Virus record (IMG/VR): IMGVR_UViG_2671180608_000010
Length of the DNA stretch: 8,128 bases
Reading direction: 5' to 3' (one strand)
DNA from: a virus
Lineage: Duplodnaviria; Heunggongvirae; Uroviricota; Caudoviricetes
In this document: one piece after another, positions 1 through 8,128 of the stretch
Layout of the letters: each line of letters starts with the position of its first letter
Position numbering within the stretch: the first letter of the stretch is position 1
Made by a program: the position numbers and the translations under genes
The notes under the pieces: model-generated
What the model saw: only the letters and a program-made list of their open reading frames with translations
What the model was told of the DNA's origin: nothing
The model's database searches: none

Positions 1-243
1 AGATCTGACGGCGGCGCCGCCCTGACAACATCATAGTGTTTAAATGCCATGGTTCTTTCCACCATCTGAAAAATAATTCTTTAAAATACCTGACATGTAA
101 TACAGAAAAAACACAAAACCATACCTTAAATAAAAACCTGATTATCAAGCAGATATGCATGGATAAACTACAAGACGAGATATAAACCACCCTGCATTTA
201 AATAAACAATAAACAACATCAGAAAAATAATTCTGCTCTATGG

Positions 244-270
244 TTTACATTCAAAAATATCATTTATACT
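244..270 (+). promoter_or_regulatory. Candidate sigma70 promoter for the 311..646 ORF (TTTACA, 15-nt spacer, TATACT)
   Basis: Hexamers read directly at 244-249 and 265-270. Spacer is short (15 nt). AGGAA Shine-Dalgarno at 301-305, 5 nt before the ATG at 311. Confidence 0.25.
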
Positions 271-310
271 TTTCAGAACATCACCAGCAAGGCATAAACA
301 AGGAAACTAA

Positions 311-646
311 ATGAAGTGGATTGTGATTGATACAGTTATCCAGCCATCATGCGGAATATCTTTTTCAGTCATATGGAGTAAAATAAAATTAATAATCTGG
401 TATCAATCGGATGCTTTCTTACCTCCTGAAAGTATATTTACACTGACTCACACAGGCATCATGCTCAATAACAAAGTGCTACCTGTAACCATTTACAACG
501 TAGTACCATTCAATAAAACATTCTGGAATTCAATCAAAAATAGCCAGGAATGCCCTACAAATACAGATAACGTATTGAATGAATGCTTTAATAACCGTTG
601 CACTCTGCAAATATGTCCTTATGGACTAAAACAACAAAGTCCATAA
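311..646 (+). CDS. Hypothetical 111-aa protein in an AT-rich moron-like block; C-terminal half has 5 Cys; no recognisable family
   Basis: Uninterrupted 336-nt ORF in AT-rich DNA with a good RBS. Opposite orientation to the prophage late operon. Recognition by eye only, no homology claimed. Confidence 0.3.
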
Positions 647-670
647 GGAGTTTACTCACATCTGACAAAA

Positions 671-702
671 TCAATATAAACAGCCCCTCCGGAGAGGGGC
701 TG
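671..702 (-). terminator. GC-rich hairpin (cagcccctc/cgga/gaggggctg) followed on the minus strand by a U-rich tract; likely intrinsic terminator
   Basis: Perfect 9-bp stem at 681-689/694-702 with 4-nt loop. Minus-strand downstream sequence is UUUAUAUUGAUUUUG. On the plus strand it sits 35 nt after the 311..646 stop but has no U-tract. Confidence 0.4.
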
Positions 703-897
703 GAGAGTGGCGCTATGTGCCATTGCATGGTGCCGGGTGCCTCCCGGTGAATTCAGTACCAGCACCTGAATCCGCGATTATCCCATATACCTACTCGCTG
801 ATTGCCCCTCCGCACAGGGGGATTCACCATGCCAGTTTCTTTTAACAAACTCCCCGCAAAACAGACAACTGTCAACCGTCTGAATTGTGAGACATTT

Positions 898-923
898 AAA
901 AAAAAGGCCCGCAAAAGCGAGCC
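898..923 (-). terminator. Intrinsic terminator immediately downstream of the tRNA cluster
   Basis: Minus-strand hairpin GGCUCGC-UUUU-GCGGGCC (906-923) followed by 8 U (plus-strand A-run 898-905). Confidence 0.5.
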
Positions 924-937
924 AGGGAAAATAAGTG

Positions 938-1014
938 TGGCGCGTTGTACTGGATTCGAACCAGTGACCGATTGCTTAGAAGGCAATTGCTCTGTCCGGC
1001 TGAGCTAACAACGC
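938..1014 (-). tRNA. tRNA-Arg, anticodon UCU (reads AGA/AGG), 77 nt with encoded CCA
   Basis: Cloverleaf folded by hand from the reverse complement: acceptor GCGTTGT/ACAACGC, D-stem GCTC/GAGC, anticodon stem ATTGC/GCAAT with loop CTTCTAA, T-arm ACTGG-TTCGAAT-CCAGT, discriminator G, CCA. Confidence 0.85.
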
Positions 1015-1027
1015 ATGATGCAGATAA

Positions 1028-1104
1028 TGGACCGCCATCGGGGACTTGAACCCCGCGCAGCCAGCTTCGAAGGCTGGCGCTCTTTCCTGATGAGCTAATG
1101 GCGG
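1028..1104 (-). tRNA. tRNA-Arg, anticodon UCG (reads CGA), 77 nt with encoded CCA
   Basis: Hand-folded: acceptor CCGCCAT/ATGGCGG (unusual C1-G72), D-stem GCTC/GAGC, anticodon stem CCAGC/GCTGG with loop CTTCGAA, T-arm CGGGG-TTCAAGT-CCCCG, CCA. Confidence 0.8.
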
Positions 1105-1227
1105 TATGTGATGGTGGCCCTTGCTGGATTTGAACCAGCGACCTGGCGATTATGAGTCGCTCGCTCTCACCACTGAGCTAAAGGGCCGGGAGCCGCATAA
1201 TAACGACGCGTAATTAATTCTTCAATA
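1096..1227 (-). repeat. Direct repeat copy 1 (Arg-UCG 5' end, spacer, tRNA-Ile2, about 35 nt of upstream flank); second copy at 2833..2958
   Basis: Read directly: 1096-1193 matches 2833-2930 except one spacer SNP (tatgtga versus tttgtga). Flanks then diverge gradually. Confidence 0.85.
1112..1187 (-). tRNA. ileZ: tRNA with CAU anticodon, closest by memory to E. coli tRNA-Ile2 (ileX/ileZ type, reads AUA) rather than elongator Met
   Basis: Hand-folded: acceptor GGCCCTT/AAGGGCC, D-arm TAGCTCAGTGGTGAGAGC, anticodon loop CTCATAA, T-arm GCTGG-TTCAAAT-CCAGC, CCA. Ile2 versus Met cannot be settled without a classifier. The ileZ symbol is by analogy to the Stx-phage ileZ-argN-argO cluster. Confidence 0.8.
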
Positions 1228-2103
1228 TCATCCGTTCTGGCTGACTAAATCCTGTACTTCCCGAACCGTCTGCTCAAAACGTTCAGTCTCCAGCTCAACG
1301 CCAATTGCACGACGCCCGAGCGCCAGTGCCGCTTTCACTGTCGAACCCAACCCCATGAAAAAATCTGCAATCAGGTCACCCGGACGACTGCTAGCGCTGA
1401 TTATCTGCTGCAGCATTTCTGCCGGTTTTTCGCACGGATGTTTCCCGGGATAGAACTGCACCGGTTTATGCGTCCACACATCGGTATACGGCACCTGCAC
1501 CGTCACGCCAAAATACCGCCGCAGATGTTTATATTCACTCAGCAGCTCCGCATACTGCCGGTTCAGTGAGGTATACGTATCCACCAGCTGGTGGTGGAGC
1601 TTTTCCAGTTCACCACGCCGATGCTTCTCTTCTGCCACCCGGGCAAACAGCGCCTGTAATTTCAGATAATCGCTTTCATTCGGCAACTGCCACTGACCGG
1701 CACTGAACCAGTGCGACACCATGTTTTTCTTTCCTGTGGCATCTGCAATCTGTTTTGCCGTTATCCCCAGGGCAGCTCGCGCATCACGAAAGTAAGAAAT
1801 CAGCGGGGCCATCACATGCTGTTTCAGTGCACTGCCCTTCGCCGCATACCCGGCATCTTTCGGACGATACGGCCCCTGATAATGTTCCGCGAACAGAATG
1901 CGCTCTGTGGCGGGGAAATACGCCCGCAGGCTTTCCTTGTTGCATCCGTTCCAGCGTCCGGACGGCTTCGCCCAGATAATATGGTTCAGCACACTGAAGC
2001 GTTCACGCATCATGATTTCGATATCAGATGCCAGGCGATGACCACAGAACAGGTAAAGACTTCCGGCAGGTTTCAGCACCCGCCAGAACTGCGCCAGACA
2101 CTG
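1228..2103 (-). CDS. DNA methyltransferase, N6-adenine/N4-cytosine beta class (C-terminal AdoMet motif DFFMGLGST); visible 292-codon 3' portion, 5' end is N-masked
   Basis: Minus ORF ends with TGA at 1228. The motif-I-like FxGxGST near the C-terminus with an upstream target-recognition region matches beta-class architecture, so motif IV (DPPY/F) is expected inside the masked 2104-2613 run. The 1228..2655 track ORF is an artefact of reading through Ns. Confidence 0.8.
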   Translation of the reverse strand, partial: QCLAQFWRVLKPAGSLYLFCGHRLASDIEIMMRERFSVLNHIIWAKPSGRWNGCNKESLRAYFPATERILFAEHYQGPYRPKDAGYAAKGSALKQHVMAPLISYFRDARAALGITAKQIADATGKKNMVSHWFSAGQWQLPNESDYLKLQALFARVAEEKHRRGELEKLHHQLVDTYTSLNRQYAELLSEYKHLRRYFGVTVQVPYTDVWTHKPVQFYPGKHPCEKPAEMLQQIISASSRPGDLIADFFMGLGSTVKAALALGRRAIGVELETERFEQTVREVQDLVSQNG

Positions 2104-2832
2104 NNNNNNNNNNNNNNNNNNNNNNNNNNNNNNNNNNNNNNNNNNNNNNNNNNNNNNNNNNNNNNNNNNNNNNNNNNNNNNNNNNNNNNNNNNNNNNNNN
2201 NNNNNNNNNNNNNNNNNNNNNNNNNNNNNNNNNNNNNNNNNNNNNNNNNNNNNNNNNNNNNNNNNNNNNNNNNNNNNNNNNNNNNNNNNNNNNNNNNNNN
2301 NNNNNNNNNNNNNNNNNNNNNNNNNNNNNNNNNNNNNNNNNNNNNNNNNNNNNNNNNNNNNNNNNNNNNNNNNNNNNNNNNNNNNNNNNNNNNNNNNNNN
2401 NNNNNNNNNNNNNNNNNNNNNNNNNNNNNNNNNNNNNNNNNNNNNNNNNNNNNNNNNNNNNNNNNNNNNNNNNNNNNNNNNNNNNNNNNNNNNNNNNNNN
2501 NNNNNNNNNNNNNNNNNNNNNNNNNNNNNNNNNNNNNNNNNNNNNNNNNNNNNNNNNNNNNNNNNNNNNNNNNNNNNNNNNNNNNNNNNNNNNNNNNNNN
2601 NNNNNNNNNNNNNTTTAGCATGTCTTTTCCTTTTCCGGTTAACGTGACACACCAATAACTCTTGTCGAAAAAGCCAGCAAGCTGAAANNNNNNNNNNNNN
2701 NNNNNNNNNNNNNNNNNNNNNNNNNNNNNNNNNNNNNNNNNNNNNNNNNNNNNNNNNNNNNNNNNNNNNNNNNNNNNNNNNNNNNNNNNNNNNNNNNNNN
2801 NNNNNNNNNNNNNNNNNNNNNNNNNNNNNNNN

Positions 2833-2958
2833 TAATGGCGGTTTGTGATGGTGGCCCTTGCTGGATTTGAACCAGCGACCTGGCGATTATGAGTCGCTCG
2901 CTCTCACCACTGAGCTAAAGGGCCGGGAGCAGAATAATAACGGTCCGTAATTAATTCC
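2833..2958 (-). repeat. Direct repeat copy 2 of the tRNA-containing segment; the rest of the Arg-UCG tRNA lies in the 2688-2832 N-run
   Basis: taatggcggt at 2833-2842 is the 5' portion of the Arg-UCG tRNA as at 1096-1105. Similarity to copy 1 fades after about 2958. Confidence 0.8.
2849..2924 (-). tRNA. ileZ: Second copy of the CAU-anticodon tRNA (Ile2-like), identical to 1112..1187
   Basis: 76-nt sequence identical to copy 1, read directly. Sits 37 nt downstream of the candidate tR' hairpin. Confidence 0.8.
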
Positions 2959-2960
2959 GC

Positions 2961-2985
2961 AATAAAAAACCCGCTCGGCGGCGGG
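2961..2985 (-). terminator. Candidate tR' intrinsic terminator downstream of Q
   Basis: Minus-strand hairpin CCCGC-CGCCGA-GCGGG (2970-2985) followed by UUUUUUAUU (2961-2969). In lambdoid phages Q-modified RNA polymerase reads through tR'. Confidence 0.6.
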
Positions 2986-3034
2986 TTGTAGAAACTCTTC
3001 TAACGTCAGGCATAAAACGCCCATAGTTATGACG

Positions 3035-3062
3035 AATTTACCACAGATTCCGGAAAAATCAA
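3035..3062 (-). promoter_or_regulatory. Candidate late promoter pR' (TTGATT, 16-nt spacer, TAAATT) just downstream of the Q stop
   Basis: Hexamers read on the minus strand at 3062-3057 and 3040-3035. Position matches lambdoid pR'. The Q-binding (qut) element cannot be defined from sequence alone. Confidence 0.4.
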
Positions 3063-3067
3063 CCTTG

Positions 3068-3889
3068 TTACCTAGTTACCTTTTTTAACTGCCGCTCAGC
3101 CCATGCTTCTTCAATATCAAACCGGGTCACCAGCGCATCATAAAATTTCTTAACTGTTTTTTCCCATGACGCGCGTGTTATCTGGTTTGTCACCTCGCAT
3201 ATAGCATTAAATGCCTCCGTTGATGGTAGTCTTTCATAGCCACGACCACCACAACGCTGGCAGTCTCTGATAACAGGCATACCACGTTTTACCGACTCTT
3301 CACGATGAATGGCGACACCACGCCCACGGCAATCCTTACAGGCGGTGGAAACCTCACCCTTTCCGCCACACTCCGGACAGGCAACTTTTACCACCTCCCT
3401 GACTTTTTTCCATTCTTCCCAGTAAGACGGATACACACCTTTCGTACACTTTGCCCATACCGGCGGCTTACCATCCGGATACTGGACCTTGTTTGTAAAA
3501 ACTACGCTTTCAATAAATTTTTCCCCATAGCAACAAGGGCACTGCTTTTTACTCGCTGCGCTGCGGGCATAATCCTCAAAAGCGTACGAAGCCATAATGC
3601 GCATCACTACCGGTTTTATTTCTGCCGGAAGTTTTCTCAACGCCGCCACACGATCGCACCGACTGAGTGCATAATCTGCCAGTAATTCTGTTGCCCGCGC
3701 CCTGTCATTCATACTGATGCCCATTTTCCCCAGGAACGCAGAAAACCCCATCTCAGCCCGATTCTGTGTCATGCCCTGCGCGGCCATCACATCAGTGATA
3801 CTCAGCGCATCTTTTGACGTTGAGGCCGATGCATCGGTCAGGCAAGGGGATTTTGGGGAGTAGTATTTCGGTAAATCTTCCAGTTTCAT
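3068..3889 (-). CDS. Q: Late-gene antitermination protein Q (lambda Q family, long variant with Cys-rich zinc-binding region)
   Basis: 273-aa ORF. N-terminus (MKLEDLPKYYSPKSP...TDVMAAQGM) and C-terminus (YDALV) align by memory with lambda Q; several CxxC pairs. Start ATG overlaps the upstream rusA-type stop (ATGA). Confidence 0.85.
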   Translation of the reverse strand: MKLEDLPKYYSPKSPCLTDASASTSKDALSITDVMAAQGMTQNRAEMGFSAFLGKMGISMNDRARATELLADYALSRCDRVAALRKLPAEIKPVVMRIMASYAFEDYARSAASKKQCPCCYGEKFIESVVFTNKVQYPDGKPPVWAKCTKGVYPSYWEEWKKVREVVKVACPECGGKGEVSTACKDCRGRGVAIHREESVKRGMPVIRDCQRCGGRGYERLPSTEAFNAICEVTNQITRASWEKTVKKFYDALVTRFDIEEAWAERQLKKVTR

Positions 3890-3918
3890 TTTTTGACCTG
3901 CTCTTCATGCATTATGGG
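3838..3918 (-). repeat. Duplicated rusA-3'/Q-5' junction, copy A (partner at 4864..4947)
   Basis: About 80 nt near-identical between the two positions (ttttggggagtagtatttcggtaaatcttccagtttcattttttgacctgc...). Copy A runs into the N-run at 3919. Confidence 0.8.
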
Positions 3919-4412
3919 NNNNNNNNNNNNNNNNNNNNNNNNNNNNNNNNNNNNNNNNNNNNNNNNNNNNNNNNNNNNNNNNNNNNNNNNNNNNNNNNNN
4001 NNNNNNNNNCCACGCGATCACACNNNNNNNNNNNNNNNNNNNNNNNNNNNNNNNNNNNNNNNNNNNNNNNNNNNNNNNNNNNNNNNNNNNNNNNNNNNNN
4101 NNNNNNNNNNNNNNNNNNNNNNNNNNNNNNNNNNNNNNNNNNNNNNNNNNNNNNNNNNNNNNNNNNNNNNNNNNNNNNNNNNNNNNNNNNNNNNNNNNNN
4201 NNNNNNNNNNNNNNNNNNNNNNNNNNNNNNNNNNNNNNNNNNNNNNNNNNNNNNCTTCCGGACAGGCTTAATTTCAGTCGCTGCTGACGGACAATAAGCG
4301 CCACATCCCGGCGATAACGCTCACCGGCTTTTGATACAAAATATGTGTTGTCACGACGTCGCCAGTAAGTATTCACCGTCGGCGGATAAGGTAAAATAAA
4401 CTCATGGCGCAT
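3886..4412 (-). CDS. Second RusA-like resolvase gene, integrity uncertain (interior masked; N- and C-terminal frames disagree if N-run lengths are true)
   Basis: Visible N-terminus MRHEFILPYPPTVNTYWRRRDNTYFVSKAGERYRRDVALIVRQQRLKLSLSG (4412-4255) is about 90% identical to rusA at 4915..5295. Visible 3' end ...PIMHEEQVKK-TGA at 3886 is in a different frame, and the span is 146 nt longer than rusA copy 1. Confidence 0.45.
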
Positions 4413-4669
4413 CAGCGCAGCACCTCCTGCACCAGTTTTTCAAACTTTCCGACTCTGGTTTCCAGCTCTGCCACACAGTCCACCAGCTCATCTACTGCTT
4501 TCTGTGCGCGATGCTTCGCCTGCATCAGTTCCCGAAGCGCGGGTACCATATCTTTACGGATAGCGTCTTTTGTTATGCCCGTTTTTTCGAGTTGTTCAGC
4601 ATGACGCAGCATTTCCTGCGCGTGTTTACGCAATTGTTCAGGGGTAAAAGTCATTGTCTGGTTGTTCAA
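4412..4669 (-). CDS. Hypothetical 85-aa (80 aa from the ATG at 4654) helical protein, translationally coupled to the downstream RusA-like gene
   Basis: Stop TGA overlaps the rusA-like ATG (TGATG). TTG start at 4669 has GGAG 8 nt upstream. Charged coiled-coil-like composition; no family recognised. Confidence 0.55.
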   Translation of the reverse strand: MNNQTMTFTPEQLRKHAQEMLRHAEQLEKTGITKDAIRKDMVPALRELMQAKHRAQKAVDELVDCVAELETRVGKFEKLVQEVLR

Positions 4670-4821
4670 AAGAAACGCTCCATCTTACTGCTGTCAGTTC
4701 GTTTATTACTGTATCTGCGCGGATTGCCGGGCTTCATGGGAGTGGAAAGCACCCGTGCACTTTCCTGGTCCACAGGCAGAAAATGTCCGTAGACTGGCCC
4801 CCTGAATCTCCAGACAACCAG

Positions 4822-4841
4822 TATCACTTAAATAAGTGATA
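4822..4841. repeat. Perfect 8-bp inverted repeat with 4-bp spacer, TATCACTT-AAAT-AAGTGATA; candidate protein-binding site
   Basis: Read directly. TATCAC matches lambda operator half-site consensus. Lies in a non-coding stretch beside the 11-nt N-run. Confidence 0.5.
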
Positions 4842-4863
4842 GTCTTAATACTNNNNNNNNNNN

Positions 4864-4918
4864 CAGTCAGGCCGGGGGATTTTGGGGAGTAGTATTTCGG
4901 TAAATCTTCCAGTTTCAT
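4864..4918 (-). pseudogene. 5' fragment of a Q gene (first 18 codons MKLEDLPKYYSPKSPGLT), then masked and divergent; recombination scar
   Basis: DNA near-identical to the start of Q at 3889-3838. After the N-run the reading frame gives unrelated sequence and stops at 4706. Confidence 0.6.
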
Positions 4919-4947
4919 TTTTTGACCTGCCCTTCAAGCATTATGGG
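4864..4947 (-). repeat. Duplicated rusA-3'/Q-5' junction, copy B
   Basis: Near-identical to 3838-3918, read directly. Confidence 0.8.
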
Positions 4948-5295
4948 ATAAATCTTCACCCCCAGACGTCCACCAGATACTGGCTGAGCACGAACGATAT
5001 TGATTTCATCAAACTGCTCATCGTCCATTAGCAACCCCGCATGCGTCAGCGCATCCAGCGGCGCTTTCAGAATATTGTCCAGGTCACGGCGGCGCTTATC
5101 CGGTGGTTCTGCAATAATTTTTATTGCCAACCTTCCGGACAGGCTTAATTTCAGCCGCTGCTGGCGAACAATAAGCGCCACTGCCCGGCGATAACGCTCC
5201 CCGGCTTTTGATACAAAATATGTGCTGCCACGACGACGCCAGTAAGTGTTCACCGTCGGCGGGTAAGGTAAAACAAATTCTATGCGCTCGGTCAT
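4915..5295 (-). CDS. rusA: Crossover junction endodeoxyribonuclease RusA (Holliday junction resolvase), 126 aa
   Basis: Aligns by memory with E. coli RusA: LPYPPTVNTYWRRR..., PDKRRRDLDNILKA..DALT.AG...DDEQ, GGRL. Start abuts the DUF968 stop (TAAATG). Confidence 0.9.
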   Translation of the reverse strand: MTERIEFVLPYPPTVNTYWRRRGSTYFVSKAGERYRRAVALIVRQQRLKLSLSGRLAIKIIAEPPDKRRRDLDNILKAPLDALTHAGLLMDDEQFDEINIVRAQPVSGGRLGVKIYPIMLEGQVKK

Positions 5296-6354
5296 TTATG
5301 CTTTCCACTTCAGAACACCCGAATTTCTCGCGTGCATTAAAAAACGAATCAGCAACAACAGCTGACTGCCGTGTTTCTCTTCAAAATCTTTTACTCCGGC
5401 ATGTAGTTCGTTACGGCATTTACGGCATAACGGAATAACAAACAAATCATCAGCCTTTGTTCCCATCCCTCCCAGTCCATGACCAATGATGTGATGCGGA
5501 TCATCTGCCTGATTGCCACACGTCATGCATTTCTGCGTTTTTACCCAGCGCGTGTATACAGGCATCTCTTCCCGTTGTGATTTCTGGCGCTGGAGATACT
5601 GAGCCGGTGACTCCGGATCAACGGCAATGCTGACCACCGTCTTTTCCTGTGGTGGGTTCTGTTGCTGGTGGACGTGAGGCAGTAACGCAATATTTTTTGT
5701 GCGCTGCTTCAGTATGCTGGTGGCTGTCTGCTCTCCCGGTATGATGTCGCTTTCACTGTACACAGAGCGAATTTTTTCCGCACGCAACCCCAGCGAACGA
5801 CGTAATACCGCTTCCGGTAGCGCGTCCGCCACCTGATTGCGGACCGCCCACCAGGATAATTCAGCCAGAGATAATTCACGCTCCTGCGTACCGCTTATTG
5901 CGTGACCGATGACGTCAATCATCCATGCTGACAGGTTTTGATGAGCAAGTTGCTCGAGTGATTCGGATGTCTGGTCACGCAGCTGGTTGTCGCAGTGCCA
6001 GCACAACACCATTGCGCCGGTACCATAACGGTGAATGACGGTTTCGCTGTGATGATAATCGCCGTGTGGCCACTGGCAGGATTTAATATGGCGCAACAGC
6101 CAGTCAGACAATGCACCAGCACCACCAGCAGCACGAATCACCCGTGCGTTACTGAAAAACGGCAGCAATGTTTTGTCTTCCACCAGCGGCTGGCGAGCGG
6201 CAGGAACGACCCCGGACGGCAGATTACGCATGCTTTTTGGTTCCGGCTCCACCAGTATTCTGCCGTTATGGAATGCTGACATTGATTCACGGCCTGGCTT
6301 AACGATAACCAGACCGAGTTCCGGTACCAGAACAGGTCGAAGTAATACCCGCAC
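5296..6354 (-). CDS. DUF968-family prophage protein with C-terminal HNH-like Cys/His motif (YdfU-like), 352 aa from a GTG start
   Basis: C-terminal CMTCGNQADDPHHIIGHGLGGMGTKADDLFVIPLCRKCRNELH matches the DUF968 signature. GGAGG lies 4 nt upstream of the GTG; true start could be the ATG 24 codons in. Confidence 0.8.
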   Translation of the reverse strand: MRVLLRPVLVPELGLVIVKPGRESMSAFHNGRILVEPEPKSMRNLPSGVVPAARQPLVEDKTLLPFFSNARVIRAAGGAGALSDWLLRHIKSCQWPHGDYHHSETVIHRYGTGAMVLCWHCDNQLRDQTSESLEQLAHQNLSAWMIDVIGHAISGTQERELSLAELSWWAVRNQVADALPEAVLRRSLGLRAEKIRSVYSESDIIPGEQTATSILKQRTKNIALLPHVHQQQNPPQEKTVVSIAVDPESPAQYLQRQKSQREEMPVYTRWVKTQKCMTCGNQADDPHHIIGHGLGGMGTKADDLFVIPLCRKCRNELHAGVKDFEEKHGSQLLLLIRFLMHARNSGVLKWKA

Positions 6355-6429
6355 ATTACCTCCAGATCCGTTGCTGGAATGTGCGGGACGGACGCGTTGG
6401 CCGTTCGGAGTAAGGGAGCCTGACGGAGA

Positions 6430-6711
6430 TTATCCAGTGACGGTAGTCGAGGCTAAGGGCTTTTTTAACCTCGCATCCGCGCCTGCGGTAACACTGAATG
6501 AGCCATTCGGCCTGTTCTTCAGTGCATGGGGGATGCTGGTACCAATCAGATTTAAATGCGTGAGAGCGCCGCCCGTGCCTGCTGGCAAAGACGGCTGAAT
6601 TATCAGAATTGTGTAGTCTGGAAGGCAGTGGCTGACAATAGCGCCATTCTCAACGCGCACAGTATAGAGGCCATCTTCACTAAAAATTTCACGTAATTCT
6701 TCGATTTTCAT
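6430..6711 (-). CDS. Hypothetical 93-aa protein (MKIEELREIFSEDGLYTVRVENG...), in the position rem occupies in Qin-type prophages
   Basis: ORF with GGAAGGA about 8 nt upstream of the ATG at 6711. Sequence equivalence to Rem is not claimed. Confidence 0.5.
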   Translation of the reverse strand: MKIEELREIFSEDGLYTVRVENGAIVSHCLPDYTILIIQPSLPAGTGGALTHLNLIGTSIPHALKNRPNGSFSVTAGADARLKKPLASTTVTG

Positions 6712-6793
6712 CAACAGAATCCTTCCAGATAAATAGCACTCCCCTGTTCGGGGTCCATCCCTCTTCTCCCTGCGCGCTACTTAAGTATTTTTG

Positions 6794-6824
6794 ATTCTAT
6801 TCCGGCACCATCTAAAACTTCAAA
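6794..6824 (-). promoter_or_regulatory. Candidate sigma70 promoter (TTGAAG, 18-nt spacer, TAGAAT) for the 6430..6711 gene
   Basis: Hexamers read on the minus strand directly after the hok terminator. Confidence 0.3.
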
Positions 6825-6830
6825 CGCGTT

Positions 6831-6861
6831 GAAAATAAAAACAAAAACCCGCCGAAGCGGG
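6831..6861 (-). terminator. Intrinsic terminator of the hok transcript
   Basis: Minus-strand hairpin CCCGC-UUCG-GCGGG (6848-6861) followed by UUUUUGUUUUUAUUUUC. Confidence 0.65.
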
Positions 6862-6931
6862 TTAAGTGTGGGTGCATTGAGGATGCCTGACCCATCAGAG
6901 GTGGCGAGGGATTTCTCCCCCGCCTGGTCTC

Positions 6932-7087
6932 TTACTCCTCAGGTTCGTAAGCTGTGAAGACAGCGACCTCCGTCTGGCCGGTTCGAATTCGTACCTCGCA
7001 GAGGTCTTTCCTCGTTACCAGTGCCGTCACAATGACGGTTAAACAGATGACGATCAGGGCGATTAACATCGCCTTTTGCTGCTTCAT
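6932..7087 (-). CDS. hokD: Hok/Gef-family membrane toxin, 51 aa (HokD/RelF-like)
   Basis: MKQQKAMLIALIVICLTVIVTALVTRKDLCEVRIRTGQTEVAVFTAYEPEE matches the Hok family from memory. AAGGAG 9 nt upstream. The 70-aa track ORF is an in-frame upstream ATG extension. Confidence 0.85.
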   Translation of the reverse strand: MKQQKAMLIALIVICLTVIVTALVTRKDLCEVRIRTGQTEVAVFTAYEPEE

Positions 7088-7298
7088 AGCCTGCTTCTCC
7101 TTGCCTTTCGGCACGTAAGAGGCTAACCTAGATTTGCCGTTCATAGATTGAGCCTCAGATTAATGTTAAGCGTCTTGCCGGACGCGTAATGTTAACTGGG
7201 GCTTTTCTCTATCTGCCTTTTGGTGTTCATGCCTGAGACAGATAGCCTCAAGCACCCGCTGCAATTCTACTTAACTCTCCTTTTCCCGCAAACCGTTT

Positions 7299-7382
7299 TT
7301 ATCCCCAGCGGCAAATCGAATACACCACCAGCGCCACCGCCATCGCAATTCCTACCGTTGTTAATGCTTCAGGCCAGGTCAT
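7299..7382 (-). CDS. Candidate 27-aa hydrophobic peptide [27 protein letters not shown], start overlapping the ORF-C stop (ATGA)
   Basis: Translated by hand; not in the ORF track (too short). One predicted transmembrane segment. AGGA precedes an internal ATG. Could be a non-translated leader. Confidence 0.3.
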
Positions 7383-7723
7383 CGTAAAATATCCTCCACG
7401 CTTATCAGTCCGTTCCGCTCCAGATAACTCATCGCCTTATCCGGTAATTTGCAGTCTGGCTTCGCTTTCCTCAGTTGCCAGGTTAACTGCTTTACCAGCA
7501 TGGTTAACTCATCGACCAGACGCTGATATCCCACTGGTTTGTATTCATGCAATTTACCGGCTGGCTCTGCTGCCAGCGATACCAGTGCGATTTCCAGAAC
7601 AGCAATATCCATCTTATATGTGCGGATGATGTCATGGTCGATTGTGCCCGGTATGCACAGTCTCTGTGCTTCAATAGTCTCCTCTGCGTGAGCTATTAAC
7701 TGCTCTCTGGTAAAAGTCGTCAT
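7379..7723 (-). CDS. Hypothetical 114-aa protein ORF-C; N-terminal domain paralogous to ORF-B
   Basis: ORF whose ATG overlaps the ORF-B stop (ATGA). Shares MTT(I/F)T(K/R)E and M(E/D)(L/I)A..(I)AL.SL.AEP motifs with ORF-B. No family recognised. Confidence 0.6.
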
Positions 7724-7887
7724 GCCGTAGCCCCTTCTTGATATTTTTCAAACCAGAACACAACCGGCTCTGCTTCCAGCGATGCCAGCGCAATCCGTGC
7801 CAGTTCCATTTGTTCACCACGGGTAAGCCCGTTTTCAAGCGGGTTTTTAATGAACAATTCAATACGTTCTTTGGTAATAGTGGTCAT
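7720..7887 (-). CDS. Hypothetical 55-aa protein ORF-B ([55 protein letters not shown]), absent from the ORF track
   Basis: Translated by hand. Perfect AGGAG 6 nt upstream of the ATG, immediately after the ORF-A stop. Stop overlaps the ORF-C start. Confidence 0.5.
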
Positions 7888-7897
7888 GTGTTACTCC

Positions 7898-8128
7898 TTA
7901 ACCCGCAGTGCTTTCAACTGATGAGGGGAACAAAATCTTTTCATCAAACCCTGCATTCATATCATGAACAGCAACACACCAATCCATCGACGAACGATTA
8001 TCAAGAGCCTCCATGATTTCATCCATGCGGCGTAGGTCATACAGGTAAATGCTTTTATCGCCAATGGTGTAAAAGCCAATTTTTTTCGGTGATGGATGAG
8101 GTGTACTGGCAATAGCGGACACTACCAT
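7898..8128 (-). CDS. Hypothetical protein ORF-A, at least 76 aa, possibly truncated by the window edge
   Basis: ORF ending TAA at 7898-7900, directly followed by the ORF-B RBS. An ATG sits exactly at the window edge, so the true N-terminus is unknown. No family recognised. Confidence 0.4.
   Translation of the reverse strand: MVVSAIASTPHPSPKKIGFYTIGDKSIYLYDLRRMDEIMEALDNRSSMDWCVAVHDMNAGFDEKILFPSSVESTAG

Follow-up and report, generated by a model that had tools for sequence, protein, structure and literature searches.

The window, by which we mean the whole stretch of 8,128 nucleotides of viral DNA analysed here, belongs to a lambdoid prophage whose late genes are read from the minus strand, with genes for DUF968, RusA, the antiterminator Q, an N6/N4 DNA methylase and three tRNAs. 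The tRNA genes form a cluster of the ileZ-argN-argO type at 938–1187 (minus strand), which was recognized by both ARAGORN and Rfam and is 93% identical to the 933W cluster; it comprises a tRNA(CAT) at 1112–1187, named tRNA-Ile by PGAP, tRNA-Arg(TCG) at 1028–1104 and tRNA-Arg(TCT) at 938–1014, and after the last of these lies a terminator hairpin at 906–923 on the same strand. At the left edge of the window begins nanS-p, which comes next among the late genes and which we identified from the annotation under E. coli genome matches as a DUF1737/SASA-family sialate esterase gene; it occupies 1–50 on the minus strand, with its ATG at 50–48, and runs off the window edge. Positions 1–51 are 96% identical to the nanS-p starts of phages 933W and phi296. 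Between the tRNA genes and nanS-p lie an STnc100-family small RNA gene on the late-gene strand (672–861) and an AT-rich block (51–680) that carries, on the plus strand, the gene that we assign as iraL (311–646).

The only ORF (open reading frame) longer than 50 amino acids in the AT-rich block is that at 311–646. It opens with an ATG, is preceded by a Shine–Dalgarno sequence (AAGGA, 301–305) five bases ahead of the start codon and encodes 111 amino acids, and these features bear out the single plus-strand ORF with a ribosome-binding site that had been described from the letters alone in an earlier, sequence-only reading of this DNA. That reading had proposed a homology search of the 111-residue protein, and the search returned the IraM/IraL family of RssB anti-adaptors, to which RssC of Salmonella also belongs (PMC4045071). 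Residues 1–110 align with positions 1–113 of the 114-position NCBIfam profile NF007393 (‘anti-adapter protein IraM’) with a score of 162 bits against a curated cut-off of 121, and residues 1–78 match the crystallized RssB-bound domain of IraM (PDB 8twd) with E = 6e-31 by phmmer and 1.8e-39 in a profile search of the PDB. The encoded protein is identical with IraL from E. coli CFT073 at 110 of 111 residues, and shares 61% identity with K-12 IraM. Assignment to iraL follows a published criterion, by which at least 95% of the nucleotides across the entire coding region should be identical with those of CFT073 iraL (PMC4045071); here two of 336 nucleotides differ, at window positions 531 and 541, and the nucleotide identity to iraM is only 70%. 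The gene is therefore one already known, which was first reported in 2014 from the uropathogenic E. coli strain CFT073 and from Shigella sonnei. With high confidence we assign 311–646 as iraL, a lysogenic-conversion gene of E. coli and Shigella lambdoid prophages with an anatomy, read from the sequence, that is antisense to the late operon and flanked by STnc100; the function in the RssB/RpoS pathway is that of the 99% identical protein and would be carried over from it.

Database labels for this family differ. In RefSeq, all of the E. coli hits listed have the homologous ORF under the name ‘anti-adapter protein IraM’, and the exact 111-residue sequence, with Ser-74, is entered as ‘MULTISPECIES: anti-adapter protein IraM [Shigella]’ and is widespread in that genus, for example in S. 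sonnei 53G (HE616528). PHROGs places the family in phrog_4407, ‘unknown function’, despite a function published since 2014. Precomputed Pfam tables label it PF11183 (PmrD), and the fold of IraM does resemble that of PmrD (PMC10844676), both of which would favour a PmrD-like connector acting on a response regulator other than RssB. However, that label was not reproduced by our local Pfam-A scan of the ORF and ten family members, which gave no family match (the only hit, Nairovirus_NSm at E = 0.056, is taken as chance), and our PDB profile search found only IraM 8twd and did not detect PmrD. As the window protein is, in addition, 99% identical to one that has been shown to bind RssB and to stabilize sigma-S (PMC4045071), we regard a PmrD-like connector as very improbable and retain the assignment to IraL.

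The transcript start of iraL has been published for CFT073. The 5′-RACE sequence reported there, ACATCACCAGCAAGGCATAAACAAGGAAACCA, maps to window 278–309 with one mismatch, where no chance matches are expected, and the transcript start is therefore position 278, which leaves a 5′ UTR at 278–310. This upholds the candidate promoter that the sequence-only reading had proposed for the ORF. From their position relative to the published start we infer the hexamers TTTACA (244–249) and TATACT (265–270), separated by a 15 bp spacer, as the probable promoter (244–270, plus strand). A sigma-70 consensus scan, which allowed spacers of 16–18 bp only, did not list this promoter because of its 15 bp spacer, and inspection by eye of the DNA upstream of iraL gave no convincing PhoP or Fur box. 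An identity to CFT073 of at least 96% in the promoter and upstream region was taken as a mark of iraL as opposed to iraM; over 51–310 the window differs from CFT073 at four positions (63, 120, 277 and 308), and the promoter and 5′ UTR are identical in the two except at 277 and 308. In contrast, similarity to K-12 iraM DNA is confined to the coding region (window 309–630, 70%), and the promoters of iraL and iraM are thus unrelated.

At the other end of the gene, a perfect 12 bp inverted repeat, TCCTTATGGACT/AGTCCATAAGGA, with a 10-nt loop (616–649) spans the iraL stop codon and is a candidate 3′ stem-loop of the iraL mRNA. It is the sole plus-strand structure available to iraL and is followed only by GTTTACTC, with no clear U-tract, and so is not a canonical intrinsic terminator. 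The iraL transcript may therefore end near this stem-loop or at the hairpin of the neighbouring STnc100 gene, or may read antisense into STnc100. The loop and 3′ arm of the repeat encode QQSP, the four C-terminal residues that IraL has in excess of IraM. At the position matching 616–649, a short palindrome, GCCCATATGGGC, is seen in K-12 iraM, which differs in having a separate canonical terminator further on.

The sequence-only reading had the ORF converge on a hairpin at 681–702. This hairpin is real, with a 9 bp stem containing seven G-C pairs and a folding energy of −17.4 kcal/mol; the segment 600–715 folds with z = −6.8 relative to shuffled sequences, and the region holds four terminator-like sites where shuffles give 1.1 ± 1.3. 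It does not, however, belong to iraL. A T-run comes after the hairpin on the minus strand only (TTTATATTGA), and in the Rfam alignment 702–681 forms the 3′ terminal stem of STnc100, after which comes UUUAUAUUG; the iraL ORF therefore converges on the terminator of another gene. The stem recurs unchanged in phi296, a phage without iraL, and the hairpin is therefore part of the phage backbone and not of the cargo. The gene that it terminates is an STnc100-family sRNA, the EcOnc27-type convergent sRNA of lambdoid prophages, which matches the full length of the Rfam model RF02076 (positions 1–206, window 861 to 672 on the minus strand) and scores 133.6 bits, where the gathering threshold is 47. 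The two qPCR primers published for STnc_100 (PMC12370729) are likewise contained in the window sequence, one at 739–758 on the plus strand and the other as the reverse complement of 811–830. This sRNA belongs to an already catalogued family and had been missed in the sequence-only reading. A RefSeq partial ‘hypothetical protein’ overlies the STnc100 gene on the opposite strand (equivalent to window 717–842, plus strand) and is probably an annotation artefact. We also treated the ORFs at 717–845 (plus), 753–986 (minus) and 802–1008 (plus) as spurious, since they overlap the sRNA or tRNA genes and have no support from Pfam, NCBIfam or PHROG.

A sharp drop in GC content below about 660 had already been noticed, and we could confirm it: window 1–660 has 34.1% GC against 50.5% in 661–8128 (N-masked runs excluded). 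The bounds of the AT-rich block are in fact sharper than first noted, and place it at 51–680, a 630 bp segment with 32.2% GC between flanks of 52% (1–50) and 52.9% (681–937). Within the block, the DNA upstream of the iraL ORF has 29.6% GC and contains A-tracts, the ORF itself has 34.5%, and its GC content at third codon positions is 0.33 compared with 0.48–0.58 in the other phage ORFs. In blastn comparisons, the similarity to 933W and phi296 stops sharply at position 51 and again at approx. 680; both of these phages keep the two flanks and lack the iraL block. The block thus combines a deviant composition with presence or absence as a unit among related phages, as expected of a moron, and also has a promoter of its own, the published transcript start lying inside it at 278, antisense to the late operon. 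These data support the view, already put forward in the sequence-only reading, that the block is cargo acquired horizontally; it lies among the late genes of a lambdoid prophage, with the phage tRNA genes on one side and nanS-p on the other.

A 21-nt direct repeat is found in the AT-rich DNA upstream of iraL, with one copy at 60–80 (CACCATCTGAAAAATAATTCT) and the other at 214–234, just upstream of and abutting the −35 region of iraL; both copies are on the plus strand, are identical at 19 of 21 positions and share the core GAAAAATAATTCT. A small ORF at 36–185 (plus strand) was considered as a gene and rejected, as it had no Pfam, NCBIfam or PHROG support.

The ORF had also been placed where Stx phages carry stx. 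Comparison by blastn with 933W aligned window 897–1250, which includes the hairpin at 906–923, to 933W L005 2412–2058, a segment that contains the site annotated as ‘possible rho-independent terminator upstream of the stx genes’, and window 724–894 to L005 3926–3745. The stxA2–stxB2 genes of 933W (approx. 1.3 kb) are therefore inserted at the point that corresponds to 894–897 in the window. The order in 933W is argO, the terminator, stxA2–stxB2, STnc100 (L005 3778–3983), AsxR on the opposite strand (3985–4037) and nanS-p. The earlier placement was thus right as to the region from the tRNA genes to nanS-p, but the slot is some 200 bp off: the iraL block occupies 51–680, and the STnc100 gene lies between it and the stx insertion point at 894/897. 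The tRNA-to-nanS-p region contains two cargo slots split by STnc100, and iraL is in the AsxR slot, not the stx slot: its block takes the place of the stretch running from the STnc100 terminator, at the 3′ end of that gene, to the nanS-p ATG. The stxAB moron of 933W resembles iraL in being cargo unrelated to phage growth within this intergenic region of the late operon. It differs in lying on the tRNA side of STnc100 and in being co-oriented with the late operon, and hence Q-dependent, whereas iraL lies approx. 200 bp further on, at the opposite side of STnc100, and is antisense.

Several O157 prophages have been described as carrying ‘convergent sRNAs’ at this moron site (Tree et al. 2014, PMC4104026), and in Stx and other lambdoid prophages AsxR and AgvB occupy the same position as iraL, just upstream of nanS-p; like iraL, they are antisense to the late operon and convergent with an sRNA of the STnc100/EcOnc27 type (PMC4104026). 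The difference is in content, since there the slot holds an sRNA of 51–60 nt and here it holds a protein-coding gene with approx. 260 bp of upstream DNA. Rfam gave no match reaching threshold for AsxR or AgvB in the window.

The closest known counterpart is the iraL gene of the potB prophage of CFT073 (c1429, WP_000871291.1; Hryckowian et al. 2014, PMC4045071), which shares its promoter, transcript start and 5′ UTR with that of the window and is likewise located among the late genes of a lambdoid prophage, flanked by STnc100 and the start of nanS-p. The two loci differ in that CFT073 alone has, between tRNA-Arg and STnc100, an extra block of approx. 640 bp that includes a DUF3927 ORF, and in that IS200 follows Q in CFT073 whereas a DNA methylase gene lies between Q and the tRNAs in the window. 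Both slots are filled in CFT073, the stx slot by the DUF3927 ORF and the second by iraL.

The ORF is conserved in related genomes. At a threshold of at least 90% identity, 1446 of the 5426 complete genomes of E. coli (27%) contain the 630 bp block, in one to three copies that are almost all chromosomal, and at least 80% of window 1–940 is present in 1428 genomes, from which it follows that iraL has the same flanks wherever it occurs. Four phage records also carry the block, and a family search returned only proteins from Escherichia and Shigella.

The N-terminal part of the protein is homologous to the RssB-binding β-barrel domain IraM(1–78), to which it was matched by both phmmer and profile search. 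An AlphaFold2 model built on an 11-sequence alignment has a mean pLDDT of 62.7 and is usable only for residues 1–79; it shows residues 1–80 as seven strands and one helix (block-mean pLDDT 61–81), whereas the Cys-rich tail at residues 80–111 has a pLDDT below 50, at which the model cannot tell whether the four cysteines cluster. By reading the alignment we found that most of the RssB-contact residues of IraM are kept in the window protein, at Ile-4, Ile-6, Trp-22, Lys-26, Ile-42, Cys-14, Phe-18, Trp-30, Ile-61 and Tyr-62, with conservative changes at four further contact positions (T13S, L75I, H63N and I64V). The sole substitution relative to CFT073 IraL, L74S, is the Shigella form and adjoins position 75, an RssB-contact residue in IraM (PMC10844676).

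The C-terminal part of the protein had suggested in the sequence-only reading that it could be a disulfide-bonded secreted protein. Cys-81, Cys-92, Cys-97 and Cys-102 all fall within the last 31 residues (residues 81–111, window 551–646) and, together with a CPYG motif, are invariant in 11 representatives of the IraM/IraL family down to 54% identity, an arrangement that would suit a small protein of this kind in the periplasm or outside the cell. Invariant Cys4 patterns in cytoplasmic proteins, however, more often bind metal. The same reading had seen no clear signal peptide, and inspection agrees: the N-terminus contains Asp-7, and residues 1–22 form two β-strands both in the model and in the aligned IraM structure. 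Moreover, residues 1–78 align to the IraM domain that was crystallized with RssB, a cytoplasmic response regulator, and IraL itself co-purifies with RssB (PMC4045071). We therefore consider a secreted disulfide protein to be effectively refuted already, and give it hardly any credence; the product is IraL, a binder of a cytoplasmic protein. In the structural study of IraM the C-terminal tail was left out of the crystallized construct as unstable, and was called less conserved and flexible (PMC10844676).

Deletion of iraL lowers the log-phase level of sigma-S and shortens its half-life in both CFT073 and S. sonnei, halving this half-life in CFT073, and two-hybrid and pulldown assays showed that IraL binds only RssB's N-terminal domain, unlike IraM (PMC4045071). 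K-12 IraM (b1160; 8TWD) is of the same family, with the same four C-terminal cysteines, CPYG motif and RssB target; it is published as an anti-adaptor induced by Mg2+ starvation and able to bind the two domains of RssB, in contrast to IraL, which is active in log phase and uses the N-terminal domain only (PMC4045071). In the crystal structure of IraM with RssB, the receiver domain of RssB is covered by the anti-adaptor on its 4-5-5 face (PMC10844676). By analogy with the 99% identical protein, the small cytoplasmic IraL encoded in the window would bind the receiver domain at the N-terminus of RssB, an adaptor that in this state could no longer deliver sigma-S (RpoS) to the ClpXP protease; with no hand-over by RssB, RpoS would be stabilized, most of all during exponential growth.

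The conditions in which the gene is expressed bear on a further proposal of the sequence-only reading, that the cargo is probably silenced by H-NS. In CFT073, iraL is expressed in log phase (mid-log LB cultures) from a sigma-70-type promoter (PMC4045071), so that published transcription of the near-identical gene speaks for expression of the ORF. Its mRNA rises by 1.6 log2 units at 37°C relative to 23°C (PMC12890032), and its level is higher in a fur mutant (PMC7157518). On the assumption of silent cargo, iraL would be H-NS-repressed and contribute nothing in ordinary growth, and the 29.6% GC and A-tracts of the upstream region are what might be expected of such a block. Yet a near-identical promoter is transcribed in mid-log CFT073, and loss of the gene lowers sigma-S in two strains (PMC4045071), and from this transcription and deletion effect it follows that any silencing is partial. 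The published log-phase expression argues against full silencing of iraL by H-NS, and we consider the silent-cargo explanation unlikely. The paralogue iraM is reportedly repressed by H-NS, and this report and the AT-richness of the block make some modulation of iraL by H-NS plausible by analogy.

The position of iraL in the prophage suggests how its expression would relate to the phage cycle. As it sits in a 630 bp block with a promoter of its own and faces the Q-dependent late operon, iraL would be expressed in the lysogen independently of Q, and on induction the late transcripts that Q allows to pass the terminators would cross it in the antisense direction. The iraL and STnc100 genes are convergent, with 3′ ends that may share the 681–702 hairpin, and could form with this antisense transcription a cis-antisense switch that couples RpoS stabilization to lysogeny and is turned off on induction. 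In addition, the tail with its CPYG motif and four invariant cysteines might constitute a Cys4 site, for a metal or for redox sensing, through which the stability of the anti-adaptor is controlled. Jointly, we regard these two ideas as speculative and on balance doubtful, and a Cys4 metal site in the IraL/IraM tail is conjecture. To our knowledge, neither idea appears in the literature on IraL and IraM that we consulted.

The observation made from the sequence is thus confirmed and its first interpretation was partly right, with iraL and the adjoining STnc100 gene both being known already. A seemingly anonymous AT-rich ORF of the Stx region is a characterized gene that is routinely labelled IraM and occurs in about one-quarter of complete E. 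coli genomes. IraL raises RpoS in growing cells, which has been proposed to aid the stress resistance of uropathogenic E. coli and Shigella, and the presence of iraL is therefore informative on the physiology of the host strain.

Elsewhere in the window, the late-regulatory module is partly duplicated (2849–5295, minus strand). There are two RusA ORFs, at 4915–5295 and 3912–4412, and a truncated ORF at 4706–4918 with the N-terminal residues of Q lies upstream of the full Q gene (3068–3889); a second tRNA(CAT), at 2849–2924, has an Rfam score equal to that of the copy at 1112–1187. The arrangement resembles two lambdoid prophages joined in tandem or as a mosaic. Masked runs of N occur at 2104–2613, 2688–2832, 3919–4009, 4024–4254 and 4853–4863, and interrupt two ORFs, that of the DNA methylase and the second one for RusA, neither of which can accordingly be judged as intact. 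Finally, a hok/sok type I toxin–antitoxin locus is found at 6932–7257 (minus strand), with a Hok/Gef-family ORF at 6932–7144 (Pfam E = 3e-23) and a sok antisense RNA at 7082–7257 that scores 112 bits in Rfam.

Follow-up and report, generated by a model that had tools for sequence, protein, structure and literature searches.

A second ileZ gene beside the DNA methylase of a lambdoid E. coli prophage: a join of two common prophage layouts or an assembly mis-join

Gene content of the late-regulatory region

The window, by which we mean the whole 8,128-nt stretch of viral DNA analyzed (IMG/VR record IMGVR_UViG_2671180608_000010), is the late-regulatory region, on the reverse strand, of a stx-negative, decaying or defective lambdoid E. 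coli prophage. Its elements are ordered IraM, STnc100, argO, argN, ileZ copy A (ileZ-A), DNA methylase, hyp65, a run of 145 N, ileZ copy B (ileZ-B), the terminator tR', and the antiterminator gene Q (Table 1). Four tRNA genes were called by ARAGORN, all on the minus strand: Arg-UCU, Arg-UCG, and two with a CAU anticodon. ARAGORN labels the CAU tRNA as Met by its anticodon, whereas RefSeq annotates the identical gene as tRNA-Ile; the acceptor stem presumably has C4 and C5, like that of E. coli ileX. A CAU tRNA of Ile2 identity is lysidine-modified and reads AUA.

Table 1. Features of the window, with their positions, strand, and supporting evidence or remarks
Feature	Position	Strand	Evidence or remark
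Intrinsic-terminator-like hairpin and T run, directly 3' of argO, closing the tRNA operon	906-923	-	
argO, tRNA-Arg (UCU)	938-1014	-	ARAGORN; Rfam, 70.1 bits; 100% identical in most relatives
argN, tRNA-Arg (UCG), intact copy	1028-1104	-	ARAGORN; Rfam, 58 bits
Direct repeat, copy A (argN 5' 9 nt, 7-nt spacer, ileZ, ~40 nt of upstream promoter flank)	1096-1227		
ileZ-A, tRNA-Ile2 (CAU)	1112-1187	-	ARAGORN; Rfam, 72.5 bits; identical gene is tRNA-Ile in RefSeq
Putative sigma-70-like promoter, TTGAAG-17-TATTAT, 10 nt upstream of ileZ-A	1197-1225	-	Consensus match only
N6/N4 DNA methyltransferase, visible C-terminal two thirds (N-terminus under N)	1228-2103	-	100% identical to 10 IMG/VR loci
N run; in relatives, methylase N-terminus, intergenic stretch, and 65-aa gene hyp65	2104-2613		Comparison with relatives
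First 8 nt of hyp65 and upstream region (Q-proximal end of the cassette)	2614-2687	-	100% identical to L001, L039, and other loci
N run over the junction of the cassette upstream end with the ileZ-B block; probably contains the dead argN' remnant	2688-2832		Junction unreadable
Direct repeat, copy B	2833-2964		Positions 2833-3142 100% identical to L004 and L095
ileZ-B, 76/76 identical to copy A	2849-2924	-	ARAGORN; Rfam, 72.5 bits
tR'-like terminator following Q, 43 nt upstream of ileZ-B	2968-2987	-	
Switch of closest parent within this interval, methylase-less type (L004) to methylase type (L039)	3032-3142		SNPs at 3025, 3031, 3143, and 3677
Antiterminator Q	3068-3889	-	PF03589, 6.2e-55

At copy A (positions 938-1187), the CAU, UCG, and UCU genes follow one another in that order on the strand of the late transcript, downstream of Q and tR', as they do in Stx2a phage L003. 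An earlier, sequence-only reading had recognized here the ileZ-argN-argO cluster that lies downstream of Q in lambdoid and Stx phages, and this identification holds. The genes, their order, and their spacing downstream of Q and tR' match those of lambdoid phages, Stx-converting ones among them (933W type; e.g., Stx2a phage Stx2_EH1910, LC567834), and argO and ileZ are 100% identical to their counterparts in that cluster. The order in Stx2a phage LC567834 is Q-hyp-methylase-tRNA(CAU)-Arg-Arg-stx2AB, and two tRNA-Arg genes and one tRNA-Met gene have been reported to adjoin stx2a (PMC7946995). The window differs from the Stx phages in lacking stx, in having the STnc100 sRNA and IraM fill the slot after argO, and in carrying one extra ileZ upstream of the methylase. 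The name argN is used in GenBank records; a full-text search for ileZ, argN, and argO returned no match in the library searched. Across nine genes of the prophage, AUA, AGA, and AGG account for 12.1, 5.6, and 4.6 of every 1000 codons, approximately 2-4 times the E. coli average.

Extent of the repeat

The two repeat copies are in direct orientation and 94% identical over their full length (1096-1227 versus 2833-2964), with the methylase gene and N runs between them. The sequence-only reading had described this as a duplicated tRNA cluster whose copies differ by one SNP. A repeat that brackets the methylase and the N positions is indeed present, but a single difference (at 1106/2843) applies to 98 nt only (1096-1193 and 2833-2930); over 126 nt there are seven mismatches (1106, 1194, 1196, 1206-1208, and 1221), and uninterrupted identity extends over 87 nt at most. 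The promoter-like site upstream of ileZ explains why part of the flank is retained in copy B.

ileZ is present twice. What can be seen of a second, Q-proximal cluster is ileZ-B and the first 9 nt of argN, not a complete set. Before the visible sequence upstream of hyp65 resumes at position 2687, there is room at copy B for at most argN and 64 nt of argO, and a second complete argO is excluded because the space is too short. The demonstrable duplication thus covers one tRNA gene (ileZ), not the cluster.

The methylase cassette

The full-length homolog of the methylase in L001 matched PF01555 at 2.3e-44 (152.4 bits, cut-off 26.7), and this relative also matched PHROG DNA methyltransferase families; the 876 nt visible in the window are 100% identical to IMG/VR relatives. 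A PF01555 methylase is common to the window and to the widespread Q - hyp65 - DNA methylase - tRNAs layout seen both in Stx2a phages and in prophages of E. coli (L001, which is strain TOE17; L039 and L042 in IMG/VR), and window positions 678-2103, 2614-2687, and 2962-3918 are 99.8%-100% identical to L039. The difference lies between the region upstream of hyp65 and tR', which are separated by 52 nt in relatives with the methylase layout and by 145 N plus a 126-nt ileZ-B block in the window.

It had been proposed that the cassette arrived by homologous recombination between tRNA genes. Comparison with prophages lacking the methylase, which had been suggested as a check, speaks against this: L065 (without the cassette) and L001 (with it) differ by an indel of 1.53 kb that is clean, with ...GCAAT on one side and AAAAAACCCGC on the other, and no tRNA is duplicated. 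In other genomes, the indel (~1.5 kb) likewise lies between the ileZ promoter and tR'. A proven ileZ upstream of the cassette was found neither in the fetched cassette-bearing loci nor in the best-ranked of 631 complete genomes carrying the module. Recombination between tRNA genes is thus not required for the arrival of the cassette: the indel is clean and leaves no tRNA duplicated. From these alignments, the cassette is best described as an ordinary moron-like indel that did not arrive through the tRNA repeat. The likeness to phage morons (a tRNA operon with its own promoter-like site and terminator, and a cassette that is cleanly present or absent) is a functional analogy only.

Provenance of copy B

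The layout that copy B resembles is the methylase-less one, Q - tR' - ileZ - degenerate argN', as in phage vB_EcoS-640R1 (ON470612) and E. coli FDAARGOS_944, with which copy B shares its promoter flank and the T variant of the spacer. After ileZ, these relatives have argN', in some cases an argO remnant, and then STnc100 and IraM; a methylase cassette was found at that position in none of them. Copy B carries the T spacer variant and a promoter flank differing from that of copy A, and is continuous with tR'-Q. Window positions 2833-3142 are 100% identical to the methylase-less loci L004 and L095, and from position 3032 on the sequence matches the methylase-type loci L039, L046, and L060. By these markers, copy B comes from a different lineage than copy A, and the window is, in terms of its closest matches, a mosaic that combines the layout Q-tR'-hyp65-methylase-ileZ-argN-argO with the layout Q-tR'-ileZ-(degenerate argN), both of them abundant.

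The spacer variant also bears on the gene hidden beneath the adjoining N run. Among fetched loci, the T variant was accompanied by a dead argN' in 14/14 and the A variant by an intact-type argN in 45/45. A sequence-pattern scan of IMG/VR found the T spacer with a dead-type argN 5' end in at least 120 contigs and with an intact-type 5' end in one, which itself is without an intact argN. Neither ARAGORN nor Rfam, the latter even at E ≤1, called the remnant argN' as a tRNA. Because the spacer variant of copy B is linked to dead argN, it is unlikely that copy B brings another working Arg tRNA. In nature, ileZ is found with each of the four possible flank pairs (intact argN or dead argN' on the left, methylase or tR'-Q on the right). 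Recombination at ileZ is therefore frequent, and these flank combinations mark ileZ and its promoter flank as a real, recurrent crossover point.

Distribution of the arrangement

Each constituent layout is common. The methylase type (at least 80% of window positions 1-2103 covered) was found in 631 complete genomes and the methylase-less layout (at least 80% coverage) in 1,060, including L065 with intact tRNAs; both can occur within one genome, e.g., NZ_CP033762.1. The exact arrangement of the window was absent from 5,426 complete E. coli genomes, INPHARED phages, IMG/VR, GTDB representative genomes, and JGI metagenomes. A gapped exact scan (hyp65-upstream region, 130-160 nt, ileZ-B) gave 0 matches in IMG/VR, GTDB representatives, and JGI metagenomes, and a BLAST search built to join both junction flanks yielded no record among complete E. 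coli genomes. Exact scanning for the copy A flank gave 0 matches in GTDB representatives and 49 loci in IMG/VR, none with the architecture of the window. The IS/Q(b) junction pattern had 0 matches, as did a 131-nt SNP-mosaic pattern in IMG/VR and metagenomes. For positions 2833-3918, the top complete-genome match was 99.8% rather than 100%. Look-ups of the exact Q and RusA proteins returned standard contexts only, and are uninformative, as each protein occurs in >7,500 blocks of the collection.

Two sets of candidates were rejected. One match covering 84% of positions 2833-8128 was an artefact of joining by the search, and L032, L033, and L058, considered as natural multi-ileZ loci, have a single N at every module joint.

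Origin of the arrangement

The layout reflects either the joining of two prophage layouts that are both very common or a mis-join in assembly or scaffolding, and not a new mechanism. We are about evenly inclined toward a rare scar of recombination between prophages. The starting point would be a standard module (Q - tR' - hyp65 - DNA methylase - [promoter-ileZ-argN-argO-terminator]) into which an extra patch of 200-345 nt from a Q - tR' - promoter - ileZ - degenerate argN' module was inserted directly after tR', most likely through recombination between two co-resident prophages. One end of the patch would have formed where both parents share the tR'/Q 3' region, by homologous crossover between positions 3032 and 3142, and the other by an illegitimate join that now lies beneath N. 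No homology of ≥12 nt was found between the left, N-covered junction side of copy B and the upstream end of the cassette; that junction therefore did not form by homologous exchange between tRNA genes. The points that weigh against a recombinant origin are that the decisive junction is beneath N, that the left junction lacks homology, and that the arrangement was seen nowhere else. The parent switch is marked by four SNPs only, and a chimeric assembly path would give the same pattern. Two other N runs differ in length from those of near-identical relatives, and one contains a misplaced 14-mer of a Q allele, which likewise counts against recombination.

A wrong join of methylase-less (ileZ-B, tR') and methylase-bearing contigs or paths, in a genome with two or three near-identical lambdoid prophages, is a serious possibility, although we lean away from it; in that case the ileZ genes are not truly 1.7 kb apart. 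Similarity among lambdoid prophages is reported to defeat draft assemblies (PMC4587872), and the window resembles such cases in its near-identical modules per genome, contig ends in IS and Q repeats, and N at joints. Both window-specific junctions (2688-2832 and 4853-4863) are under N, the SNP switch falls inside a 111-nt stretch common to both parents, and the arrangement occurs in no closed genome. N runs deviate in length from relatives (510 positions at 2104-2613 versus 523 nt in 9/9; 336 positions at 3919-4254 versus 184 nt in 7/7), which may reflect real indels if the N are length-preserving masks. At 4010-4023, where RusA is expected, stands a 14-nt island that belongs to the other Q allele, and visible sequence ends 63 nt into a multi-copy IS3-family element (4790-4852), a typical contig-end site. 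The only other multi-ileZ loci, the three rejected above, share 100%-identical segments with the window and are concatenated contigs joined exactly at the single N. Against a mis-join, the N runs may be masks rather than source gaps, as the 14-nt and 74-nt islands suit random masking better than scaffolding. Moreover, a repeat-induced error normally changes parent within the repeat and does not usually leave two copies around unique sequence, and a scaffolder would not estimate 145 N if the true distance were 52 nt.

Two further explanations place the tRNA genes at the center. On the sequence-only reading, two phages recombined homologously at their tRNA genes, which brought in the cassette and duplicated the head of the cluster (ileZ and a second functional Arg-UCG tRNA). 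The direct orientation of the repeat, its inclusion of the argN 5' end, and the demonstrable shuffling of ileZ flanks between module types fit this proposal, which we nonetheless consider very unlikely: the clean cassette indel comes without duplication in the fetched cassette-bearing loci and the best-ranked of the 631 complete genomes, and a single crossover within ileZ exchanges flanks and does not duplicate the gene. In addition, copy B runs seamlessly into tR'-Q, so that there is no junction on that side, its other junction is without homology, and its T spacer variant predicts a dead argN'. Least probable of all is an ancestral arrangement in which the cassette first lay within the tRNA cluster with ileZ on either side, the single-ileZ layout arising later by loss of the Q-proximal copy. 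This would address the 52 nt that separate tR' from the region upstream of hyp65 in the standard layout and are otherwise unexplained, but these 52 nt resemble neither ileZ nor argN' nor the sequence around them, no further example occurs in any collection searched, and the cassette in the window is 100% identical to that of single-ileZ relatives, which indicates that the window is not an old lineage.

Potential consequences

If the arrangement arose by recombination between prophages, both ileZ copies would lie in the Q-antiterminated late transcript, and copy B would contribute no more than an extra dose of the tRNA that decodes AUA and very probably no second functional Arg tRNA. The direct repeats (87 nt perfect, 98 nt with one mismatch) are long enough for RecA or Red recombination, which needs roughly 25-50 nt. 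Loop-out via the 87-nt perfect stretch is plausible from repeat length and orientation, and RecA or phage Red could in this way delete the 1.7-kb methylase segment and restore the widespread methylase-less layout. The layout resembling such a loop-out product reached a best identity of 98.5% in four genomes; this layout is widespread (the 1,060 genomes noted above) and exists independently, and it cannot be shown to derive from the window. It is very unlikely that the arrangement is real and the 98-nt ileZ repeat a built-in switch, from which RecA or Red deletes the methylase cassette appreciably often or through which the cassette is regained from a sister prophage. Were this true, a lysogen population would be mixed for the phage DNA methylase, amounting to recombinational on/off control of an epigenetic or anti-restriction function.

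The arrangement of the window itself matters little. If real, it is one more case of module shuffling among co-resident lambdoid prophages, with one mildly interesting consequence, a methylase cassette placed between 87-98-nt direct repeats. Duplications in lambdoid late regions of unfinished assemblies call for their junctions to be read before interpretation. More useful are two by-products of the comparison: the recurrent crossover point formed by ileZ and its promoter flank, and a widespread remnant of dead argN that one SNP in the spacer identifies.

Layout of the window and the repeated ileZ gene

The components of the window are all known and ordinary (Table), and its sole oddity is an extra, Q-proximal copy of the tRNA-Ile2 (CAU) gene ileZ, which leaves the methylase cassette (hyp65, encoding 65 aa, and a DNA methylase) flanked by a repeat. 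STnc100 and IraM stand where Stx2a phages such as LC567834 (L003) carry stx2AB, which fills the slot between argO and iraM; the window is thus an stx-negative relative of the Stx2a phage layout.

Table. Features of the window, ordered as phage late transcription runs (minus strand)
Feature	Coordinates	Strand	Remarks
RusA	3912-4412	-	
Antiterminator Q	3068-3889	-	PF03589, E = 6.2e-55
tR'-like terminator	2987-2968	-	
ileZ copy B	2924-2849	-	
argN 5' end	N at 2832-2688	-	9 nt visible, then 145 N
hyp65 upstream region and its first 8 nt	2687-2614	-	74 nt; assigned from relatives
N run	2613-2104		510 positions
N6/N4 DNA methyltransferase	2103-1228	-	C-terminal two thirds visible; full-length relative: 152 bits, PF01555
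Sigma-70-like promoter	1225-1197	-	
ileZ copy A	1187-1112	-	
argN (Arg-UCG)	1104-1028	-	
argO (Arg-UCU)	1014-938	-	
Terminator after tRNA genes	923-906	-	
STnc100 sRNA	861-672	-	Rfam, 133.6 bits
Anti-adapter IraM	311-646	+	Annotated so in relatives

The direct repeat spans 132 nt (1096-1227 versus 2833-2964; 94% identity), with a longest perfect run of 87 nt. The two ileZ copies match at all 76 positions (72.5 bits each against the Rfam tRNA model). Their partly conserved flank corresponds to the ileZ promoter region, where both copies share the -10 element TATTAT but differ at -35 (TTGAAG in A, TTGCGG in B). A sequence-only reading had described a duplicated tRNA cluster differing by one SNP. 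The single difference (1106/2843) holds for the first 98 nt, but seven mismatches occur over the 126 nt considered, and "cluster" overstates the case, as duplication is evident for one tRNA gene only and no second Arg tRNA is visible. Visible cassette sequence restarts at 2687, leaving space for argN and at most 64 nt of argO.

Elsewhere in the window, a hok/sok type I toxin-antitoxin locus was identified (7082-7257 and 6932-7144), in which a sok RNA (Rfam, 112.4 bits) overlaps a hok-like ORF of 70 aa; the corresponding position in relatives carries the annotation HOK_GEF. RusA and the Q 5' end occur twice, at 90-95% identity (3837-3918 versus 4866-4947; 4255-4410 versus 5132-5287). The second Q allele, Q(b) (4864-4918), breaks off after ~55 nt. 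IMG/VR locus L042 matches the window at 100% identity from 4864 on; in that locus, a complete Q(b) precedes the same methylase cassette.

The methylase cassette is a clean indel among relatives

Two layouts are very common in relatives. In type II, Q and tR' are followed by 52 nt, hyp65, methylase, ileZ, argN and argO, as in strain TOE17 (L001), Stx2a phage LC567834 and IMG/VR loci L039 and L042. L039 is 99.8-100% identical to window positions 678-2103, 2614-2687 and 2962-3918, and window positions 1-2103 were covered at ≥80% by 631 complete genomes. In type I, ileZ directly follows Q and tR', without the cassette, accompanied by intact argN and argO (L065) or by a degenerate argN' (phage ON470612, L002; strain FDAARGOS_944, L004). 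A synthetic methylase-less sequence was covered at ≥80% by 1,060 genomes.

Comparison of L001 (5628-7155) with L065 (2925-2930) showed the cassette to be a clean presence/absence indel of ~1.53 kb, bounded by the ileZ promoter (...TTC(C/T)GCAAT) and tR' (AAAAAACCCGC), with an AT dinucleotide common to both ends and no tRNA duplication. Recombination between tRNA genes is therefore not required for the presence of the cassette, and the earlier proposal that it arrived by this route is unsupported.

Copy B carries a spacer allele linked to an argN pseudo-tRNA

Window positions 2833-3142 are 100% identical to type I loci L004 and L095, and the spacer beside ileZ copy B carries the T allele (GGCGGTTTGTGA). 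Among fetched loci, all 14 with spacer T had the degenerate argN', and all 45 with spacer A had an intact-type argN. In IMG/VR, at least 120 contigs combined the T spacer with the dead-type argN 5' end (GATAAGC), and one, itself without an intact argN, combined it with the intact-type end (GATGAGC). argN' was not called as a tRNA by ARAGORN, nor detected by the Rfam tRNA model even at E ≤ 1. This linkage and lack of recognition suggest that the masked 145 nt most likely hold a pseudo-tRNA and no second functional Arg-UCG gene.

The T-for-A spacer SNP tags argN', a widespread pseudo-tRNA that keeps both ends and has lost the anticodon arm (L002, 2494-2573; L004, 3960-4010). In L004, an additional deletion took out argO, apparently at CAACAACC microhomology.

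Recombinant or mis-join

The window arrangement was not found in 5,426 complete E. coli genomes (top coverage 52%, i.e., one side only), among INPHARED phages, in 184 fetched loci or in exact gapped scans of IMG/VR, GTDB representatives and JGI metagenomes; its SNP mosaic was likewise unmatched in the sequences searched. The only other loci with several ileZ genes (two or three) were L032, L033 and L058, which were ruled out as natural examples: they are short contigs concatenated with a single N at every module joint (L032, 2490; L033, 2232 and 6087; L058, 2769 and 6012), which proves that the modules reside together in a genome but not that they are adjacent. Both module types also occur together within single closed genomes (e.g., NZ_CP033762.1).

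SNPs across 2833-3918 place a switch of parent between 3032 and 3142, since window alleles match type I (L004) at 3025 and 3031 and type II (L039, L046, L060) at 3143 and 3677. Compared with L039, the window has a type I patch in place of the 52-nt segment; the patch consists of tR', the ileZ promoter, ileZ copy B and the start of argN'. On the right, the patch ends within sequence common to both parents; on the left, its end is hidden under N. The type II segment lying upstream of hyp65 has no homology of ≥12 nt to what follows ileZ in type I, which rules out a homologous crossover at the left end. All four pairings of ileZ left and right flanks exist (L001; L065; L004; L015/L051/L064), making ileZ a genuine recombination hotspot, although a crossover inside ileZ exchanges flanks without producing a second copy.

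The extra ileZ has two candidate origins, a rare scar of recombination and a mis-join. We hold the chances that the arrangement is a real recombinant to be about even, and regard an assembly artefact as a serious possibility, if not a probable one. N runs cover both of the junctions specific to the window (2688-2832 and 4853-4863), and spacing departs from that of relatives: the N run at 2104-2613 has 510 positions against 523 nt in nine of nine relatives (13 fewer between the same anchors), and the stretch 3919-4254 has 336 against 184 nt in seven of seven (152 more). Within the latter, a 14-nt island between two N runs (4010-4023, CCACGCGATCACAC) corresponds to Q(b) allele positions 231-244, not RusA (17 of 17 matches there). 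Moreover, visible sequence ahead of the 11-N run ends 63 nt into a multi-copy IS3-family element (4790-4852), which we take to be IS2. Homology to the IS-free relative L004 stops at its left end (4790), and in L039 and L033 the element runs on into a transposase ORF starting MIDVLGPEKRRRR..., whereas in the window the 63 nt are followed by 11 N and the truncated Q(b). Similarity among lambdoid prophages has also been reported to defeat draft assemblies (PMC4587872). If, as the wording of the sequence-only reading implies, the N runs are masks, however, they are uninformative on contiguity, and the tiny islands suit random masking better than scaffolding. The length differences would then be genuine indels, in a prophage with many scars, in which RusA and the Q 5' end are duplicated and Q(b) is truncated beside an IS end.

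Potential function of the tRNA genes and the repeat

With its own promoter-like site and terminator, the tRNA operon would also lie within the Q-dependent late transcript. Codon use in nine prophage genes was 12.1 (AUA), 5.6 (AGA), 4.6 (AGG) but only 1.9 (CGA) per 1,000, the first three being roughly 2-4 times E. coli averages. AUA, AGA and AGG use is consistent with the usual rare-codon rationale for phage tRNAs (PMC7946995). The most that a second identical ileZ would do is increase the dose of AUA-decoding tRNA. The direct repeat is longer than the shortest homology on which RecA or Red can act, which would make loop-out of the 1.7-kb segment through it mechanistically plausible; the product would resemble the common type I layout.

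Follow-up and report, generated by a model that had tools for sequence, protein, structure and literature searches.

The stretch of 8,128 nucleotides analyzed here (the window) represents the late-control region of a lambdoid prophage, with all relevant genes on the minus strand. It contains a DNA methyltransferase gene with no visible restriction partner. The question is when such an enzyme would be made and what it would methylate. Our main reading, to which we assign a probability of about 0.8, is that the gene encodes an orphan methylase of the M.EcoGII clade, that it belongs to a late-operon cassette from which Q would release its expression, and that the enzyme would methylate phage DNA against restriction, with the present copy possibly impaired. 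The enzyme family, its prophage origin, and its presumed anti-restriction role are already known from published work, and the gene lies in its usual context.

Family and specificity of the methylase

The translated fragment matches Pfam PF01555 (N6_N4_Mtase) with an E-value of 1.2e-31 and 110.8 bits (cut-off 26.7), covering positions 37–219 of the 221-position profile. Its best match in PADLOC is a Type II methyltransferase model (E = 1e-166). Motif I is visible as F-M-G-L-G ("DFFMGLGST") at the C-terminal end, and the TRD is visible as well. Full-length relatives, such as those of E. coli TOE17 and phage Stx2a_1447, have 349–352 residues and start with MLNTVKISS...VTDPPYF. The DPPY motif is positioned near residue 35 in every full-length relative, including a Shigella boydii protein that is 99% identical to the fragment. 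The beta-class order (DPPY first, TRD central, FxGxG last) holds across the family; the window shows the C-terminal part of this arrangement, with DPPY under the mask. Because the gene is collinear with its full-length homologues, only codons 1–61, which include the DPPY motif IV, are masked, and the start codon is expected near position 2286. The original prediction placed the gene at 1228–2103. The frame and the family are correct, but the extent is not, since these coordinates span only the visible C-terminal 291 codons. The assignment as an orphan beta-class methyltransferase is supported by the PF01555 match, the C-terminal motif I, the DPPY of the relatives, and the lack of an endonuclease in the window.

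The fragment is identical to M.EcoGII at 263 of 287–288 aligned residues (91.6%), a value that is probably slightly below the true identity because the reference (EGT69837.1), taken from a supplementary table of PMC11551740 as machine-read text, contains some evident reading errors. The alignment has just two one-residue gaps, both of which look like reading errors in the reference. Apart from these, the HTH target-recognition region and the charged linker align ungapped. The two proteins are of the same length class, and both are prophage-borne and come without an endonuclease. They differ at the C-terminal tail, which reads ...DLVSQNG in the window, as in the copies of Stx2 phages, and ...DLIV in M.EcoGII. 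In addition, the window copy differs from M.EcoGII by Ser313Leu in motif I and Ser197Gly, and its N-terminus is masked. Relatives in the PDB align over the catalytic core only, and we found no solved structure for the family.

M.EcoGI and M.EcoGII, which share 333 of 349 residues, are non-specific N6-adenine DNA/RNA methyltransferases from prophages of E. coli O104:H4 C227-11 (Murray et al. 2018, PMC5778455). M.EcoGII, a beta-class enzyme of 349 aa, methylates adenine in any context in double-stranded and single-stranded DNA, RNA, and hybrids, and the methylase of phage 1720a-02 has been named as very similar to it (PMC5778455). For reconstructed ancestors of the clade, activity on both DNA and RNA with little sequence specificity has been reported (PMC11551740), and the natural homologue EspM has been described as a non-specific adenine methyltransferase (PMC13540299). 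The lack of specificity seems to characterize the clade as a whole rather than one protein. It had been stated that the specificity of the window enzyme cannot be read from the sequence. The 91.6% identity to M.EcoGII, EspM, and the ancestors all point instead to a non-specific enzyme. Our best inference from sequence comparison is that the window gene is a member of the M.EcoGII clade with no specificity beyond the target adenine. An M.EcoGII-type enzyme is sold as a reagent and is widely used in chromatin footprinting.

Position at the head of the late operon

The features of the window are collected in Table 1.

Table 1. Coordinates of the features discussed in the text, in order of transcription
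Feature	Position	Strand	Remarks
DUF968/HNH-like (HNHc_6) gene	6354..5296	minus	upstream of Q
rusA	5295..4915	minus	
Second Q start, truncated	4918..4865	minus	an 11-N mask comes next, then a fragment similar to a helicase gene's 3' end
85-aa ORF	4669..4412	minus	
Second rusA, partly masked	4412..3912	minus	
Q antiterminator gene, 273 aa, intact	3889..3068	minus	PF03589, E = 6e-55
Candidate pR'	3062..3035	minus	-35 TTGATT 3062..3057, 16-nt spacer, extended -10 TGgTAAATT 3043..3035; read by eye
tR'-like intrinsic terminator	2987..2960 (hairpin 2987..2968)	minus	7-bp stem with 5 G-C pairs, T-run; terminator scan
Extra ileZ-like tRNA copy, anticodon CAT	2924..2849	minus	ARAGORN, Rfam tRNA
Small-ORF start	2621..2614	minus	ATG 2621..2619, then Leu; alignment with TOE17; remainder masked
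Masked stretch	2104..2613	minus	by collinearity: rest of the small ORF, terminator-like hairpin, ~149-nt spacer, methylase codons 1–61
M.EcoGII-family beta-class methyltransferase, visible part	2103..1228	minus	291 open codons plus stop, residues ~62–352
tRNA cluster of ileZ-argN-argO type (CAT, TCG, TCT)	1187..938	minus	ARAGORN, Rfam; directly 3' of the methylase
Terminator-like hairpin after the tRNA cluster	923..906	minus	terminator scan; also in TOE17
Further terminator-like hairpin	702..681	minus	terminator scan

The intact Q protein matches phrog_127 ("anti-termination protein Q-like") over residues 1–273. It also matches the Q-lambda chains 7UBM_Q (E = 1.5e-40) and 4MO1. The surrounding prophage is rearranged, with a duplicated rusA, a duplicated 5' end of Q, a helicase fragment, and a 132-nt direct repeat (2833–2964 and 1096–1227, 94% identity) that contains tRNA-Ile and flanks the cassette on both sides. 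Among the top-listed matches, no complete E. coli genome is collinear with this arrangement. An exact 38-mer taken from the methylase gene has no match in the genome contigs searched (genome_contigs). The layout Q-tR'-tRNA-Ile is common on its own (e.g., locus L003). Between tR' and the cassette, the window departs from typical loci by the extra tRNA copy and 145 masked nucleotides.

The candidate pR' is followed by AACTATGGG and has the same sequence in TOE17. We take the promoter to resemble lambda pR' and AACTATGGG to resemble the lambda pR' pause element. In a consensus promoter scan, the candidate falls below the threshold both in the window and in TOE17 (8/12 matches). The tR' hairpin is also present in TOE17 (8778..8759). 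On the minus strand, the terminator scan finds no terminator-like site in the visible sequence from 2968 to 1228. In TOE17, a terminator-like hairpin (8450..8433) is located between the small ORF and the methylase, in the stretch that is masked in the window; in other lineages the stem sequence varies and the hairpin is kept. The claim that no terminator intervenes between tR' and the methylase holds for the visible sequence only, as the homologues carry this hairpin in the stretch that is masked here. In the homologues, the second hairpin is predicted to be an added barrier to expression in the lysogen. Since terminators do not stop Q-modified polymerase, this hairpin is compatible with expression that depends on Q.

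Of 5426 complete E. coli genomes, 2016 contain similar DNA. It also occurs in 292 phage records, most of them from Stx2-converting phages, in which the gene is annotated as "DNA methylase". In these 292 records, Stx2 phages and phiP27 are 87–94% identical to the window at the nucleotide level over the small ORF, the methylase, and the tRNAs. The methylase of these phages likewise lies between Q and the ileZ-argN-argO tRNA genes, a cluster that is also annotated in Stx2 phages, with stx2 beyond; the order in phage 1720a-02 is Q, a hypothetical ORF, the methylase, the tRNA cluster, and stx2A. Unlike Stx2 phages, the window has no stx downstream, with an STnc100 sRNA hit and an IraM-like ORF on the opposite strand in its place, and it has an extra tRNA-Ile copy upstream of the cassette.

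We read the gene order in six homologous annotated loci (L001 of TOE17, L002 of Stx2a_1447, L004, L006, L008, and L010 of 1720a-02). In E. coli, Q is followed by an ORF of 63–65 aa, a spacer of ~148–150 nt, the methylase, and then holin/lysis genes or the tRNA cluster. The same order is found in prophages of Klebsiella michiganensis, Salmonella enterica, and Pantoea agglomerans, with an ORF of 63–64 aa, a spacer of ~148 nt, and holin and lysis genes after the methylase, and in these loci opposite-strand insertions at times separate Q from the cassette. The Q genes of the E. coli, Klebsiella, Salmonella, and Pantoea loci belong to three Pfam families (PF03589, PF06530, and PF06323). The distance from the end of the small ORF to the methylase start is 147–151 nt in most of the 105 distinct upstream regions. 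The window matches this clade layout, as the gene follows Q at the beginning of the late operon, with a small-ORF start upstream of it.

The best available evidence that the methylase is a late gene is its location at the start of the late operon irrespective of the type of Q. The proposal that it lies downstream of pR'/tR' in a Q-controlled late unit is in accordance with the Q gene and the tR' hairpin on the same strand and with the conservation of the position across genera and three Q families. In Stx2 phages, the methylase is followed downstream by stx2, which has the same orientation. The stx genes are reported to be transcribed from pR' under the control of Q (PMC6266700). The methylase is not mentioned in that comparative paper on pR'.

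The expression of the gene may be pictured as follows. In the lysogen, transcription from pR' would stop at tR', and in the homologues again at the second hairpin, so that the enzyme would be off. Upon induction, Q would make RNA polymerase terminator-resistant, and the methylase would be made together with the lysis and structural proteins. Replicating phage DNA would then be broadly adenine-methylated, and progeny DNA would be shielded from m6A-sensitive restriction enzymes of Types I, II, and III. This model combines family identity, gene order, and the lack of an endonuclease, which come from the present analysis, with non-specificity, silence in the lysogen, and harm by constitutive expression, which come from published work on M.EcoGII and its relatives; Q-dependent expression and the anti-restriction benefit are what we infer. 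A proposal already made for M.EcoGII is that induction turns the enzyme on and that it serves to evade restriction by the host (Murray et al. 2018, PMC5778455); the original prediction of late expression and anti-restriction agrees with this proposal. Our literature search found no report of transcription of M.EcoGII-type genes from pR' or of hypermethylated virion DNA.

Small ORF and leader upstream of the methylase

The homologue of the small ORF belongs to phrog_331 and has a conserved length of 63–65 aa. Four orthologues show consistent sub-threshold similarity to winged-helix models (TrmB, DprA_WH, and MarR). In the homologues, the spacer before the methylase is nearly invariant over ~125 nt (90 distinct sequences from several genera), and in Escherichia, Klebsiella, Salmonella, and Pantoea the conservation score of this leader is about that of coding sequence. 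The leader ends at the start codon without an obvious Shine-Dalgarno sequence. An ORF of 33 codons in the leader was rejected as coding; indels shift its frame, and a stop is present in Klebsiella-type sequences. Because reading frames differ between lineages, we regard the leader as non-coding. A search of the leader against Rfam gives nothing at the gathering threshold and only chance-level matches at E<=1. In a covariation test on the 90 distinct leaders, one pair occurs in three Watson-Crick states (UA 38, CG 32, and AU 20), and there are a few G-U-compatible changes. The remaining predicted pairs are invariant, and the structure is putative. Tentatively, and with more doubt than confidence, the winged-helix protein, the terminator, and the ~125-nt leader could be read as an undescribed control cassette with the methylase as its output.

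Alternative readings and the state of this copy

The methylase might be one half of a restriction-modification system, with the endonuclease concealed in masked sequence. The one point in favor is that 655 nucleotides near the gene are masked (the 510-nt N run at 2104–2613 and the 145-nt mask upstream). In TOE17 (8103–8634) and Stx2a_1447, the 510-nt stretch is filled by the small ORF, the ~150-nt spacer, and the 5' end of the methylase. Since the 510-nt mask is collinear with these loci within 13 nt and the other mask is only 145 nt long, the masks hide no restriction gene. Outside the masks, searches with Pfam, PHROG, and PADLOC models find no restriction endonuclease among the other ORFs of the window, and none of these ORFs matches a PADLOC defense model. 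The six annotated homologous loci, from six genomes, have no adjacent endonuclease either, so that the claim of no restriction gene nearby is upheld. Furthermore, a site-specific endonuclease cannot be the cognate partner of a methylase that lacks specificity. A hidden endonuclease is therefore a negligible prospect. As a candidate nuclease partner, the DUF968/HNHc_6 protein (5296–6354) was set aside for its position upstream of Q; DUF968 (YdfU) is presumably also found in lambdoid prophages that lack an M.EcoGII-type methylase. A role in the lysogen, which the original prediction had offered as its second option, would be that of a sequence-specific orphan methyltransferase with an epigenetic function like Dam, CcrM, or YhdJ. 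The window gene resembles YhdJ (M.EcoKII) and CcrM in that all are orphan beta-class enzymes with PF01555 and the same motif order, and there is weak NCBIfam similarity to both. However, the scores are far below the cut-offs: against the YhdJ model NF008572 (cut-off 292), the fragment scores 62.7 bits and a full-length homologue 112.9 bits, and against the CcrM model NF050803 (cut-off 830) they score 46.3 and 72.2 bits, respectively. The gene is the equivalog of neither; YhdJ (ATGCAT) and CcrM (GANTC) are sequence-specific and chromosomal, whereas the window enzyme has 91.6% identity to a non-specific one and has one or two terminators in front of its gene. For M.EcoGI and M.EcoGII, absence of expression in the lysogen has been reported, and their constitutive expression slows growth and harms the cell (PMC5778455). 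An epigenetic role is accordingly very unlikely.

It could also be that RNA (host or phage transcripts or rRNA), and not phage DNA, is the relevant substrate, and that gene expression is reprogrammed late in infection. In vitro, single-stranded RNA and RNA:DNA hybrids are substrates of M.EcoGII (PMC5778455), and activity on RNA differs 12-fold among members of the clade (PMC11551740). Another methyltransferase of a Stx prophage, M.EcoPA8orf6770P with PNB-2 (phiPA8), targets 16S rRNA and has a winged-helix partner encoded upstream; its gene, gp5, has neighbors of its own and is reported to be co-transcribed with gp6 by way of a promoter whose activity is turned on as cells near stationary phase (Gong et al. 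2023, PMC10810198). The window gene is likewise a prophage methyltransferase gene preceded by a small winged-helix-like ORF. However, the 16S rRNA enzyme is of the MT-A70 type with DPPW and occupies another prophage position. Because MT-A70/DPPW is set against PF01555/DPPY, the window gene is not homologous to M.EcoPA8orf6770P, and the phiPA8 pair was rejected as a match for the small ORF and methylase. In addition, the activity of M.EcoGII is higher with DNA than with RNA (PMC5778455), and no in vivo RNA target is known for its family. We consider a primary role on RNA improbable. The most substantial alternative concerns this copy alone, which might be a decaying, non-functional remnant of the M.EcoGII family in a defective, rearranged prophage, probably of a Shigella-type genome. 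Motif I of the window reads G-L-G-S-T; G-S-G is found in 117 of 120 homologues and G-L-G in none of the 120. In accordance, the residue corresponding to Ser313 is serine in 100% of 107 aligned homologues and leucine in the window, making S313L private to this copy. Ser197 is 99% conserved, and the glycine of the window is shared by one homologue of 107. The closest protein (P0002), from Shigella boydii, has a non-canonical N-terminus, MESLPADCLEF..., instead of MLNTVKISSCELINADCLEF. The masked interval falls 13 nt short of its length in TOE17 and Stx2a_1447, a difference that is not a multiple of 3. The truncated second Q start, the second rusA, and the helicase fragment, which lie in tandem, and the lack of a collinear E. 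coli genome noted above also favor decay. Against it, all 291 visible codons are open, dN/dS of the fragment against three homologues is 0.10–0.19, the adjacent Q gene, tR' hairpin, and tRNA cluster are intact, and a leucine between the two glycines still fits F-x-G-x-G. The window allele may be weak or dead; that it is outright inactive, or that the whole locus is such a remnant, we regard as a serious but minority possibility, with odds of somewhat less than one in three.

For the M.EcoGII-clade methylase as a late, anti-restriction enzyme, expression from pR' and hypermethylation of virion DNA are a well-posed question, given the conserved location at the start of the late operon. If the upstream elements do form a control cassette, then the cassette, and not the enzyme, would be the novelty, and it could add to Q antitermination a further control over a toxic, non-specific enzyme. 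The small ORF, the terminator, and the leader may account for the silence of a cell-damaging enzyme in thousands of lysogens.

A small ORF and a conserved spacer before the methylase

The methylase is always preceded by an ORF of 63–65 aa, which belongs to phrog_331. All four of the orthologues tested show similarity to winged-helix domains (TrmB, DprA_WH, and MarR), at sub-threshold level. The small ORF may act as a regulator or as the methylase's partner.

The spacer between the two genes is non-coding. It is present in E. coli TOE17 (L001), phage Stx2a_1447 (L002), the prophage loci of Klebsiella michiganensis (L004), Salmonella enterica (L006), and Pantoea agglomerans (L008), as well as in the 90 distinct viral loci of alignment A4. 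In these homologues, ~125 nt of the ~149-nt spacer is nearly invariant across Escherichia, Klebsiella, Salmonella, and Pantoea. An inverted repeat, GGCTGGTGGGTG...CACCCACCAGCC, lies within the spacer. In alignment A4, one pair of positions covaries through three Watson–Crick states. On the 5' side of the spacer there is a terminator-like hairpin whose stems differ from lineage to lineage. Rfam gives no match for the spacer.

Features of the window and of homologous loci
Feature	Location	Strand	Evidence or remark
IraM (anti-adapter protein) subfamily ORF, 111 aa	window 311-646	+	NCBIfam, 162 bits vs cut-off 121
STnc100 sRNA match	window 672-861	-	Rfam, full-length, 133.6 bits vs gathering score 47
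Spacer, small ORF to methylase	window about 2287-2436; L001 8287-8436		masked in window; seen in homologues only
Small ORF, 63-65 aa	window 2614-2621; L001 8437-8634; L004 4660-4851; L006 4661-4852; L008 4659-4853		window, start only
hok/sok-type toxin-antitoxin module	window 6932-7257	-	Pfam + Rfam
Hok/Gef ORF	window 6932-7144	-	PF01848, E=3e-23
sok antitoxin RNA match	window 7082-7257	-	Rfam, 112 bits
Genes with Cas_Cas1 (273 aa) + AcrVA2-like (301 aa) hits, K. michiganensis prophage	L004 7143-8808	opposite	Pfam
HicA/HicB toxin-antitoxin pair, S. enterica prophage	L006 3863-4501	opposite

Private substitutions in the methylase

The window methylase (1228-2103) carries two private substitutions at near-invariant positions, 197 and 313 in the numbering of the full-length protein. 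S313L alters the G-S-G of motif I, where Leu occurs in 0 of 107 homologues; at position 197 (S197G), Gly occurs in 1 of 107. In P0002 of Shigella boydii, the nearest relative, both residues are Ser.

Surroundings of the late-control region

The IraM-type ORF lies on the strand opposite the methylase, in DNA of ~33% G+C; in Stx2 phages, this slot is occupied by stx2AB instead. The STnc100 match, common to the window and TOE17, follows the tRNA cluster on its 3' side and extends as far as a hairpin (702..681).

The segment 3837-4947 is a chimeric tandem duplication. The 5' end of Q occurs a second time at 4866-4947 (95% identity to 3837-3918) and breaks off after ~18 codons at an 11-N mask. Beyond this mask lie an apparent 3' fragment of a helicase gene, then an ORF of 85 aa, and then another rusA copy (4255-4410, 90% identical to 5132-5287). 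The duplication suggests that two lambdoid late-control modules are fused head to tail.

Insertions and possible gain or loss of the cassette

In L004, the genes with Cas_Cas1 and AcrVA2-like hits are placed between the methylase and the holin, an odd pairing for a prophage late region. In L006, the HicA/HicB pair is placed between Q and the small-ORF/methylase cassette. Therefore, the gap between Q and the cassette tolerates insertions without displacement of the cassette.

In the window, the cassette is flanked on both sides by a 132-nt direct repeat (1096-1227 and 2833-2964, 94% identical), which comprises an ileZ-like tRNA and the tRNA leader. A methylase-free Q-tR'-tRNA-Ile layout is common in E. 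coli (for example, L003). It looks as if the cassette was gained, or could be lost, through recombination between the tRNA copies.

Follow-up and report, generated by a model that had tools for sequence, protein, structure and literature searches.

Operators of phage λ are 17 bp long, with 5 bp between the hexamers TATCAC and GTGATA, and three of them lie in tandem between cI and cro. Among insertion sequences (IS), InsA of IS1 acts on the terminal repeats of its own element, a parallel case of autorepression. In IS30, the parallel is an N-terminal fragment overlapping the promoter (PMC3299598). These cases resemble IS2, a member of the IS2 subgroup of the IS3 family, in that a small helix-turn-helix (HTH) protein with the DNA-binding domain of the transposase represses the transposase promoter at the end of the element; IS1 and IS30 differ from IS2 in belonging to other IS families, with other sequences. 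OrfA of IS911, a closer relative of IS2, is without this repressor role (PMC3299598).

In IS2 itself, the 14-kDa OrfA (InsA) docks just upstream of a weak extended -10 promoter, P_IRL, which is located just inside the left terminal inverted repeat, IRL (PMC3299598). The docking site of this repressor is given as 5'-TAAATAA-3', within IS2 residues 39-48, and OrfAB gives strong protection at residues 39-42 (T, T, A, A) as well as at 43-48 (A, T, A, A, G, T), while the TGAT of bp 48-51 forms the start of the extended -10 (PMC3299598). The repressor role of OrfA at P_IRL is attributed to Hu et al. 1994, as cited in PMC3299598, and the autoregulation of the IS2 transposase at this promoter has been known since the 1990s. 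OrfA and OrfAB share their N-terminal HTH, and a coiled-coil, leucine-zipper-like dimerisation region is described at residues 73-100 (PMC3219604); Lei & Hu, as cited in the same paper, place the dimerisation of OrfA in residues 58-105. The first six bases of IRL, TAGACT, serve as the -10 of Pjunc, the promoter of the minicircle junction (PMC3299598, PMC3219604).

In this study, we analyzed a 20-mer of a viral DNA record (IMGVR_UViG_2671180608_000010), present in a stretch of 8,128 nt hereafter named “the window”. A sequence-only reading had presented it as a perfect palindrome with λ-operator-like half-sites, lying in a non-coding gap. We find instead that it is very probably the operator/promoter region at the inner edge of the IRL of IS2, in a copy inserted into a DnaB-type helicase gene of the prophage. 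The features concerned are the following.

4666-4789, minus strand: 3' remnant of the DnaB-type replicative helicase gene, last 41 codons and stop (translation GHFLPVDQESARVLSTPMKPGNPRRYSNKRTDSSKMERFF, then the stop).
4790-4852, plus strand: left-end fragment of IS2 (IS3 family), nt 1-63, identical at 63/63 positions to the IS2 of locus L002; the contig ends here.
4790-4831, plus strand: IRL, the 42-bp left terminal inverted repeat of IS2 (length and roles from PMC3299598 and PMC3219604).
4822-4841, no strand: the palindrome TATCACTTAAATAAGTGATA, that is TATCACTTA-AA-TAAGTGATA, IS2 nt 33-52.
4828-4837, plus strand: OrfAB-protected IS2 residues 39-48, TTAAATAAGT (PMC3299598, legends of Figures 1 and 6, and text).
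4837-4845, plus strand: extended -10 of the weak promoter P_IRL, TG-a-TAGTCT, directed rightward into orfA (PMC3299598).
4853-4863, no strand: assembly gap of 11 Ns, in place of IS2 nt 64-1331 and whatever follows.
4864-4918, minus strand: second antiterminator Q gene, first 18 codons, cut by the gap (translation MKLEDLPKYYSPKSPGLT).
4915-5295, minus strand: RusA, upstream of the Q stub on that strand.
5296-6354, minus strand: DUF968, also upstream of the Q stub on that strand.

Since 4790-4852 corresponds to IS2 nt 1-63, a position in IS2 is the window position minus 4789.

The reverse complement of TATCACTTAAATAAGTGATA is TATCACTTATTTAAGTGATA, which differs from it at the two central bases, so that the symmetry holds for 18/20 positions and the palindrome is not a perfect one. 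A repeat finder describes it as a 9+2+9 inverted repeat, whose arms of 9 bp (4822-4830 and 4833-4841) match perfectly and enclose a centre, AA, that is not symmetric. The 20-mer is present in a single copy within the window. Inverted repeats with arms of at least 9 bp and a spacer of at most 4 nt number 2 in the window, where 0.17 are expected, and 12% of block-shuffled windows contain at least one such repeat; taken simply as an inverted repeat, the 20-mer is only mildly unusual. Its significance comes from its conservation, since the 68 nt around it recur at 19,653 places in E. coli genomes. As for its location, the supposed non-coding gap is occupied by the 3' end of the helicase gene on the minus strand up to 4789, by IS2 from 4790 to 4852, and by the Ns from 4853 to 4863. 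The 11-nt N-run and the Q stub (4864-4918, minus strand) do adjoin the site as described, and the suggestion that the palindrome marks a mosaic junction proved right, as it is part of a transposon end. It had also been placed about 150 bp upstream of an 85-aa gene: the distance is correct, but the interval consists of the helicase remnant and the IS2 end and is not a promoter region.

Several lines identify the 63 nt as IS2. All are identical to the known IS2 left end, they lie at the same distance from the tip, and they carry the features described in PMC3299598 and PMC3219604. The IRL starts with TAGACTGGCCCC, the terminal sequence of the IS2 left end. Its sequence is present in oligonucleotides quoted in PMC3219604, bar one A/G polymorphism at nt 32, where the window copy has G and the laboratory IS2 of PMC3299598 and PMC3219604 has A. 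The complete IS2 of L002 measures 1,331 bp, beginning with TAGACTGGCCCC and ending with GGGGCAAATCCA, and has the 5-bp target duplication ATCCG on either side. In a full IS2, the left end is succeeded by orfA and orfB, which specify HTH_Tnp_1 plus a DDE integrase obtained through programmed -1 frameshifting.

We then quantified how often this sequence recurs. A megablast query covering 4300-5400 matched E. coli genomes at 26,817 places (3,505 on plasmids), which is the signature of a mobile repeat. With a 68-nt query restricted to 4786-4853, 19,653 places were found in 4,589 of the 5,426 complete E. coli genomes (3,499 on plasmids), nearly all of them full-length and with 95-100% identity, at a median of 3 per genome and up to 41. 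Two unrelated sites with a 100% match were inspected (L002 and L003), one within hyxB and the other within fimF; in both, the match stops 29 nt before a CDS annotated [quoted passage not shown]. The genes flanking matches to the IS2 end vary from site to site (hyxB, fimF, restriction-enzyme genes), as they do for a multicopy mobile element. In viral and prophage contigs, 121/121 exact matches to the 20-mer, with either orientation of the centre, were in an IS2 context, among the matches listed, which came from 120 contigs. We also observed contigs of about 0.5-1.5 kb, essentially made of IS2 alone (L163, L166, L171 and L189; 94-99% OrfA identity), in assemblies of Streptosporangium, Paenisporosarcina, Lamprocystis and Brevibacterium; contamination with E. 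coli DNA is their most likely source, rather than genuine IS2 of these taxa.

The window copy differs from a typical IS2 in being cut off by an assembly gap and in its site, a prophage helicase gene. No IS2 right end (IRR, ending in GGGGCAAATCCA) was found in the window at up to 2 mismatches, the sole matches being tRNA-like sequences, and with only 63 nt of IS2 included, the window has no orfA, IRR or target duplication. The absence of the last two is expected if the gap hides the right end. That the element is intact here is inferred from sister assemblies, since the window holds only these 63 nt. Six other draft prophage contigs share the helicase-IS2 junction, and three of them end 33-64 nt into IS2, like the window contig. 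One contig, L115, has the identical junction, continues through IS2 nt 1-821 at 99.5% identity, has a gap of its own, and is then followed by the same Q-rusA-DUF968 contig. Because L115 continues into IS2, the 11 Ns of the window stand for the rest of IS2 and the right junction. The exact helicase-IS2 junction is absent from GTDB species representatives, and none of the complete E. coli genomes covers at least 80% of the junction query. Neither L115 nor L087 spans the right junction, both breaking inside or just after IS2. In L087 (oriented, 8767-8954), the sequence follows IS2 to nt 159, and diverges before a single-N gap; this contig is possibly chimeric, or possibly holds a rearranged IS2 copy.

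The N-run next to the palindrome is an assembly break caused by a multicopy IS. It is one of five N-runs in the window (2104-2613, 510 nt; 2688-2832, 145 nt; 3919-4009, 91 nt; 4024-4254, 231 nt; 4853-4863, 11 nt), which is therefore a draft scaffold. Two paralogous lambdoid nin-region modules lie side by side on its minus strand, at 3068-4669 (helicase remnant, 85-aa ORF, rusA and a 273-aa Q) and at 4864-6354 (DUF968, rusA and the Q stub); across the IS2 gap, their rusA-Q units are only putatively adjacent. The 5' regions of their Q genes are about 95% identical, and this near-identity probably caused contig breaks. Complete genomes have an intact antitermination gene at the place of the Q stub. 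An immunity-region setting was considered for the palindrome and rejected, as its neighbours (helicase remnant, rusA, Q and DUF968) are those of a nin/late-regulation region.

Elsewhere in the window, a 166-aa “ORF” (3912-4412, minus strand) is an artefact of reading through Ns, of which only the first 52 codons or so (4255-4412) are real sequence; this real part matches RusA weakly (E = 0.0013, 19.8 bits, below the Pfam cut-off of 22.8). Downstream of Q are a tRNA cluster (938-1187, minus strand), comprising a tRNA with a CAT anticodon, Arg-TCG and Arg-TCT, and a further tRNA with a CAT anticodon (2849-2924, minus strand). As the equivalent gene of L001 is annotated tRNA-Ile, the tRNAs with CAT anticodons probably belong to the lysidine-type Ile tRNAs known from Stx-type lambdoid phages. 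A 70-aa ORF (6932-7144, minus strand) matches the Hok/Gef toxin family (Pfam PF01848, E=3e-23).

On the left side of IS2, the translation of the helicase remnant equals the C-terminus of the helicase in L001, a prophage of E. coli FDAARGOS_944. The intact L001 DNA runs on with aaaatgtccgTTATAAAAACG beyond the position at which IS2 begins in the window, and matches to intact prophages are 100% identical over 151 nt and end at the helicase-IS2 junction. The 85-aa ORF (4412-4669, minus strand) overlaps the end of the helicase gene by 4 nt in the undisrupted prophage, and is followed by rusA and Q; it is without a promoter region of its own.

Mapped on the window, IS2 residues 39-48 (4828-4837) and the TGAT (4837-4840) both fall within the palindrome, and the -10 hexamer TAGTCT is at 4840-4845. 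A scan of the IS2 left end with a two-hexamer sigma-70 consensus gave no site, as expected of an extended -10 promoter without a -35, and this result is not evidence against P_IRL. IS2 OrfA matches the Pfam family HTH_Tnp_1 (E=1.8e-19). When IRL is aligned with IRR in reverse complement, two common blocks emerge, CCAGACA and TATCACTTAA. The left arm of the palindrome, TATCACTTAA, thus forms the inner end of IRL, inside the 42-bp repeat, and recurs at the inner end of IRR; the right arm, an inverted copy, lies just inside IS2, outside IRL, and has no counterpart inside IRR.

These positions suggest how the site might work. The recognition motif of the shared N-terminal HTH would be TATCACTTA, found once at the inner end of each terminal repeat, with a second, inverted copy just inside IRL. 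An OrfA dimer would sit on both inverted copies of TATCACTTA, covering the TG as well as the first bases of the -10 hexamer, and such occlusion of P_IRL would keep transposase synthesis low, as autorepression of orfA and orfAB. Such occupancy of the whole dyad by OrfA has comparative support, from the conserved dyad and the compensatory changes described below; the published binding site is limited to TAAATAA and residues 39-48 (PMC3299598), that is, to the less conserved centre of the dyad. We propose only tentatively that the recognition unit of OrfA and of the transposase is the whole symmetric 20-mer, with its two inverted copies of TATCACTTA, rather than TAAATAA, and that its centre undergoes a recurrent AA/TT flip.

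The palindrome could alternatively be, in the main, a part of the domain of IRL bound by OrfAB for assembly of the synaptic complex, repression of the promoter being a by-product. We consider this doubtful as a main role, even though the left arm is inside IRL and common to IRR, the OrfAB footprint covers residues 39-48 (PMC3299598), and the N-terminal HTH is the same in OrfA and OrfAB. The right arm, being outside the 42-bp IRL and without an IRR counterpart, is not needed for end recognition; it overlaps the extended -10 precisely, and a repressor function of OrfA has been reported at this very site (PMC3299598). Binding by OrfAB and a role as operator are in any case compatible with each other.

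We next compared the site among relatives of IS2, using 14 distinct IS2-like left ends from at least 10 genera (Escherichia, Enterobacter, Klebsiella, Citrobacter, Pantoea, Erwinia, Rahnella, Providencia, Aeromonas and others), with OrfA identities of 81% to 99%. The arm cores TCACT/AGTGA are conserved in these 14 left ends, and the centre varies (AAAT, ATTT, AAGT, AATT, or one base shorter). Among the five pairs of the cores, three are invariant, one varies only to G-T, in a single element (Rahnella, L202), and the remaining one has both of its bases changed in the Aeromonas element, and only one of them in one Rahnella element. Complementarity is kept in 89.7% of pair cells, against 23-50% for slid registers. 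The Rahnella and Aeromonas elements depart by 1 nt in the distance that separates the two arms. Where IS2 has the palindrome, the Aeromonas IS2-like element (L204:1710-1772, and L205) reads CCTCTTAA-C-TTAAGAGG, with two compensatory changes in the arms. The inner motif of its IRR is also altered, to CCCGCTTAG, and in its OrfA several residues of the HTH segment (34-48) are substituted. Taken together, these changes in arms, IRR and HTH look like co-evolution of a protein with its site. Both compensatory changes come from a single lineage, and count as one evolutionary event.

Two forms of the 20-mer occur naturally among loci L004-L125 and L126-L188, TATCACTTA-AA-TAAGTGATA and its counterpart with a TT centre, which differ at the bases corresponding to 4831-4832 and are exact reverse complements of each other. 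Among IS2 copies located through OrfA, 35 have the TT and 26 the AA centre, and none was seen with AT or TA. Both forms coexist in a single genome in S. flexneri SFBU1023 and in E. coli ECMA0423, in elements that differ at about 10/1331 nt, which suggests recurrent inversion of the spacer. The natural occurrence of the two forms fits a two-fold symmetric recognition, which would tolerate either centre. With the TT centre, the published docking site TAAATAA becomes TATTTAA in many IS2 copies. The flip might slightly tune the strength of P_IRL or its occupancy by OrfA. No statement on AA and TT forms of the 20-mer was found in the IS2 literature examined, and a full-text literature search with the sequence string gave no match.

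A purely structural role, as a hairpin or cruciform acting without protein recognition, either in read-through or Pjunc transcripts or as a recombination hotspot, is very unlikely. The single strand does fold into an 8-bp stem with a 4-nt loop (-5.6 kcal/mol, z = -3.7), the G-T variant of Rahnella L202 is of the wobble type, and the AA/TT flip could arise by hairpin-mediated template switching. However, the stem is weak and AT-rich. Judging from the promoter position in PMC3299598, it would precede the expected start of P_IRL transcription and not be part of the main transcript, and, at about 30 nt upstream of the GGAG ribosome-binding site, it does not sequester that site. The concomitant change in the Aeromonas IRR motif fits a motif recognized by a protein, and not intramolecular pairing. 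A hairpin or terminator as the main function was rejected on account of this weak fold and bad placement.

Still less credible is a λ-type operator through which a CI/Cro-like repressor of the prophage would govern the 85-aa gene together with those downstream, the regulatory role initially proposed for the palindrome. The hexamers TATCAC and GTGATA do match the ends of the λ operator consensus, the surrounding DNA is that of a lambdoid prophage, and approximate two-fold symmetry and binding of a dimeric HTH protein are shared with OR and OL. But the IS2 site is 20 bp long, with 8 bp instead of 5 between the hexamers, and it is single and located in a transposon end, so it is not a member of this class. 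At that spacing, the half-sites would be about 100 degrees out of phase for a λ-type dimer, and the resemblance is thus coincidental. A search for TATCAC-N5-GTGATA with up to 3 mismatches gave 3 occurrences in the window, against 2.3 expected, none of them at the palindrome: matches with λ spacing are at chance level. There is neither a tandem set of sites nor an adjoining repressor gene, and in the undisrupted prophage no such site precedes the 85-aa gene, which there overlaps the helicase gene end. The palindrome belongs to IS2, which occurs on plasmids and in thousands of places outside prophages; the genome-wide search for further copies suggested by the sequence-only reading returned thousands, every one examined being inside IS2. 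Since P_IRL fires on the plus strand into IS2 and the 85-aa gene lies to the left on the minus strand, the site cannot be the operator of that gene, and the idea of a regulator controlling the downstream unit fails on the same ground. The regulated unit is IS2 itself. The kind of protein had been correctly anticipated, a dimeric HTH regulator, here IS2 OrfA/InsA (HTH_Tnp_1), which dimerises, and not CI or Cro of the prophage.

A chance palindrome without function, for which the frequency of similar repeats in shuffled windows could be invoked, can be dismissed in view of its base-for-base conservation in thousands of IS2 copies, of the symmetry kept in relatives down to 81% OrfA identity, and of the published footprints on it (PMC3299598).

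To return to the operator/promoter region of IS2, its presence here accounts for what had made this locus look peculiar: the apparent gene-free gap, the Q stub and the N-run are consequences of an IS2 insertion and of short-read assembly. The annotation is to be corrected accordingly, as the seeming phage operator belongs to the end of a multicopy insertion sequence, where the contig breaks. For the prophage itself, the replication helicase is disrupted at this point, and it is probably replication-defective.

What the first reader, a model, noticed from the sequence alone, without database searches (positions are those of the whole stretch)
6831..7160. Hok toxin locus with an in-frame upstream start and a candidate antisense promoter
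Seen: hok (51 aa) has an in-frame ATG 19 codons upstream (7144) with its own GAGG, giving a 70-aa ORF. On the plus strand inside the hok 5' region lies TTGCCT (7101-7106), 17-nt spacer, TAACCT (7124-7129), oriented to transcribe antisense across that upstream start. Established: plasmid hok is controlled through an overlapping mok frame and a Sok antisense RNA, whereas K-12 hokD is described as co-transcribed with relBE. Inference: this copy may have its own antisense control.
Basis: partly seen in the sequence, partly recalled or inferred. Interest (0 to 1): 0.45.

Follow-up and report, generated by a model that had tools for sequence, protein, structure and literature searches.

The report
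Ordinary complete prophage hok/mok/sok module

Summary
TTGCCT-17-TAACCT sits at 7101-7129 on the plus strand.

As a consensus match the hexamer pair is at chance level. Its position, however, is exactly that of the Sok promoter in known loci. The 29-nt block is identical to the sokW promoter of Stx2 prophage Sp5, where changing TAACCTA to GAGCCGG abolished antitoxin activity and a northern probe detected the RNA (PMC8621323).

The same geometry (mok 19 in-frame codons upstream; Sok starting 8 nt inside mok) is annotated for mokW/hokW/sokW and for K-12 mokC/hokC/sokC. The Rfam hok-leader model scores 112 bits here and nothing at K-12 hokD, whose homology stops at 7101. So this is the intact hok/mok/sok cassette (about 6836-7292) of which K-12 relBE-hokD is a truncated derivative. 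Similar DNA occurs in 4933 of 5426 complete E. coli genomes.

It is already known.

One side observation: the Sok 5' tail and its target loop (7130-7154) are about 10-fold more variable than the rest of the cassette and fall into discrete alleles.

The parts
7264..7292 (-). Predicted hok promoter: -10 TAGAAT at 7269-7264 and a -35-like TTTGCG/TTGCGG at 7292-7286. The +1 G at 7257 lies 7 nt after the -10.
   Evidence: Read from the sequence. The block is identical in Sp5 hokW and aligns with hokC (TATAAT) and hokB. Rfam model position 1 falls at 7257. Not tested experimentally.
6836..7257 (-). Full-length hok mRNA, about 420 nt.
   Evidence: The Rfam leader hit covers 7257-7082. A terminator lies at 6863-6846 with a T run after it. 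The fold has z = -7.45, with the 5' and 3' ends paired.
7246..7257 (-). tac element: the 5' end GGGUGCUUGAGG. It pairs with fbi in the full-length RNA and with AAGCCCC (7204-7198) after 3' trimming.
   Evidence: Minimum-free-energy folds of the full-length and 3'-truncated RNA. Zero variation across 88 unique loci.
7119..7156 (-). Sok-target hairpin (sokT-like): GAGGCUCAAUCUAUGAACGGCAAAUCUAGGUUAGCCUC. It carries the mok SD and AUG, and the loop is complementary to the Sok 5' tail.
   Evidence: Rfam structure, the truncated-RNA fold, and a hairpin kept in nearly all sequence variants.
6932..7144 (-). mok leader frame: 70 codons, in frame with hok, with its SD GAGG at 7156-7153.
   Evidence: It is 89% identical to MokW and 70% to MokC, both annotated with the same 19-codon in-frame extension.
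6932..7087 (-). hok toxin gene, 51 aa, with its SD AGGAG at 7101-7097.
   Evidence: 100% identical to K-12 HokD. Pfam PF01848 at 81.6 bits.
6870..6882 (-). fbi (fold-back inhibition) element CCUCAAUGCACCC, complementary to the 5' tac.
   Evidence: Full-length fold: 12 bp with one bulge to 7257-7246. Conserved in Sp5 hokW and in K-12 hokD.
6836..6863 (-). Intrinsic terminator of the hok mRNA: AACCCGCTTCGGCGGGTT followed by a T run.
   Evidence: Terminator scan.
7101..7129 (+). Sok promoter: -35 TTGCCT (sharing T7101 with the hok SD), a 17-nt spacer, and -10 TAACCT.
   Evidence: Identical to Sp5 sokW, where a -10 mutation abolished antitoxin function. Positional homologues are TTGCCG-17-TAAGAT (sokB), TTGACC-17-CACTCT (sokC) and TTGCCT-17-TATCCT (R1-type). 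Mean pairwise difference is 0.030 in an independently anchored sample.
7136..7206 (+). Predicted Sok antisense RNA, 71 nt: a 14-nt single-stranded 5' tail (GCCGUUCAUAGAUU), then a long hairpin and UUUU.
   Evidence: Coordinates transferred from the annotated sokW by alignment. Fold energy is -29.9 kcal/mol, z = -4.9, with the same architecture as SokW, SokC and SokB. No transcript has been observed for this sequence.
7130..7154 (.). Hypervariable island covering the 6 nt before Sok +1, the Sok 5' tail, mok codons 2-5 and the target loop.
   Evidence: Entropy peaks here. Mean pairwise difference is 0.30-0.31 per site against 0.03-0.07 elsewhere, in two samples. The variants form discrete alleles.

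Best explanation
Window 6836-7292 is a complete hok/mok/sok type I toxin-antitoxin cassette of the prophage hokW/'hokD' lineage. It sits between rem/DUF968 and the nin-like genes of a lambdoid prophage.

The mechanism below is the R1/hokW model transferred by homology.
1. A weak promoter makes a stable hok mRNA of about 420 nt.
2. The 5' end of this mRNA (tac, 7257-7246) is locked to its 3' end (fbi, 6882-6870), which keeps it untranslatable and unable to bind Sok.
3. Slow 3' trimming removes fbi. The RNA refolds and forms the hairpin 7156-7119, which carries the mok SD and AUG.
4. Ribosomes translating mok (70 codons, in frame here) are needed to open the hok start.
5. From TTGCCT-17-TAACCT on the other strand, a short-lived 71-nt Sok RNA (7136-7206) is made. 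Its 14-nt free 5' tail pairs with the hairpin loop across the mok start, blocks mok and therefore hok translation, and marks the duplex for RNase III.
6. When Sok synthesis stops (prophage loss, induction, or transcription shut-off), Sok decays. Hok is then made and depolarises the inner membrane.

Shown here: all sequence elements, their positions, their homology and the predicted folds. Inferred: transcription, turnover, translational coupling and killing.
For: - Toxin: 100% identical to HokD and matches Pfam HOK_GEF.
- Leader: Rfam RF01794 scores 112.4 bits over the full model, comparable with hokC (118), hokW (113.5), hokB (110) and an R1-type plasmid locus (107).
- mok: the same 19-codon in-frame extension as the annotated mokW and mokC.
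- Sok: the promoter block is identical to sokW's, and the annotated sokW and sokC starts map to window 7136. The R1 Sok 5' end GACUAGACAU has the same relation to the mok AUG (primer in PMC1635323).
- Experiment in the closest relative: changing the sokW -10 from TAACCTA to GAGCCGG caused HokW toxicity, which sokW supplied in trans partly rescued. sokW RNA was detected by northern blot with a probe to +1..+30.
- Folds: 5'-3' pairing in the full-length RNA, a tac switch after trimming, and Sok as a tail plus terminator hairpin.
- Cassette limits: homology to Sp5, where the module sits in a different prophage context near attR, spans only promoter to fbi.
Against: - There are no expression data for this sequence.
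- The promoter hexamers are only 7/12 to consensus and occur at chance frequency on their own.
- The Sok tail and target loop here differ from the tested sokW allele at 6 of 14 positions, and the loop has no U for a YUNR U-turn motif (read). Binding kinetics are therefore untested.
- According to the introduction of preprint 10.1101/2025.08.07.668861, chromosomal hokA/B/C loci did not mediate post-segregational killing. Intact architecture does not guarantee activity.
Confidence: 0.88

Rival explanations
1. The cassette is structurally intact but functionally silent: a domesticated or decaying chromosomal hok/sok whose Hok is never released, as reported for several K-12 chromosomal loci.
For: [quoted passage not shown] Prophage regions often decay: the rem homologue carries an internal stop in the closest E. 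coli hit.
Against: Every element is intact and nearly invariant across about 90 unique loci, including hok first and second codon positions, tac and fbi, which argues for purifying selection. The near-identical hokW-sokW is active as a toxin-antitoxin pair and affects phage release. HokD peptide was toxic in the preprint's assay.
Confidence: 0.08
2. The 70-aa in-frame ORF encodes the real product, an N-terminally extended Hok isoform with its own function. It would not be merely a leader whose translation opens the hok start.
For: The in-frame 70-codon arrangement is kept in 90 of 108 sampled prophage loci and in mokW and mokC. Residues 6-19 (RLASYVPKGKEKQA) are conserved between the window and MokW.
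Against: In 14 of 108 loci the leader is a 19-codon ORF in another frame, ending in a TGA that overlaps the hok ATG. mokB and the R1-type mok are out of frame. Codons 2-5 are the most variable part of the cassette. Conservation of residues 6-19 is explained by the overlapping Sok promoter and hok SD.
Confidence: 0.03
3. This is a sok-less hok like K-12 hokD, expressed only by read-through from upstream genes. The hexamers would be a chance match.
For: The Hok protein is identical to K-12 HokD and PGAP names all such loci hokD. The hexamer match is at chance level as a pattern.
Against: K-12 homology ends at 7101, and the K-12 locus gives no RF01794 hit. The window has the full leader, the Sok body and the experimentally validated promoter block. 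No relBE lies upstream.
Confidence: 0.01

Closest known systems
hokW / mokW / sokW of Stx2 prophage Sp5 (VT2-Sakai, AP000422) and 933W
   Same: The cassette from promoter to fbi is the same. The hok promoter, the Sok promoter and the Sok hairpin are identical, and MokW is 89% identical. mok is 70 aa and in frame, hok is 51 aa, and Sok is 71 nt starting 8 nt inside mok. It has been shown experimentally to be a type I toxin-antitoxin pair.
   Different: Six of the 14 Sok-tail nucleotides differ, which changes mok codons 2-5 (NGKS here, LNTC there). The Hok C-terminus differs (TAYEPEE against VDYESEK). The terminator differs. The prophage position differs: the nin region next to rem here, near attR in Sp5.
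K-12 hokD (relF) in the relB-relE-hokD operon of the Qin prophage
   Same: The Hok protein is identical and so are the downstream neighbours (rem, DUF968/ydfU, Q). The 3' UTR, fbi and terminator are the same.
   Different: K-12 lacks everything upstream of window 7101: the Sok -10, the Sok RNA, mok, tac and the hok promoter. relE and relB are there instead, and there is no RF01794 hit. The window therefore shows the intact state of this locus.
K-12 hokC (gef) / mokC / sokC
   Same: The leader architecture aligns end to end. mokC is in frame and 19 codons longer than hokC. sokC starts 8 nt inside mokC.
   Different: About 74% DNA identity. The Sok hairpin is shorter. The -35 is TTGACC and the -10 is CACTCT. 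In K-12 an IS186 lies next to the locus.
hok/mok/sok (parB) of plasmid R1, the paradigm
   Same: The same parts are present: tac/fbi, a mok-coupled hok, and Sok from TTGCCT-17-TA(T/A)CCT with its 5' tail over the mok start. The R1-type locus L008 shows this, as does the R1 Sok 5' end.
   Different: mok is out of frame with hok in the R1 type. HokW is about 44% identical to R1 Hok according to PMC8621323. R1 is plasmid-borne and is known to mediate post-segregational killing.

Membership tests
[quoted passage not shown] | Small hydrophobic Hok/Gef-family toxin ORF | tested here: met
   Pfam PF01848 at 81.6 bits against a cut-off of 22. 100% identical to HokD.
[quoted passage not shown] | Upstream overlapping leader ORF (mok) with its own SD, preceding the hok start | tested here: met
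   ORF 6932-7144 with GAGG 8 nt upstream. It aligns with the annotated MokW and MokC.
[quoted passage not shown] | Structured hok mRNA leader matching the family covariance model | tested here: met
   RF01794 at 112.4 bits against a gathering score of 59, over model positions 1-157 of 157. As a negative control, the K-12 hokD locus gives no hit.
[quoted passage not shown] | Fold-back of the mRNA 3' end (fbi) onto the 5' end (tac), and an alternative fold after 3' trimming | tested here: met
   In silico only. The full-length fold shows 12 bp between 7257-7246 and 6882-6870. In the truncated fold, tac switches to AAGCCCC and the target hairpin forms.
[quoted passage not shown] | cis-antisense Sok gene: a promoter inside the hok 5' region, and an RNA with a free 5' tail over the mok start followed by a terminator hairpin | tested here: met
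   The promoter block is identical to the mutationally validated sokW promoter. Predicted RNA 7136-7206 has a 14-nt tail and a hairpin of -29.9 kcal/mol. This is sequence-level evidence only.
[quoted passage not shown] | Sok RNA is actually made and represses Hok synthesis; Hok kills when Sok is lost | not testable with these tools
   Shown only for the relative hokW-sokW (PMC8621323).
K-12 hokD/relF type (sok-less, third gene of the relBE operon) | relE-relB immediately upstream, and absence of the mok/Sok/tac leader | tested here: not met
   Homology to K-12 stops at 7101. The upstream ORFs have no Pfam match, RelE/RelB included. The leader is present.

The most novel reading that the evidence does not exclude
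The Sok 5' tail and its target loop (7130-7154) may be a specificity switch under diversifying or balancing selection.

Prophage hok/sok cassettes that are otherwise 93-100% alike carry at least 8 discrete tail alleles. Mean pairwise difference is 0.30 per site, against 0.03-0.07 at hok third codon positions and 0.03 in the adjoining Sok promoter. Predicted cognate tail-target duplexes are -19 to -22 kcal/mol; non-cognate ones are -1 to -13 kcal/mol.

This would define 'immunity groups'. Each co-resident prophage would stay addictive on its own and would escape neutralisation by a neighbour's Sok. The window carries the most divergent of the common alleles.

I found no description of this in the papers searched. 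The 2026 Hok survey states that Mok and Sok were not analysed. The older Gerdes papers are not in the library, so priority is uncertain.
Probability: 0.35. Interest if true: 0.45.

Novelty: already known. Interest (0 to 1): 0.1.

Why it matters
For annotation, the result is modestly useful. PGAP labels thousands of such loci 'hokD' and annotates neither mok nor sok. That label hides the fact that most E. coli copies are complete, self-regulated hok/mok/sok cassettes, while K-12 hokD is the truncated exception.

Biologically it adds nothing new to the hok/sok paradigm.

The only lead with some value is the sharply localised allelic diversity of the Sok tail. If it sets specificity, it would explain how genomes with up to 9 such places avoid cross-protection between their cassettes.

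Tried and rejected
- **Consensus promoter scan.** The hexamers alone are not evidence, so I relied on positional homology and the published mutation.
- **Strand of the Rfam 'sok' hit.** The hit is on the minus (hok-sense) strand. At first sight this contradicts a plus-strand Sok. The model ends at the hok AUG and hits the strand opposite to the annotated sokB, sokC and sokW. It therefore models the hok leader and says nothing about strand of transcription.
- **Location of hokW in VT2-Sakai.** BLAST against the first 50 kb found nothing. hokW lies near attR in the last 15 kb.
- **Genome-contig scan with the window's tail allele.** It returned only one 3.3-kb contig, labelled as a Collinsella MAG. 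This is uninformative and may be a misbinned phage fragment.
- **Co-residence test of tail alleles.** Only three same-genome pairs were available; two differ and one is the same. The test is underpowered.
- **Supplementary files of PMC8621323.** They are not held, but the primer table in the main text gave the -10 mutation.
- **Pedersen & Gerdes 1999 and Steif & Meyer 2012.** I could not retrieve either, so statements about ucb/dcb nomenclature rest on general knowledge of the R1 model.

Full report
**Observation.**

On the minus strand, ORF 6932-7144 encodes 70 aa. An internal ATG at 7087 gives a 51-aa peptide that is 100% identical to K-12 HokD and matches Pfam HOK_GEF at 81.6 bits. GAGG at 7156-7153 lies 8 nt before the ATG at 7144. 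On the plus strand, TTGCCT (7101-7106), a 17-nt spacer and TAACCT (7124-7129) are present.

As a pattern the hexamer pair is weak (4/6 and 3/6). The scan tool does not report it. Sites at least this good occur 16 times in the window against 13.5 +/- 3.6 in shuffles. Taken alone, the promoter call is therefore not above chance.

**What it is.**

Rfam model RF01794 ('sok') matches 7257-7082 on the minus strand over its full length at 112.4 bits. The model ends on the hok AUG. In K-12 and Sp5 it hits the strand opposite to the annotated sokB, sokC and sokW. It is therefore in effect a model of the hok mRNA leader. It hits hokC, hokB, hokW and an R1-type plasmid locus, but not the K-12 hokD locus.

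Similar DNA occurs in 4933 of 5426 complete E. coli genomes, and 3824 of them cover at least 80% of the 521-nt query. K-12 strains cover only query positions 1-302, which is window 6800-7101. In K-12 the sequence beyond that point is relE-relB, and the alignment breaks just upstream of the hok SD.

The window's neighbours are DUF968/ydfU, RusA, Q and a rem-like ORF. These are the same as downstream of K-12 hokD in the Qin prophage. The window thus shows the intact form of the locus of which K-12 hokD is a truncated derivative.

**Match to annotated and tested relatives.**

In VT2-Sakai (Sp5) the annotated coordinates are mokW 59815-60027, hokW 59815-59970 and sokW 60019-60089. The two ORFs share a stop codon, so mokW is hokW extended by 19 in-frame codons. 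sokW starts 8 nt inside mokW. K-12 mokC/hokC/sokC has the same geometry.

The window aligns with Sp5 from the hok promoter to the fbi element, and its Sok promoter block is identical. Transferring the coordinates gives Sok = 7136-7206.

The same promoter position is occupied by TTGCCG-17-TAAGAT in sokB, TTGACC-17-CACTCT in sokC and TTGCCT-17-TATCCT in an R1-type plasmid. The R1 Sok 5' end, GACUAGACAU, has the same relation to the mok AUG.

Takada et al. 2021 (PMC8621323) showed that hokW-sokW is a type I toxin-antitoxin pair. A 'pro-less' sokW construct caused growth retardation, and sokW in trans partly rescued it. They also detected sokW RNA with a probe to +1..+30.

**Anatomy and mechanism.**

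- Predicted hok promoter: TAGAAT at 7269-7264, with +1 at 7257.
- In the fold of the full-length RNA (7257 to 6838), the 5' GGGUGCUUGAGG pairs with CCUCAAUGCACCC at 6882-6870 (tac-fbi). The mok SD is paired with the C run at about 7198-7201.
- When the 3' 46 nt are removed, the 5' end pairs instead with AAGCCCC, and GAGGCU...AGCCUC forms the hairpin 7156-7119. The mok AUG sits at the top of the 5' arm, and the loop beside it is complementary to the Sok tail.
- Predicted Sok has a 14-nt free tail and a hairpin of -29.9 kcal/mol followed by UUUU. SokW, SokC and SokB have the same architecture.

These features reproduce the R1 model: an inactive full-length mRNA, activation by 3' trimming, mok-coupled hok translation, and Sok blocking mok. 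The sequence elements and the folds are shown here. Transcription, decay, coupling and killing are inferred from R1 and hokW.

In a prophage the likely roles are retention of the element or help with lysis on induction, as proposed for Sp5. Abortive infection is another possibility, as suggested for R1.

**The in-frame start.**

The in-frame arrangement is normal for the hokC/hokW group but is not conserved across the family. mokB and the R1-type mok are out of frame. Among 108 sampled prophage loci, 90 have the 70-aa in-frame ORF. Another 14 have a 19-codon leader ending in a TGA that overlaps the hok ATG. This favours the view that translation of the leader matters, rather than an extended Hok protein.

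**Side observation.**

I sampled cassettes from IMG/VR in two ways: with the Sok promoter as anchor, and independently with the Sok terminator side as anchor. In both samples variability is concentrated at 7130-7154.

| Region | Mean pairwise difference per site |
|---|---|
| Sok tail (+1..+14) | 0.30-0.31 |
| 6 nt before Sok +1 | 0.25 |
| Sok promoter | 0.03 |
| Sok body | 0.03-0.04 |
| hok third codon positions | 0.03-0.07 |

The variants form at least 8 discrete alleles. The Sok +1 G and the mok start codon are invariant, and nearly all variants keep a hairpin. Predicted cognate tail-target duplexes are -19 to -22 kcal/mol, and non-cognate ones are -1 to -13 kcal/mol. SokC of K-12 and SokW of Sp5 share their first 9 nt.

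This pattern is what diversification of antisense specificity among co-resident cassettes would produce. Relaxed constraint on a loop combined with recombination is not excluded. The co-residence test was underpowered, with only three pairs.

**Verdict.**

The feature is a standard, very common hok/mok/sok cassette that has been annotated in Stx phages for years and is already known. Interest is low. The localised Sok-tail polymorphism is the only lead worth a follow-up.

Noticed in passing
window 7130-7154 (and loci L009-L150): There is a hypervariable island in an otherwise near-identical prophage hok/sok cassette, covering the Sok 5' tail, mok codons 2-5 and the target loop. At least 8 discrete alleles are present. 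Mean pairwise difference is about 0.30 per site against 0.03-0.07 elsewhere, and nearly all variants keep the hairpin. Non-cognate tail-target duplexes are predicted to be much weaker than cognate ones.
   Followed up: partly
loci such as L130 (14 of 108 sampled loci): This variant cassette has -35 TTGACC and -10 TAATCT. A 2-nt deletion after the mok ATG and a 1-nt insertion further downstream turn mok into a 19-codon leader that ends in a TGA overlapping the hok ATG (ATGA). The mok frame is therefore not conserved within this lineage.
   Followed up: partly
window 7082-7257; L004, L005, L007, L008: Rfam RF01794, named 'sok antitoxin', matches the hok-sense strand and ends at the hok AUG. That is opposite to the annotated sokB, sokC and sokW. 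A hit's strand should not be read as the strand of Sok.
   Followed up: yes
window 1096-1227 and 2833-2964: tRNA-Met (CAT) is present twice (1112-1187 and 2849-2924) inside a 132-nt direct repeat of 94% identity. The repeat flanks an N6/N4 DNA methylase ORF (1228-2655, minus strand). This looks like an insertion or duplication in the tRNA cluster (Met, Arg-TCG, Arg-TCT) downstream of Q.
   Followed up: no
window 3912-4412 vs 4915-5295: A 166-aa ORF shares its first 52 aa (90% identity) with the neighbouring RusA gene and then diverges. It has no Pfam hit. Direct repeats D1 and D3 mark a partial duplication, or mosaic, of the RusA-to-Q junction.
   Followed up: partly
window 672-861: A full-length match to the sRNA family STnc100 (RF02076, 133.6 bits) lies on the minus strand, downstream of the tRNA cluster.
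   Followed up: no
window 6946-6949: The hok Tyr47 codon TAC followed by G forms a TACG motif. The Hok preprint's introduction says hokC/D/E mRNAs show an editing phenomenon similar to the TadA A-to-I Tyr-to-Cys recoding of hokB codon 29. That TACG is the TadA target motif is my own recollection, not a tool result. I did not examine this further.
   Followed up: no
L129 (JAIHTM010000277.1): The only species-representative genome contig with the window's exact Sok-tail allele is a 3.3-kb scaffold of a 'Collinsella sp.' MAG. It is probably a misbinned enterobacterial phage fragment.
   Followed up: no

Follow-up and report, generated by a model that had tools for sequence, protein, structure and literature searches.

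Bacterial small membrane proteins are known to modulate larger partners, and the class includes KdpF, AcrZ, MgtS and MgrB. These proteins have fewer than 50 residues, one transmembrane helix, almost no soluble part and packing faces made of small residues; they have their own Shine-Dalgarno sequence and start codon and are missed by annotation pipelines. Hok/Gef (PF01848), which goes together with Mok and Sok, is likewise a small hydrophobic inner-membrane peptide encoded in prophages. Phage holins also have a transmembrane helix, and they usually reach at least about 60 aa, typically two to five times the length of the peptide described here, with a charged C-terminal tail and a gene located beside that of the endolysin, 3' of Q. 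Very short, long-overlooked frames occur in the Ea22-containing early accessory region (exo-xis region) of phage lambda, where orf2311 and orf2313, of 7 and 31 aa, were confirmed by ribosome profiling (PMC8614690).

The window analyzed here, a stretch of 8,128 nt from the Caudoviricetes record IMGVR_UViG_2671180608_000010, contains a comparable frame, referred to below as the small ORF, at 7299..7382 on the minus strand. It consists of 27 codons followed by TAA, with the ATG at 7382-7380 and the stop at 7301-7299, and encodes a product of 27 residues. ORF-C (7379..7723, minus strand), the last large gene before it, encodes an Ea22-family mosaic accessory protein of 114 aa assigned to phrog_660, a group of unknown function; in L001, a near-identical prophage, this protein carries the PGAP label 'hypothetical protein'. 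The TGA of ORF-C (7381-7379) overlaps the ATG of the small ORF, forming an ATGA start/stop overlap (7379..7382, minus strand), and a GGAGG Shine-Dalgarno sequence (7393..7397, minus strand) is located 10 nt 5' of this ATG, within the final codons of ORF-C (..VEDILR*). The placement given in the preliminary description of this DNA, with the ATG over the ORF-C stop, 27 codons and a stop at 7299, agreed with both the ORF listing and the direct reading of the sequence. The ORF listing has 33 ORFs of 20 aa or more that overlap positions 6000..8128, and a 27-codon ORF is therefore by itself no more than would be expected by chance.

Conservation was analyzed in 209 copies of the small ORF gathered from reference phages and IMG/VR. 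The IMG/VR loci were found via peptide motifs and ranked by match quality, so that this sample is biased towards intact copies, and the tblastn counts for phages and plasmids given below are a less biased support for an intact small ORF. All 209 copies showed an ATG start, exactly 27 codons and no indels, and the stop codon, TAA 198 times and TGA 11 times, was always at the same position. The copies fell into 67 different sequences at the nucleotide level and 32 at the level of intact peptides, and for some pairs the amino-acid identity was only 41-48%. The pN/pS ratio was 0.30 in the small-ORF frame, compared to 1.09 and 1.99 in the remaining sense frames. When the unique sequences were joined in a minimum spanning tree, codon position 3 took 147 of the 230 changes, the replacements were hydrophobic-for-hydrophobic, and the synonymous fraction was 0.57, where equal rates would give 0.24 (binomial p = 3e-25, in a test that takes no account of transition bias or recombination; the effect is large). 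Conservation of the small ORF over the 209 loci is far beyond chance, and the ORF is under purifying selection at the protein level with a fixed length of 27 codons. Conservation in homologous loci had been suggested earlier as a check on this frame, and the frame passed it, the exception being a TAG at codon 3 in 13 copies, 12 of them in one POCJ13-type context and one in phiSTEC1589. These amber copies indicate that the small ORF is dispensable, or was lost, in at least one lineage and is otherwise maintained.

An antisense frame that shares its third codon positions with the small ORF gave a pN/pS of 0.29, a ratio that is necessarily the same because of these shared positions; the strand was decided by the kept ATG, Shine-Dalgarno sequence, stop position and length. 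A 55-aa ORF on the opposite strand (7220..7387, plus strand) was also considered as a gene, and its pN/pS of 2.44 indicated that it is non-coding.

The translation signals were retained in the homologues. A Shine-Dalgarno core of at least 4 nt was present at 204 of the 209 loci, at 187 of which the spacer measured 7 or 10 nt, and 181 copies were preceded by GGAGG or a longer match. The stop of the upstream gene overlapped the small-ORF start at 199 loci, as ATGA in 157 and by 1 nt in 42; where examined, the 1-nt cases carried the MNWPEAF allele, in which an extra in-frame ATG would restore the ATGA. The geometry of the ATGA overlap, together with the Shine-Dalgarno sequence and overlap in the homologues, supports the earlier suggestion that translation of the small ORF may be coupled to that of ORF-C. 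In the supplementary data examined for Hücker 2017 (Sakai RIBOseq), Neuhaus 2016 (EDL933) and Fesenko 2024 (Enterobacteriaceae micro-proteome), no entry was found for the peptide or for the coordinates of the small ORF in the Sakai prophage Sp5 (NC_002695.2, 1305785-1305868, minus strand). Because the ribosome-profiling cultures are not described there as phage-induced and the copies are multi-mapping, this absence is weak evidence, and such data say little about prophage genes under repression.

The best 19-residue Kyte-Doolittle mean of the peptide was 2.16, over residues 6-24, in keeping with the hydrophobic core reported in the preliminary description. Among 43 ATG-initiated ORFs of 20-40 aa in the window the small ORF was the only one to reach 2.0, and no allele among the 32 had a best 19-residue mean below 1.73. 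In 30 of the 32 alleles a single acidic residue lies near the N-terminal end, a single basic one near the C-terminal end, and the core is uncharged. M1, W3, R25 and W26 were invariant, P4, A6, G11 and A17 nearly invariant, and A15, S22, C24 and Y/F21 strongly conserved; the bulky positions 7-10, 12, 14, 16 and 18-20 swapped freely among V, I, L, M, F, A and T. The C-terminal end of the peptide is CRWG, and on a helical wheel the conserved small residues fell on two faces, A6/A13/A17/C24 and T8/G11/A15/S22. From this pattern we infer a single transmembrane helix of residues 6-24, with Trp3 and Trp26 at opposite membrane interfaces. According to the positive-inside rule, which is established knowledge on membrane topology, the N-terminal end would be outside, with acidic residue 5 in the periplasm, and the C-terminal end inside, with Arg25 in the cytoplasm. 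Since the small residues (A6, G11, A13/15/17, S22 and C24) are kept and the bulky ones are free, tight helix-helix packing is most likely. Conserved small-residue faces are likewise typical of pore-forming oligomers, and a membrane-damaging activity is possible. The product combines a length of no more than 50 aa, one predicted transmembrane helix, its own translation signals and protein-level conservation, as a micro-protein does, and its hydropathy and conservation support the earlier reading of the frame as a gene for what would be a small single-pass membrane peptide.

The genes preceding the small ORF encode mosaic Ea22-family accessory proteins of 114-325 aa with shuffled modules, many of which have a common N-terminal motif of ten residues. 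At least three unrelated kinds of C-terminal module were found upstream in the 209 loci: a DUF551-type end (..PEPPQEVNQ*) at 99, an ORF-C-type end, recognized by its last 11 residues, at 69, and a 933W L0139-type end at 9. Reference phages name the upstream gene Ea22, EaA, DUF551 or hypothetical. The small ORF follows and overlaps the stop of these Ea22/EaA/DUF551-family genes and belongs to an Ea22-type (exo-xis-like) early accessory array. On its 3' side, 74 loci had the hok/sok promoter and 72 a DUF4222 gene with its ATG about 5 nt past the small-ORF stop; about 29 had GC-rich hairpins, and the rest various other sequence. One 27-residue allele occurred behind all three named upstream classes, and what follows this allele may be hok, a hairpin of either type or other sequence. 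In megablast, matches to other phages broke exactly at the small-ORF ATG (query 419, window 7382), and a second breakpoint was located directly past its stop (query 502/503, window 7299/7298); the match to phage ArgO145 stopped just past the small-ORF stop, without hok. Breakpoints at both borders and mixed neighbours indicate that the small ORF is an independent cassette, and it moves as one.

Gene-boundary 'linker' sequences have been proposed for lambdoid mosaicism, and the small ORF resembles them in being a short conserved sequence between unrelated modules with recombination joints at its edges. The 84 nt might then be conserved mainly for recombination, with the open frame incidental or weakly selected, a reading in agreement with the mosaic breakpoints on both ends, with the many upstream and downstream combinations of one allele, with chimeric alleles that suggest crossovers in the conserved 5' end (MSWPEAL.. 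and MTWPEAL..), and with the codon-3 amber, which sits on two backbones behind the same upstream flank. We nevertheless judge it improbable, because the small ORF differs from such linkers in its clear protein-coding substitution pattern: the changes concentrate in the third position with a pN/pS of 0.30, exactly 27 codons are kept between peptides of 41-48% identity with TAA and TGA exchanged in place, and the Shine-Dalgarno sequence and ATG are retained in nearly every copy. It is more doubtful still that translation of the frame matters and the peptide does not, whether by Rho blocking, by 3' protection or by modulating the downstream hok promoter or gene start. The small ORF is usually the last frame of the Ea22-type array and is followed by a promoter, a tightly spaced gene or a hairpin, as this would suggest, but a role in ribosome traffic would not need W3, P4, A6, G11, R25, W26 or a hydrophobic core, and the downstream contexts are too diverse for a single regulatory target. 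Hardly credible is the origin of the frame as the decaying C-terminal tail of a longer protein, or as a frame reached by programmed frameshifting. Some database clusters put the 27-aa sequence with DUF551 proteins, but the clustered DUF551 proteins lack the peptide and the clustering arises artificially from partial gene calls. A fused form was found at none of the 209 loci, and the small ORF lies behind at least three unrelated C-terminal modules in geometries of 4-nt overlap, 1-nt overlap and 4-nt gap, which leave no constant frameshift relationship.

The neighbour of the small ORF in the window is hok. The mok/hok frames (6932..7144, minus strand, with the hok ATG at 7087) encode a type I toxin with matches to Pfam HOK_GEF (E 3e-23) and to the MokW-like phrog_251, and PGAP calls this gene hokD in prophage L001 (99.7% identical). 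The hok mRNA leader with the Sok target region (7082..7257, minus strand) matched Rfam RF01794 over its full length (112.4 bits, E 1.2e-26); the Rfam sok model matches the hok-mRNA leader strand here, and phage 933W has its sokW annotation at the corresponding position. The Pfam and Rfam matches confirm that Hok adjoins the small ORF, as stated in the preliminary description. Side matches of the peptide in tblastn ('..FSICRWCS') were traced to eight residues that agree by chance with the strand opposite the sok/hok leader.

A putative hok promoter (7264..7291, minus strand), with a -35 element TTGCGG at 7291-7286, a 16-nt spacer and a -10 element TAGAAT at 7269-7264, was recognized by direct reading; it ends 6 nt before position 7257, inside the 42-nt gap between the small-ORF stop and the hok leader. 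The consensus promoter scan did not report it, as its -35 element fits only 3 of 6 positions. A terminator-like hairpin with a T-run (6846..6863, minus strand) closes the hok transcript and is the first terminator-like site 3' of the small ORF. The terminator scan found none between ORF-C and this hok terminator, so that transcripts of the upstream operon could run on into hok over this terminator-free stretch. In this weak sense the earlier proposal of a single transcription unit with Hok holds; it is contradicted by the separate leader and likely promoter of hok and by the presence of hok at only 74 of the 209 loci. Since the hok leader begins 42 nt past the small-ORF stop and the likely promoter lies in the gap, the peptide is outside hok/sok. 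The small ORF lies outside the hok transcript, and it adjoins hok through module shuffling, not as part of the toxin system.

A rival reading, already suggested in the preliminary description, is that of a type I toxin or holin-like effector: the peptide would act as a killer in the manner of type I toxins, or as a holin-like pore former, alongside Hok, so that one unit would hold two peptides active on the membrane. Its size, single transmembrane helix and very low charge recall the short type I toxins, its small-residue faces and a sub-threshold Pfam match to the glycine-zipper DUF883_C (E 0.029) fit an oligomeric pore, and lambdoid early operons carry host-killing functions. The position of the small ORF directly 5' of hok in about one-third of the sampled loci, with no terminator-like site between them in the window, also favours this interpretation. 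Beyond a small hydrophobic peptide, however, the features of a type I system were not found. Rfam (E up to 0.1) gave the sok/hok leader at 7082-7257 as its sole match and no antisense RNA family over 7299-7382, and the consensus scan gave no plus-strand promoter-like site near the small ORF. A 151-nt stretch of mRNA around the small ORF folded at -32.1 kcal/mol compared to a shuffle mean of -37.5 (z = +1.52), a value that also rules against a reading of the locus as a structured RNA. The Shine-Dalgarno sequence is strong, exposed and start/stop-coupled, not sequestered. In comparison to Hok/Gef, the peptide is non-homologous, has 27 aa instead of about 50 and is without the periplasmic Cys-containing domain, while its gene is coupled to the upstream gene and is without a recognizable antisense RNA or a folded, silenced mRNA. 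No match above threshold was obtained to Hok/Gef or in Pfam, NCBIfam, PADLOC or PDB sequences. Moreover, 135 of the 209 copies have no hok downstream, and the small ORF is also present in lytic rV5-like phages and P1-like plasmids. A holin is equally at odds with the locus: the small ORF is located 5' of RusA and Q (Q at 3071..3889, same strand), outside the lysis cassette, and the peptide has 27 aa with a C-terminal end of 3-4 residues. We therefore regard a toxin or holin function as unlikely, and the peptide is probably not a Hok-like killer.

The peptide is widespread. By tblastn it was found in 95 of 50,697 phage records, 92 of them covering at least 80% of its length, and in 181 plasmids, all with at least this coverage. 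The plasmids are mostly non-mobilizable and of about 90-100 kb, and the replicon of the one plasmid inspected is IncY, of the kind found in P1-like phage-plasmids. With the allele of the window, blastn gave at least 1,637 positive genomes among 5,426 complete E. coli genomes, which together hold roughly 3,100 copies, and a scan with one genome per species gave Escherichia and Shigella only, plus two tiny contigs that are probably contaminants. The hosts of the small ORF include Shiga-toxin and other lambdoid prophages, the lytic rV5-like phages Av-05 and TH18, and IncY P1-like phage-plasmids of E. coli, Salmonella, E. albertii and E. fergusonii; the reference Shiga-toxin phages that carry it are 933W, VT2-Sakai, VT1-Sakai, BP-4795 and Min27. 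A copy was not found in K-12 in CPS-53 3' of the DUF551 gene yfdS, nor was a homologue found in lambda 3' of ea22.

The inspected RefSeq/PGAP and reference phage records show an empty gap of about 85 nt at the small ORF, so that its description as unannotated is true of these records; the 27-aa product does appear in a small number of GenBank submissions, for example AOM45384.1 and CAL6704654.1, where it goes by the name of 'prophage protein', 'bacteriophage protein' or 'hypothetical protein'. In PHROGs the peptide had a weak match to phrog_4612, of unknown function (E 0.011). A literature search with the peptide strings found no paper mentioning it, and it is not mentioned in the 2021 review of the exo-xis region (PMC8614690). 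The two short lambda frames, orf2311 and orf2313, have direct translation evidence, whereas the small ORF is recognized from sequence comparison.

Taken together, these results show the 84 nt to be a genuine coding gene of the phage that stands by itself as a cassette; in the likely explanation, its membrane peptide would act by helix packing and separately from hok/sok. We file the peptide as a previously uncharacterised, putative member of the small single-pass membrane proteins, which are a functional class and not a homology family. It has no sequence relationship to KdpF, AcrZ, MgtS or MgrB (the best match, to the NCBIfam KdpF model, had an E of 0.12, far below the cut-off), and it differs from them in being phage-borne, mobile and always behind an Ea22-family gene. 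In the proposed mechanism, ribosomes ending ORF-C, the last Ea22-family gene, would re-initiate at the overlapping ATG of the small ORF, the 27-residue product would enter the inner membrane as one helix (residues 6-24), and it could then pack against itself or against a membrane protein of the host or the phage while the early genes of the phage are being expressed. It may have a role in exclusion, in the lysis-lysogeny balance or in host takeover.

A more specific form of this proposal is that the hypervariable Ea22-family genes of Shiga-toxin and other lambdoid phages, P1-like phage-plasmids and rV5-like lytic phages have in this peptide a constant partner that had been overlooked, binding a specific inner-membrane target of the host or anchoring the upstream protein. 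This is a speculative idea that we hold to be rather unlikely; if it is true, the peptide would sway a decision early in infection, such as superinfection exclusion, the lysis-lysogeny balance or host takeover. The exo-xis region has a part in deciding between lysis and lysogeny and thereby affects the release of Shiga toxin (PMC10834534, PMC8614690), and this influence makes a conserved membrane micro-protein coupled to the last gene of the region an obvious candidate player. For annotation, the small ORF can be recognized as a 27-codon frame M-x-W-P-[ED]-A...R-W-x-stop that overlaps an Ea22/DUF551-type stop. The results correct the tempting view of a second toxin within the hok unit. They reveal in its place a widespread micro-gene that had been overlooked, ordinary in kind but of medical relevance through its position among the early accessory genes of Shiga-toxin phages.

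The upstream genes with which the small ORF (7299-7382, minus strand) is associated, at 7379-8128 (minus strand) in the window, were compared with the upstream ORFs of the 209 loci carrying homologous copies of the small ORF. They are extreme mosaics, in which the same short modules have been recombined into dozens of arrangements and give products of 114 to 325 aa. The reused modules include a 10-residue N-terminal motif, ..NFRENKNSSTNNFREI.., the DUF551 core and a 23-residue module.

Allelic variation was also found in the small ORF itself. In Shigella phage POCJ13 (L007, 1501-1584) and phiSTEC1589-Stx1c (L009, 1501-1584) codon 3 is changed from TGG to TAG (W3 amber) while the 24 codons after it are intact, and the same allele is present in 11 IMG/VR loci; it is a natural knockout of the small ORF. 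One genomic context is common to 12 of the amber copies. The amber codon sits on two differing peptide backbones, both preceded by an identical upstream flank (..gaaggaggtacgccaATGA..), suggesting that a single mutation spread through crossover within the small ORF. The MNWPEAF allele of BP-4795 (L004, 1498-1584), found in 42 loci, carries an additional in-frame ATG one codon 5' of the usual start (..gaaATGATGAAT..). A 28-aa product (MMNWPEAF..), for which there is a single annotation (ASL58468.1), is therefore possible, and the start again overlaps the stop of the DUF551 gene as ATGA.

The hok terminator is a further mosaic joint, since prophage L001, elsewhere 99% identical to the window, ceases to match it directly past the terminator, from position 6843 leftwards, and similarity then returns, at about 91%, over DUF968 and RusA. 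Beyond the terminator L001 has a lipoprotein-like ORF of 130 aa and the window a different ORF of 94 aa (6430-6714). A weak match to the Rfam family isrK at 6842-6923 (minus strand), scoring 25.7 bits against a gathering score of 50, coincides with the 3' end of the hok mRNA and the terminator, and probably reflects only a resemblance in the hairpin-plus-terminator. Elsewhere the window consists of a lambdoid nin-type region, encoded on the strand of the small ORF (1231-2655, 3071-3889, 4918-5295 and 5299-6354, all minus), containing DUF968/HNH, RusA, antiterminator Q and, downstream of Q, a 475-aa DNA methylase. In this prophage, therefore, hok and the small ORF are both located upstream of Q.

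On the plus strand, opposite to these genes, a 55-aa ORF (7220-7387) runs across the small ORF and the putative hok promoter. It was rejected as a gene because its pN/pS across homologues, in its own frame, was 2.4. Long opposite-strand ORFs annotated over the same region in Stx2 phage I and Min27 (ORF-38 and ORF82) are probably spurious as well. In a protein collection clustered at 90% identity the 27-aa peptides fall in clusters headed by DUF551 proteins. As these representatives do not contain the peptide, its name 'DUF551 domain-containing protein' is misleading, an artefact of clustering or naming. The VT2-Sakai record NC_000902.1 matches peptide residues 1-26 (57873-57950), and the older record AP000422.1 matches residues 14-26 only (60187-60225), which may reflect a sequence difference or an error in that older entry. 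In the public phiSTEC1589-Stx1c record (PQ600364.1) the 156-nt hok gene (L009, 1795-1950) is wrongly annotated as 'tail fiber protein'.

Copies with 77% identity to the query peptide were found on a 369-bp contig of Acinetobacter idrijaensis (L014) and a 431-bp contig of Xanthomonas pisi (L016), the latter also carrying hok/sok-leader sequence; these contigs are most likely contaminating E. coli or Stx-phage DNA in non-enterobacterial assemblies. Further copies lie in the lytic rV5-like Vequintavirinae phages TH18 (L005) and Av-05 (L215) and in a P1-like phage-plasmid, the IncY plasmid NZ_CP023961.1 (L217), and there too the micro-gene overlaps the stop of an EaA/DUF551 gene. Its presence in lytic rV5-like phages and P1-like phage-plasmids shows that the micro-gene cassette crosses phage lifestyles.
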